Source: Pelomyxa schiedti
Lineage: Eukaryota > Protista > Evosea
Assembly (NCBI GenBank): GCA_020536535.1
Contig: JAHLWZ010000004.1
Location: 186,001 to 250,000 of the forward strand
Reading direction: 5' to 3'
Length of the DNA stretch: 64,000 bases
Shown: one piece after another, positions 1-64,000 of the stretch
Layout: every line of letters starts with the position of its first letter
Numbering within the stretch: the stretch's first letter is position 1
Position numbers and translations under genes: made by a program
The notes under the pieces: generated by a model
The model's input: the letters and a program-made list of their open reading frames with translations, nothing else
Told to the model about the DNA's origin: nothing
Database searches by the model: none

Positions 1-1621
1 TGGATTTTCCAGTTAACGGGTCCTAATTAAATCTGTTTGATGCAGTCCCAAAATGGAAAAAGTAAAGTACGAAGTGGGAGGAAAAAAAAAAGGAAATCAA
101 AAAAGAAAAAAAAAAGAGCAAAAAAGTTCAAAACCAGATTCACGTGTAGGTGTTAATGATAATTTAATATTTATGATAGTGTTCGATGCAGTGTGAGGCT
201 TCTTTTTGTTTTTAAAGGTAATACCTTGGAAATATTAACACTCTTAATCACACCAAAGGGAGAAAAAGCTGTCATAATTTCTTGCTCTGATAAATCAAAA
301 TTGAGTGACCCCACATATATTCGGCAGGCCATGGCAGTATTACGAACTTGGGCTGCTGCAAGGGCAGCGGCTTGTACAGCCTGCTGTTGCATGAGGAGGT
401 TTTTGTTGTTTTGCTAATACAAGTTAGTATTTCAGGTTTTATGCAAGAGGCACACCAATTGTAACTGGAGAGACAACTGAGGATTTACAGCAGCTGCCAT
501 TGCCTGAAATAGGGGAGAAGGGGATATGAATGGAGGTGGGATTAGCCCTAATACACAATTAGATAAGCTGCTAAGTGCAAACTAGTACTTTCAGTAGGAG
601 CAGTGTCCCAGCCACTTTTCCGGTGTCGTTTTGGAGGAGGAGTGGTTTCTGCTTCCACAGGGGGTGTGACTTGTGCACTAGAGGTGGGTGGTGTTGGATT
701 TTGTGCTTGTGTTATAGGTTGTGGGGAGGATGGAGGGGGGTTTGTTGCTGACGCAGGTGTTGGTCTCTCTTTTTCTCTGTCACTGTCTCGTTTTTCTTTT
801 GCCCTGTCCCTGTCCCTGTCTCTATCTCTATCTCTGTCCCTGTCTTCCCTGTCTCTCTTGTCGTGATGTCTCTCTCTGTCTTTGTAAGTCCTGTCCCTAT
901 GGAGTTCTCTGTCACTATCTGTGTCACGGTCTCGACTGTAGGGCTGACAGTCACTGGAACTGTCACTCCCGCTGTGGCTGTAGCTTCGGGTTCTGTAGTC
1001 TCTATCCCTGTTTCTGTCACGATCCCTGTCTCTATCCCCAACCCGGCTGCCTCTGTCTCTGTCCCTGTCCCTATCCCTATCCCTATCCCTGTCTTTGTCC
1101 CTCTCCCTCCCTCGGCTTCTGCAGCGGTCCCCCCTCTCCCCCGCGGCCCTCTCGTTCTTGTGCCTGCGACTGCTGCCCTCCTCCCCATCCGGATCCTCGT
1201 CCTTGCCCTTTCCCTTGCCCCCGCGCACTCGCTTATTTTCCCTCTCCCTCCCGCTCCCGCTCTCTGTCTCGGTCCTGAGTGGCTTCTTGGCCCCGCTGCC
1301 GCTGCCGCTGCCGCGCCCCGACGACGAAGACGTGGGGGCTACTGCCTGGGCGCCACCAGCGTCCTCGGCGCTGGTGGAGCCGCTGGTGGTGCTGCAGGGC
1401 GACGAGGGGTCGCCGCCGGCGGGCCTGGCGGTGGTGGCCGACGAAGGAGAGCCGGGCGGGGCAGCGACGTCGGGCAGCGGGGGGTAGGGGCTCGAGATGG
1501 TGGAGGAGAGCGTGGGGGGCGGCCGCGGCTTCTGCGCCTCCGCGGTGCGGCTGCCGTCGCCGCTGTGTGGAGGCGCGTGCGACGGCGGCGATGCTGCGTC
1601 TGTGTTGCTGTTTGTCGTCAT
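1..1621 (-). CDS. PUF60: Poly(U)-binding splicing factor PUF60/half-pint homolog, 5' part (runs off the left edge); multi-exon
   Basis: RRM1 ACRIYVGSLNFDLSEQEIMTAFSPFGVIKSVNIS (171..392), continued after an intron by DPLTGKS at bases 1-22, matches PUF60 CRVYVGSI..AFAPFGPIKSIDMSWD..KHKGF. ATG at 1621 opens an RD/RE-rich N-terminus (ORF 548..1756). Confidence 0.8.
765..1100 (-). repeat. Coding hexamer repeats (GACAGG/GATAGG/GATAGA) encoding Arg-Asp dipeptide tracts
   Basis: Directly visible ctgtcc/ctatcc/ctatct arrays on the + strand, translating to DRDRDR in the PUF60 frame. Confidence 0.9.
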
Positions 1622-1783
1622 GTGTTTTCGGCACTGTCCGGCCCCAATTGTTTTGTTTTCGGAATCTTTCGTTTGTCGCAGGTCCAATCGGCACACTTTA
1701 TTTTTTCCCGGACTGCTGGCGCAAGCTTCTGGGCATTTCCCAAAACAATCGGCCATCAGAGTTCAACCGTTTGTGTAGTTGAA

Positions 1784-3952
1784 ATGGCCGCCATGTATCC
1801 GGGACCAGACCCGACTGTTGTGTCTCTGGTTGTCGTCCCCGTGGGCTACGCGCCCGTCGTCTCGTTGCCGTCTTCGCTCGCACCCTCGCTCCTGCCCCCT
1901 TCCTGCTACGCCACCACACCCACCGCCACCTCAGCCTCAGCCTCAGCCTCCGCCTCCTCCTACCCGCCGTCCCTCCTCGTGGCTCCCCCGGCCATGCAGT
2001 CCGCTGCCTACCCGTCGTTGCCCCTGTTGTCCTCGGCAGCAGCCACCACCGTCTACATCGCCACCCCAGCCCCGCCCTTCTCCTTCTCGTCGTCGTCGTC
2101 GTCGGCGTCGTCGTCCCAGGTCTCGGCCTCTGTCTCCCCCTCTTTGGTGTCCAAGCTCGAGTCCCTTTTGTTCCTCGGCACCGCCGGCACTGTGGCGGCC
2201 GTCTCGATCGCGGGCACGCCCGCGTCCACCTCAACGTCGGCGTCGAGCATGAGCACGGACGGCGACGGGGAGACGTGGCCTGTTTTGAACGCCGCGACGT
2301 CCGAGATGATGGCCCGCTCCTCTGCATCGAAATTTGGTGTGTTTGGGGGTGACGAGAGTGCCAACGCATCGACGATGATACCACTATGGGATGCTGAGAC
2401 TATTCCATCACCTGATGAGGCTGTGGCGTTGGTCAAAAAACCGCTCAAGAAGGTGTGGAAGACAGACCTCAAGAGTAAGCTTAAGGGAAAAAAAAAAAAA
2501 ACCAAAACAACAAACAAACAAACAAGCATACAAACATACAAACAAACAAACAAACAAAAAAATCACATTTGAAGAGATAAGTGCAGTATTTTAATTATGG
2601 TTTTAGTAGGGGCATATTTCGGGCGGGTTACTTTGTACCTCTCTGTAGATACATGCACTTTGTATGCTGGGTGCAATGGAGAGCTTTTTGCTCTAAATCC
2701 ATTCAATGGTGCAATTTTGTGGCATTCCAGGCCAAAGGGTATGTTGATTTATTTAGTTGGTCATGCTTGACACATGTAGGGACTGGAATGGGTCGTGGAA
2801 TAACAATTGTGCCCATTAAACCTGATAAATTGATATATGCCGGTGGTGGATGTGTTACTTGTGTTTCATGTCATAGAGGATCTGTACCTCCCACTCTGTG
2901 GTTGTCAAACTTATGTTATAAAGACCCTTTGGTCTACAAGTCTTCCTTCTACCTATTGGTGGAGTGTGACAATTCTTGTAAAATACTCTGTTGTGTATGC
3001 CGGAGCACACTCAAAAGTTTTTGCACTAGACTTGACCGATGGCTCTATAATATGGTCATATTCCCTTTCATCAGTAACAATGCTTTTCCCAGTGAGTCAA
3101 TGTGCATAATTCTTTCAATAATCATTTGCCCAGGTTTCTTTGTCTTGGCACAAAGATAATCTTATCGTTGGTGAATTTTTATGCAGTTAGGTACTATTTT
3201 TTAATTCTGTGTCTAGGTTCACTAGGATGTCTATACAATATCAATCCCAATACTGGGGAGGTTTTACTCCAAATACCTCACTTTTACTCACTTCATTTTA
3301 GGCAATAAGAAAAACTTCAATTCCAGGGTCTGGCTATAATATTGTACCCCTTATTAGTGATGAAGGGAGACTGTATTATGGTTGGAATTCCCTGTTAAAT
3401 GCTGTTTACTCCTACATCCAATAGGTACGTTGGGGAAAGCTCACTGTTGCGCTGCTTTCACACATTCCGTGGCCTGGAAAAACCCATTGACTGGTCTTTG
3501 AATAACGCGTAATTCACCGATAATTTTTCCACAGGAATGGGTTATAGCAATGGGGCTACATATTTATTGATTGGAATTGGTATCAAGAGGCTTATAGTTG
3601 CCTTTGGTGGCAAAATCAGTTGTATGGATGCGAGCAATGGGAGTTTGATATGGTTTAAGTCTCTACCTGGTTGTGGATACTCCTTTGTCACAGTCACTTT
3701 CCACAAGAACTTTCTTTGGGTTGGCACTTGGGGAAAGTTGTATTGTATGACGCCTGAGACAGGTGTGGATCCCACTTTAGCTGAAAACTCTCATTTCGAA
3801 TAGGTGAAATAGTGCTCATTGATGAGCTCACAGGATTCGGTCATCAAAGCATACTCTTTGCCACAACGGAAACACCTTATACTGACTTTTCCAGCTGTAC
3901 TATCCATGGCCACAACGATGTGCGGCAAACTCAACAACCTGCCAAGAACTAA
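1784..3952 (+). CDS. PQQ/BamB-like beta-propeller repeat protein with Ser/Ala/Pro-rich N-terminus; multi-exon
   Basis: Manual splicing gives ~40-aa repeats: LYAGCNGELFALNPFNGAILW, VYAGAHSKVFALDLTDGSIIW, GGKISCMDASNGSLIWFKSLPGCGY, WGKLYCMTPETG. ATG 1784, TAA 3950-3952. Confidence 0.65.
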
Positions 3953-4162
3953 GTTACCCAACAGGCTACAAGGCAAGCCAACAAGCAAATGAATTGATGC
4001 GCGCATAACAGGTTATTGTTTGTTGATATGTGCACACAAGCCACAGTTTGGGCCACTGAGTGAATGCACTCCCACCAACAAACAAACCATCACAAACCCA
4101 TTTTCGTGTAAGCTTCTCGACAAATCAAAAAACGAAACAACAGAAAACAACAACAAACGGCG

Positions 4163-7100
4163 ATGAAGCACAACACCAACCGAGGCCCACAGCAGCCAAC
4201 CACAACATCGGCCGTGGTCGCCAGGAAACCTCCAGTCCCTACTACGTCCACGCCCAGGTCGACACCCACAAGCGGCAGAACCGGCACCGCGGCCTCCACC
4301 ACAACAACAGGGGCCACCCGACCCTTGAGGCGCCCCAGCCCAGGGGGCCCGCCTCCGCCGCCCTCGTCGTCCTCGCATTCGAGCGGGGGGCGCTGGGGCG
4401 GCGGCGGCGGCAGCGGCGGGCCCCAGCACCGGCCCACGCCCGCATCTGCCTCCAATGCGTCGAGGCCCCCGTTCCACTTTGTGCAGCAGCCGCAGCAGCA
4501 ACACCCCCAGTCCCCCAGTTCGACGTCTCAGACGAAGACGGCTCCAAACCAGCAGTCGCAGTCTACGCAGCAGCATCAGCAGCAGGAGCAGCAGCAGCCA
4601 CAACAGCAACAGCAACTACAGCAGCGGGTGGGGCAACGAGTGAAGCTGGAGAGGGTGATAGGGTGCTGCGTCGGGGGAAACGCGTCGCTATCTGTCAACT
4701 CGGTTGTGACGGGGGGTGGTTGTGGAACCGCCACGATGGGAACCATGGGCACGGTGTCGGCTCTGAATTCGTCGACTACCACAACCACCAATATTTGCGG
4801 AGCAACTGCGAACGCAATTCCGAGTGCTGACGGACCAACTGCAATTGCTGCTAGTGCTACTGGCTCCACTGTTGGCGGAACTACCTCCTCGTCTGCTGCT
4901 ACAATTGCCTCTGACTTAAATAGTACATCTGGTTTTTCTGCGCTTCAGCCCGGTGTGACTCATTTGGTGGCTTATCCTGCTGGGCGTGTGGTGGTGCTGT
5001 ACTGCTGGCGTAGGAATAAACAGCTGGATTTTTTGATTTCGCCGGAAAACACCCCAAGTCCTTCACCTGGCACCAATGTGACTACCCCTACCCTTCAGGC
5101 TCAGAATAGCGCTGTATCATGTGTAGCATTTTCCCCTGATGGACGCTGGATTTCCGTTGGAGAGGGTGGATGTCAGTCAAGGATTGTTGTGTGGCAACTT
5201 CCACAAGACTACAGTGTAGCTGGAAGGTAGGCCAGGTTGGCTCTCTGCTTATGGGTTTGGGATATATGTGGACTGCGCTATAATAGCCCATATTCTAACG
5301 TTTGCTTATATTTGGGTTTCCTTTTTTTACAGTTCAGCTTCAGTAGTGTCAACTCTGACTGGGCATAAGTTCGGTGTACTGAATGTGTCATTCTCACCAA
5401 GTGGAGAAGTAGTTTATCTGATATGCTTTTTAAATCAGTAACGTACTTTTTACCACTAAACATAGCACATTGTTTCTGTTGGTGATGAGAATGATGGCTT
5501 CATATTTGTTTGGGAATGGAGAACTTCTGCCATAATAGCTTATGCAAAAATTGCCACCAAGGCAAGTGAATTAAAAGAAAAGCAATAATCTTACACCGAA
5601 ACCGCTAGATTTTATCACTCGACTTTTCAGAAGATGGTGCCTACTTTATTACTGCTGGCTACAAACACCTTTCATTTTGGGCAATGGATTTCAATTCCTC
5701 GACGCACGAACCACTGAGCACAACAGGACAACTCTCAGAATCAATTCCTCCCACTTTCCCAGGACTCACTGATACTAGCAAAGCCCCGTGGTTACTTGAG
5801 GGGAAAAGTGTGTCACTTGGGAATCACAAGGACTCAACTTTTACCTGCATTGCTTGTGGGAAGGGTACTGCACACAACATGGTGTATGGTGTGACACAAC
5901 GCGGACTGTTGCACAGTTTTAATTTGTCAACACGTCAGATGGAGAAGTGGGTGGACTTGCGTGGTGCTATTTATGCTGTATGTGCCAGTGAGAGATTTGT
6001 TGTCTGTGCCTGCGCAGATGGTAATGTTCGACTCTTTAATCCTGTCACTTTGCAATACGTTGGAACTCTGCCTAAGCCACATCAACTTGGTGTTAATGTT
6101 TATGGTCAATCACAGCAGCTATCTCAATCATCCAAGCCCGATGGCGTTGCCAAGTATGCTGATGCAGTTGCCTGCAGATTTTCAAGTGATGGCGGGAAGC
6201 TGGTGTGTGCTTATAGCGATCATAGCCTTTACATATGGTGCATTGATGACATCAGTAAAGTGTATAAACAACGGTCTTTCCTAGCTCACAGTTCTTGCAT
6301 TTGGTATTGTCCTTTCTCCTCTTCAATTTTCCTCAATTCCAAAAAAAAAAGGGACATCACTGTTGTGGGGCCATGCCCATCCGATCTTGCCAATTGTAAA
6401 CTGGATCCTTTTCCATCTGGAACTTTTATCACGTGCTCAAGTGATGGCACGTTGCGCACATGGAACATTGATACTGATGGGAATGTTCCAAGAAGTACTC
6501 ACTGCAAGGAGATGTTGCACATGCTCTATTTATCTGACACTTCCGAAAGCATCAAATCAATGAAAGCAATTGAAACTGATCCCTCCTCAGCAATACTCTG
6601 TGACTCTACCACTGGAAGTTTGAGTTCTGTTGGGACATGTTCGGACCTAGGGGCGTTCTCAAAAACGATACCGACTGGTGGTTTGCGGTGCTTGAGGAGG
6701 AGACCTGATGGCGCACATATTGCTGTTGGTGATAGGCAGGGCAATTTAACTGTAGTTGATACTCTTACACTTGCTGTCGTGGCTTTCCAACCTGCCCACG
6801 CTGCTGAAATCCTCTCCATGGATTACTCACACCCAGTAGACCCCGAGGCATCCTTTCTCCTTGCTACAGCTTCCAGGTGAATTTTATGGATAACTAACGG
6901 GTTTGTAACTGGTCCACAGAGATAGACTTATCCATATTTTCGACGCTGGTAAACTCAATCAACCAGTAGCAACGTACTCTCTGCTTATGACTCTTGTACA
7001 TCGACCCCTTTCTCTTTCCCTCATTCATTATGTTTCCAATAAGAATGACCATTCGTCATCCATTACATCAGTTAAATTTGCGTGCCACGGAACAAAGCTA

Positions 7101-10100
7101 CTAAGTTGCTCTGCTGACAGATCGATAATTTTCCGTACCGTTGACAAGAATCCTTTAACAGTAAAGAGATACCACTATGCGTCAGTGGGACAATCGAGGT
7201 CGGTAAAATTTCCTGTGTTTTGAGGATTCTTATCCACTTAGATATGACATGGATTTAGATCCCCTTAATAAAGTATTTATTTTGTGCCTTTTCCATTACT
7301 TTACAAACTATAGTACATGATAACTTCAGGTCACGAAAGGCAACTGAGTTTGTACAGGTTATAATATGCCTATGTATTTAGCCTCTCTTATATTCTCTAG
7401 CATTGCGAGTGGGAAGCAAGTTCGCAGTTATAAGGCAGAGCCAGATGTAGTAGATCTCCTAAAAGTAGAGATCGACCATGCTGGAGTGCACGTGGTTACA
7501 AGTAGTTCAGATAAAGTGGTGAGGTTGTATGACTTCTATTCTGGGGAGAAGATTGCTTCGTTTTCTGGTTCCATACCTACATTCCGAATTTTTTCCAGTA
7601 ATATACCATTTCCAGGCCACTCGGAGATTGTGACAAGCGTAAAATTTTTGGGTGACTGCAAAAGAATAGTTACTGTTTGTGGGGATTCCTGTATATTCAT
7701 CTGGGCTCTAGCTGAAGACCTCATAAAATCCATGCAAGATAGGTCAATTTCGAACAATTTTGAAACTTGGGTAACACGGGCCTTCTAGATTGAGTGAAAC
7801 ATCACAGAGAAGAAAGACTGTGGGCAAGGTGCGGCTGAAACAATAAATTAAAACTGCATTTTCATGTATAGCTCCTAAATCTAAGAAAAGCTTAGGCTCC
7901 CTCTCTGTCTAATGGCTCCTTGCTTGCGTCAAATGTAGGACTGCAGACAACAGTGCCACTCAACCTGGGGGCAACAGGCCTTCCCGCCTGGGCTATGAAA
8001 CAAAACGAAAAGCCAACTACCACGCAATCAGCGGTATAAAAATGTTATTCAAGCATAAAGGGAATTCACTATTCTAAAGAGAGAACGCTTAGCAGGAGCG
8101 TGGGCAAAACGGGCCCCACTTCACAAATTGAGGTAAACATAGAAATAACTTCTTACTCTAATCAGGGCACTACTTATATGGCTAATGGCTCATCAGAAAT
8201 CAGCAGCCAAGTTCAACTGCAAATAGTGGCTCTTTATCCACATGCAATGATGGGAAAAGTATACAAAAAAGGACTGATTTTGGTGATGGTATTTCCCCAA
8301 AAACCAAATAACAGAAAGTAACTTGAACTTGACCCAAGCTCTCGGGGAAAAAGATAATGTGGATGACGAACTTCCACCAATGCCTGACCAAGAGCACAGG
8401 TTTCCGTCGTATTTCCAATTTTTTTAGTATCTTATCTCTATCAAGTACGGCAATTGAAACTTGTGCTCAATCCAAAACCGTTGAAGGTTTGTCCAATACT
8501 TTTTTATTTTGAATCTTAGTGCATCAGAAAATGGGGGAAAATCAACACCTTTCGACAGCCCACTTCTTCACGAAGAGTGTGTCCACCTTCAAGTCAAAAC
8601 CAGTTTTTTACCCAAATTTAGATATGACAATCTCAATACAGGGCAAGGAATTGATACCATGAATAGACAGAGCTTATCTGCCAGTTTTTTAAACAAGGTT
8701 TTGAATCTCTTTGCTTAAACCACTTACATGTACCAATACCAGCCCGGGAACTCAGACCAGAGCACATCTAGCAACAATGGGACAGCTCCAAACACTTCAT
8801 CTTCCACATTAGCGGTCCCTGTACCACCAAGTCCTTCAAGTACATCCCCAAATACAAATACGCCTATATCACCTGTGCCACAAACGCCTCTTCCCATCAA
8901 CGCACCAAGTGTCATTACCACCCCCCCATCTCCTATGTCACCAGCACCAGTACCTCCAGGCGATCCAAAACCTTCCGACTCCATTAATCTTAATTTGCAA
9001 TTGGCCTCTAACCTAGACTTGAGTACTTCTATGCAAGCAACTGACTCTTGTCAAACTTCCACAGACAGGTACAGTTTTTGCCAAACTTTTCTTTAACTCA
9101 CCCAGAGTAGGCCGGTTGGGGACGCAGCTAAATCCTCAACTTCCACAAAAGAGACTCCTTCATCACCATCAAATTCACAGGCTTCCACTTCTCGTAACCT
9201 CGACCCTTCAACATATCGCAGTATGCTACTGGCAACAAAAAATTCCTTATTCGAAACAACAACTGCCTATCGTCAGCTTTGCCAAACTGAAACACCAATT
9301 CCCGAGCTATCCAGTGAGCTGGAGCATCTCACTTCTGAATTCCGGGATACCTTCCACGCAATGTACAACGAACTCGGGGCACTGCTTCAGGCCGAGAAAT
9401 CCATAATTCCAGCTCCCACTGAAAGCCTTGGAACCACATCCAGCCCCACATCACTTGGGTTTTCTCCTACAACCGGCAACCTTGAAAGGACCGGAGACCC
9501 CATGCTTCAAACAATGCTCGACAAGTATTCACAACAGCTACTTACTCTCATCGACACCCACCTAATTCAAGTTCTCGCTCCGCTTCACAAGCACAACACA
9601 CAACACCAAACAACCAACAACGCCGCACAGCCAGAGCTGCCACAAACCAGCACCACCAACGAACACCTACTCGCAACGGAAACAAACACCGCGGCCGCAA
9701 CCAATTCCATTCCCACCGGCGGTTTGCAGACCACACCAAGTGACATCATTGAAGGGAACATCATGCCTTCTGCAACTCTGGGTACAGCGACCCTGGGCGA
9801 GAGCGGAACGGCAGCCGCTGAGAATGATAATGAGAATGGGAATGACGACATTCTGGAGGACGACCTGGAGCTTGCGAGCCTCACTCCCTCTGAAGCTGAG
9901 GAAGGAAATGACCTTACTGAAGAGGAAGGCTTCTTTGAGCAGGACTTGTCTCAGTCTGATGATGGGGAACCACAACAGGATGATGGCGTTTATCTTTCCA
10001 ATGATAGTGAAGAAAACGATGGAGAAGAGCAAGAGCAAGAGCAGGAACAAGATCAAGAACCACAACCACAACAGCAAGAACAACAAGAAGAAGAAGAAAA

Positions 10101-10203
10101 CGAACAAGAAAATGTAGGAGAATCATTGGTCTTTGAGGAGAAGACCGTGACCCCCGTAGTGGACGCAATGCAAACTCAGCCTACCGCTTCTGGTGCAGAA
10201 TAA
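4163..10203 (+). CDS. WDR62: WDR62/MAPKBP1-family WD40 repeat protein; multi-exon
   Basis: [39 protein letters not shown] matches MAPKBP1/WDR62 VTLEKVLG..VAYPAGCVVVLF..AFSPDGKYLVTGESG. Later blades [30 protein letters not shown]; coiled-coil/acidic tail ends at 10203. WDR62 versus MAPKBP1 not resolvable. Confidence 0.8.
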
Positions 10204-10284
10204 CCAGAGGAATACACACAAGATACCAGAAGACAGAGAACCAAGAAAGAAACACTCCAGTAAAAACCCGTTAAAATAATCTTT

Positions 10285-11045
10285 TTAGGCTTCATCCTTC
10301 TTCTCTTCCTCTTCTTCAGGCTTCTTGGGTGCTTCTTCCGGAGCTGGTTCAGAGTCAGCCTCGAGTGAGGGCATGTCGTTCCCGTCTTCTTCTTCCTCGT
10401 CCTCAGGGGGCTCAGCGGCGTCATCCTATACGGGGAGTTAGTATTCAGAAATTCCCACTAGAATAGTGCTAGCTAACCATGTTGAAGCCACCCATGTTGC
10501 CCATGTCTGGCAAAGAGAGTAAGAAACTGAAAACAGAGAATAGAATGTGCAACCTAGGTTGTCTGGAATTTCGACTTCGTCATCTTCGTCCATCCACCTG
10601 TTCCAATCGCAGGACAACCACCTTGGCTTGGCGTCCTTGACCATCTTGCCCCACCACCCTTCCTCCTTCTTGAAAATTTCAAATACCACTCCTCGGCCAG
10701 CAACACCCCATTTGCTTTTCTAAAATAGCGAAAGTAAGTACTGCAGTTTTAACGGGATAATAAAAATGAAGCGAGCTAAAAACCTTCACATCAACAGCCT
10801 TGAGTAACGTGAACTGCAAATTGTATACGTTTCCGCAAAGAAATGATACGTTTCCGTTTTCCTCCAACTCAACAGTGCAACTAGCAATTTTTAATTAACA
10901 TGGCTATACAAAAAGAAAAAAAAAAAGAAAAAAAAAAAGAAAAAAATACGAACTCCTCTTGTCTCAAGCCAGGCACGTTAACAGTGAAAATGACTTTGTC
11001 CTTTCTCTCGGCCCAAATGCACGGTGGTATTTTGACTGCGGCCAT
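10285..11045 (-). CDS. PTGES3: Hsp90 co-chaperone p23 (PTGES3/Sba1), CS domain; multi-exon
   Basis: MAAVKIPPCIWAERKDKVIFTVNV at 11045; KEEGWWGKMVKDAKPRWLSCDWNRWMDEDD is the p23 signature; acidic tail ends TAA at 10285-10287. Confidence 0.85.
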
Positions 11046-11244
11046 GTGTGATCTCGGGTTTTTTTTTTTTTTTCTTTAGTTTTGGCTGTTTACGTGTGCA
11101 ACTCTGAGTCCTTAGAAACATCTGCTTCTCCAACAGCTAGTGACGATTCCAAGGTATACATCCTACAGTAGGCTATCACTGGTTTCCTGGGTTCAGTCTC
11201 CTCCCTCTCCAGATCAGATGTACCTACGTCTTTTTTATCCGTCC

Positions 11245-12456
11245 ATGAGGCGCCTCGAGCAACAGCTGCAGCAAGTTCGCCAGTTTGGTGACGCCCCCGC
11301 AGACGATGGAGAAGGAGAAGACGGTGCTGCGTCGAGGGGACACTCCAGCGGGAAGAGCAGCAAGGGGTCACCCCGCGGGAAACCCAGAGGAGGGGCCCGC
11401 GGGGGTGGCGGGAGAGGGAGTGGGAGAGGGGCGGGGAGAGCGAGGGGGGGAGCGCGAGCCGCCGCAGCGGAGGCCTCGTCCGCATCCCCCGTGACCAAGT
11501 GGGAGCAGTATTCGACCCCACCTCATTTGGCGTGTGTAGTCCAAACCCCCCTCGCTAACCCGTTTATTAAGGATGGGTTTTTTTTTTTAGAGCACATATT
11601 TTGTTTACTGCAGAGAATTCCTATGGGGACATTAGTGACAGAGTTGTAGCGGATTTGGGGTATTTCTTTAACATTCCTGAAATCTTTTTTTTCACAATTA
11701 TTCTTTATCTTTGTTTTCACGCCAAACCCAGGACTTTCTCTCTCCTTGTTTTTTACTGTGTAGGTGTGGCTGTGGTATTTTGACTGTGGGTTCTTTACTG
11801 CTTGAAAGCAGGTAGCCTTTTTTTGTTGTTGTTGTTGTTGTTGTTGTTGTTTTCCCTCTGAAAGAAAACCTCGCCTGCATTATGTCACAGTTTTACTGTG
11901 GGGATAGACATAGATTCGAATGCATTATCTGTTGCTCAGTCTAATTGTGAAGAATTTGATGTATCTAGCCAACATTTTTCCAACATATTTACGCAACTGG
12001 AGATCACCAATGTTGACTTCGTACAAGGGGATGTAGTGGCAGGACTGGACTTCATGAGAAACCGCAAATCATTTGATACAGTAATTATGAATCCACCCTT
12101 TGGTACCAAGTCAAAAGGGGTAGATATGGCATTTTTAGCTTCTGCTTTAAAAGTATGCAAGGAATTACACACTTTATCCAAAGCTCACACACGTTAGATT
12201 GCACCAGTTGTCTATTCCTTGCACAAGACATCCACCAGAGAGGTATTCCCAAAAACCCAGATACAACAAAACACTGAATGACAACCAAACAAAAAAATCC
12301 CACAATACACAGTACATCCTCAAGAAGGCAGAGCAGCTCGGTGCACGTGCTTCTGTTTTGGCGGAACTGCGTTGGGACCTTGGGAACACCTACAAGTTTC
12401 ACAAGAAGGAATCTGTAGACATTGAAGTAGATTTCTTCCGGTTTGAAGCACTGTAA
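11245..12456 (+). CDS. METTL5: 18S rRNA N6-adenosine methyltransferase METTL5; multi-exon
   Basis: EQYSTPPHLA, VADLGCGCG (SAM motif I, across an intron), FDTVIMNPPFGTK (NPPF), AELRWDLGNTYKFHKKESVDIEVDFFRF. Confidence 0.92.
11823..11849. repeat. (TTG)9 microsatellite in a METTL5 intron
   Basis: Directly visible; the intron starts gtagcc at about 11811. Confidence 0.9.
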
Positions 12457-12585
12457 CAAGAACCCTCCAAAACAAAACCAAAACACTGTCCCAGCCCACG
12501 AAACAAACAAAAAAAAAAGCCACAGCCACTTTCTCTACCCAAAGTGGCATTTTCCATCATATTTTTTTTAAGAGAACCGCAGATA

Positions 12586-15500
12586 ATGAGTGGAGTGGAC
12601 AAAGACCAGCCATCACACCACCAGCCGCCCGCGAGAGCCCCATCCATCCTGGGGTTGTTCCCCAGGCTGCGCAGCCCGTCGTCCCCGGCAGCCGTGGCAG
12701 TCCCGCCCGTAAGCCCGGTTTCGCCACCCGGCCCCACGGCCCCCCTCGCCCCCGGCGCACACCCGCACCCCAGCGACCACGCGCAGCCGGCGCACCTCCA
12801 GCTCCCGCTGCCTCTCTCCACATCCTCCCATCCGGCCTCCCCCAGCCAACAGCAGCAGCACCAGCACCACCAGCAGCGGCAGCACGCGTCTCTCCTGCTC
12901 CACCACCAGCAGCCGCCTCAGCACAAGCCCGCCGCACCAGGGGGGGCAGCAGCAGACCCGCAACACACGGAGACCCAGGCGCAGCCAACACCGCAGCCAC
13001 GCGCGCAGGCCCAGGCACCCAAGTCGCAGCCAACACTCCCGCCGGAGCAGGCGCAGGCACAGGCCGCGGAGCTGGTGCCCAAGCCCGACGACGACGAGTA
13101 CTACCAGCAGCACCAATACCGGCTCCGGCAGCTGCAGCTGCAGCAGCAGCACGGCCGCACCAGGGGCCGCCGGATGTTCAACGACAGGGACCTCAGGGAC
13201 CCCGCCCACTCGCACTCGCTGGCGTCGTACTCGTACTCCCCGGTGCAGCCTCGCTCTCGCTCGATCCATCGCTACACTTCTTCTTCTGGCTCTGGTTCTG
13301 GATTGGCCACTGTGTCCTTGTCCTTGTCATCGTCTGCATCCTTGTCATCACTGTCGGCTCAATTGACTGAATTCGCTGGTTCTGGGGCATCACCACGTGG
13401 AGGACTTCTGCGCAGTTCAGAACCAGTGGACTTGGAATCGGTGGTTCAACGCCCGCTGTCTGCACGTTCAGTTACTGGCAATAGCAGCGGCGACAGCACA
13501 AGCCCGACGGCTAGATGCAGGCTGTCAAATTCACCTCCTAGTTTACAGAAAGGGCCAGTGGCAACTGAAGTGGATTGCGCGCGGAGGTTTTGCTTGGCTC
13601 CGCCACCATACACCCTCCAGAAGTTCTTTTTGTATGAAACGCCTCATGTATGTAACTTAGTTATTTTGCATTACGTTTTCTTGCGCAAAGCTGAACAAAT
13701 GTCAAGCGGTTCTACCTTGTGGGAAGTAACAAGAATGATACCTCATTCCATGTGCTTAAGATTGAACGTTTTGTTGACACTGAGAACCCGAACCGCCTCA
13801 ATATCATTGAGGATCCTGCTTCATACACTAAAGATGAAATAGAAAAATTGTTCAAGTTCCACCCACTAGTCGCTACCCCTGCCGCACTGTTGGGTACTCC
13901 CCGAGTTCGTCTACATTCAGTTTACTATTGACAGGGTTTATTCAGCTATTAGCAGGGTACTATATGATATTTGCTGCAAAAAGAAAATGCGTAGGTGTCA
14001 TTGGTGGGCATTGCATATTTGCAGTTCAAGAACCTCAGTTCATTTACATCCCCTCCTCTTCACCGCCACCCAAACTCGAGACAAGGTTTTATTCCTTTTT
14101 GGGCACTTGAGTTCTTAAAACTTGGTTAGATATCGCACATTACTGCAGGCTGTTGACCTATCTTCAAATTTTTTCTTCAGCTACACATACAACCTAACAC
14201 GTACCCTACAATATAACATGGAGCATTGTTGGCACCACTCCCAGACAGAAGAGAAAGCATCATCGTCATCCGATAATGATGAGTTTCTTCCACTCCCTCC
14301 CCAATATGATGATATGTTTATGTGGAACCACTATCTTGTCCAACCTCTACTGATATGTAAAGTATCCCCAATGTGGATTCTACCTCTTGTTCATGGGGAT
14401 TTCATTCAATCCAGTAGGCTTCCCATCCTCCTTCTCAATCTACCCTCTGAACTAATTAATTTTTCCCTCGCTCATTATGTACATTCTAGCCGTGATGATT
14501 CATAGGCACCCTCTTTCTCTCTCCTTGATTGCACGACGAAGTCGACATTATGCAGGAACAAGATTTTTGAAGCGAGGCTTGAGTGAAAGTGGGCACGTTG
14601 CCAACCATGTGGAAATAGAGCAAATTGTCCAAGATTGTTCACTGGGTGTGCCTCTGCATTATTCATTTGTTTTTTTTGGGGAACCAACTACCCTGAAGGA
14701 GTTTCCTCAACCTGTGCTTTATCATCCTATGTACAAGTAAGAGGGTCCATCCCCCTATTTTGGCACCAAGATACAAGCTCATATAACCCAAAACCTCCAA
14801 TAATATGTAAGAAACATTAACTCCTCAGCAAGTAAATTGGTGCTCTTACTGATTTTACTTTCAGTGGATCGAAGAGACCCTTTCTGCACTGCAACAATAA
14901 GACACTTTCAAGACCTTCTTTGTAGATATGGTGCCCCACTGTTCGTTTTGACATTAATCAAGGTACCACAAAATATCCTTTCATAGTTGAGTGTTGCCTT
15001 TTAGACACATGAAAAAAATCCCAGAGAATCTACTCTTCTTAATCCTTTCCTTGATGAAATCCTTTTCCTGAACAAACTCCTGCCTCCTGAAATTTCCATC
15101 CGTTACAAGCATTGGGATATAAGCCATGCTCTAAAACAGTAAGTGTCCTGTTTCTTATCTTCCAGCTGTTAACTCAGTAAAAGTGGTGGGGGTAACTATT
15201 TAACCGAGTTGTTTGAGATTGCAAATGATGTTCTGCAGCTTACAAGCTTCTTTCACAGCGGAAATAGAACTTCCATGCAATTTAAAGAGTAGTGTTGAAT
15301 TAAATCAAGTTCAGACTGACCATTCCCAGTGGTACATGGAATGTCCAAAGTACCTGCAAGAAACAGCAAGGAGTTCTAAGAACCAATTGTGTTGATAGTT
15401 TAGATAGGACAAATGCCGCCCAATTTTTTGTAGGGAAGTGTGCTCTTGGAAATCAGGTGCCTTGTGTCTTTTTCTTTCTTGCTTCTCATCAACTCAGTTG

Positions 15501-17414
15501 TACGCCATGGGATATTTCTCAGATCCATCCAATGAATTTGACAAAGTTCTATTTGATACTTTGGTGGAGCTTTATGAGAAAGTGGGCAATACTATAGCTA
15601 CACAATATGCCGGATCCCAATTAGCTAATACAGTCAAAACCTACACACGGGTAATTAATGACTCTAGACGCTAAATCTTATACATGCAGGCCTCAGCTTC
15701 CTCATTTGGGCGAGATCTTTTTCAGACAATGAAGAGATACTACAGCAATTCGTTTACAGACACTGAGAAGCAGCATAGTATAAATGTCTTCTTGGGAATG
15801 TACATTCCATTGCAACACCTGGAACCACTTTGGAATTTTCACACCGATTATTACCTTCACAACACTCCTCAATCCGATCCCACGAACTTATTGTGGTACG
15901 TGCGTCTATTGTATTTAGAAAACTCTGATAGTGGACTTTTCAAAAAAGTACAACAGATTGGTGGAGTGAACCTCTAGCATATTTTACTGCAACCCCAGTT
16001 GAATACCTTAATTGTTGCACCCCCCATTTATGGATTTTCATCGCACTTTCAACAATGCACTCATCATTCCTTCTCAGTTTCGATGATCCCTAATTAATTT
16101 TAAAAAAGGGAGAGCACCCTGAAGACCCCCCTTCCTCAAACAGCACCACTACAAGTGGTCGTCGGAGTACCAGACAACCTGCAGTCACCCCAATCCGCCC
16201 TCCTGTGAGACAATGCTTTGAGTACACGAGCCTGTCATCTTATACAATATTTGAGGACTACCTGACAACTGCTACCTGGTTACCCAGGAGCTTGGACGTG
16301 AGCACTTTTCTAAAAGACATTCCCATGCAACAGCATAAGACAAGTGAAACCAATGCTTTGCTAGCTCTTCCAAAAACCAAATCACTTGGCTTTGCTCGGG
16401 ATTTGCGTGCCACACAGCAATATATGAGGTAACCCACTCCCCCATATCATTTTCCAGTAGTCATATAGATATCTCATTTAGGCTATTTGATGTATTCATC
16501 AAAATGATGCCGTCACAATATACCCGTACCCGCTCTTTTGCCGCTGAGCCAACCATTACAATAGACCGGACACACTTCCGAAATAGGCTCCGGCAGTCCC
16601 TAAGTGCCACCGAGATAAGCAAAGCCACAAGCGTTTTGAAGCTGAACGATACAGACAACGTCCGATTCTACAAGAAGTAAACGCAGCCTCTACCAATTGC
16701 TCCTCCTAACCTCCCCTCCTACCTGATTTCCGCAGGTACCTCTCGCTGTTTGCCCTGCCGCCTCCCCCTACCACCCTCCGCTCCTCCGCGGCCTCGTCGG
16801 GCCGCGGCCGCCAAGACGCGGCCAGCGGCACCGCGGCCCAAGGCGGCCTCGCGCACCAGCGCTCCCGCATCGCCCTGCTGTGGTGGCTCCCCAAGCTGCT
16901 CCAGCACACCGGGGACAGCTCCCACCCCGGCGGCGCCTCGAGCCGCGGGGGCCCCGGCGACCAGGCCGCGGGCGGCAGCAGCAGCAAGGACGACGACGAC
17001 GACGACGCCGCGGCCGACGACGCGCAGCAGGGGGGCATGAGCCACGCCCAGCGGCGCGAGGAGCAGCAGCAGTGGTACACGGCCTACGTCGGGCACGCCT
17101 GGGCGCCGGTGGTCCCGACGCCGCCGAGCGCCACGCCCAAGTCGCAGCGGCGCTCCGTGGCGCTGTGCGCGGCCAGCGCGGAGATACAGCAGCGGCACCA
17201 CTGGCTGTTCAACAGGAACGAGCGCAAGCAGATGTGCGGGTGGGACTTTGTGGGGCCGCTGCCTGCCCCGGCCATTGCGATCCTGCCGCCGACTCCTCAC
17301 ACGATGGAGGTGTATGCCTCGCATGTGGGAATGTGCCTCCCGGGACTGCCTCCCCTGAACAAAGTGGACTCGTTGTTTGTCCCACTCCCCAGCAGCATCA
17401 AACCAAAGAACTGA
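12586..17414 (+). CDS. FIG4: FIG4/SAC3 phosphoinositide 5-phosphatase (SAC domain); multi-exon, 3' end tentative
   Basis: [60 protein letters not shown], catalytic [16 protein letters not shown] (15388-15411). An intron gtaaac..ctaac..ccgcag near 16676-16736 joins the GC-rich last exon ending at 17414; otherwise the stop is at 16680. Confidence 0.85.
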
Positions 17415-17614
17415 CTGTGATAGTTGTTGTTGGCTCATACAGTGTAAATCAGCCAACGCAAAACACGAACTTGCTCTTATTCTTAGGCTCTGCTTTGTAC
17501 TTTTTACCACAACAACAAAAGATTACCGGTTTTTTTCATAAACGTGAACTGGCTCGGGTCTCTTTTTGGGACAGACTGTCGTTTCTCAAATAACGGGAAA
17601 AAAAAACTTCGATA

Positions 17615-18950
17615 ATGATGGCAGCAAGGACAGCAAGCCCCAACTTGGATGTTGCAAGGTGTGCTTACAAGTGGTTTCGTCAGGCCGACAGAGTTTTGTT
17701 AGTTGCCGGTATGTTTCGCTTCCAGTACTGTTTTGGCTTGGTACCACTTGATGATGCTTCAGAGACAGTTTTAACTTTTTTTTTTTTGTAATTTTGTTTC
17801 TTAAGGTGCTGGAATGTCTATTGAGTGTGGGATTGACTATGGAGACAAGACGATTTTTGCTCAGAGATACCCTGGCCTACTGCAGTTTGGATTGACTTGC
17901 TCGTGGCAGGGAATATCTCTAATGTTTGATCCTGATGTGCCACCAAAACTATGCTGGGGTTACTATAGGTTTGTATAGTCATTATACATATTTCATTCTT
18001 AATACACTTTGAAGTGACCACGCGAATTGGATGAGGTATGAAGTTCAACCACATGATGGCTACAGGCAGCTGTGGGAAATGTGTAAAAACAAAGACTACT
18101 TTGTGTATACCAGCAATGCAGACGGTTGCTTTGAGAAGTCAGGTTATTCAACCGAGCCAAGGCACAGCAATGCTAACTCTAGACAGGATTTGACCCGGCG
18201 AAAATATATTTACCCCAGGTATGACGACAGTTCCCAAGTAAGAACCATTTACACCTGAGTGTAGGGCGACTTTGCCTACCTACAATGCTCAAAGCCATGT
18301 GCAAGAGATTCGTTCTATCCAGCTAAACCATACTTCGACAAAATGATACCAAATATTGACAAATGCATGCGCTCCTTTTATGTCAAAGAGTATAACTTTA
18401 CCCGTAGCTACGCAAATGCTACGAGATGATTCTCTTGTACCCCGATGCCCCAAATGTAACTCCATGCTTCGAATAAATGGTCGCGGAGACCACACATTCA
18501 TTCATGAGCCATATCTTCCGATACAATTAAAATTGATTGAGTGGATGAAAGAGAGCATTGCACAAAGAAAGCGTGTATTAGTAATCGAATTTGGGGTGGG
18601 CAGTGGTTCCACTCCCATTGTTACAAGGTAATCCTGCATTTAAATAGAACCATCACTCAAACACCACAAGGTACCCCATTGAATCAATGCTACGAGACTG
18701 CGGTGCCAATGGAAAATTCATTCGAGTAAACCTTACAGAAGCAGAACTTCCTGACGGGATTACCGGCCTATCCGTGAAGGCAGGAACCCGTTCCTTTTTG
18801 CAGGACTTCTATGAGGCCAACCTGCACCCTCCCACAACCGCTGAGGAAGAAGAAGCCGAAAATAATGCCCTTATGCATCAGGCCACTCTTCCCACTGCCT
18901 CAACAATTTCTTGTTCGTGGGAAAAGATTCTCATTCAACTTCGTAATTAA
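17615..18950 (+). CDS. Class M sirtuin (SirTM-like), predicted mono-ADP-ribosyltransferase; multi-exon
   Basis: Spliced motifs VLLVAGAGMS, YFVYTSNADGCFEKSGF, IYLPQGDFAYLQCSKPC, VPRCPKCNSMLRINGRG, VLVIEFGVGSGSTPIVTRYP follow the SirTM order and spacing (TTNADNAF, HIQGEYILQQCSQHC, IPRCPKCDAPMEVN, LYLEIGIG..TP). Confidence 0.85.
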
Positions 18951-19011
18951 AAGAAATTTTGAGTTCATTATTCAACAACAGTCTGTTGTGCTGGGTTCGA
19001 TTCTACCTCAC

Positions 19012-19784
19012 TCAGTGTGCACCCTCAGTCGGTTGCACTTCCACTCCACGATGTGACAATGGTGTCATTATGAAGGAACTGGCACGGCCAAATCCACGCC
19101 TCAAAGGAGCATAGATACGCGAGAATATGGGGACGTTGGCAGCAATTCCAGAGAGACTCCACTCGTCCACAATGTGCCTCACAACATTCCTCTTTGCTGG
19201 ATGAATGGCGGAGCCGGCTTGAGTCAGACCTTCAGCAGGAAGTGTACTAGTAGTCGTTGTAGTAACTCCGGTGGCAGTGGGAGAAACAGCCCCGAGCTTA
19301 GAAGCAGCACCGATTCCAGAGGCCGGCATTGCCGCAGTTGTAGTGGGAACGAATTCTATGGTTGTATGAACCCTCATTCTCTGGTGCAAGAAAGGCAACA
19401 ACTTGGGCTTGCCACTGAATTCCCACTCAACGAGCCATACGTCATTGTTGTTGCCCTTTGGTCCCGCATGCCAGATAACCACGGCAACATCTTTCCAGAA
19501 AACAGGAATGCTCATAAACTTAAGAGCTCATTAATATCAATGCAACACTACTATACAATAAATAGTTTGGAATAAATGGAGATTTGTAGTTGTTCTTTTT
19601 TTGGGTTTATCATATATAAGTTTACCTGTGTTTCGATTTCAGCCCTCCCCTTTGCTATCATCATGGGATCCTCAAACTCCACATACGGCGAAAAATACTC
19701 TTCAAGCAACACCTTTTGTTGAACCTTGGAACCGCTGTACAACCCCATTATCTTCTGAACCGCCTCGAGTCGATTGGAATCCAT
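19012..19784 (-). CDS. Putative NTF2/SnoaL-like fold protein
   Basis: YFSPYVEFEDPMMIAKGRAEIETQ then WEFSG..VVRHIVDEWSL..VPIFSRIYAPLRR resembles SnoaL/DUF2358-type F-x-DP and terminal H-x-D-x-W patterns. ATG 19784; two ORFs (19551..19802, 19012..19515) joined by intron(s). Confidence 0.5.
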
Positions 19785-20099
19785 CGTGCACGTAGAGCCC
19801 ACTCAAAACTTCACGTACTTCTCGGTAATTATCTCCTTTTCTCACACCCAAGTGGCTACATAATGGTGACTAACCACCACGAAAAATCGTTTCGAAATAT
19901 TTTTTTTTTTATGATCTTTGAACTTTAGACTGAGAGACACATTCACAGGGCTACATAGTGGCCTTGTCAGTGCGGCTCAGCGCTTTGGCTGGTGTCTGTT
20001 AGCTTGAACTCACTCGTTCCCGTGAATGGCCATAATTAGTTGGCTAGTTGGCTGGCTTGGTGCCATCCCGCATCGAGATTCCCTGAATCCGTCGGCCAT

Positions 20100-23000
20100 C
20101 ACTCCTCACATGAGGTAACAAACACTCTGTCCAGAGGTGTATGGGCAACGTGGCAGTAGCTCCTTCTCTGAACCACAGACACCCTCTCTCGCTTTTGCCT
20201 GGGAGCTGTGAGTGATTGTATTTGGTATGCATAGAACGATCTCTAAACTTTATTTTACTTACAAGCTTGTTTTGGTGTTTTTCGTTTTTTACAGGGAGCC
20301 AGTCTTGGGCTGCAGGGCACTGTTGAGTGCTGTGAGCCATAATTCTTTATCTGATGGCGAGTTGCATGTGCATATAAATGCGGTGGTGTCTGGTGATCCC
20401 TCGTTACTTATGAGGGTGAATTCGTTTGAATTTGCGTTGTCTTTGATGTCTACAGTTGATAAAATTACACAACGTTTGCACTCGTATTTGCAGTCACCTG
20501 AAGACTTGGTGAGAGCGGCCACTTTTGGGAAGGGGTGCATGATTTACCGGTTTTGACTTTTCCAAGGACCTTTGTTTCAAGGAGAATGTCTGAAAAAAGG
20601 AATAGCCACCTGTCCCGTGGTTTCTTCTCAGGTTTAGAAGCTACCTGGAGAAACCCATCATGTACCCAACTTCGCTGTGATTGAATAAGCTTTCATGACA
20701 ACTTTGTTTGCGTGGGGTAAATACAAAGTTACCTTGGAAGAAGGCACTACCGGATCCTATGAGAAGTTAGGAAATAAATGGGCACCAGAAAAGCTAACTT
20801 GGAACGAAACAAGTCTTTGTTCAATCCTAGCCACTTTCCGCTTTCCTTTAATCTCCATTCCCTATCAATAGTTCACATAACCTAAAGAGGTCGGTGCCCA
20901 AACCTTCGAGTTAACTTCAGTTTCAAAGTATTTCAGTGAGTTATAGGCTTGGACAAGTGTTTCAGGTTTTTGAATGTCAACTCGAAAGATTTTTTCCATG
21001 AACGCCATGTATTCCGAAATTCCTTTTGTGAAACATGAATTGGAAAGTTTTTCCTTAGGGAGTAGTACTTAACAGTGGAAGTCGAAGAAGTTTAAAGAAA
21101 ACTTTCCCAGGTATTGTTGTGTCCATAGGAAGAGGCAAAGTGGGTCCAACCTTGTCCTCAAGCTAAGTCGATAAGTTCTTAGTTTCAAAGACCTTCTTAC
21201 ATCTGAGAGTTGTTTTCTAAAATCAGTATTCACTCCACTCCACTCCTTAAGAGGGACAATAACAGATTCATAACATGTGTAATACGCCCTGTAAACCTGG
21301 AGAGGTTCAGGTGGGAAAAGAAAAGAAACAAGCAAGTGCATACCTTAAAGCTATCGCACTGGGAAAAGGTAAGAAAAGAAAATGAAGATTTAATTTTCTT
21401 ACAAGGAATGTGAATGCACTACTCAGAGATGCTGTCTTACCAACAACAGCATTGAGGAGTTCTTTGAAATGCACATTAGAGCTTATGAGGGGCTCCAGAG
21501 CTCTAGAAACCTAGTAATTGTTAGTGTGGGAACAAAGCAAATGTCAGAGGTGACGATACATTGTGGCACTCTGTTGTAGGGCATGTAGCATCGGGAAAAG
21601 AGCTCATAGGCTTCAAAAAATCTGTCCAGAGGACAGACAATTGCTTGCAAAATTTTTCCTCTAAAAGGAATGTAGTCAGAATTGGTCTAACAATGAGATA
21701 CTAAGTCAAACCTGAAAGAATAAGTTCATTGACAAGGAAAGAAATGGCAATTGCGGCATCAACACTGGGACTATTTGAACGAGAGCTTATCCCAATCTCG
21801 GTGCTGCATACAGATGACTCCGACCTGCAGGAAGGGAAGTTGTAAAAAATAAATAGAGAGCATGGTGGAGTTGAACCCGGATCGACTTGAGTGCTTATGC
21901 CGTCGCTGAAAAAAAAAAAAAGGTTAACCACAGGAGACAAAACATGCCACATACTTTTTCTCTTTCTGCAGTAATTTCTGCCTGAACGACTTCCATTTGT
22001 ACTGCGTTATCACCAACATTGGATTGTTGTTTCATCAGTGTCCTTCGTATGTTAGTGAAAGAGTATCAAAATTCAGGTTTTTGGGTAAGTACTTGTAACG
22101 AGATTTCAGATTTGTATATTCTTGGTTTTGTTCTGTTAGCTTATTGCACAAATCTTGTTTCTCGGCATCATGAACTTCCTTTTGTTTTTGGACAGCCTGC
22201 ATGAAATTGTGGGTGGCAATCTGAGATGACTGTGAACTCCTGGTGTAAAAAAATTTTCAATCCATACAACTATGTCATGTTCAAGCTGGGATTTTGCCTC
22301 AAGCTCCTCCTTAAGTATTTTGATTTCTTGCTTAAGCCCAGAAACGGAGTTATTTTGGTCAAGTATTTGTTCCAAGTTTTGAGGTTGACTATAACCATTA
22401 GAAAGAAGGATTAGAATATTTAAATATAATTACTTGGAAGGCTCTGCCATTGATACAGATTTGGTTGACTCTTGCCTTGTTTCTGGATCTTGATTTAGCT
22501 GTTGCAGTTTCTCTGCATCTCTCTGCCGTTCAAGCTCAACTCTGAATAAAATTATTCGAAATAAGACAAGTGGGGAAAACCTCTTGGTGGTTTCAACTTT
22601 CACCCTCTCCAGTAAGACATTTTCTTGCTCTTTCTAGTGGATTGAATTTAAAGTAAGCCTGAATGACATGCATACCAGTAGTTTATTTTCATTTTCGAGA
22701 GTTTCAATGGCAGTTTTGAGCTTAGTAATAGAAGACAACAGTTCTTCTCTTTCAACCACAGCAGTTGCGGTTTTACTCCCTTCATTTTGAATGGATTTCT
22801 TTGTTGTTGTCACTGACATGTGCAGATCAGTGTTGGGTGTGCATACTTGGTGTTCTGCTACTTTACACTCAAGTTCCTCAATTTTTTTCTTGGCTTTTTC
22901 CAGTTTGGAGATTTTTTCATTCATCAGGCAGAAGATTACATTTTTTTCGTCCAATCCTTTGGATAGTTGGATTTTTGCGTCAGCCAGTTGCTTGTTTGTC

Positions 23001-23858
23001 TCAGAGAGCTTTTCTTCAGTCTAGGACATGTAAGAACAACAGAACATCCTCAGACAACATATAATGCCTGCAATAGCTCTTTTTTTACTGAGGCTAGTTC
23101 ATTCTCTAATTCTGTTGTTCTCTTTCCATCTATTAGTTTCGTGATTGCACCTTTGTCATCATTCTCGGATGGCTGAAAAGAGGGTTAACTTCTTTTTTTT
23201 TTTTTGGATACAGGGCATACCCTACGTCGATGGTGCTCCTCACTGCTGGGAGTATCAGTAGCTCCAGGAATAAACGAGTTGGAAAACACAAAAGTGGATA
23301 TGGGGCTCGGGGGAATTGCCAACCCATTGGCTGTCAGCAATGATTTGAGGCTGTCAACCTCAGTTTGCAGAAGTTGTTTTTCCCTCCGCAAGATAAGATT
23401 CTTCACTTGCTTCACAGTAGTTGTTAACGAGGTTTATTTATGTATATATAATAAATGCAATTTGAATGTAGGGAGCAAACTTCTTCTTTAAGGTGCCCTT
23501 CAACTTCTTTCAATTTCTCAGTATACCTTGGCTTCAACCATTAGTCAACTTCTCACCCCATCAACGGCAAAAAAAAAAAAAAAAATCTACCTGAGAAGCT
23601 TGTGAGGAAGAAGAAGAGACCTTAGATGCAGGTGGAGGTGCGCCAGTAGGAGTAACCGTAGATGAGACAGTAAGCAGTGAGTTAGATGAAGGCGGTTTGG
23701 CCTCAAACAACAAAACAGCATTCTTTACATGCTCCGCCACTGTGGGGTGTTTGTTTTTTTTATTTGTTGGGGGGAAAAAAAAAATATGGATGAGATTCTC
23801 CACAAGCACTTTGGCGTCACGTACGTGGCTTTGGGGGTGGGGTCGTCGGCTGTGACAT
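20100..23858 (-). CDS. Coiled-coil + DH (RhoGEF) + PH domain protein; multi-exon, ends approximate
   Basis: VNELILSEEKFCKQLSVLWTDFLKP (DH helix 1), LVQAYNSLKYFETEVNSK (DH end), FICTCNSPSDKELWLTALNSAL (PH terminal helix); long heptad exons at 22000-23400. Probable start MSQPTTPPPKP at 23858 with donor gtacgt. Confidence 0.6.
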
Positions 23859-24187
23859 TGATTGGGTCCCTGTTACATCCAATTTGGTGTTAATTTATGA
23901 TGTTTAACCTCCAGATCCGGAACGGTGCCTCCGTGGCGCAGGGGATTCATGCCAAAATGAATGGGGCCATGCGGGGCACCCGCTTCCTCAGTGGATGGGG
24001 AGGACTGGGGGACCATAGAAAATAGAAAGATCAGATAGAACAAAGAAGGGATTTATTGCAATTGGGCAATTGAACTCGACGTCAGGGTGTATTAATTTTC
24101 TAAAGCCCCGAAGGTACATCTTGTTTTATTTTTCCGAACCTTTACCAGGAGCAAGCAGATCTACGCCGCGGTAGTAGCGTCGCCGCC

Positions 24188-25320
24188 ATGGTACTTCTTC
24201 CTCCTCCGAGTCGTTTTTTCGTTTGGCGACGTATTGCGATCGTTGTCGCCGTCGTGTTTTTCGCACTTTGCTCACGCTCGCACCACGATTTTTTTTTTGT
24301 TTCGTTCGTATTGGCTCCGTTGTTCATTGTATCTGTACAGTCCGACAAAAAAGCAGCAGCCGCAAAGGGTGGTAAGGACGCAGGTGCCAAGAAGGAGGAG
24401 CCCAAGAAAGACGCTGGCAAAAAGGACGAGCCCAAAAAAGACGCCAAGGCAGGAGCTAAGGACGCCAAGGCACCAGCCAAGGATGCCAAGAAGGCTGAGG
24501 AGCCTAAAAAGGCCGAGGCAGCAGCTGCTGAGGGAGAGGCTGCCCCAGTTGTGAAGCACCGCAAGGATGAACACCACGGCAAAAAGAAGGTCAAAGCAAA
24601 GGACAGGGTGGTTGTCCTGCACAAATTGGGCAAAGTTCACGGCCCATCAAACCCCATGCACAAACTGAGAATCGAGAAGCTGTGCCTCAACATTTGTGTT
24701 GGTGAAAGTGGAGACAGACTCACTCGAGCTGCTAAAGTGCTTGAGGGTCTCACCGGCCAGAAACCTCTTTTCTCCAAGGGTTAGTTTTCCATTCCCTTCG
24801 ACATTTCCGTGTGACATTTTTTGCAGCCCGCTACACCGTCCGCTCTTTCTCCATCAGAAGAAACGAGAAAATTGCATGCCACGTCACCGTCCGAGGTGCC
24901 AAGGCCGCCGAAATTCTTGACAAGGGTCTAAAGGTAGGACTTGCCTTGTTTTTTTGATTGTGCTTAACCCGCGAAGGTCAAGGACTACGAACTCCGTGCA
25001 GGCAACTTCAGCACCAGCGGAAGCTTCGGTTTTGGTATCCAAGAACACATTGAGCTTGGAATTAAGTACGACCCACACATTGGAATCTACGGTATTTTCT
25101 ATTCCTCCTTGACCTCTTTGCTTTTCCCTTGTTACTCACATTTCACACCCTTTCAGGTATGGATTTCTTCGTTGTCCTGTCCCGACCCGGAGTACGTGTT
25201 GCTCACCGCAAACGCGCCACAGCAAGAGTTGGCCACAACCAGAGAGTGAGCCGAGAAGAGGCCATCAAGTGGTTCGAAGAGACCTACAACGGACTTGTTT
25301 TGGGCAAAAAGCTCGAGTAA
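24188..25320 (+). CDS. RPL11: 60S ribosomal protein L11 (uL5) with ~100-aa Lys/Ala-rich N-terminal extension
   Basis: [95 protein letters not shown] 24188 is immediately followed by intron 24191..24340. Confidence 0.97.
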
Positions 25321-25500
25321 AAAGCTCACTGTCAACAAATCTTGCATATTTTTACTTCGGCTTTGCACATCACCACCCCAACGGGTGCGTTGTATCTGCA
25401 AATGATTCTTTCCCAAACAGTTTGAACGTGTTGTTCCTTTCTGCTTCCAACAACACAAAACAACAAAACTAAGTTAAGTTTAACTTTGGTACCTTATTCT

Positions 25501-26886
25501 TTACTCGTGGTGGAGAATTTCACAAGAAACCGTGGCTACATCACCACCATCCTCATCACTCTCAGCTTCCCCTTCAGCAACCTCTGCCTCGTTGTGTGTT
25601 GGTGTCGATGCTGATGCCGTGGCTGTTGTTGTGGGTGTAGTAGTTGCAACTGAAGTTGAGGCAGAAGCTGCTTTCTTCGTCTTGCGCTTTTGCTTGTTTC
25701 TCTTTGCTCTGTCTCGGGCTGCCTGTGTTTTGGGTTTGGCACCGGGCTTGGCAGCGCTATTATTGGCGGCGGCTGGCTTCGTTGTTGTGGTGGTTGCGTT
25801 GAGGAGGGTTGTCAATTCGCCGGAGACGGCTGAGGTGTCACTGCTTGACGAAAACCTCTCGGCAATGGAGTGCAAATCCGCGATTCGCTTGCGCTGCTGC
25901 TCGTTTTTGGAGGCTTCCAGGGCTGTCAGCTCATCTAGAAGTTGTCGAGCCTCTTTCATCATGGGTGCAGGTGGAATAGTCGGCGTGGCGGCTTCTCGTA
26001 ACTCATTTGCTTTATGAAGTAGTACGAGCAGTTCCTGTAGTGAGAAGTCAAACTACAAAAGATTGGAAATAATAACAGAGCGGGGTACCTTTACATCGGC
26101 AACGGAGAGAGACTTCAACTCATCAGGTACAAACTGGGGAATGGAAGTGGGATTTATGTAAGGCTGTGCCCGTAGCATCTCACATGCAGACTGTGTGCAA
26201 GCAAAAAAGTCGAATAAATTGTCACTTGACGGAGGTTAGAGCGGAGGGATGGTGATAAAGGAAATGCACAAGGAGGGTTTGCCTGTCTTCAAGGAAAAAC
26301 AAAAGGTGGTCAATTATTTTCTGACTCTTTATCCTAGTTAGCAGCCACTGCAAGTCATGAACCCTCTCAGTAATTGCCAGTAGTGTATTCATCTCCGGTG
26401 CATCCTCTTTCAAAATAAATCAATTCCAATCCAGTCACAAAAAATTACATTCAACAGTGTATCATATAAACAAGCAGCATGAGATATAGCATCCCGATCC
26501 CAGCTTCGTAAACTTTATAATACAACAAACAACTCGCAAATCACCCCAACAAACAAACTGAAAATAAACCACGCCACAAATAGCATGACAAACAAGCAAA
26601 CAACAAAAACAAAGACACAAAACAAAGGGGCACCATTAGCGGGTCTCAGCAAAGACAGCAACGGCAGCAACGCACGTAGCCTCGCCCCCAACGCGCGCAA
26701 TCGTACTGCGTAGTACTGGGGCGTCGCGCCGTCGCACGCCGACGTGACGAAGTCGACGCCCTGCGTCAGCATCTTGATTGGCATCGCTATCACCTCCGAC
26801 ATTGTCCCACAATCCGCCGTGGCAGTTCCGCTGCTTGCCGAGGGAGTACAAGCCGACGCGACAGTGACCGACGTCGTACTAGCCAT
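25501..26886 (-). CDS. Hypothetical helical/coiled-coil protein; multi-exon
   Basis: Consistent spliced frame from ATG 26886 through exons near 26640, 26500, 26410-26240, 26190-26100 and 26040-25500 with GT-AG introns; no family recognised. Confidence 0.5.
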
Positions 26887-26949
26887 CAGATCTTTTTTGG
26901 ACGAAAACGAAGACCTGGTTTTCGGCCGAATACAACACAAGCCGAAAGT

Positions 26950-26957
26950 TCCCATAA
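26950..26957 (+). promoter_or_regulatory. DUSE-like snRNA upstream sequence element TCCCATAA
   Basis: Matches the Dictyostelium upstream sequence element consensus WCCCAWAA and starts 62 nt before the U2 5' end, about the spacing known for Dictyostelium snRNA genes. Confidence 0.6.
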
Positions 26958-27011
26958 TGAAAGAGGTAGGGTCTCGGGAGTATTTGCGCGGCCCGAGTTT
27001 AAAACTCCTTC

Positions 27012-27218
27012 ATACCTTCTCGGCCTTTTGGCTAAGATCAAGTGTAGTATCTGTTCTTTTCAGCTTAATATCTGAAAGCTGCCCATTGGGTAGCATCGAT
27101 ATTAAACTTATTTTTCGTGGGGTCGCTGGGGGTGTCTGCTTGGTGGTGGGGCTTGCTCTGCTGCCAAGTTGGGTGCCCTCCTGATTGCCCAGGCACTGCA
27201 CTGCCGCCTAGTGTGGTC
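27012..27218 (+). ncRNA. U2: U2 spliceosomal snRNA
   Basis: ATACCTTCTCGGCCTTTTGGCTAAGATCAAGTGTAGTATCTGTTCTT (U6-pairing and branch-point GTAGTA regions), stem IIa TCAGCTTAATATCTGA, stem IIb GCTGCCC-ATT-GGGTAGC, Sm site ATTTTTCG at 27110-27117, loop IV ACTGCACTGCC. 3' end approximate. Confidence 0.97.
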
Positions 27219-27270
27219 AGCCCCACTTTCCAAAAACAAAAAGAAGAGAAATGTAAGGATTGGGTGATAT

Positions 27271-28540
27271 TTATTTGGATTCCCTAAAGGGACAATTACT
27301 GGGGAGGGCATAGTCCGTTGTGGAGAAGTCAATGTGGAATCCTGTGAGTGTGGATGATGACGGCACACCAAGGTCATTGCCGGTGAGGTTTATTGAAAGT
27401 GGTGGTGAGTTGTATGACAGACCTGTGGATGATGCTACTTTCTTGGCCAGGCTGTAACCTGGGACTGTGGCGCTGATGACCACGCCAGAGCCGTCGGGCT
27501 TTTCTGGTAAGTGGCATTTTAGTGTGATAAACTGGCTGCAGGAATACAGCTTCCGTTCAGAGACACGCAATTGCACGTGAACGCCACTGGGGTAGGTGCT
27601 GTTCGCTTGTATACTCCACCCAAGGGTTTTGGAAGAGGGTTTTCCTTGGAGGTAGGTAACCTCGCATTCGGTATTAGACCCATTCCAATACGGATAGCCC
27701 TTGAGCTCGACATGAATGACGCACTTCACCTCGCTCGAAACAGCTGCGCATTGGTTATATAACGTTTGCTTGAAAGTAGTTCAGTACCGCCGTGAACTGC
27801 CGCTCTTAGAACTTGACACACCTGCCGACAACTAATAAGTGTCTCTGCAGGAAGGTATCCCGCAATAACTTGCAACAGATAAACAGGCAGATCCAACAAG
27901 TGAGTCCCTTCAAAGAATTGAGTATTTTAATTCCTCACAAATGAAAGTTGGATGGGAAAAACCATGGTGCACAGAAATTTCCTCTAAAAGAACTCTGAAT
28001 GAAGCCCGAAACCTATCAGAAGCACAAAGTAGCTGGAGTATATCGGGAGTTAGTGAAGGGTGTTTAGTGAATGGAAAACCTTTTGCTTTGAGATAGACTG
28101 TGAGAAATCCAGATGTCTGAACGCATTCAGGGAAAACTTGAAAAGAGTTACATTGCATAGAAGGAACTGCAAAAGCCTACCTGCTCATTTGCCCTAACCT
28201 GCTCCGTGAGTGCATGTTTCCTCTGAGATAAAGCACCAACAGTTTCGTCAGTAAGTGCAGAAAAGTTTTCCTCTATATCATTTAATATCTTATCTCTTTC
28301 CTGAATTCCAAGCAAAGGTAAGTCTGTTAGTAAATAAGGAAAGAAGACATCAACAACCATAGCCGTGGCAGATATCAAGTTACTTGCAACAATGGTCACG
28401 TATCCCAACAGAGTCTCCTCCTCACCACTCCGCCGTATCTCCTCCTTCGCCATGCGGTCGTCTCCATCCACGCCCTCAATTTGTTTTTCCTCAGTGTTTG
28501 TGGAATCAACGGCATTCTTCTGCACGACTTCGGTTCGCAT
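27271..28540 (-). CDS. F-box domain protein; multi-exon (start may be upstream, to ~28699)
   Basis: Spliced exon reads HLLDLPVYLLQVIAGYLPAETLISCRQVCQVLRAA (F-box consensus LxxLPxxLLxxIxxYL..L..C..VC) at about 27900-27805; last exon is ORF 27271..27729. Confidence 0.6.
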
Positions 28541-28822
28541 GTCACCCCTCGGTGTGGTGATTGGTGCTGATGCAAACGAGGCCGTCGCCGGTGACGGGGC
28601 GCAGGACCCCTCCCCCGCTCCTCCGCCACTGCTTTCATATATCTTTGTTGTACTCGTCTCGATGCTGTCGCTTTTCCGGTGCTCTCTGTCGCCCCACAAA
28701 AAGAAGAATCAGATTTATGTTTTTTTGTCTTGAAGTTCGTCTTTTTTTTTTTTTTTTTTTTTGGTAAGTTCAGAGCAGGGGAGTGCTGTTACGCTAATAA
28801 GCTGGCGCCAGCTTGTTGGGAA

Positions 28823-31414
28823 TCAGGATTTCCTTGACTTTTTGGAGTTGCTTTTCGAGAGGGGAGGTTTGCGCCTCTTGGTTCCAGCTGATGGTGCTGA
28901 TGAAGAACGGCGCATTGCTCTGATGTGTGATGCAACCAATTCTGTGTGCCTGCTCACTGTTTCTTTGAGCCATAGGGGAACCCCCTGGGTGTATTCTACA
29001 TTCAGGTCTGCAGGTGTAAGCCTGAAGTAGTGTATGAACCACTTTGCAGTCTCCTTCTTGTCCGAACTCTCATGGACTCCTAGTGCTAACATCACCCTTT
29101 TTGGATTGACCAAACTATCTGATTTTGTGAGTGAGAAGTTCTTGCACAACCACTTGAGTGATTCGTGGCTATGGTGGCATAAAAGCACAATTTCGTCATC
29201 GGTCAAGTCCTCTTTTTTGATGGGAAGATTATCAGCCATCCACTTGGCTTGCTTGAAGTTGCATGCCGATACACAGTCCATGAATGCAGGACAAAATTCA
29301 GGCACATTCACAATGAGTCTACTCAGAGGCGAAAGCTCGTGTACAACAGGTATCAGGTCCATACAGCCAGGCCGTTTGGCAACCTTGCATAGACTAATCC
29401 AGGCCCCACCCATGTCATGTGGTTCAGGATGGAAGTACTTCAGGAGCCAGCAGAGAATAGAGGTCTCCGGTGCTATCTTTTTCTGGTAAAGCGTGTCATA
29501 AACTGCTGCTGCCTTGAGTAACCTTGCCAGAGGCATGTGTCCCAGTCCAGTTAAGTCACTGTGCTTGGTAAATGCCTTAACAACAATAGGGCATGAATTG
29601 TGTGCAATTTGTACACAGCTTTTAACACTGAAGGTGATTTTGGGTGCAATCCAATCCACAACCCTGGGAACAAGTTGGCAATATTGTGTAAACCTGTTTG
29701 CAGGTGGGTCCATCATTAAAAGTCTCCGCAGCAATATCTCTATGTATGTACTTGGAAAAATAGTGTCCATGTCAAATTTGCAGAAAAACCAATCAATTGC
29801 AGGTGCACACCCTACCTGGCAGCAAGTTGTAAATGGCTCCCAAAGGTAATCGGGATGCCAGTCAAATGTAGAGGCTAGGAAGCTGGCAACTAAGAATTTG
29901 GGGGGTGGTGCAACAAAATCTTGTACACCCTGCAGCCGGTGCTTGTGGTGAATTTCAACACTTTTTTGCAGTGCTACAGACAGGAATTCACGGCTGTGAA
30001 TCTCTTTATCTGTAATTCCGAAGGTTTCATGCAGCCATTCGATCCCCACAATGCTGTCTGTCTCACAACAAGCTTGTATCAGATCCATCAGGTTGTAGTG
30101 GGCATCATGTTTCCAGGCTCTGAGGACTATATTTGCAGCCTCAACGTGGTTGTGCTTCAAGGCCTCACTCATCATCACCAAGAAGGGTACTGCAAGTGGC
30201 TGTCTTTGTAAGGCTTGTTCCAGGAGATTCAGACAATCGTATTTGCAGGCCTGGCCAGCCAATTTTGGTGCCAAATACCTCCAATATGTAGGGGGTATTT
30301 CCAATAATTCTTGCAGTGCAATCACTTTCATTTCCCCACATTCGCATGCAGGGCCTAGTACATGGGAAATGTAACGGGACCTCACTATTGGAAATTTTTT
30401 TGAGGGGAACTTGAAAAGCCGCCGACATAAATCCAGAGACCCCACTGAAGCTGCATTTTTCACTGCATCCAGGTACAGCTGCAGATTGTCAATAACCAAC
30501 AGCTGAGTACTCACATACTCAAAGGTTGCCACAGAGCCAGATACGCACGCACAACAAAGTGCAGATTCCAAAGTATCTCTCTCTGCGTTCCTTCGGCTCC
30601 TGTCAAACAGTTCCACGCACTCCACGCGCCCGCCCAAGCAGGCGCAGCACAGAGCATTCCCCCCCTCGGTGTCCAGGGGCATCAGCCTCTGTCTCCTGTC
30701 GAAGCAGCTTCCGGCGAACCACCGGGCGAACTCGGCGTGGCCGTGCCCGACGGCGAAGGATATGGGCCCGGGGCACTCCCACACGCGGCCGCAGCCGCCC
30801 CACCTCCCGCAGTAGTCCTCGTTGCACAGGACCCAGTCGGCCACCCCGACGCAGCCGTGCGTGGCGGCCGCGCACAGGGCGCTGAGGGGCCCGCCCCAGC
30901 GCCGCATCAGGGCCCGGGCCACGAGGCCCCGGAGCGGGAACATGGCCTCCCCGCACTTGCACAGCACCTCCTCGCGGGCCCCCTCCCAGTGCCTCATGTG
31001 CTCCCTCAGGCCCTCCGTCGGCCACCGCCTCCCCCGGCACATCCCTGCCCCTGTCCCCCCCTTCTTCTTCTTCTTGTTGTTGGTGCCACCACCGCCGGCT
31101 GCTGCGGGTTGCTGTTGCTCCCTGAGCTCGTGCCACCTGGGCAGAATCTCGGTGGCCCTCCTCGTGCACCCGCAGAACGCGACCGCGACGGGGCCGCGGG
31201 TTACGCTACCACGGGGGCCGTACACGGGCGCGTTGTTGTGGTACCACTGCCACAGCTGGGCATTGTGGGCGGGCACCGGCGAGGAGAAGTACTCCGAGAA
31301 CACGCGGGGCACAACTACACGCCAGAGCAGGCCCGATGCGTCGATAGCACCTTGGTGGCGGACTATATCCACGCGTGGGCGTTCTGCTTGTTGTTGGTTA
31401 TGGGAGAAATTACC
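28823..31414 (-). CDS. Long single-exon ankyrin-like/helical repeat protein (~850 aa); 5' end unresolved
   Basis: ORF 28823..31372 with degenerate ankyrin-type units: AAATHGCVGVADWV, AVGHGHAEFARWF, CCACLGGRVECVELF, CCACVSGSVATFEYV, AASVGSLDLCRRL. The open frame extends to a TAG at 31415-31417 with no early ATG. Confidence 0.65.
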   Translation of the reverse strand, partial: GNFSHNQQQAERPRVDIVRHQGAIDASGLLWRVVVPRVFSEYFSSPVPAHNAQLWQWYHNNAPVYGPRGSVTRGPVAVAFCGCTRRATEILPRWHELREQQQPAAAGGGGTNNKKKKKGGTGAGMCRGRRWPTEGLREHMRHWEGAREEVLCKCGEAMFPLRGLVARALMRRWGGPLSALCAAATHGCVGVADWVLCNEDYCGRWGGCGRVWECPGPISFAVGHGHAEFARWFAGSCFDRRQRLMPLDTEGGNALCCACLGGRVECVELFDRSRRNAERDTLESALCCACVSGSVATFEYVSTQLLVIDNLQLYLDAVKNAASVGSLDLCRRLFKFPSKKFPIVRSRYISHVLGPACECGEMKVIALQELLEIPPTYWRYLAPKLAGQACKYDCLNLLEQALQRQPLAVPFLVMMSEALKHNHVEAANIVLRAWKHDAHYNLMDLIQACCETDSIVGIEWLHETFGITDKEIHSREFLSVALQKSVEIHHKHRLQGVQDFVAPPPKFLVASFLASTFDWHPDYLWEPFTTCCQVGCAPAIDWFFCKFDMDTIFPSTYIEILLRRLLMMDPPANRFTQYCQLVPRVVDWIAPKITFSVKSCVQIAHNSCPIVVKAFTKHSDLTGLGHMPLARLLKAAAVYDTLYQKKIAPETSILCWLLKYFHPEPHDMGGAWISLCKVAKRPGCMDLIPVVHELSPLSRLIVNVPEFCPAFMDCVSACNFKQAKWMADNLPIKKEDLTDDEIVLLCHHSHESLKWLCKNFSLTKSDSLVNPKRVMLALGVHESSDKKETAKWFIHYFRLTPADLNVEYTQGVPLWLKETVSRHTELVASHIRAMRRSSSAPSAGTKRRKPPLSKSNSKKSRKS

Positions 31415-31658
31415 CTAGGCTACGCACCACGACAGCTTCCCTGCATTTTTTTTGTAGAACCCAACAGCCTGCCAAATGCAAAATCGATTGATAATATCTC
31501 TCCCTGGTGCCCAATCACAGAAGGTGACAACAACCCGTATGTTCCACAGCTTCCGGCAATAAGAAGTGCAGGTTTTGAAAATTGAACCCTTTTTCATGTT
31601 TTCGTAGAATGCATCATTTCTGCCAGACAATAAAAAAAAAAAACGTTCTTGGGAGGGT

Positions 31659-34600
31659 ATGCCGCGTTCAGTGCGATCTTTTGTGCAACAGATAACATCC
31701 AGAGGTAGGTAGCACGAGGGGAGACTCACAGATTTACCCTCCCAATAGATACAAAGCAGCGTCTTGTTGCTGTAGGGAAACTCGCAGAGTACCTTGAGGA
31801 GGACTCTGTGTTGGTATCACAACACTTTTTTTTTTTTTTTTTTGGAATGGATAGAAAACACTATGAACAGGACGAAGAGCTTGAGGACGTTGTTGGTGCA
31901 CTTATACAAAGTAGTTCTGATAACAACTTCCGAGTGAGTGAGGGTTCCTTGCGTGCGTTGGTGGTGCTGGTGTCAACAACAGAAGTCATTCTTAGCACAC
32001 AAGCCTATCTGGACTCCATTCTGCCTGCTGGATTTGCCTGCTTGGCTGATGGAAAGCAGCAAGTCCGTGACCAAGCTGCTCTGCTGCTCTTGGTCAGATT
32101 CTTGTTGCAGTAGAATTAATATGCTCACGTTTTGTTTGTGCTTTTATTTGCAGGTTGGGATGAGAATATCAACACCTCAAAAAGTGTATGAATTACTGGA
32201 GCCAGGTTTGACTCACAAAAACTCACGAATTAAGGAGCAGGTAGAATTTCTGAGGTTATAAATTAGCTAATCTCTTCAACAAGGTTGTTTTGTGCCTCTA
32301 CACTGCCTTGAAGGAATTTGGTTTCTCCAATGTTCCAACAAAAAAATTCACTCCTATGGTTATATCCCTACTGGAAGATGCTTCTACTTTTGTGAGAGAA
32401 GCTTGCATTCTTTGTCTAGAAGAAGTTTACAAGTTTCCATTGTTACTGTTGACATCCATTTTTTAACACTCTTCAGAAACGTTGGACCATCATTAATTAC
32501 TGAAATACAACAACGGAACATTCGCAATAGTGTTCTGTCGGTTGTTTTGGAAAGATTGGAGCAAGTTCCACTTGATCCCGCAATCATAGCCCCACCTCCA
32601 TCCCAAAATGCTGCAGTCCATAATCAAGTGAACTTAATTGGAAATTCTGGAACCAAGAAGCATCAACCAGGTACACCTATGAGTACATCGAGTGCCACTA
32701 GTTCTTTTTCCACACAACCGGGCAGTGCTTCAAAAGTAAAACCTGTGGCAACCAATACTAATGTACCAACCGCACCGAAAGAAAATAGAGTGGAGATACC
32801 TGCGATACGGGTTAAAAAATGGCTTGGATACTTTTTGTTAACCAAACTTGATTAGGTTTCCTCTGACAAGCAACTCCAGAAAGAACTTGAAGAAATTGAA
32901 TATGCTATATCATTACCTGATAATGATTGGGAACAGAGAATAGGAGCACTAAGAAAACTTATTGGTCTTGCTAAAGGGGGCTCTGCCTCTAATTCTCTTT
33001 TTATTTCGGCAATATCTACAAAGTTGCGTGACTTAATATCCCAACAGGTACATTTCTACAGTTACATTGTGTACTAACACCCTCAGTGCCTCGATTTGCG
33101 CTCAATGGTAGTCAAAGAAGCTTGTCAATGTGTGGAAACTCTTGCACTACTAATTGGTGAACCGTTTGAACCACTGGGTGACTTCTTTGTTGAAACCATG
33201 TTCCGAGTTATTGGCGTTGGAAACCATGTTATAGCGGACTCTGGTACTCAGTTTCTCAGTTGGAAAGCTTATTTTAATAACTTCAAGGAATTCAGGTACA
33301 AGAACTTCCTGTTGATAAGATTTTTTTAGTTGTTCAAGGGGCTGAGAGGTCTTCTCAACTGCACCCGACTTGGTAAAGGGGTTGGAAAAATACTAGAAAT
33401 GATGGCCTCAAAGAATCCACAACAAAGACAATTTGCTGCTGATTCGGCAGCAATAATTCTGAGTCAATATGATAAATACATGGCAAGTAGTAACTTTTGC
33501 GGTTATTTTTCTTTTAATTCTACAAGGGATCCCTAGATAGATATGCTGAACAGTTTGAGGCAGCAATCAAGGGATGCCTAAGTGATGCTTCTCCAGCTGT
33601 TCGATCCTGTGCGCGAACGGCATATTCTAAATTTTCCCTTTGTTGGCCAGATATTGCTCAGAGGTTTCTTGCAAACTTTGATTTCTAGTAGTGACTTTCC
33701 CTAAAGAACCCTTGCTTCTCTGGATCCTTCAACAAGAAAGAGACTTCAGGTTGCCTTAACTTCTTTTCAACACTAACCTTACTTAGGAAGAATTGAATAG
33801 ATCTGTAAACGGGACGTTAATAAATTCGGGTGGTACCAGTGTCAGTAAAAGCTCAACATCGAGTGTAAGGTAGACTTTCTCATACTTCTATCCGAATTTT
33901 ACTTTTCCTAGTGACTCTACTCCGAGCTTCCCACAGCAGAAGCAAAACGAGGTATTTCTTTGATTACTGGAAGGGTATAGCCCTAAATCTCATGTTTGAT
34001 GGTTCCTGCAGACTTATGCAATGAAAGTTCGTTCTACTGCTCAGCAAGACCCTCCACAGGTTTAACTGTGACACAATATGTGAGTTTAACAGTTGGTAAA
34101 GGATATGACTACCAATATCACTGTGACAGTAATGGAGCCACAAAAAAGGGCTGCCTCTAAACCCCAGGCCCGCCAAAAAGCTGGCCTTATTGCGGATAAC
34201 CCAGAAACCGCAAGTCCAGCTACTAGCGGTAAAGCAATTGAAGCCAAACTTTCTGATGAGGATACAAGTATTGAAACTAGTGTTGCTGATAGCAGTGTTG
34301 GGAATATCTCGGAGATGATAGAGCAAGCTGACTTAGCACAGTGGTCGTGCAGGCATAGTGCCTTTGTACAAATACGTGACGCTCTTGAGTCTCCTGTGGC
34401 TGTATCTTCTTTGGCTCGAGAAGGGAGCCGAGTAGAGGCTTTGATTTCTTGTTGTGAGAGACATCTAGATGACCCGCACCAAAAGGTCCCTTCTATAATT
34501 TGTCTAAACTAATAGAAATCAACTATCAGGTTTTTGTGTCAGTCTTAGAAGCTTTGGATATGAGTATCAAAAAATCGAAGCACAAGGCAAATCTCTATCT

Positions 34601-36333
34601 TAGTCATCTAATACCAGTACTTTTTCTCAAGTTGGTAACAACTTCAGATAAAATGAGACCTGTTGTTTCACAGGTAGTAGACATTTTTTTCTTGAAAAAT
34701 AAATTAGTTATTCCCCCACAGGTTCTCAAGTCAATACAACTTAACTGTTCTCCCGAATGCGTTTTCAGTACCGTTACCGAGTTTCTACAACATACCTCTT
34801 CTGAGGAACAGGTGGCATCAGAACAAACACAAAAACTTGTCTTGGCGGTGGTTGAGTTCTTTTTGGATATGTTCTCTGTAAAATTTTTCAGTGAGCCAAA
34901 AAGTACCGCATCTTTTTGTTTCTCAAACTTACTCTGCAATAGCTCTCCAAATACTTTTACCGATATTCGTTGGTCTCACAGAAGACTTTTCTGGAGATGT
35001 GCAAAAAGTGGGTAAATCCATATATCCTTGTGTTTCTCCACCTCTATCTTCCAGGCATCGTCAATTGCTATACAAGAATTATATACAAGATACACAAACA
35101 GTTTCCTCACAACCACAAAGTTTCTTCCAGAAAGTTGCTTAAGTTCCCTGAGGAAGGTTGGTATGTCCATAGTCTTTCAAGCTTGGAAATTTCTATCAGG
35201 TAGTAATTTCCATTGACCCTTCGTTTGATCAAAAAGTTGCCATCTCTAGAACACCCCAAAGAAGGTAACCACTTTTTGCTATTTTTCTCCTCTAATAGAT
35301 ACAGTCAAAGACAAGATACTTCACTTAAGCCCAAGTATCCCTTTAATACATTTATCTTGTGGTTTCACTTCCTTTAGCCTGGAGAAAAGCATATTTGAAG
35401 GTTTTGTGCTCCCTAGAAATCGTATGCTCCTGGGTGGTACGGAATTTTTCTTATTGTGGTAGTTCCCAAGGAGGTGGCAGCAGTGATCGAACAACTTTCC
35501 CAAGGGGGAACAGCCTGCAAAGAGAGCCTATGCCTAATAACGTTGAAGTTAACATCTTCCACACCTGAGGAAGATTGGGTCAGTAACCTCGACAGCTTAC
35601 TCTATGGAATACTGACTACTGCACAATCGGTGGAGGTTGGCCACCCAACTTTATTTTTCTGGCTCACTTCTGGAACAGACACTGCCCCGCCAGTTATCAT
35701 TACTGGTTTTAAGAGAACTCCTTGCATTTCATCCAGTCTTGTCTGGCAAACCACAGACTGTAAAATCTATTCTTGATTTATCTCTCAGAGCCAGCAATGA
35801 CAACGACCCCCAGGTGAGTTTTCAATCTCCTCACTTTGATTAATGTATTCCAGATTTGCGCTGCTGCACACCAAGTTTTGGACGAAATCGTCAAATCTGG
35901 TGACAAGTCCCAGCTTGCTGAGGTAATCTCCTTGGTGAGATGAACATTACATTAACAAATTCGTACCAGGCGACGCTACAAATAATGAATGCTTCCGGTG
36001 ACGAACCTGTTGTGGATGCTGCAGCACTCCAAGTATTAAGAATGGTGCTTAGGGACATTTCCCTACCCACCTGGAGGTCTCAGCCTGTTTGGCAAGATGT
36101 AAACACAACACTTATAAAAGTAAGAATGCCCTAAAAAAGAGGCCATAACTTACTGACAACCAACCCAGAATGTAAATCACAACGCCCTGATAGTTCGCAA
36201 GGAAAGTGCCTATTGCTTGGCCCAACTTATTCAGGGTTTGGGAGAAGGAATTCTACCTTCAAACGCTATCTCACCCTCACATATGATTCTTGTGAAAAAG
36301 TGCATGGACAACCTCACTTCCACTTCATTTTGA
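31659..36333 (+). CDS. CLASP: CLIP-associating protein CLASP (TOG/HEAT repeats); multi-exon
   Basis: MPRSVRSFVQQITSRDTKQRLVAVGKLAEYL (cf. plant CLASP DTKERMAAVERL), DNDWEQRIGALRKL, DLRSMVVKEAC, DASPAVRSCAR, C-terminal VRKESAYCLAQLIQGLG; TGA 36331-36333. Confidence 0.85.
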
Positions 36334-36415
36334 CACTTCCACACCCTGTAACATACCAACAAACAAACCAAAGTTTTGGAATAGAACCAGAATAGCTGTT
36401 TGTTTTAATTACATT

Positions 36416-37530
36416 TCAAACTGTAAAAACAAACCCTAGTTGCAGCCATCTGAGAGGAATTACAGGATTCAAGCACCGCGGAATCACTACCGGTTGGTTG
36501 AAATCAGAGGCCAATGTGATAGGGTACCCTGGTGCAGAAAGAGCTTGTGGGTTGGTTATGGCATTTGAGATAATATGTGGTGTTCTGGCCTGTGGTAGCC
36601 ATGAGGCCATTCCTCTCAGTAGGGTCACCATGGGAGCCAACTCCAGGCAGCCCAAATATGTTCCGGCTTGTGTATGTTTGCGGAAGGCAGCAAGGATGGA
36701 TTCCTTTGTTGATTCACCATCACAGCCCATCCCTGCCACCACGTGGAAGAACTTGTAGTCCCTGCGATGACTTCTCTTACCCAGAAGCTGCTCCACGGCC
36801 TTCTTATCTCTTCCTTGGTCACCACTCATGTTGGTGTCAGTAAGACTGTCACCTCCGGCATCTACCCCGATAACACAGTCAAATCCAAAGTCAGAAAGTT
36901 CCGCGGCCACATCCATGTTGGGTTCTTCAGTCTCAGGTAGCATAAATATAACTGGTGAAGGGAACCCCTGTTCCACTCTAGGTAATGTCATCAATATCTG
37001 GTAGTATCGAAGTCTACGTGGGCACTGTCTGTAACAAATAAGACCAGTGGAAATAAGGCCATTAGTTATCATTTTCTTGATTTTATTAAGAGTTAGGTGA
37101 ATATTAAAGCAGAGTGACAGGGTTTCCTTGGGTCACTGTACGCCTCCTTTGTTACCCATAAGTATCTACTGCAGCGCAAAGTGCTGCCTCCCGTATTCGG
37201 CGCGCTGCTCGTCGTAGTGGAAGCGCCATTTGTTCCCATAATGGTACTTGGCGGGCTTCCGCCGAGGGCAGCTACGTCGCAAACTACCGGCGAAAGCGCT
37301 GATGTGTCCACAGGACCGTCCTTGGTGTCCCCATAGGACAACAAGCACGTAGGCGGCAGAAACGGCTTCACGAAAGTATGCGCGAAAACGTACGCCGTTA
37401 TGGCGTCGCAGCCGCCGCCCAACCCGACGACCAGCACGCGTCGGCAACCGCTGAAAGTCGAACCGTTGAACGCATACTGTGAGCGAGTTGGGTCGTCTCT
37501 GTGCTGCGTCGTTTCGCTGTCCACATCCAT
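36416..37530 (-). CDS. DUF1152-family protein; probably one intron (~37033-37140)
   Basis: RRVLVVGLGGGCDAITAY and FDCVIGVDAGGDSL are the two characteristic DUF1152 motifs (GxGGGxD and VDxGGDSL); also VVAGMGCDGE. ATG 37530. Confidence 0.7.
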
Positions 37531-37911
37531 CCGAAAACTTTGAAAACGGAAAAAAACAGCCCCAGACCAGTCTCGGGAACTTCACCGCCTTTTGCAATGC
37601 ACTGTCAACAAGCAAACGTGGGAGCGAGTTGGGTCAATGAACCTAAGATGAGAGAACTCGCTGCGGAAACCCAATGCACAGCAGAAGACGACAAATTCCG
37701 GAGAATGGTGCCTGAAAAAGTGGCTACCCAGTGCGATCAGTTTGCCACAAAGGAAACGTGTTGTTCCGGCTTATGGGTAGAACTTAGTTCAAAACCATAG
37801 AATGATAACGTTTTTGTAATTCTATGAGAATAGAGTAAAGGGAACTTCAGGGGTTTACCATAAATTGCCTCTGTACTCCCTGGTGTGGAGCAATATGTTC
37901 TATTTGGGTTG

Positions 37912-40900
37912 CTATAGAGTGTTGTTGGGCAGAGGTTTGTTGGGTGGTGGAACAGGCCTGGTTGGTGGTGACACTGATGTGCTGGTGCTGGGAGGGTTAT
38001 TGTAAGGTGGTTGTGGTGCACATCTGATTGCCGGCAGGGGCCTCCCTGTTCGTGGTGGTAGTGGCCGTGCAGGAGGAGTACTGACTACTTGTGCTGTTGT
38101 TGTTTGAGTTGGAATTGGAGTTGGTCCTGGTTCTGGTTTTTGTGTTGCTGTTGGTGTTGCTGGTGTTGGTGTTGTTGTGGGTGTTGGCCCTGGTTCTGGT
38201 TTTGGAGTTGGGATTACTGGTTGAGTTGGTGTTGGAGTTGGTGTTACTTGGGGAGGTGGAGGACTGTGTTCGGGGGAGTGTGGTGGGGGAAGCGGGTTGG
38301 TATCTTGGCTTGGAGGGGTATCGACCCTGACTGGTATTGGTACATTAGTTGTTTCTGTGGTGTCAATGTGTTGTGGTATTTGAGGTGAGACTGTTCTTGT
38401 TGCTGCTGGCGGCGGCGGCTGTGATGGTGGTGTTGGCAAAGGCTTGGATGGTGGGTGGGATACTGGAATTGGAGGCAGTACTTTACACGGATGTACTGGT
38501 GTTGAGGGTAAAACCGGAGGTGGCTGTTCAGTTTGCTGTGGCGGCGGCGATGGTGATTGTTGAGGAGGTGGTGAAGGTGGCGGGTGTGGCATATGCGGCG
38601 GAGGAGATAAAGATGGTGATGGCGATACCAACAGCGGACTTGGTTGTTGGCAGGTGGGGAAGGGTGGTTGATGTGATGGAGGGGATGATGGTGGAGGAGA
38701 GGGGGTCAGTACCGCATTTGTTTCTGTGGATATTGGCTCAAGGGGTACTTGGCTGGGCTGCACTCGTTCCTGCTGCTCTGCTGGAAGTTGTTCCTGCTGT
38801 TGCGTTTGTTGTTGTTCCAACAGCGCAGCTGGAAGCTGTTGGTGTTCCAGTTGCTGTGTGGATGCCAATTCAGACGGACTATTGGTACGAGTTTCTTGTG
38901 CGACTACATGAATAGATTGGGGCTGTACTGGTACATGAGAGCTGAATGAGATATATCTTTCCCTATTTGGTGTTTTTGTGACAACCGCGGGGATCCATGA
39001 CGCAGCTCTTCTCGATCCAATTAGAGATCCTTGCATAGAATCATCAAGTTTCGGAGAAATACTAGTTTCCTTATTTCCAGAGGATTTCCATTCCTGCACT
39101 GGCTCTGGAAAATTGTAACAGTTGAAAATCGAAGAAAAAATTCCTACCTGTGTGTTTGTCACTATCAGCCTGATTTTTTTGAGCAAAGAAAAAAGGAATT
39201 AGTCAAAATAGAGTTGGATATCAGTGGTAAATACATGCACTCTTGTCCCATCTGACGAAGGCTCAGTTGCAGTTCCCTTACCTCCAGAAGTTGGTTGTGG
39301 GGATGCTTGACCCTGCACAGAATGCTGCGAATTTGCATTCCCAACAGAGGTGGAGGTGGAAGTAGATGTAGCCGCAGAGCCCGATCCAGAAGATGATCCT
39401 GAGGCAGAGCCTAGTGGTGCTGAAGGGATGGCTGAGGTTGAGCTGGGAGAAGGTGAAATTGAGGGGGAACTGGAAGGAGAGGCAGTAGAGGGCACTGGAG
39501 AGGACGTGTTCGATGTCGCTGCTCCATCATCACTATGAGGAGCAGGATGTTCCTCCCGGGTGCCTGTGCTGCTGTGCATGAAAGAAGGAGGCTTAAAGTT
39601 TTGGAGACGCCTAAAAGTTTTTGCCACGGTTGCGCCAGTAGTGGCTGCAAATGCACCAGTTGTCGCGGCGATGGCCCCAGTAGTGGCGGAAAATGAAGTC
39701 GGGAGGTCCGGCATCAATCTTCTTTTTCGAGCTGGAGAGTGTAAGTGAAAAATAACTGAGGCTGTTCTACCTTGTGGGGTATTTTTAGTCCCCGCACCAG
39801 AATCGAATTCTGCAGCAAAACTGAAACACTCCCCACACATGAGGGCTTTTTTGCTACCACAAGGGGTGTCACCTTCTAGGTTTATACCACACATTGAGCA
39901 AACAAAGCACTGCACAAGGATAGAGTAAATATAAGCCACACAAAAAAGAAGTACCTTTGTGTGCCAGTACTTCTCTTTGTATATAGAACATGGTTGATCT
40001 TTTTTGAAAATGTGGTTGCATTGGAAACATTTTCCAACTCCGCTGGATTATTGTTACGAGAGTGCTGTTTTACATTCAACTTACAGTGTGTAGGACCGAA
40101 ATGGAGGGACGTAATCAGATTCCACTAACAGGGCACATTGCTTTGTCAGGTCCCCATGAATTGCCATATCTTCACGTTCATTTATAAACATCCAAAAAAT
40201 TTGAGAACCCTCAAATGCTTCCAAAAACTGTTGGTAAATATGAGGAACAGGTGCGAACTCTGAGTTGAGTACACACAGATTGTTCATCTCCTTTGTGCGC
40301 CCCGATAAATCCTTTTACGTCAAAGTTGATTTCTTTTGGCCTTCTCTTTGCCTTGGCAATCTCAGGGTCTGCAGTGAAGAATTCGTTGTACCCAGAAAAT
40401 AATTTCCTGAAGAAATGAAAAAACGTTCTGGAAATGGAATTGTCTATTTCTTTGTTCTCGGTGCCCACTATATTGAAACACGGTAAGGCAATTTGGAATA
40501 AAGAGACGAAAACAGACAGTCAATTCCAGAAAGAATGGTAGTTAAAGCATTCCGCAATAAGCTGGCTGGTTTGACTGGAAGAAGATCGGGGAGAGTGGGT
40601 TTCAACAAAAAGGCTCCGGTATCGAGATCAACAAGATATATCTACACAATTTAAGACACTGGTCCATCAAAGAAAAGGTGCTTGGGGGGATCTTTGTGCT
40701 TTACCTCTTCTAGTGGAATGCCAGTTTTCTTCACCAGGGCAATTGAAGAGTGCAAACAACCAATGAGAAAGGGCATGGGCGCACTCAAGTATCCAATGAG
40801 AGATTTGGGGAGTATTGGTATAAAGACATGCTAAAGCTTGGATTAGTTTTGTTGTATATTACTTTCATTTCAAAATATCTTTTTAGGCAATTAAAAGACA

Positions 40901-42188
40901 TAGTGTACCTGCCAACTAAACGGAAAGAGGAGAGCACAAAACGCATTGACACAGGAACTGAGTAATTCTAAATTCTCTGATGTTATAACAACTCGTCTTT
41001 CACATAATAGACAACCCCAAAGTTTCACAACTTTGGACACAGTCAACTTGCCAAAAAGACTGCGAAATGAGACCTGAATACAGCCTTAGGAAATCAAGAA
41101 GCTCTTATAAGTAGCACATCAGACACAGAAACATACATAGTCCAACAACATTTCTGAAGCTGGACGCATAATTGTGTATTCATCCATACCAGATGTTGAT
41201 GTGCAAGAAAAAGTTCTGACAACGAAGCTGTCTCCTGGTGCTGGAAAAGGGTGTGCCAAAACTGCCTGTAAAACAAAAAGTATTATGTCATGCTGAAGGA
41301 GTTAAAAAAAGAAAAACCAAACCTTCAAAAAATTGAAAACTGCTGATGAAGTTTTTCTTCTGCTTTCGATAATATCCAGCAGTTTGCAAAAAAGGCTGTA
41401 TGAAGGCCTGAAAGGGGGAAAAAGAAATGAGCTTTCCAAGGAATATCCAAAGGAATTACAACTACAACTCAAGAGGGATGTAATGCCATACACATGACTA
41501 ATGATACAAAAGCACTCAGGTGGTGTGGCATGAATGAATCGCCTGCAGTATCCAAATTGTTTGGTGCCATCCCCAGATGTCATGACAAATGAGAAAGTCT
41601 CAGATTTAGGCTTTGATTCCTGCACAGAAGATGAGTTTGCCACTCCTGAGGACGCCGGTGTAGATGAAGATGTAGAAGTAGATGTAGATGCAGATGGTGT
41701 TGCTGATACAGATGATGAAAGGGGTGATGAATTTGGGGGAGTAGAGCCAGAATTGGAATTTGGTCTTGGAGATGGTGATGATGATGCTGGTGTGGAGTTT
41801 TGGGTGGGTCGCTCTTCAGGAAAACAAAATTGTACAAATGCAGCAGAGTCCTGTGATGCTCGGTCTCTGTCGCGATCATCCTGAAGGGGTGGAAATCTAT
41901 AACTCACATGTGGCACGGCACTCCCATCGGCTGAGATTATTCAATAAGGTCAAGGCCCCCAACCCCAAGTCATTTCCCACTTATGGGCGCGAGAGGACGT
42001 CCCACAAGTGCCACCAAACACCAGCGATGCACACACCGCCAAAAAAACCGCAACAGTACAGAAAAGAAAAAAAAAACGAGAAGAGGATGACCTTTTTCTG
42101 TAAGTTGTATGAGTAGGACGTGATCAAAGAGCTGGGCTTCTGCTGGAGTGGTGCGTTCGCCTCCCTTGTCCTTTGGGGGCTTGCTCAT
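37912..42188 (-). CDS. DENN-domain (Rab GEF) protein with LIM zinc finger and proline-rich C-terminus; multi-exon
   Basis: uDENN LFDHVLLIQL..FVQFCFPE..TFSFVMTSGDGTKQFGYCRR; dDENN FLEAFEGSQIFWMFINERE; spliced LIM C-FQ-C-x18-H-TK-C-FV-C-SM-C-x17-C-GE-C at ~40030-39820; PxxP-rich last exon. Confidence 0.75.
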
Positions 42189-42865
42189 TTTTTAATGGAT
42201 TCGTTTTCTTTGCAATTACTGTGTGTGATGGGAATTTCGTTCATAACGTTCGTATCTGATGATCTGCAGAAGGTTTTCAGATTCAAACTCCCAGACTCAC
42301 CCAAAGCACCCACAAAAACCTCTCTGCAGAAAAACAAGGGCTTCTCGGTCCTTCTGAGACAAGCTTCCATTGTGGAAACTTGACAGACAAAGTGATTTTG
42401 GTGAAATCCCAAGCAACAGTACTGGTTGCATCCAAGTAGTAAAAGCTCACCGAGTACAGATGGAACGATCACGGCTCCCTTGGCACTGGTCCCAAGTGTG
42501 GTTGCCTCAGTTCTAACAAGTCAGTGTGCTTCTTACGTTTGTCACGTGTGCTGCGGACCAACTCAGGTGTTGCTTATGCAACATCATATATTTGAGAGAG
42601 GCAGGGGGTGGAAAGGTAGCAGAGTAGCAGTGCTCAAAGGCTTGTCACACTGTCTCCTAAACTGTAGCGCTTTTGGGCCAATGTCAATTTGAGGGGGTGT
42701 GACAGGATCTCTGTTACGAAACCTCCAAAGACGAAAGAAAAAACGCCACGGAGACCTATCTCTCAATGGAAGAATACAAATTGGACCGTCCTTCAAGGTA
42801 GGCAAAAAAAAAAAATTCTATTGTACCAACACAGATAATCGCAATGACAAAACAAACAAAATTTA

Positions 42866-44338
42866 TCAGGCTAGCGACCAGCTTTGTGTGCAGTAAGTCT
42901 CCTCTGACGGGGTGCAGTACCTCTCAGGGACTCTGTTTTTGTTGGACGCTTCACTATCCTCACACTGTGGTATAAATGACAGTATCCCAATCAGCGTTAC
43001 ACCTTTCCAGTCAATTCCTAGCCATTCTCCATGTGGCACAATTTCAACTCCTCCAGAACTGAATGTTATGTCAGGTTCATGGCAACAATTTTTTCAAGGA
43101 CTTAGAAATTACCAGGGGACTGCCTCCGATCTGGATAGAGAGTGTGTGGAATAACCACAACAAGCAAGCAGATCAACCCACGTTTGCATTTCGGTCTCAC
43201 GCTCAGTTCTTAGCTCGTCAGAATTAGCAAATACATCATCCAGCTCTCGCAGGAAAAACTGTTTGACGTGGAATTTTTCCTGTGTTGATTAAGCCAGAAT
43301 TCAAGGATGAAAAGTGAACAGTTGTACTTTGTGAGTATAATCGAGTGAGTCAATGAGTTCCCAAACCAATTGAAAGTGATTCCAACTGCTTTCGAATCTT
43401 GCAGCAATCTTATTGTCTGCATGATTCAAATGCGGTTCTGCAAGTACCACGCCACTTACTCCACCCATCGACTTCACTGTCTTCAGAGTCCGGAGTAAAT
43501 CACTTCTTTTCTCAGGTAGCAAGTGATGCATCGCCAGTGAAGCCATCACAACTACTCTGCTCCTCTGAAACAAGGTAAGACTTATTACCCACAATGAGTT
43601 ATCTCTACCTCCTGATTAGCAGAGCAAAGGATTCCTTCCCATTTCTCAGTTGTGAGAGTCTCAGCAAATCCGCATACTGAGGAATATGTCACCTGAACGC
43701 CAACTGTTCTTCCGGCCTCTACGCAACTATTCCCAGCTGACCGAAGAGAGCCTTCACATAGATCTATTCCTACTATGTGTATCGAGCTCAATGTATGGCC
43801 AAGAGGCAGCGATGCAATGTGAGAGATTATCGCCCTTTCTTGTGCTCCTGTGCCAATACCGATATCAATGAGAGTGAAATGTGTATCGCCCGGCTCAATG
43901 TAAGATGTAACAGCTTCACTTAAGAGACTAGATATAGCTTTTGCAAAAATGAGTCAGTTTGCTAGTGCATGAGTTATTACCTGTGATGTACGGCAATGAC
44001 TGGAACGCATAAGCGTACAGCTCGAGCTGATTGGCCGATTTCCGCTTTGATGAATACAAGGCCGCCTTTGCTGCCCGATTTGTGATTCTCTCCTCCAGCC
44101 TATCGTGTATGTATCTAAACGACGCGTTGAGTACAAACTCTCTAAAAGAGAGGGAGAGATACTTTGCCAACGAGTCATCAGTCAAGTCAGAGACATTCAT
44201 GCCTGACAGAGCCAAACGGGCTGCAGTGGAAGCCAGGGATGTACGCATGTCAAGCAATTCACAGACCTTGCGAAGGCTTTCCTTGTGCTCAGCAGCGAGT
44301 ATGTTCTCGTTCACAATTGGACTTGGGCACTGTGCCAT
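42866..44338 (-). CDS. GRAS-domain protein (bacterial-type, Rossmann methyltransferase fold); 5 exons
   Basis: Introns 43938..43980, 43565..43608, 43280..43327 and 43059..43112 (all GT-AG, frame-preserving) give LELYAYAFQSLPYIT..FTLIDIGIGTGAQ..IHIVGID..VMASLAMHHLL..VVLAEPHLNH..SSWNHFQLVWELIDSLD..QFFLRELDDVFANSDELRTERETEMQTWVDLLACCGY..WLGIDWKGVTLIGILSF, matching the order of GRAS VHIID, PFYRE and SAW blocks. Confidence 0.8.
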
Positions 44339-44960
44339 TTCTTCAGTTGTAGGTTTGAATTCTACCGGCTATGTGGCTTGTTCTGGAGAAACTATTAGGT
44401 GAGGAAATGAAGTTGAGAAGTGTTTGCACCTTTGGGCTTTAAGTTTTATATTATTTAATGCGGTACCGTCATGGTTTATAAAGCCGAGACCTGTCAAAGG
44501 GAAATGTTTCGGTTGCAGGTGGTTTTCCCTCCGCCGCGGGGAAAAAAACTTAAGTTTTGCACGAAAGTCGGTGATTAAGGTTCGCTTCAAAGCCGATTTC
44601 CCCCTCGCACGTTCCATAAATGTCTGTCATGCACGAATTGTGTGGAAGTTCAACGGAAATATTTCGCTCTGACATCTTTCTTGGTTCGGATAGCTCGATC
44701 TGTTAGATGACAGGCTGGGCAGAACGACCTCTTCTGCCTGATTCGGACACTTACAGTGGGCAATTCGCCCAATGGTAAGAGGGGGAGTCTCGTACCATGG
44801 GAAAGGAACTTTCCCGTCGCAAACACCTTTTTCCGAATGTGATGAAGGGCGAAACGATTTCCCTGCGTCGTCGGTTAATAGTTCCCCGGCTTGTGTGGTG
44901 TCAAGGAGAATGGATCTCAGGGAATGAAATGGGAAGAGAAGGGTAAAAAGAATTGTTATT

Positions 44961-46521
44961 ATGTGGACCTTGCGTAGTGGTGTTGCCGATGCACGGTGTT
45001 ATTACTTGTTTCCAAGAAACGACTACTCTGTGGGGAGGCTAGGTACCAACGTGCATTCGATGGCCTTTGACGTTCGATTAAGGGTGTGATATCATTGTGG
45101 GAGATCGTTCTGTATCTAGATGGCATGCACTCATTCATGTTGGAGATCCAAAAGAAAAAGCCGTTATTGAAGTAAAGGACAGGTTCCCTCCCACCCTGAT
45201 TTTTGGTTGTTTGTTTTTAACGGAAACTGTGCAGGTCAAAGTTTGGTACCTATAAAACAACTCTCTCTGGGTACATGCGGATTGAACCAAAAGCGTGGAC
45301 ATTGGTTCACAGTGGCGAGACACTGCGGTTTGGAATGTGCGGCACAGTATTCACTGTCGAATTCACGCCATTACTCTTTTTGTTTGTAAATTGTCCAACA
45401 ATCTCCGAGTTGCTTGGTGTGTTTTGTATTTAAGCCCTTATGATGCACTTAGTGTGAGAGCAGGTGTTGTCACTTACGATCCTCTTCTTGCTACACACTT
45501 GATTACACCTGAAATTATTGTCACAGAAAAAATCCTCATCGGTAATATTTCACTAGTTACCACTCTATTCTTATTGTGCCAGCCTTGTCCAGAGCAATTC
45601 CAATTGTATCTCCAGAATGGGTTTTTGAAATGACTCACAAAGATTACACCCTGGTTCATGGTCTCCCTGATTTTGTCAAGTACATGAAAGTGGCCTACTC
45701 TATCTTACAATGCTAAGGTTCCTTCCGAAGTGCAGGGAATGTTATGGTGCCTCCCTTGCAAAAGTAAACTGGTTTCCAACTCAGGCCCGAAAAACAATTT
45801 TCTGTGGAATGACTTTTATTTTACCTCCCGAATCAGATGTACGAGCTTCCACCCTTTTTTTTTAACCAAGTAAAGGTGTCACTGCCTACACTCATCACAA
45901 ACTGTGGAGGAAATGTGGCATCTCTATCTGACATCATGGCTCCAAATGTAGCTCAATTTGGGGGACTCACATTTGTTGTTATGTCCAGTGAAGAGCAACA
46001 TGAAAATTTGGCTAATGTTTGCCCCCACAAATTAAATCATTGCTGACACCCATCAGATTCCATCCCATCTTCGATGCTCGTTTATAAGAAAAGAAGAAGT
46101 ATGCTCGGCAATTGTACAAATAAGAGCCCCTGGCTCTCCCCTTCCATCAGTAGAACAAGGCCCAGTGAATCACGCACAGACTCCTGTAAAGTTACCAGTT
46201 CAACTTTCTAGAAGTACCAAGTCCCCCAAAAATCCCGCAGATCAGTCACCACCAAACCGCTGTGAATCCCCAAACATGGAACCCCGGGCACCGCAGCTAC
46301 CACTACAGGAACCCGCCACAATCCTTCTTCCACTTTCCACGGACCCCAGACCCAGCCTAATGCAAGTTGCAGTCAGACCACTGTTGCATTCCAGCCAATC
46401 AAAACAGTTCAAAAAGGTACCGCCCCCTTCTCTCTTTTCACGAAATGACCAAATTCCAGATTTCTTGACCAGTGGCAACGACTACAAACATGGCCACGAT
46501 AACCCAGTCAATGATAACTAA
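44961..46521 (+). CDS. NBN: Nibrin/NBS1 (FHA + BRCT); multi-exon, 3' end approximate
   Basis: MWTLRSG..YSVGRLGCDIIVGDRSVSRWHA..VKDRSKFGTY..SGETLRFGMCGTVFTVEFTPL (NBS1 FHA), ATHLITPEIIVTEKILIALSRAIPIVSPEW (BRCT, cf. [30 protein letters not shown]), KQFKKV resembling the Mre11-binding motif. Confidence 0.75.
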
Positions 46522-46616
46522 CTTGACCACAGAAAAAGACTAGCAGCACCCAAGCCAACTTTTCCTCCCTTTTGTAGATCCGCCAAAGGAACGAAAATTA
46601 ACGAAAAAACAAATTG

Positions 46617-49600
46617 ATGCGAAGGGGTGGTAGCCAAGGCAAGAAGCACCCGCCGACGTCGTCCAGCGCCAGCAGCCAACAGCGGAGTTCGTCGTCCTCG
46701 CAGAAGCCCCCTTCCAGTGCCTCCAACATAAGCCCATCGAGCAGCGACAGCGAGGGGGGAGGCGGGGGCACGGGAGGGCGCAGCGGCACCAAGGGCCCTG
46801 CGCGCAGCAGGGGCAGGCCCAGGGCCAACCCTCCCCCCGCCTCGTCGTCCTCGGCGTCGGCCTCTACCGCACCCTCCTCCGTCTCGGCCACTACGGCGGG
46901 CGGCGGATCTGCAACGGGGGCAGGCAGGGGGCAGAGGGACAAGGGCGCGGCCGGCGGCGGCAGCGGCGGGGGGAAGGCAGCGACGCCGGGGGGGAAGAAG
47001 AAGAGCGAGAGCAGGAGCCGGACGAGGAGCCGGAGCCGCAGCAAGAGCAAGAGCCGGAGCCGCAGCAGGAGCGCCAGCGGGAGCGGGAGCGCCAGCAGGA
47101 GCAGGAGCAGGAGCGCGAGCCGGGGCAAGGGGGGGAAGAAGCGGAGCCGCAGCAGGAGCAGGAGCCGGAGCGGCAGCAAGAGCAGGAGCCGCAGCAAAAG
47201 CACCACCAGGAGCAGCACCAGCCGCAGCAAGAGCCGCAGCCGGAGCCGCAGCAAGAGCGGCAGCACAAGCAGCAGCAGCAAGAGCAAGAGCAGGAGCCGG
47301 AGCGGGAGCAGGAGCAAGAGCACCAGCCGAAGCAGGAGCAGGAGCCGAGGGAGGGGCAGGGGGAGGGGCCGGGGCAGGCCCAAGGCCGCGAGCGAGGCGG
47401 CGGGCGGCAAGAGGAAGGGCAAGGCAGACGTCCACAACTTGAGCCCCAGCAAAAGCACCAGCAAGAGCAAGAGCAAAAGCAAAAGCAAAAGTAAAAGCAG
47501 AAGCAAGAGCGGGAGCAGAAGCGATGGTGACACAAGCACTAACACATCAGGGGGAGACTCACACCGTCGAGGAAGCACCTCGGGGCCCAGGAAGCGTGCA
47601 TCTGGTGGTGATTTCAATTCCAACCACGGCCGCAATCGCTCTCACAGTCACTCACGATCCCACTCTTACACGTCAGCTTCAACGCATTCTACGCAATCAC
47701 AACACTCTTCAAATCATGCGGGCAAAGTTCCGCCTAGGAATGTTGTACCGAAGACTTCTGATTCAAGTAGACATCGCAGTCCATCACCAAAGACATCGGC
47801 CCCAAGTAGCAGTGAACGTCAAGAGAATTCAAAGACTTCACCAACCCAAAAAGCACAAAAACAACCTCCAACAAATGAGCCAACACCCAAAACCAATGCA
47901 GGAATTCCCAATACAAGTAATAGCACCCCAAGTTCTAGCACAAATTCGACCCCTTCACAGACACATAGTTCTGGAACAAATGCCACCCCTGCACAGGTAC
48001 CACCCGCACCCCAGTCGAAAACACAACAGACTCCTTCGACTACTCCTATCACCCCTTCTTCATCACTACCTACACCCAACACTGCAACTGTAACTGCAAC
48101 TGCAGCTAGTACGGCTTCCACTTCCACTCCTATTACTGCTCCTACTACAACTGCACGCCAACCTCCTCGCCAGTCAACACCAGTCTTACCAGTAGTTCAC
48201 GTTGCAACTTCAACCACAACCTCAGCTCCCCCCGCCTCCACAACAGTCTCTCCTACGGCACCATTAGTATCAACTAATTCAACAGTAAGAAATACCACTG
48301 TTACAATTGTAACCCCTAAAGCGGTGGCCAAACCTTCCGCATCTGTGGGTTCTGCCCCTGTGTCTTCCACGGTGTCTGCTCCAGCACCTTCCGCAGTTTC
48401 TGGCCCAGCTTCTTCCACAAGCAGCCCACAAACCCAAAAACCAAATGTGCCTACAACTCCAACAGGGCCAGTTGTTTCTACACAAAACCTTTCAAAAGTT
48501 ACACCTGCAACTTCTCAATCTAAACCCACTGTAACCGTAGTGCTCCCTCAAAATCCAAAGGTGACTACCTCTTCTCCCCCGCCTACCCTTCCAGTGACAA
48601 CAAATTCAACTCCAACGCCTTCCTCAACCAAGAGTACAATAACACCCACACCCCAAACCCCAACTGTGGCTACTGCTGTAACAGTACAGACGTCTTCATC
48701 ACTCTCTAGCCTTCCACCCAACCCACCCAGCGTGAATATAGTGAAACCCAGTACCGCACCCATCCCTGTACGAAAGGTTCCTCCGCCAACACCCGCAAAT
48801 GTACCTTCAGCGGCTCCAGAACCCATCAAGGAAAAGGAGTCACAGCAGCTCCCCCCTCCAGCAATCACTCCCGCTCCCGCTTCCATTCCCATTCTCAATC
48901 CTACTCCAGCTCACACTCCCAGTCCTGCTCCAACTCCAACTCCAACTCCAAATCCAAATCCAACTCCAACTCCAACTCACACTCCAACTCTCGTTCCCGC
49001 TCCCGCTCCCGCTCCCCCTCCCCCTCCCACCCCAACAGCGTTAGCCGATTCCACGCAGAAGACAACTTCAGCAATAACTACTACACCGACACCAGCTCCC
49101 ACAAGTACCATATCCCATCAACCTGAGCCTCAGGCGGCCAACAAAGCTGTCGCACCGGCTTCCGCTGACGTGGTGCTTGAGGACGCCAAAGACTTGGAGC
49201 CAAACCCCTTACAACCTCTTTCCTCTTCCTCCTTGGCCGATTCGGCGTATGCAACATTGAGTGAAATCAGTTTCTAACATGGTACCTTAAGGCTCATCAG
49301 GCAGAAAGAAGCGGAAATAGAGACGCTCAGAACAACTATTGCAGCTATGCAGGAGTTGAGTGATGATCTACAAAACCCTGTTGTCCTCACAGTAAGTTAC
49401 CAACCTCACATCTACGGCTTGCGTGATTGCCTCACAGGCTTTTTTTTTTCTTCCCCTCTCTTCTGCCCAGCCCTTCCTTCTTCTTCTTGCTTCTTCATTG
49501 TTTTGCTTTATTTTGTTTAATTTTATTTTTTTTTACAAGTGCTCTTTGTTGATGTTTAGATGATATGGCTTCTCGATACACTGATAACTGAAATGATATA

Positions 49601-50303
49601 CGAAGTGGGATTTGAAGTTCACAAAAACCTGAAGACAGTAAAATCGTACGGAAACACAGCAAATTCTAAGTAAAATCAACCGACAAAAAACAGAAGCAAC
49701 ACCCTCCAGCCAGATGGGATAATAATGCAACAGCTTCCCGCAGCCAAGACAACATCAGAAGAACTTACGTGCTATGTGTGTGAAACACGTGTTGGGCCAA
49801 CTAGGTTCGCACAACATTTGGCGAAATGTCTAGGCTTTGGGGGGAGAACATCACAGCGCATGGCTGCCAGAAGGTTAGCTGCTAATTTTTAGAGTTCTTC
49901 CTTGAGATAACTTGCCACCAGGCTATCTACCTCTTCAGTGAAGAAAAAGGAAACTGGTCTGCATTTTTCAAAAACAAATTTCTGCCTCACTATGTTTATC
50001 ACCATTCGATACAGAAAATTCCTCGGATGAATCGGAGGACTCTAAGGACCACGCATATGATCCCACCAAAGGTCTTATTCCTCTTTTTGTAACAAATGTG
50101 CTTACCTATACTCTAGCAAGAAAGAGCTCCAAGGTATACTCAATTGTCATTTAATGAACGGAAAAATAACTACCCCACTGTAGAAAAAAAAAGCACCCCG
50201 CGTCAAAACGAACAAAGAAACGGTATGCATTAAAGTGAGTCACCCTCATTCTAAATCTAGTACAAAGGCAAGGCGAAACTCCAAAGCAGAGAAACAACCC
50301 TGA
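46617..50303 (+). CDS. SGF11: SAGA deubiquitination subunit Sgf11/ATXN7L3 with very long RS- and Pro/Thr-rich N-terminus; multi-exon, 3' end approximate
   Basis: Spliced C-terminal part LDTLITEMIYEVGFEVHKNLK..ELTCYVCETRVGPTRFAQHLAKCLGFGGRTSQRMAARR matches ATXN7L3 [43 protein letters not shown]; joined to ORF 46614..49277 through an intron gtatgc..ttaag near 49246-49290. Confidence 0.7.
47003..47523 (+). repeat. Coding AGC-AGG/AGC-AAG arrays encoding an ~170-aa RS/SK dipeptide domain
   Basis: Directly visible (agcagg, agccgc, agcaag)n, translating to SRSRSRSKSKSRSR. Confidence 0.9.
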
Positions 50304-50508
50304 TTGTACATAGACAATTTTTGTTCAATTAAGACCCAAAAAAAAACAAAAAAGATTTTCCAAGTCCTCTCGTCGCGTTTTGTGGATAGCCTCAGCCAAT
50401 CGTTTTTTTTTATTATTGAGGAGTCATTTGGCAACACCCCTGCTTTTTATTTACTGATCTCTTACGATCAAACACAATCACATAAAAAAGAAAAAAAAAT
50501 AAAGAAGC

Positions 50509-51378
50509 ATGTCCAGGTCACCAACACCGATCACAACGATGTCCTCGTCACGGACGACCAGTACCGCAGCGGCACCAACACCGACAGTCAGTACTCCCAC
50601 AGTGAGTGCCAGTACCGCATCATCACCGGCACCTACCGCTGCTAGTTCGACTACGTTTTTGCCTGCTGCACCGGTGGCAAAACTTACGTCGGGATCTCGT
50701 GAAGAGTGGTGCCCTCTGTATTGCATCAAGGGGCTTGTGGTTCTCGATGGCGCCGACGGGAGCAGATTGTGCTGCAAGTACTACTCGAATCCGACTTTGC
50801 CGACGCCAAAGGAACAGAAGGCATTCGAGAAGCGGCTGTTTTCGAAAACCTCCAGAGCTTCTTGTGTGTTCTCCTTCGTTTGGCCGTTTCTTTGCTAATA
50901 GCTGTCACAGCAGAGATCCTGCTCTTCGACAACTTCGTGGTTTTGTACAAGATAATTGGGGACGTCAACATCTATCTCCTCGGTTCCATCGAAGAGAACG
51001 AACTACTACTCTCATCTGTTCTTAATACATTTATCGAAACGTTGATGCTTTTATTCAAGTGCGTCACACTTCGCACATTCATAACAAGTAACTCACCGTA
51101 GAAATCAAGTTGATAAAAGAATGATCACCGATTACCTAGACATGGTGCTACTGGCTATGGAAGAGCTCATCGACAACGGGTTTGGTTCTTACTTTTTTGA
51201 CTTCAAGTCTAACTAAACATAACCCCCTAATAGTGTAATTCTCGAGTGCGATCCAGCGATCATTGCCTCCCGGGTTACACTCAGAACTCCCGAGGGGGAC
51301 CTTGCCTTTGCCCAGCAGGGTCTGTCACAAGCCCTCATAATGGCCCGGGAGCAAATTGTCCGTGCGCTTTCCTCGTAA
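50509..51378 (+). CDS. COPZ1: Coatomer subunit zeta with Ser/Thr/Pro-rich N-terminal extension; multi-exon
   Basis: [79 protein letters not shown]; TAA 51376-51378. Confidence 0.92.
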
Positions 51379-51468
51379 CTATGTTGTTGACAAGAAACAA
51401 GCCAAAATAAAGAAATAACAATGTTTAAACAAAATGATATTCTGGAAGTTTCTATGTTATTTTCTTTT

Positions 51469-53866
51469 CTACGGGGCACACAGCTCCACAGAGTCACCAG
51501 GATAGTAAAGGAAAACACCGATGTGCCATTGAACTGAAATGTAACTGATTAGAACAACCAACATTGGAGAAGTAAGGTACCGTCATCAGGATAAGTTGGT
51601 AGCTTCCCAGCGAAGGCACGGTCTCCTTTCACCATAGTAACAGACTTCAACTTCATGTCCAAAGTAACCCTTACGCGGTCGGGTGCATTACTTGTAGGAT
51701 GTATGAGTAGAAGTTCTCCCGATAAGTTCCTTACCGTGAAAAATCAACGCCATTGAGGAAAGATGACATATTGTTAGGATGGTTGCTTGCACAGAGCCCA
51801 GGATAGGAAGCATAGTTTTGAGGAACCACACACTTCGGTACAACAGCAACAATCAATCCGGCAGGATCTGTGCGGTGAACGTGACGAAGTCTGACTTCGA
51901 GAGTGTGGACCCCAGTACTCCATCCAGCAGAGCTTAATGCCAGTGTGTCCCATCCACAGCACTAATACAGTGAGCACAAGTAGTATTGTAAACAATTACC
52001 CTTGAAGACTTTGTGAAAACAGTGGATCCGCTTGTCCATAAGCACAAAGGGGAAACTACAATAGAAAAGGGACTTCCTGTGATGTGCACTCCCTTGATCA
52101 TTACACTCAGAGGTAGTGTTTTACGTGTGGATAGGCCACGTTTTGAGAGGTAGGTTATACTATATATGTCATCCTTCTGAAACTTGACAGTGTAGGATTC
52201 TATCATTCTTCCCTACAGAGAAACATAAGTGGAATGTAAAAAAGCTAATAATAATAAATACCAAGAGCGCTATTTGAACTCCACTTCGGGAGAGGGGGTT
52301 CCCAGAAAAGTCCCGTACATGCACAAACAGCTTAGCTTCACCCCCTTCAGTACAGGCCACAAGACCTAATCCACTGGCTGTGCACAACCAAGGTGCCACG
52401 ACCCCTTCCAAATGCCCAAAGAGATTCAATGATTGCTGTAGTTTCTCAACTTCAAACGAACCCTGAACACCATCTACTGCGCATATAAACTGTTCCCTGG
52501 GTTTGCCTGCAGTGATATGCACTGTTTGATTCAAAACATTATCCAGATGCGATTCTGCTTGAACAAGATTTTGTACAAGAAGGCGTAAGTCACTGTTGCT
52601 CCTCGTGTAATATTGTCCTTCCATCACCTGATATGCATCCGTGTTCTGAGTGGCAATGGAGGTGAAGCTAGTATCTGACACTTCCAGTGCCGAGTGTAAC
52701 GCCTCAGAGTTTTGGAGTAAGGATTTGCGATATTCTTCGATGTTTCTTAGGCATGTCACAGTCTCACGCTCAAGTGACTCAAATAATTCAGCCTTACGGC
52801 GTTCTACTGCAGCACTGATTTCCGTCATCAAGGAACATATAAGGGAGTGCAAATTGTCCGACTTCTGCTTCACAGTCAACACAACGTCTTCCACTTCTTT
52901 CAGAGCTTTATCTGCCTCCACGATCTAGAAGTGTTATCAAGACTAATTGGGCAATGAGAAGATACCTGTACCCTCCCATTGGAGGAAGCCTCAAGTAAAG
53001 ATTTCTGGTGCTTCAGGATAGCTGCAGAGAATAACATGATGTCGTGACCTCTGTGCGGAGGAGAAAAAGGACAATCTCGACAAATAGGCTTGAGACATGT
53101 TTCGCAATACAGCTTCACTGTTCTGTTTGGATGATCTTCACACAGTTGCCTGTCCATCATTAAGTCACAAGGAGAGTTAGTTTACAGCTCTTGCATACCT
53201 CCGTGCGGTCACAAGCACTTCCCTCTTAGGTCCTTCTGTTTCCCCTTCGCCAAGCCTGATGGGGCTCTCATTGCACAGTGATATCCCATCCCCATCGGCC
53301 TTTGTGTCACTTATCATCAAAGTGTTGCCTGCACCTTGGCCGCTATCCTCTTGGGCCATCAGGGGACCACCACTCGAGCACTCCTCGCCGTCCCTCTCTC
53401 TCCATGCAGAAGCGCCATCAGCAGCGCAGTTGTTGCACTCGCCAGACCCCAAGGAAGCACTAGCCACGCCCACATCCTCACTGCCAGACACAATCACCAG
53501 CCCACGCCCAGAGCGAACGCACGAAGAAGCTGAGGCTCCCAAAGCTGCCTCTGAGGCGGCATCAACCACGCAGCCAGAACAATAGGATTCAGAGTCGCTC
53601 CCGGAGCCACAATTCGCCGCACGCTCGGCGGCGCCTTCGCCGCCGTGCTCCAAAGACACCACCACCGCCTCTTGTGTATGACTCACTGCGTCGCAATCGC
53701 AGGAGCAGCGGCAGATCGGCGCGACGCCCCGCGACGCGGAGTCGGCTGTAGGTCCCACAACTACGAAACCCTCGTACTCGTTGCCATTGTCGTCGCACGT
53801 GTAGCAATCTGCATCACAACCACCGCCATGAATGAGATCGTGCCGAGTAGGTAGAGAGTGTAACAT
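51469..53866 (-). CDS. B-box + coiled-coil + filamin repeat + SPRY-like protein (RING-less TRIM-like); multi-exon
   Basis: B-box CEDHPNRTVKLYCETCLKPICRDC..HRGH; heptad exon 52920-52400; filamin repeat CTASGLGL..AKLFVHVRDFSGNP..SVMIKGVHITGSPF; possible SPRY-like WSTGVHTLEVRL..DRVRVTLDM. Confidence 0.7.
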
Positions 53867-54089
53867 GGTTGTAACCACTAGATCTTTGTGGTCGTAGTTT
53901 ATGGACGTTCCGTTTTTCCGGCACGGTTTGTCCCATGGGAACGCGTCTCGTGTTTAGCTTTTTTGTGGTGAAAACGAGCCCAATCCAAAATCCAAAGTGT
54001 GATGTGGTTGTATTTCACATAACCATCACAACAAAAACTTTCAAAGTTAAACACGGTACAATTTTCGGCAGGGGGTGGGGTCCAGCTTC

Positions 54090-57000
54090 TCAGGGCTTCT
54101 TGGCCCGTGAATTCAATGTTTGTAGGTATGCTAGTAGGGGGGCGTCTGGGGTCTCTGTAGTGCTGTACCTGACAAAATGATTATTACTCTTGTGTGTCGA
54201 TTATTGTGGCTGCTGTACTTGATTTGCTGATACTGTTTAATGGGAAGAAGAACTTCCGCCACCTTGCGGCGCTTAAAAAAGTTTATCACTTTGATGTCAT
54301 CTCTAATGTAATCCTGGTTTCCATCTGTGTCGAGTTGTACAGTGGTGGTAAGATTCTTTTGTTGTTTTGGGGATGTATGTCTTTACCTTCAATGAATGTG
54401 AGGTCCTTGATTGTCAGTGCTGAAGACATAGTTTAGTGTTTTTGTGAATAGAGGCTTCTTACCCAAGAAAGGAACACAAGGTGGTTTTGTAGACTGAACC
54501 TTTTGCCGCATATTTTTATAATTACGTAGTGGCGAAACTAACTCTTCTAACCGCTCTAAAAGCGCCAAATGCTCTTTGGATATCTGAATAATGAGTAGGA
54601 ACTTGGTTGAAAAAAATGTTGTGTGACCTGCTTTCGATATTTATCGGAGATAGAAAGAAGACCGTAAATTATAGCTGTAAGAGAATAGTAATCATTAAGC
54701 CCTTCCGACGCCTATTCTGAGTGAAAAAACCAATTGAATTGAAGCATAATTTACTGCGGCAATATCAAGCATGTGACACAGCTCAGCAATTTGAAGATTC
54801 TTATTTGTACGGTTGGAAATTTCTGTGGAAGACCAGGATGACATCTAAGTGTGATTAACGTGTGAAGAAAAGAGCTATCTCAGTGTAAACCATATTGAAA
54901 CGTGATGTAAAAGCAAGCAAATTTGGACAACGCTGGGCTGCATCAGCCTTCTCCCATGCTTTTCCAAAGAATTCTTGAATGCCAATCCGTGAAAAGAGGT
55001 TGTGGCTTATAAGGGCCAGGCCACACGCAATCTGAATAAATTGGTAAAAAAGCCAGATTGTTTCTATCGGACCTGATAGGGGGAAACTGAGGAGAAGTCA
55101 AACGCTGTTGTTTCAGTCTCTGTAACCAGAATATCGGGGCTGGGGGATTCATTCTATTTTGTATTATGACCATGGAGTAAAAAGGGAGGAGAAACATTTA
55201 GCTGCTTCAGCAGTTCGTGTAAATGTTGCTTGAAGTTTTTTTCATCCTCTCCAGTATCGGGATCGTCAAGAAACTCAACCAACATCGCCAAAACTTCTTC
55301 TTCTTGCTTAAAATCGTAGAAATGATTTACTACCCATGAATCTAGAACATGGTATATGCTGTAACACAGAGTCAAATACGATGCAAACAGGTCCGTGAGG
55401 AAGCACACCGTTGTTTGGCAGTCCAGTTGGAACCCAAAGATTTCGCCCTGTTAAAAAGAGTAAGTGGAGATTACAGTAGAAAGGACCCACTTTTCAATGA
55501 GCATCTTGAGAAGAACAACGGGACTGGTAAAAGTACGGAATGTAAGTAAAAACACTTGCCTAAAGTTTGGATCTTTTTTGACTTGGTTCCCGTTTAATGG
55601 ATAAAAGCTGAATAACCTGTTATGTTGTGGTGTGTGAGTTTGTCAACCAGTCCCTCCAAAGTAGCCCCCATAATTCTGGTTTTTGTTAGATTTTCACTGG
55701 CAAAGAGCTATACCTACTGCAGTTGACCAGATTCGTCAGATGTGCAGTTCAGTATATCGAGGGGATTAACAAACTGGAGAAAATTGTCACCAAAACAAGT
55801 TCAGCAGCCAACCAAACCTGGAAGTTTTCATTCGTTCTTGCAAGAAGAAATCCAATCTTCCGGAGTGCGGAATTGAGAGGCACATAATCTGGGTCGTTCT
55901 CATTTACAGAATTAAAAATTTCCTACACAATTTCAAAAAAAAAAAAAAAAAAAAGAAGGTGCCCACCTGTACAAAGACGAAGATTCTAGGAATGAATTGG
56001 ACTTGGGGTGGTTAGTAAGAGGCCGAATTGAAGAAAGGAAAACCTGGGGTAAATAGCAAGGATTTTAAATCACGGTGAACAATATTGTTGAATTTATTTG
56101 GAATAGACTCCTCAATTTCCTAATGCAACTCAGTGTAGAAGGATGCTGGATTTAGAAACCCGTAGTAATGTAGTTAATAGGTCTGATCGCTTTTTAGCAT
56201 TAAAGAGGCCATGCTGTATATCATTGTACACGTCAATATAGTCTAGAAGAGTTCTGAAAGACGAGAACTGGCCACACGTTAAAAAACATCCATGACATGG
56301 AGAATAATGCATTTTCGAGAATTGCATCGCCAAGTGTTTTTTGCGTGGAGTGTGCAAGATAATCATCCACAGATTGCAACAGAGCTGATGCTGTCTTGAG
56401 CATAGGTTCAAAATTTGAAAAAATTAAATTGAAGTCCTTTGTCTTGAATCAGTTTTGGGAGAAAAGTCATTACTCATGCCTCTTCAGATATGAGTGGATC
56501 TTCCTGGAGTAATTTCTTTCGATCCCCTCTAACAGTGTGAAACCGAGTGGTGGGAAGAGGGGAAACAGGGGGGTTGGGCATTAGTGCTGGCATATCAGTT
56601 CGGCAGAAGCTTGAAGATAGCTTTTTTTGTTTGTTTGTTTGTTTGACCTTGTTAAGGCTTTTTTGTCTTACCTCGGGAAGAGAGCCTCTTTTCATTGTGA
56701 GTGATATTGGTTTAGGTTTTCTATCAAGAGCAACAATTGCATCCCGGATGGGGTTCATAAAACCCTTTATGGTATTAAAGCAATAGACAAGGCAAACGGA
56801 AAAGAACCTTGATAACTATAATCAAGTCTAAAAAAAAGCGTCGGCAACACCGCAATAGTTTTTGGGAGACAAGGTATTTGGAATGAGTAACTAGTTGTGT
56901 TACTGGTATTGCAGATGGTAAGAGAAAGGAAACCAGTAATGACAGCAGTATGGTACTCTCCAGATGAAACATAAAATGCCTGATTGGGAGGAAGACCCTC

Positions 57001-58821
57001 TACAACACCCTTATGAAAAATAAGAAAACACTTAGCTAGCAGCTAGTGTACGGGTGATGTATCTCCCAAAGCAGTAGGTGTTGTACGACCAAGTTGGCAT
57101 GAAGAGTTCTTTTCACCAAAGGAATATACAACTCCTTCATCTATTCAAAGTAGAAATAAATATACCAAATCCACTCAAGATCCATTCCCTCAGGACAGCA
57201 AACACAAACCGGTGACACACATGGTGTGAAAGCTTCCACACGCAACTTGCACAACACACTTGCCACTAAGCTCGCCACATATTAGTTGGGGCTGCTCCCC
57301 AAGTTTCCAGTATATAACTGTCCCTGTATTTGTCACCAACACAGTATGCCACTGGCCACAAGCAATCTGTATTTTGTTGTTTGTTTTCATTTTTTTTATG
57401 AACTGTAGAACCTGTGTGATGATAACTGGAGATACTAAAAACGAATCCAATTTAAACTCTTCAGGGGTAGGGGTTACTGCCCCAGAGTTGTTGCACTGCC
57501 CCCAAAGGAAAACTTTCCGACTATCTGGGGACTCTATTATAATGTGGAGGTTTTTGGCATTTTACCTGTAAGACAAACTGTATGGGAATCACCGCAAGCA
57601 ACCTGCTTGATGAATTCTCGTACCTTGATTCCGGTATCGGATGAGGATCTATCACAAATAAGACACAGGAAAAAATACATAAATAAAAATTGAACACACG
57701 AAATTTTCACATTGAAAGGATTTTTTCTAGGAAAGGGATCTCCATGTCCAAGCTACAAATTACTTAATACCAGGGCTGACATATCAGATAGTGTACCTGA
57801 TAAGTTGTATTTTTACCCCAGGTGTACAACTCCCCCAGTTCTTTTTAAACGTTATCCATTGTAAGGAGGTTGCAAATAAACCTGTAACAGCTGCTGAATG
57901 AGAAGTACCAGCAGCTATTTGAATAACACCTTTAAAACTACATCAGAGTAATACGGGGAAAAAGTGAAAAAACCAGCCAGCCCTGGAATTAGTTGTGGAG
58001 TAAGAACAGAAGAAGTTGCCCCGAGGCCAAGCTGCCCAAAGCTTGAACTACCCCAGGAATGGACACGTCCTTCATCTGTCATTTTTCCATTAAACCAAGG
58101 AACTGGGATTATATATAACCTGTTAGTAGCATGGCGTGGTATGTTCCCAATGCTACCTGCCTAACTTTCCCTTGTGGAAGTTTGAATGGAAGTGGAACTG
58201 GAAGAACCTCAAAGGTTCTGGGTTGTGCTGGTGTTGCCGTGACAGTGCTCGAAGGTGTCTGTGTCGGGGAGGGGGTGCTTGGAGTAAGATCAGGACTAGC
58301 AGGGGTTGGTGAGCTGGTAGGTGTGGCCACCGTCTTGTGGTGATGATGGTGACGTCTGTGGGAGGGTGTTTGTGGAGGTGTTGTCTGAGGGGGAGTGGAT
58401 GACGCTGTCAGTGAAGGAGAGGCATTTGGTTGGACTTGAGCTTGGGTTACGGGTGGTGCTGGCGTAGCTCCCATAAAAAGGCTGCTGCCATCGCGGCACT
58501 TTGTGGCACCGCACAAAAACAGTTCATTCTCAGCTGGGGAAGAGAATGTAAACACGAAAATTAATATCACATCTAGGTGGGAAGGTACCTGACACAAACA
58601 AAGTGTTGTATGCACCACACGAAACCCCCGTAATTGGTATTGTAGAGAAATGTGACACTCGTGTAAATTGTGGTTTGTCCACATTGTCACCAAGGCCAAG
58701 TCGCCCATTCACGTTTGCTCCGGCCTAAAAAAGTGGCAAGGTGAGATCCGGTATAAAATAAAAATTATGAAATAAACTGAGGGCGCACCAGAGAGACCGA
58801 CCAGCAGGGGAGTTGTGTCAT
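54090..58821 (-). CDS. RCC1-repeat + REM + CDC25 RasGEF protein; multi-exon
   Basis: MTQLPCWSAGANVNGRLGLGD, VALGTYHAMLL, IACGQWHTVLVT, VACGSFHTMCVT (RCC1); VLDSWVVNHFYDF (REM); IKDLTFIEDGNQD..INFFKRRKVAEVLLPIKQYQ (CDC25 C-terminus); TGA at 54090-54092. Confidence 0.8.
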
Positions 58822-59132
58822 TTTGAATAATAAAAAGGAAGCTAAACTGCCGTAGCTCTCGAAAAATGTGTCGCCTTACAGCAACGGCCGCGAAGATAAC
58901 CAAAAAAGCGGAATACTTTTCGCCTAATCACGGAAGTCACTCCTGAGTAACAGACTTGGTCCAAGATTTCACAACACCTCCCACTCCTTTTACAGCACGT
59001 GTGCGTGTGCATTCACTCGCCGAATCCCATAACGGAAGTGTGCCAATTCCCGCCGACCTGAAAACAAACAACACAAAACAGTTTGTTTATTCCCCTCCTT
59101 GTTGTTCGGAACATCCGTGTGTGTCTATCGCC

Positions 59133-60065
59133 ATGTCGAGCAAAAGGACGCCACCGCCCACGAGCTCGTCGTCATCATCTTCGTCGGCGTCGGCCACGGC
59201 ATCCCCCACGTCGGCGTCGTCCTCAGCCAGCAGCAGCTCCACTACCCCGGTGTACAGGAACGTGACTCCCGCCGAAGTCCTAAAGCACACTGCACCTTCC
59301 CCGAGTACGTAATTGTGGGTGGGCTTTTTGTTGTCGCGTCGTTGTTGGTGTGACTGTTCGAACCCAATCAAAAACGACATACAACACGGTTTTAAAAAAA
59401 AAAAAATAGGCTTTTTGTGTCCAATCACTGCCAATTCGTATGGAATTGATTTCACAGAGTTTTGTATAAGAGAGGTGGCGACCAATGTAAGCTCCAACCC
59501 AGCACCAAAGAAAGCTAACTGAAAACCTAGACTGAACTCTTCCATGTCCAAAAAGACCCTGATGCCCCTCCACTAAGGCTATCTGACCTGGACGACTCTT
59601 CCAGATTTATACAATACGACTTTGGTGCAAAATTTTTGGCGTATAAAACCATCGGGACCAAGTAGCAACTGTTCCCATGAAACGCCCCTGACTTTTCTCA
59701 GGCTTACTTTCAAAGTGGGTCCTCAGCCTCTGCCCACTTTCCGAATGATAGAGCGTCACTACTTTAAGAATAGGCTCTTGAAAAGCTTTGACTTCCCGTT
59801 TGGATTTGTAATTCCCGATAGCACCAACGAATGGGAAGTGATATACGATCTTCCGAGATTGTCTAAAGTTGAACGTGTGCTTTCACAAACCTTCAATTAC
59901 CCTACAACCCACATACCATATAAGAACTTAAACTTAAGAAACTCAAAATTTCCAATAGAGGAGGACATTATCACACACCCATATGAAACTAAATCAGACA
60001 GCTTCTACTTTGTTGGCGACCAGCTTGTAATGCACAACAAAGCTGAGTACGCCTATTCACGGTAA
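59133..60065 (+). CDS. UNC119: UNC119 lipid-binding chaperone (GMP-PDE delta family); multi-exon
   Basis: [84 protein letters not shown]. Confidence 0.92.
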
Positions 60066-60344
60066 AGCAGTGTTTCGTGCAAATAAAATTCACAACAAAA
60101 AACAAAAAAAATTTGGGAATTCAGTCGATAAAGTTAACTTCATAGTTTTCTGACTCTTCCTATTTCGATAACATCCTTATGCCTTGACTTGTTGCAGGGC
60201 GGCCTTTTCCCCCCTTCACCTAAACCCGAACGGTTCAGGATTAGGGGAGAAATAAAAAACAAAAGGGAGACGTATCCGGGGAATGATGTCGTTTTTTTGG
60301 CATTACACCCGCCACTGACAGTTTTTTGCTGTGCTTTTGTCGAA

Positions 60345-63300
60345 ATGTCGGTGTATGGAGATCTGCCGAGGGAAATGCAAGAGCAGTTCGACTTGGACGC
60401 GGCTATACAACTAGAGAGATCTTATTCGGCAACACCGGGCACTGGAGGAACCACCGGAATCACGACAGCAGCTTATGGTCGCGGGAAGAAACGAGGGGTG
60501 AATGACGGAGATCGGAGGCGTTGGGGCGTGTTGAAGGCATTGAGGGCGGTGAGTGTATCAGCGATGTTCTTTCTTTCGTCGCATTCGCTCCTTGGCGCGC
60601 TGGTGATTGGGGTTTTGGCTTCCTTTGTGGCTATTGGCTTGACTCCCCCTCCGTTTGGCGTTTGGCCCACTGCGCGTCTGGAGCCCAGTGAGGCTGTAGC
60701 GGCGGCCGAAAGTTTCAGGTCCACTATATTGCTGGGGAACACAACTAATGGCACCGCGATTGCCAACGGCGCTGTGAACGCTGCTTGGCTGGCACCTGGT
60801 TCTGTTTTGAATTCCAAACCTGATGGACTCTTTTGGTTCATACAGGTTATTTTTTTTTTGTTTCTAACGTCTGAATTTATAGTATCTTAACACTGTAGGT
60901 GTCAGATTCTCATATCAGCAAGTTTGGCAAAGAAGAGGCACTGAAGTTTCGTTTGCTTGTGGAGGAGGTCGTACCAATTATCAAGCCTGCATTTGTCATA
61001 GCCTCTGGGGACTTAGTGGATTCTCAAGTTAGACGCAGGCGCACTGTTTTAAGATTCAAGCAACAAGAGAATGAATGGAGGTACCCTTCCAAGTCCTTCT
61101 TTCAATATGTAATACAATGAAAAGGGAATACCGGACCATTTTGGAGACCCATAATCTTTTTACTTGGGACAAGTGGAAAGATATCCCTGGTACACTAAAT
61201 GATTGTGAAATGAGAAGCAACACAAATTAAGGGTAATAAGGAAACCACGATTCCTATTCCGTGTTAGAGCTCAATGCGTCCAATAACTGGATGAAGGACT
61301 ACTCCACTTTTGGTGTAACTTTCGGCCCAGCAACAGAAATCGTGGAGCATATTCAAACTACATCCTATGGGAGTGCCTACCGATTTATCTTTTTTCGGAA
61401 TACCGAGTTACCTGGTAAGGTTGTATATCAATTCCTTGAGGCTAAGAGCTTGGCCAGCACCACAAGATACATACTTTGGCTGGGTCAATGGCCGTCATAT
61501 CGAGGCGCTCAAGGATTTATTGAAGACTTCCTCTGACTATCAGCATAATATTCTTGTAAGCCACTATTGCTCCAACTATATTCAAGGGCCCTCAGGCAAG
61601 CCTTTTCTGAACGAGGTTGGCAGTTAAAACGAAAATGGAAGTAATGACCCGCAGTCAGATAGATATGAAACCACTTCCGTTTACAATGTTCTTATGTGGG
61701 CACCTTCACACACCACGTACATATTGGAGAATGAGTGCGGGCTTTGTCGAGCTTGAGATTAATACCCTTAAAAAAAAAACGTTCTCCCCTATCCTTTTTT
61801 TTTACCATCATGCTGACTCCAATAGGTATCGCATTGTTGCCTTCGATCACGACCTTTGGAGTTTTGTTGATGCATCTATTGGTGAGTGGCCAGTAGTCCT
61901 TATTACGAACCCAAAAAGTGCGCAATTGATGACTGAAAACGAACCTACTTTCCTTGTATCAAGCTCGTCCCGTGTGTTCCTTTGGTTGAACTTTCAAGTG
62001 CCTATCTCATTTCAAAAGATATACGTGCACTGGTTTTTTCTCCTACACCAATTGCAAATGTTATTGCGAAAATAGATGGTATTCCGTGCAAGTTTCTCCT
62101 GCTCTTTGAAACTCTACTAGGTGTTGTTGTGTGTCCCTCTATGATCCGTGATCCCATGCAGCCATGGTTTTACTCCTGTCCCTGGGATGCCTCGGAGTTT
62201 TTGACTGGAATTCACAGTACCAAATGAACTTAAATGTCTTCTTTTCTTACGTGCCAAGAAATTACTGTGACGGCCACTAGTAGCTCTACTATTAGTACCA
62301 GTACACGACAACAACCGTCTCAATCCACTTCGTCCACATCTCCTTTTTCCCTCAACTTCACTCTAGTCCGTTTTGCCGCACTCTATGGCTTTATTCTCCT
62401 TTTTTATTTATATGAGTGGTTACTGGCCCTGATGTTAACCTTCGTTATAATTACCATCATCATTCTTCTTGTGGCACCACTTCTTGGCGTCGTAGTGCCT
62501 CAAAGTTGGAAGCGGAGCGTGGAGGTACATTGAGTCAATAAATTCTTATTACTGACATTTTAAGGAAGCCTTACTTGGAAGTTATAGATAACCTCGAATC
62601 TGGATCAAAGACACCCTCCTCTATTTTTGATTTTGGTTGTTCTGCACATAATAAGTAGCGAAAAACAACTGGTAGTCCCTGTCTAACAAGATTAAGTTCA
62701 GATACAGAGACTTCTGGACATTCCCTCGCATCAGAAGCAAAGCTGACTGTTTTTTCGCAGCTCACTCTTCTTCTGCTTTATTCACCACTGAGGAAACTGT
62801 GGCAAAGTTCTCACATTCCCTTGTACATTAGGGCCATCCACTTTGTATATCTTCGTGTAATTTTGTAGGAATCAACCATTTCACAGGTTGGAGTACTACT
62901 TCCTTTTCTTGTGCCAATAGGGTATGGGTCAAATGGCCTTACCGGGTGTTCAGTACTATTCTCCTGGGGAATTGGAAAGGGACCAAATAATACCACCTTC
63001 CATACTACTTGGTCTTTTGCATATATGACAGCTTTCTACTTCACTGTGCGTTTTCTAAGCCGCAAATACCTTTGACCCTTTTCTAGGTCGCGTTGCCCCT
63101 CGTCAATGTTTCTTGTAATACCTGCTACTGGGTATTCCTGTATAAAAAGCAAGCCGGCCGCGGAGTAACTATCAGGAAAACCATGAGCGCAATTCTTTTG
63201 GATGTTTTTCTATGTTTAGTAGCTATATCTGGATGCGCAGGCATGCTGGTCATGCAAGCGATATCATACAGCACTCTGTGGGCGTTTTTGTCTCCACTGG

Positions 63301-63560
63301 TATATCCTTTCTTTGCCGAAGTCCAGCCCTTTTTAATAAATACTACACAGGTGTGGCTGTGCACAGCACCATTTCTTGCTACGTTTCTTTCTGTACTTCT
63401 ACTCTACCGCTTCAACCTCCTATACAAATTCAGCAACATAAACTGGGAACACTGGGTTCACCAGCTCCGAGGCACGAGTAACAAGGCGAACAAAGAAGCA
63501 CCTGCAAACACTTCAAACGCCAATCCACCAAAGTCCTCTGCCCTTGTTGTGGAATTGTAA
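60345..63560 (+). CDS. TMEM62: TMEM62-like metallophosphoesterase-domain membrane protein; multi-exon
   Basis: FWFIQVSDSHIS..IKPAFVIASGDLVDS, WKDIPGNHD, FLCGHLHT, RYRIVAFDHDLWSF..WPVVLITNPKSA, IRALVFSP, followed by several hydrophobic segments. Confidence 0.8.
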
Positions 63561-63641
63561 AAGGAAGCAAAGAACAAGGAAAGATAAATAATTGTTCGTT
63601 AGAACGTAATCTTACTCTAAATTTTTCAATTAGTTTCTCTG

Positions 63642-64000
63642 CTACTGTACGTGAACGTCGAAATTTTCAGGCAGGGTGTTGGTGCTCCAATAATCACTGT
63701 TTTGGTGTAGGTTTTCTATCAAGTCTGGTAATGGTATGACCCTATCAAGAGTTTCAACAAGAGGTTCAGCAATAAGTCTGTTCGGCAAATGTCAACAAGG
63801 TTTCGCTTAGTTGTTTGGTTTGAATTTTCAACAACACACGATATGAAATTGGTTTGTAGCTTTGGTAATTTTGATACTCCGGCTTCCCGGTCTGTGAAGG
63901 GACTCAAGGGAAGGCCACGTTGTTTTTCTTGATCGCCTTGATTGAAGAACTCTTGAGTGAGTTGCCATACCCATTTTAGCATTTGCTTATGTGGCCGCAT
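63642..64000 (-). CDS. Class I cyclic-nucleotide phosphodiesterase, C-terminal part (runs off the right edge)
   Basis: RPHKQMLKWVWQLTQEFFNQGDQEKQRGLPLSPFTDRE..PKLQTNFI then LIAEPLVETL..ENLHQNSDYW match the PDEase_I C-terminus (EEFFxQGDxEKxxGLxxSPxxDR). Confidence 0.85.

Follow-up and report, generated by a model that had tools for sequence, protein, structure and literature searches.

A stand-alone sirtuin gene of the SirTM lineage and an unlinked zinc-macrodomain gene in Pelomyxa schiedti

Class M sirtuins (SirTMs) owe their class name to linkage or fusion with a zinc-macrodomain (Zn-Macro). Within the 64-kb stretch of Pelomyxa schiedti DNA that was analysed here (the window), a gene was found which resembles these enzymes and carries Gln in place of the catalytic His, and which has no macrodomain beside it. 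A sequence-only reading had taken this to suggest an uncoupled or rewired ADP-ribosylation system in a protist. The question is, therefore, whether the gene belongs to the SirTM lineage and, if so, whether the amoeba lacks the enzyme that would erase the mark.

Gene model and family membership of the sirtuin

The sirtuin gene occupies positions 17615-18950 of the window on the plus strand and comprises seven exons and six introns, the frames and phases of which were checked by script. For its analysis, a SirTM-family profile was made from an alignment of 22 homologues, and the gene was searched exon by exon, using the open frame of each exon. The features are as follows (profile positions refer to this SirTM-family profile).

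Exon 1, 17615-17708, plus strand: translation start and N-terminal helix, extending as far as the first G of the NAD-binding motif GAG; profile positions 7-27; donor GTATGT.
Exon 2, 17806-17968, plus strand: NAD-binding motif (G)AGMS..G.DY and the helices after it; 45.5 bits, profile positions 27-81; sole PDB match 8RSN, residues 335-384.
Exon 3, 18015-18142, plus strand: TSNAD motif with the Asn codon at 18115-18117; 56 bits, profile positions 83-129; sole PDB match 5A3A.
Exon 4, 18187-18218, plus strand: 32 nt, the last codon being Gln CAG at 18216-18218; profile positions 124-135.
Exon 5, 18265-18364, plus strand: G-D of QGD and the first zinc Cys pair (codons 18286-18288 and 18298-18300); 35.6 bits, profile positions 136-169; sole PDB match 8RSN, residues 441-473.
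Intron 5, 18365-18407, plus strand: 43 nt, GC-AG.
Exon 6, 18408-18627, plus strand: second zinc Cys pair CPKC, Arg codon at 18482-18484 and pyrophosphate loop GVGSGSTP at 18593-18616; 79 bits, profile positions 169-241; PDB matches 8RSN (E = 2e-4, residues 475-541) and 5A3A.
Exon 7, 18671-18950, plus strand: RVN adenine-ribose motif, acidic tail, C-terminal Trp motif SWEKILIQLRN and TAA at 18948-18950; 27 bits, profile positions 240-325.

The joined coding sequence measures 1017 nt (338 codons plus TAA), with consistent phases and not a single in-frame stop in the exons. The seven exons fell in order on profile positions 7-325 and together scored about 255 bits, a collinear sequence score that is far beyond chance. 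Introns 1 to 6 are 97, 46, 44, 46, 43 and 43 nt long, five of them being of the GT-AG and one (intron 5) of the GC-AG type; the sequence-only reading had counted at least five. The seven-exon model, including its splicing and expression, is a prediction from homology. At the GC-AG intron, exon 5 stops at residue 473 of 8RSN and exon 6 begins at residue 475, corresponding to one split codon, and a paralogue on scaffold C187 runs across the same point uninterrupted, in one exon with equal spacing. GC-AG introns have a share of 1.59% in P. schiedti, the 52.4-Mb genome of which was assembled into 5337 scaffolds with 7.4 introns per gene (PMC8887013).

At the catalytic site, the HG of sirtuins is changed to QG. 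The sequence at 18210-18220 reads TTA CCC CAG / GT..., and exon 5 opens with GGC GAC at 18265, so that CAG (18216-18218) and GGC (18265-18267) are joined across a GT-AG intron to give the product L-P-Q-G-D; sequence and exon phases thus confirmed the motif that had been proposed. QG was also revealed in the orthologues. In the environmental eukaryotic contig L037, which holds the closest relative found in genomic DNA (exons 35-69% identical to those of the P. schiedti sirtuin), an intron lies at the identical place, directly after the Gln codon. The possibility that splicing brings back a His was checked in a relative, where a Trinity transcript of Mastigella eilhardi, representing spliced mRNA, was found to read R-P-Q-G-D. 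With QG kept both in L037 and in the Mastigella mRNA, restoration of a His through splicing is very unlikely. Four public runs of one sample contain the P. schiedti locus; all of them gave unspliced DNA contigs and are probably the source of the assembly itself.

A Pfam scan of the single exons yielded no SIR2 match at an E-value of 10 or better, the Pfam and NCBIfam scans being uninformative on account of the short exons and of no SirTM-specific model being returned. PDB searches with exons 2, 3, 5 and 6, on the other hand, matched only 8RSN (Mfs1 of Fusarium oxysporum) and/or 5A3A (SirTM of S. pyogenes). Searching exon 6 against 1.84 billion representative proteins gave 60 matches, of which those inspected were all of the SirTM type; the full-length ones carry T-P-Q-G-D/E, with one H-G exception. 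When the family profile was compared with structures, E-values of 8.8e-75 for 8RSN and 1.4e-46 for 5A3A were obtained, as against 5.9e-8 for the best ordinary sirtuin. In line with this, when the Amoeba proteus member was modelled with AlphaFold (pLDDT 87) and the model was searched with Foldseek, 8RSN and 5A3A ranked as the closest folds, with Hst2, SIRT2 and SIRT3 following at a clear distance.

The sirtuin core motifs, namely (G)AGMS across exons 1 and 2, TSNAD in exon 3, C-x3-C in exon 5 and C-x2-C in exon 6, are present and fall on invariant or near-invariant columns of the family alignment. In the 5A3A alignments, chain numbers differ by 10 from those published for SpySirTM. On this basis, the counterpart of N118 is the Asn encoded at 18115-18117, that of Q137 is the Gln encoded at 18216-18218, and that of R192 is the Arg of NGRGD, encoded at 18482-18484. 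Mutation of each of the three abolishes the activity of SpySirTM (PMC4518038). The pyrophosphate loop, GVGSGSTP, departs from GVGx[NT]TP, the form specific to the class, by one extra residue and by Ser for Asn/Thr. The altered loop recurs in Mastigella (GVGLRSTP) and L037 (GVGLHSTP); the other P. schiedti paralogues are free of the insertion, the C187 copy being canonical. By sequence, motifs and fold, the gene is assigned to the SirTM lineage, as had been proposed; the linkage or fusion to a zinc-macrodomain, to which the class owes its name, is absent from it.

Macrodomains in the window and elsewhere in the genome

Upstream lies a phosphatase gene with SacI homology (FIG4-like), which ends at 17414, and the sirtuin ATG follows its stop codon after 201 nt. 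Exon 1 is devoid of a long presequence and lines up with the N-termini of unfused homologues, in agreement with the claim that the sirtuin is unfused. Downstream, a gene at 19012-19802 on the minus strand converges on the sirtuin gene and lies about 60 nt past its end. It had been called NTF2-like, for which no match in Pfam or PDB was obtained; the FIG4-like identity of the upstream gene and the statement that neither neighbour is a macrodomain were upheld. The last exon of the SAC-domain gene (16700-17414) is very GC-rich and of low complexity, with runs of Ala, Pro, Arg and Gln, and differs sharply from the sirtuin gene, 200 nt away, which has a GC content of about 43%. Along the window, GC content ranges from about 37% to 66% per kilobase.

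For the detection of macrodomains, the macro halves of 12 fused homologues were combined into a zinc-macrodomain profile, which gave no signal over the whole 64-kb window. The nearest macrodomain on the sirtuin scaffold (locus L003, C4:179600-180330) lies 23 kb upstream of the sirtuin gene, about 5.7 kb before the window start. It is of the MacroD type (NAAN...GGGG-VDGAIH) and was rejected as a partner because of this canonical GGGG-VDGAIH loop.

Searching the genome for a zinc-macrodomain, GcvH and LplA, as suggested for checking the earlier claim, retrieved one locus of each. The zinc-macrodomain gene resides on scaffold C505 at 101057-101892 on the minus strand (loci L012/L013), with four exons covering positions 85-267 of the zinc-macrodomain profile. 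Its zinc loop reads L-G-C-F-A-P-T-H-R-C-I-D-N-V-I-H, with an intact Cx4HxC, the diagnostic motif of Ariza et al. (PMC11490716). The best curated match of the C505 macrodomain (LGCFAPTHRCIDNVIH) is NF003163, a protein-ADP-ribose hydrolase, and its last exon stops at profile position 262 of 265, so that it ends like the stand-alone enzymes. A SirTM domain, as expected of a hidden Mfs1, was not found within 10 kb downstream. The N-terminal part of the gene adjoins a 100-N assembly gap (C505:101955-102054), which hides the N-terminal helical bundle. Of the macrodomain loci retrieved from the genome, which include several canonical ones, only that on C505 carries a zinc loop. The claim that there is no macrodomain partner, thus, stands for the window and falls for the genome.

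Stand-alone zinc-macrodomain proteins were also observed in records of two other eukaryotes, Histomonas meleagridis and Adineta ricciae (P0101 and P0094). From these, split SirTM/Zn-Macro systems may be more widespread among eukaryotes.

The SirTM profile search of the genome revealed two further Q-G sirtuin genes. One (C301:10291-11506, L039) is largely a single open frame and almost intron-less; the other is located at C187:58051-59222 (L040). No macrodomain was detected near these paralogues, in the 10-kb stretches C301:4000-13999 and C187:50000-59999. Hence, P. schiedti has three putative SirTM-type writers and one putative Zn-Macro eraser that was found, all unlinked. A short partial copy of the first exon of the C187 paralogue was noticed at C187:813-968. 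A further sirtuin-like match, C976:8458-9619 (L026), fits the SirTM profile and was rejected as a fourth paralogue because it is of the His type, reading V-H-G-N. It resembles the environmental H-G protein P0056 and might represent a sister group of class M in which the His is kept.

Both GcvH (C761) and LplA (C690) are unlinked to the sirtuin gene. They are described as housekeeping genes, the products of which bear organelle-targeting signals (PMC8887013). A dedicated GcvH-L and a dedicated ligase, as in the extended SirTM operon, were not found in the genome, where the single GcvH and the single LplA locus were the only ones retrieved.

Relatives of the sirtuin and interpretation of the split arrangement

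Unfused Q-G homologues are common in protist transcriptomes; they were found in Mastigella eilhardi, Amoeba proteus (351 aa), Apiculatamorpha spiralis, Gymnochlora sp. and many environmental eukaryotes. Together with the three copies in the P. schiedti genome, this means that the arrangement is not peculiar to P. schiedti. Fused homologues occur in Entamoeba (P0047, named EdiMfs1 by Ariza et al.), Dermamoeba, Leptophrys, a diatom and a chytrid, and in the case of two bacterial homologues (P0025, P0053) a Macro gene lies directly upstream. In a maximum-likelihood tree of the exon 6 region, the P. schiedti sirtuin groups with L037 and Mastigella with a support of 98/88, and this clade is set apart from the one containing the characterised SirTMs. 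Fused and unfused members are intermixed in the tree with weak support, and its deeper branches are unresolved. The exon-by-exon preference of profile and PDB matches for SirTM structures agrees with the expected grouping away from ordinary deacylases. No Zn-Macro was found within 8 kb of the L037 orthologue.

A C-terminal tail motif, D/S-W-x2-hydrophobic-x3-L-R/K (window positions 18890-18947), marks one subgroup of SirTM-type proteins, to which the P. schiedti sirtuin, the majority of the unfused protist members and a part of the fused ones belong. It was seen at the C-termini of P0071, P0036, P0061, P0002, P0059 and P0028 and is shared with Mastigella, L037, Amoeba proteus and others, and the AlphaFold model predicts it as a confident terminal helix. 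All SirTMs characterised so far, namely those of Entamoeba, fungi and bacteria, lack the motif. A literature search retrieved no description of unfused eukaryotic SirTMs and none tying SirTMs to amoebae; the reviews mention only Mfs1.

Considering all of these data, we regard it as probable that the locus is an intact nuclear gene for a 338-residue stand-alone class M sirtuin which would mono-ADP-ribosylate a protein target, with the mark being removed in trans by the C505 Zn-Macro. The sirtuin would bind NAD+, release nicotinamide and form the O-alkylamidate intermediate. As it has no general-base His, it would be unable to finish deacylation and would instead move mono-ADP-ribose to a nearby acidic residue of its protein target. 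The mark would probably be erased by the C505 zinc-macrodomain hydrolase, a pairing for which co-occurrence is the evidence. Writer and eraser would, thus, be encoded by separate, unlinked genes where Entamoeba and fungi have them fused in Mfs1, and the writer would be present as three paralogues. As the sirtuin has no N-terminal extension and both GcvH and the lipoate ligase are reported to be organelle-targeted, a cytosolic, non-GcvH target appears more likely; the localisation itself is predicted from the sequence.

In eukaryotic genes, absence of linkage is the normal state. This bears on the uncoupled or rewired system of the sequence-only reading, in which the SirTM would act without a dedicated zinc-macrodomain; the mark would then be either irreversible or removed by other hydrolases, such as a canonical MacroD. 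The lack of a Zn-Macro in the window and near any of the three paralogues would fit such a system, as would its lack around the L037 orthologue, the several canonical macrodomains in the genome, and the clade with Mastigella and L037, which is separate from the characterised SirTMs and shows the altered pyrophosphate loop. However, missing linkage carries little weight in a eukaryote, and the genome still encodes a Zn-Macro whose catalytic zinc loop is intact and which belongs to a subfamily that in every described case co-occurs with a SirTM (PMC11490716). We therefore consider an uncoupled system unlikely, and the notion of an eraser-less arrangement found no support. Somewhat less probable still is a sirtuin that is non-catalytic or differently catalytic, such as an NAD+/ADP-ribose sensor or an NADase, or that is an unexpressed, decaying copy. 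The altered loop, the presence of three paralogues and the fact that the public runs containing the locus are unspliced DNA contigs only would be compatible with this. Such a reading is, however, at odds with seven open exons flanked by good splice sites and with the retention of the catalytic Asn, Gln and Arg and of the four zinc Cys, and the same features are kept in the Mastigella transcript and in L037, with conserved intron positions.

That an ordinary deacylase sirtuin, or bacterial contamination, was misread as a SirTM is scarcely conceivable. Only the shared sirtuin fold would speak for it. The catalytic motif is QG and not HG, none of the exons matches Pfam SIR2, and the E-values of the family profile are better for the SirTM structures than for other sirtuins by some 40 orders of magnitude or more. 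Contamination is contradicted by the six spliceosomal introns, the eukaryotic neighbours and the scaffold, which is part of the amoeba assembly as published. We conclude that the P. schiedti system is most probably a split form of the known system in which the writer has been multiplied, and not an eraser-less one. More speculatively, a protist-wide SirTM branch, marked by the Trp-motif tail and, in Archamoebae, by the altered loop, might have been freed from one-to-one coupling with a zinc-macrodomain and might ADP-ribosylate new, non-GcvH targets in the cytosol. In Pelomyxa, three diverged writers might then share one eraser in the oxygen/redox stress response of this anaerobe; we put this extension forward tentatively and hold it to be rather doubtful.

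Comparison with known SirTM systems

The eukaryotic SirTMs described so far are all macrodomain fusions (Mfs1). In P. schiedti the system is naturally split into three predicted writers and one predicted eraser, implying that physical coupling is not obligatory, which makes it possible to ask which writer pairs with the eraser and which non-GcvH targets are modified. The SirTM family, known from pathogens, is thereby extended to anaerobic protists that live freely. As chemistry and parts are those of the known system and it is the architecture that is new, the advance is an incremental one.

Mfs1 of Entamoeba, fungi and Phytophthora, represented by 8RSN, is the best PDB match both for the P. 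schiedti exons and for the family profile. It is alike in sirtuin lineage, in QG for HG, in the catalytic Asn and Arg and in the zinc module. Entamoeba and Pelomyxa are both Archamoebae. In Mfs1, a zinc-macrodomain precedes the sirtuin in the same polypeptide, whereas the P. schiedti sirtuin begins about 20 residues before GAG and the Zn-Macro is encoded by a separate gene on another scaffold. In addition, the P. schiedti sirtuin has a longer C-terminal tail with the Trp motif, and its pyrophosphate loop is longer by one residue.

With the SirTMs of bacterial operons (S. pyogenes, 5A3A; S. aureus), the P. schiedti sirtuin has in common the fold and the equivalents of N118, Q137 and R192, and both would be expected to be mono-ADP-ribosyltransferases without deacylase activity. 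The bacterial genes adjoin a Zn-Macro gene, as also seen for P0025 and P0053, and the target in the extended operon is a dedicated lipoylated GcvH-L, accompanied by LplA2; in P. schiedti, by contrast, GcvH and LplA occur only in their housekeeping, organelle-targeted form, and there is no linkage.

In architecture, the gene is like the unfused QG sirtuins of other protists, which stand alone, measure about 300-430 residues, exhibit the same motifs and in most cases share the C-terminal Trp motif. The latter are known only as uncharacterised entries in databases, and the transcriptome entries among them come without genomic context, which the P. schiedti locus supplies.

What the first reader, a model, noticed from the sequence alone, without database searches (positions are those of the whole stretch)
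42866..44338. Intron-containing GRAS-domain gene of bacterial type in a non-plant eukaryote
GRAS proteins (DELLA, SCR, SHR) are regarded as streptophyte plant regulators derived by horizontal transfer from bacterial Rossmann-fold methyltransferase-like GRAS proteins. This ~410-aa protein shows all blocks in order: LPY helix, LIDIGIGTGAQ (VHIID), IVGID, AMHHLL, LAEPHLNH, WNHFQLVWELIDSL, RELDDVF..RTERE..TW..L...G and WKGVTLIGI (SAW). It keeps an intact DxGxGxG (43846-43869) and the acidic beta-2 residue, as bacterial members do, so it may be an active SAM-dependent small-molecule methylase. Four clean spliceosomal introns and eukaryotic neighbours (DENN, NBS1) argue against contamination. This would be an independent bacteria-to-protist GRAS transfer and a tractable model of the ancestral GRAS activity. 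I cannot confirm it is unreported.
Basis: partly seen in the sequence, partly recalled or inferred. Interest (0 to 1): 0.9.

Follow-up and report, generated by a model that had tools for sequence, protein, structure and literature searches.

The report
Bacterial-type GRAS gene in an amoeba
The anaerobic amoeba Pelomyxa schiedti carries a real, intron-containing nuclear gene (with a second copy elsewhere in its genome) for a bacterial-style GRAS protein, a family otherwise described only from plants and prokaryotes; it was most likely acquired from a prokaryote long ago and probably still binds S-adenosylmethionine (SAM).

Summary
Window 42866-44338 (minus strand) encodes a 411-aa protein identical to GenBank KAH3768014.1, named "GAI protein [Pelomyxa schiedti]". 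It has five GT-AG introns, not four. It is a GRAS-domain protein: Pfam PF03514 scores 79 bits against a cutoff of 27. The 12 best Foldseek matches of a confident AlphaFold2 model are all plant GRAS structures; ordinary SAM methyltransferases follow about seven orders of magnitude in E-value behind.

It is of the prokaryotic type. It scores 233 bits against a prokaryote-only GRAS profile, and at best 137 bits against a single bacterial protein versus 27 bits against a plant structure. It is a stand-alone domain with an intact DIGIGTGAQ motif.

It is a resident nuclear gene. It lies on a 467-kb contig between eukaryotic genes. A 1.9-kb paralogue in a different context shares all five introns, and dN/dS between the copies is 0.087.

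No donor can be named: identity to any prokaryote is 25-30%, on a very long branch. I could not obtain plant sequences for a tree, so independence from the plant acquisition is strongly suggested but not shown.

Methyltransferase activity is inferred, and three residues nearly invariant in the family have changed. The searched literature does not mention the gene. It is a new member of a known kind, of moderate interest.

The parts
42866..44338 (-). GRAS-domain gene (copy A), from ATG to TGA. The product is 411 aa and equals GenBank KAH3768014.1, 'GAI protein [Pelomyxa schiedti]'.
44163..44338 (-). Exon 1 (residues 1-59, N-terminal cap helices).
   Evidence: AlphaFold2 helices 11-30 and 34-45 at pLDDT 89-97; the prokaryote-only HMM aligns from residue 16
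44115..44162 (-). Intron 1, 48 nt, GT..AG, in frame.
   Evidence: It is absent from the GenBank product. It is 49 nt in the paralogue, so it must be spliced there, and it diverges like the other introns.
43981..44114 (-). Exon 2.
43938..43980 (-). Intron 2, 43 nt, GTAATA..AG.
43609..43937 (-). Exon 3: Rossmann strands beta-1 to beta-3, with SAM motif I.
   Evidence: Pfam GRAS profile positions 114-188; secondary structure
43846..43866 (-). D128-I-G-I-G-T-G134, the glycine-rich SAM-binding loop (motif I). Q136 follows at 43840-43842.
   Evidence: The columns are at least 92% conserved, mostly invariant, across 141 prokaryotic GRAS proteins and are kept here.
43762..43764 (-). D162, the acidic residue at the C-terminal end of beta-2 (Glu in 99% of prokaryotic members).
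43565..43608 (-). Intron 3, 44 nt, GTAGAG..CAG.
43328..43564 (-). Exon 4: beta-4, the invariant H226-H227 (43523-43528), beta-5 with E256-P257, then H261, R269 and H276.
   Evidence: Pfam GRAS profile positions 201-272
43280..43327 (-). Intron 4, 48 nt, GTACAA..CAG.
43113..43279 (-). Exon 5: K298, F300, R303-E304, D307, R316, E318 and W326 are kept. The family's ERHE motif reads ERET here (E320 and T321, 43193-43198).
   Evidence: Pfam GRAS profile positions 287-333
43059..43112 (-). Intron 5, 54 nt, GTAATT..CAG.
42866..43058 (-). Exon 6: the C-terminal beta-strands (the 'SAW' region, WKGVTLIGILSF), a roughly 30-aa tail of low model confidence, and the stop codon.
42810..44671 (.). Block duplicated elsewhere in the genome. 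It is 92% identical over about 1.9 kb to contig JAHLWZ010000595.1 and includes about 330 bp of 5' flank and all five introns.

Best explanation
This is a genuine nuclear gene of the anaerobic amoeba Pelomyxa schiedti. It encodes a stand-alone GRAS-domain protein of the prokaryotic type: a helical cap on a class I Rossmann methyltransferase core. The most likely history has four steps. A GRAS gene was taken up from a bacterium or archaeon long ago. It diverged strongly. It gained five short spliceosomal introns typical of the host. It was then duplicated as a 1.9-kb block that carried its own promoter region. Both copies are kept under strong purifying selection, so the protein does something for the amoeba. 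The most likely biochemistry is SAM binding and methylation, or at least binding, of an unknown small molecule in the cleft between cap and core. Shown here: GRAS membership, prokaryotic-type affinity, nuclear residence, the duplication and the selection. Inferred: the direction and age of the transfer. Inferred from motifs only: SAM binding and catalysis.
For: Identity and host: the product is identical to KAH3768014.1 of P. schiedti, and the window is identical to a stretch of the 466,869-bp contig JAHLWZ010000004.1.

GRAS membership: Pfam PF03514 scores 79 bits against a cutoff of 27. P0021 alone hits rice SCL7 (E 2e-5) and SCARECROW (E 1.8e-4) in the PDB and no other methyltransferase at E below 1. 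The AlphaFold2 model has pLDDT 87 and pTM 0.87. Its 12 best Foldseek PDB matches are all plant GRAS domains (E 7e-19 to 2e-15, TM 0.63-0.79); SAM-dependent small-molecule methyltransferases follow at E about 1e-8.

Prokaryotic type: 233 bits against a prokaryote-only GRAS HMM over residues 16-389. The best single bacterial match is 137 bits (Hyalangium), with a median of 102 bits over 249 proteins, against 27 bits to the best plant structure. Bacterial proteins themselves reach 50-75 bits against plant structures. The exhaustive search with exon 3 (residues 104-212) found only the paralogue and prokaryotic-type GRAS proteins, some fused to TerB, CBS or aminotransferase domains. The protein keeps D128, G130, G132, G134, Q136, D162, H226, H227, E256, P257, H261, R269, H276, K298, R303, E304, D307, R316, E318 and W326.

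Nuclear residence: five GT-AG introns of 43-54 nt, eukaryotic neighbours and a U2 snRNA gene in the window.

Duplication and selection: the paralogue on a second contig has different neighbours, the same five intron positions, 95% identical exons and 89% identical introns. dS is 0.185, dN is 0.016 and dN/dS is 0.087.
Against: No donor is identifiable. Identity to any prokaryotic GRAS protein is only 25-30%. In the tree the two Pelomyxa copies sit alone on a branch of about 3 changes per site, placed only on the non-Bacteroidota side of one well-supported split. The root is unknown, so the direction of transfer rests on taxonomic distribution, not on topology.

No plant sequences could be brought into a tree, so a sister relation to the plant clade is not formally excluded.

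Three positions conserved in at least 96% of prokaryotic members are changed: N220 to M just after beta-4, and ERHE to ERET at residues 320-321. P163, P245 and G302 are also changed. Catalysis may therefore be altered or lost.

I know of no biochemically characterised bacterial GRAS protein and found no solved structure of one. Three bacterial gene neighbourhoods gave no functional clue. I have no direct transcript evidence for the gene.
Confidence: 0.75

Rival explanations
1. The protein has lost catalysis and acts, as plant GRAS proteins do, as a non-enzymatic binding or scaffold protein, for example a small-molecule sensor or a regulator through protein-protein contacts.
For: N220, H320 and E321, conserved in at least 96% of 141 prokaryotic GRAS proteins, are replaced, along with several other conserved positions; 28 of 72 highly conserved columns differ. 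The lineage branch is very long, as expected after a change of function. All characterised GRAS proteins (the plant ones) are non-enzymatic regulators, as the molecule names reflect.
Against: SAM motif I is perfect, and the acidic beta-2 residue, E196, the HH pair and EP..H are all kept. There is no added DNA-binding or disordered regulatory domain; the protein is a bare GRAS domain. Retention of the glycine loop under dN/dS 0.087 suggests that the cofactor site still matters.
Confidence: 0.3
2. The gene descends from the same acquisition as plant GRAS genes, or came from a plant or streptophyte alga, rather than from a separate prokaryote-to-amoeba transfer.
For: The unrooted tree contains only prokaryotes and Pelomyxa. 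Pelomyxa is not nested inside any prokaryotic phylum-level clade, so an origin outside the sampled prokaryotes is formally open. Plant sequences could not be obtained.
Against: Similarity to plant GRAS proteins is much weaker (27 bits) than to bacterial ones (up to 137 bits) and weaker than bacterial-to-plant similarity (50-75 bits). The protein has the DxGxGxGxQ, HH and EP signatures of prokaryotic members, whereas the plant SCL3 shown reads 'viDLdasepaQW', a single H at that point ('LH') and 'TEQDSDHN'. It has no plant-type N-terminal region. Amoebozoa and streptophytes are unrelated lineages, and the literature places the plant acquisition in the ancestor of Zygnematophyceae and land plants (PMC12448838).
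Confidence: 0.07
3. The gene is a bacterial or endosymbiont contaminant, or a misassembly, in a single-cell genome of an amoeba full of prokaryotic symbionts.
For: P. schiedti harbours Syntrophus, Vesiculincola and Methanoregula endosymbionts, and its assemblies contained several prokaryotic bins (PMC10579272). The nearest relatives of the gene are prokaryotic.
Against: Five spliceosomal GT-AG introns interrupt the frame. The gene sits in the middle of a 467-kb contig between FHA/BRCT and DENN/LIM genes. A second copy lies between ankyrin and RasGEF genes with the same introns. No prokaryote is more than about 30% identical. GC (47%) and GC3 (45%) lie within the range of host exons in the window.
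Confidence: 0.01
4. It is only a generic class I SAM methyltransferase that resembles GRAS by chance of shared fold.
For: There are weak sub-threshold hits to generic methyltransferase models: Methyltransf_25 at E 0.074, and MraW and PrmC for the exon-3 piece alone.
Against: Pfam GRAS is about 52 bits above its gathering score, and no other family passes. The Foldseek list shows a gap of about seven orders of magnitude in E-value, and roughly a factor of two in TM-score, between GRAS structures and the best ordinary methyltransferase. The alignment with prokaryotic GRAS proteins runs end to end, including the N-terminal cap helices and the helices inserted after beta-5.
Confidence: 0.01

Closest known systems
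Prokaryotic GRAS family proteins. NCBI names them 'GRAS family protein' or 'GAI protein' (for example Paenibacillus mucilaginosus, Myxococcaceae, Hyalangium versicolor, Bacteroidota, Candidatus Methanoperedens). Zhang, Iyer and Aravind (2012) predicted them to be Rossmann-fold small-molecule methyltransferases; I cite that paper from memory and from the reference list seen, because it could not be read.
   Same: A stand-alone domain of about 360-400 aa that aligns end to end (233 bits against their profile). It shares DxGxGxGxQ, an acidic beta-2 residue, HH after beta-4, EP..H after beta-5, and the K, F, RE, D, R, E and W positions in the C-terminal helices.
   Different: Only 25-30% identity to any of them, on a very long branch. 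N220 is replaced by M, ERHE reads ERET, and P163, P245 and G302 are lost. There is a roughly 30-aa extra C-terminal tail. The gene is eukaryotic, with five introns and a paralogue.
Plant GRAS transcriptional regulators (SCL3, SCL7, DELLA proteins RGA and GAI, SCARECROW, SHORT-ROOT, NSP1 and NSP2).
   Same: The same Pfam family and the same fold (TM 0.63-0.79 to solved structures), with collinear motif order from the leucine-rich helices through the VHIID-equivalent strand to the PFYRE-equivalent helices.
   Different: 13-18% structure-based identity and 27 bits pairwise at best. The plant SCL3 shown lacks the glycine-rich SAM loop. Plant proteins carry N-terminal regulatory or disordered regions and act through protein partners; the amoeba protein is a bare domain with an intact SAM loop. 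Plant GRAS genes are mostly intronless (PMC10699852), whereas this gene has five introns.
Class I SAM-dependent small-molecule methyltransferases (BelI, SgvM, MppJ, DtpM, EgtD and family-2 O-methyltransferases).
   Same: The Rossmann core with motif I and an acidic beta-2 residue. They form the second tier of structural matches (E about 1e-8).
   Different: TM-score normalised to the query is only 0.33-0.39. They lack the GRAS-specific cap arrangement, and none of their Pfam models passes threshold on this protein.

Membership tests
GRAS domain family (Pfam PF03514) | The whole protein scores above the curated gathering score of the family HMM. | tested here: met
P0021 scores 79.0 bits, E 4.2e-22, against a cutoff of 27, over residues 56-344 and profile positions 40-333 of 374. 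The paralogue scores 76 bits.
GRAS domain family (Pfam PF03514) | The GRAS fold: a helical cap on a Rossmann-like alpha/beta core, closer to solved GRAS domains than to other methyltransferases. | tested here: met
   AlphaFold2 model with pLDDT 87.2 and pTM 0.87. Foldseek PDB ranks 1-12 are all GRAS domains (E 7e-19 to 2e-15, TM 0.63-0.79); the first non-GRAS match has E 1e-8 and TMq 0.35.
GRAS domain family (Pfam PF03514) | A C-terminal SAW-region strand that completes the sheet. | tested here: inconclusive
   Pfam profile positions 334-374 are not matched. However, the prokaryote-only HMM aligns through residue 389, and the model has confident strands at 352-378. There is no literal S-A-W tripeptide.
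Prokaryotic-type GRAS (predicted SAM-dependent methyltransferases) | An intact SAM motif I (DxGxGxG, then Q) and an acidic residue at the end of beta-2. | tested here: met
   D128, G130, G132, G134 and Q136 are kept. D162 stands where 99% of prokaryotic members have E.
Prokaryotic-type GRAS (predicted SAM-dependent methyltransferases) | The full set of family-invariant pocket residues (N before the HH pair, HH, EP..H, R, H, K, RE, D, R-E-x-H-E, W). | tested here: inconclusive
   44 of the 72 columns that are at least 80% conserved are kept, including all 15 invariant ones. N220 to M, H320 to E and E321 to T are exceptions at positions that are at least 96% conserved.
Prokaryotic-type GRAS (predicted SAM-dependent methyltransferases) | Closer in sequence to prokaryotic members than to plant members. 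| tested here: met
   233 bits against the prokaryote-only HMM and up to 137 bits pairwise, compared with 79 bits against Pfam and 27 bits against the best plant structure. This is a similarity argument, not a rooted phylogeny.
Prokaryotic-type GRAS (predicted SAM-dependent methyltransferases) | SAM binding and methyl transfer to a substrate. | not testable with these tools
   This needs recombinant protein. I know of no characterised bacterial member and found no solved structure of one.
Plant GRAS transcription regulators (DELLA, SCR, SHR and others) | An N-terminal variable or regulatory region (for example DELLA/TVHYNP) ahead of the GRAS domain. | tested here: not met
   The GRAS alignment starts at residue 16 of 411, so there is no room for an N-terminal domain, and no other Pfam family is found.
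Plant GRAS transcription regulators (DELLA, SCR, SHR and others) | Phylogenetic placement inside the streptophyte GRAS clade. | not tested
   No tool returned a plant GRAS sequence that could be used in a tree. Only similarity scores are available.

The most novel reading that the evidence does not exclude
This is the first GRAS-domain gene documented in a eukaryote outside the streptophyte plants. It would be a second, independent prokaryote-to-eukaryote capture of the family that, unlike most plant members, has kept the SAM-binding site. That would give a natural comparison for how a bacterial small-molecule methyltransferase is domesticated in a eukaryotic nucleus: intron gain, duplication and loss of the ERHE motif.
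Probability: 0.45. Interest if true: 0.6.

Novelty: new member of a known kind. Interest (0 to 1): 0.45.

Why it matters
Among eukaryotes, GRAS proteins are routinely described as plant-specific. They are explained by a single transfer from soil bacteria into the ancestor of Zygnematophyceae and land plants (PMC12448838, PMC9942845). A selected, intron-bearing, duplicated GRAS gene in an archamoeba shows that the family has entered a eukaryotic nucleus at least in one further lineage. It also shows that it can persist there as a bare domain with an intact SAM loop.

This adds a data point on lateral gene transfer into anaerobic amoebae. It also offers an outgroup-like case for asking which features of plant GRAS proteins are domestication changes. 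The practical value is limited. The function of the prokaryotic family is unknown, cultured bacteria are better systems for finding the ancestral activity, and the gene is already in GenBank under a GRAS-type name.

Tried and rejected
1. PDB sequence searches with single exons gave nothing useful. The full-length protein and the profile were needed.

2. All three word-indexed protein searches returned only Pelomyxa and prokaryotic proteins: P0001, profile A1 and the bacterial P0004 GRAS region. No plant GRAS sequence became available, so no tree including plants could be built.

4. Codon usage (RSCU correlation 0.36 with host exons) and GC content are compatible with the host but too weak to discriminate.

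5. Gene neighbourhoods of three bacterial GRAS genes (Myxococcaceae, Paenibacillus, Flammeovirgaceae) showed no conserved partner genes and gave no hint of the substrate.

6. Zhang, Iyer and Aravind 2012 (PMC3463117) is not held and could not be read.

7. Literature searches for GRAS in amoebae or protists found only plant gene-family papers. The Pelomyxa and Mastigamoeba genome papers do not mention GRAS.

8. Model coordinates are not exposed to scripts. I therefore could not map N220, H320 and E321 onto the pocket.
Full report
**What is there.** The minus strand of window 42866-44338 carries an interrupted open reading frame.

An exhaustive HMMER search of 1.84 billion representative proteins with one exon (residues 104-212) found a 96%-identical protein, P0001. 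Its cluster holds two GenBank entries, both named "GAI protein [Pelomyxa schiedti]": KAH3760657.1 (365 aa) and KAH3768014.1 (411 aa, P0021).

P0021 equals my spliced product exactly, apart from 16 residues that correspond to a further in-frame 48-nt GT..AG intron at 44115-44162. That segment is 49 nt long in the paralogue, so it cannot be coding there, and it diverges like the other introns. The gene therefore has six exons and five introns. The window is an exact stretch of the 466,869-bp contig JAHLWZ010000004.1 of assembly GCA_020536535.1.

**The host is a eukaryote.** The window contains a U2 snRNA gene at 27012-27226 (139.7 bits). It also has a WDR62/MABP1-type WD40 gene, an ankyrin gene and a uDENN exon. 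Pelomyxa schiedti is an anaerobic free-living archamoeba. Its genome paper reports 7.4 introns per gene, 98.4% of them GT-AG (PMC8887013).

**It is a GRAS protein.** Three consecutive exons match Pfam PF03514 in collinear order. The full protein scores 79 bits (E 4e-22) against a gathering score of 27, and no other family passes.

Against all PDB sequences, the protein alone finds only rice SCL7 (E 2e-5) and SCARECROW (E 1.8e-4) at E below 1. A profile of the protein plus ten prokaryotic relatives finds every solved plant GRAS domain (E 1e-29 to 2e-13) and nothing else at E up to 0.01.

An AlphaFold2 model built on a 143-sequence alignment is confident (pLDDT 87.2, pTM 0.87). It shows N-terminal cap helices, a seven-stranded Rossmann-type core and two long helices inserted after beta-5. 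Foldseek against the PDB puts twelve plant GRAS chains first (E 7e-19 to 2e-15, TM 0.63-0.79). SAM-dependent small-molecule methyltransferases such as BelI, SgvM, MppJ, DtpM and EgtD follow at E about 1e-8 and query-normalised TM 0.33-0.39.

**It is of the prokaryotic type.**
- Apart from the paralogue, the best hits of the exhaustive search are GRAS proteins 33-37% identical over the exon used as query, several fused to TerB, CBS or aminotransferase domains.
- A scan of one genome per GTDB species found 209 relatives. The best 80 come from Myxococcota, Gemmatimonadota, Bacteroidota, Paenibacillaceae, Actinomycetota, Cyanobacteria, Methanoperedens and Bathyarchaeia. All are 25-30% identical to the amoeba protein.
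- Against an HMM built only from 141 prokaryotic sequences, the amoeba protein scores 233 bits over residues 16-389.
- Its best pairwise score is 137 bits (Hyalangium versicolor) and the median is 102 bits.
- Its best score against a plant structure is 27 bits, whereas bacterial GRAS proteins reach 50-75 bits against the same structures.
- It keeps the signatures of prokaryotic members: DIGIGTGAQ, an acidic residue ending beta-2 (D162, where bacteria have E), HH after beta-4 and EP..H after beta-5. The plant SCL3 shown reads 'viDLdasepaQW', a single H at that point ('LH') and 'TEQDSDHN'.
- The protein is a bare domain without a plant-style N-terminal region.
- NCBI also applies the name "GAI protein" to bacterial members such as those of Paenibacillus mucilaginosus. 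The GenBank name therefore probably came from bacterial best hits.

**It is a resident, selected gene.** The second copy lies on contig JAHLWZ010000595.1 between ankyrin, RasGEF and glycosyltransferase genes, a different context from copy A. The two loci are alike only over about 1.9 kb (92% identity): roughly 330 bp of 5' flank, the gene, and about 55 bp of 3' flank.

All five introns sit at the same positions in both copies. Exons are 95.0% identical and introns 88.9%. Between the coding sequences dS is 0.185, dN is 0.016 and dN/dS is 0.087, and only 6 of the 13 amino-acid differences fall in the 289-residue GRAS core.

The introns therefore predate the duplication, and both copies have been under strong purifying selection since. 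The frame of copy B is intact from the same ATG, so its 365-aa GenBank model is probably an N-terminally truncated annotation. GC (47%) and GC3 (45%) lie within the range of host exons. Contamination or misassembly is excluded.

**Origin.** I built a maximum-likelihood tree (LG+C20+F+G4 PMSF, careful search) of the two amoeba proteins and 80 prokaryotic GRAS domains. It puts the amoeba pair alone on a branch of about 3 changes per site. That branch attaches on the non-Bacteroidota side of a split supported at 100/96, and every path to a prokaryote exceeds 4 changes per site.

No donor phylum can be named. The known endosymbionts of P. schiedti (Syntrophus, Vesiculincola, Methanoregula; PMC10579272) are not implicated. 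The tree is unrooted and lacks plants, because none of my three protein-database searches returned a plant sequence.

That the gene came from a prokaryote, independently of the plant acquisition, therefore rests on three things:
- the similarity triangle above (amoeba to bacteria, bacteria to plants, amoeba to plants);
- the shared prokaryotic-type signatures and stand-alone architecture;
- the taxonomic distribution, with the family broad in prokaryotes and, in the literature I could search, confined among eukaryotes to streptophytes (PMC12448838).

I rate this inference at about 0.8.

**Likely mechanism.** On the model, beta-1 (residues 123-129) leads into the G130-x-G132-x-G134 loop. Beta-2 (155-162) ends in D162. 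Beta-3 (185-192) is followed by the conserved E196. Beta-4 (216-222) is followed by the invariant H226-H227, and beta-5 (251-257) carries E256-P257. From established knowledge of class I methyltransferases, these are the positions that contact the methionine, ribose and adenine parts of SAM and that carry substrate or catalytic residues. SAM binding is therefore likely.

Against unchanged catalysis, three positions conserved in at least 96% of prokaryotic members are replaced (N220 to M, H320 to E, E321 to T), as are P163, P245 and G302.

I know of no characterised bacterial GRAS protein, and three bacterial gene neighbourhoods gave no clue to the substrate. I put roughly even odds on a still-active small-molecule methyltransferase versus a SAM- or ligand-binding protein without turnover.

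**Novelty and verdict.** The gene is already in GenBank under a GRAS-type name. It is not mentioned in the P. schiedti genome paper, in its held supplements, or in any paper my searches found. It is a new member of a known family in an unexpected host lineage.

It is interesting for GRAS evolution and for lateral gene transfer into anaerobic protists. It is not categorically new, and cultured bacteria with GRAS genes are a better route to the ancestral activity.

Noticed in passing
window 27012-27226 (+): A complete U2 spliceosomal snRNA gene (Rfam RF00004, 139.7 bits, model positions 1-192 of 192). It was the only Rfam match at gathering threshold in the window, and ARAGORN found no tRNA genes.
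   Followed up: no
window 46614-49277 (+), hexamer array 47009-47345: A long open frame with no Pfam match encodes an extremely Arg/Ser-rich (RS-dipeptide) and Gly/Ser-rich protein. It explains the strong AT skew (0.41) and high GC of 46-48 kb. The array has about 56 copies of GAGCAG, and a second hexamer array (TCCAAC) lies at 48899-48990.
   Followed up: partly
L081:10001-11335 (contig JAHLWZ010000595.1): The paralogue's GenBank model (KAH3760657.1, 365 aa) starts at Met47 of the copy-A numbering. Yet the frame is open from the same ATG as copy A, and the first 46 residues differ at only two positions. The model is probably an N-terminally truncated annotation.
   Followed up: yes
P0004, P0011, P0007, P0019, P0013, P0160 (metagenome proteins): Prokaryotic GRAS domains occur fused to C-terminal TerB domains, CBS pairs, an N-terminal class I/II aminotransferase and an ABC ATPase domain. 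The aminotransferase fusion is notable because the nearest non-GRAS structural neighbours include the alpha-keto-acid C-methyltransferases SgvM and MppJ. This may be a lead on substrate class; I did not test it.
   Followed up: no
L003, L009 (GTDB loci): Archaeal genomes (Candidatus Methanoperedens, Bathyarchaeia) carry GRAS genes that group with bacterial ones: Methanoperedens with a Myxococcaceae sequence, and Bathyarchaeia with Paenibacillus at 100% SH-aLRT support. This suggests transfer among prokaryotes.
   Followed up: no
P0002, P0003, P0005, P0006, P0010, P0017: Very long proteins (1,400-3,950 aa) matched residues 23-49 or 72-98 of the exon used as query in 4 to 29 separate short stretches each. 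They look like repeat proteins unrelated to GRAS. I did not examine them.
   Followed up: no
window 4163-6877 (+): Two adjacent open frames match the first and second WD40 propellers of MABP1/WDR62 (E 3e-41 and 6e-25). They are probably exons of one large WDR62-like gene.
   Followed up: no
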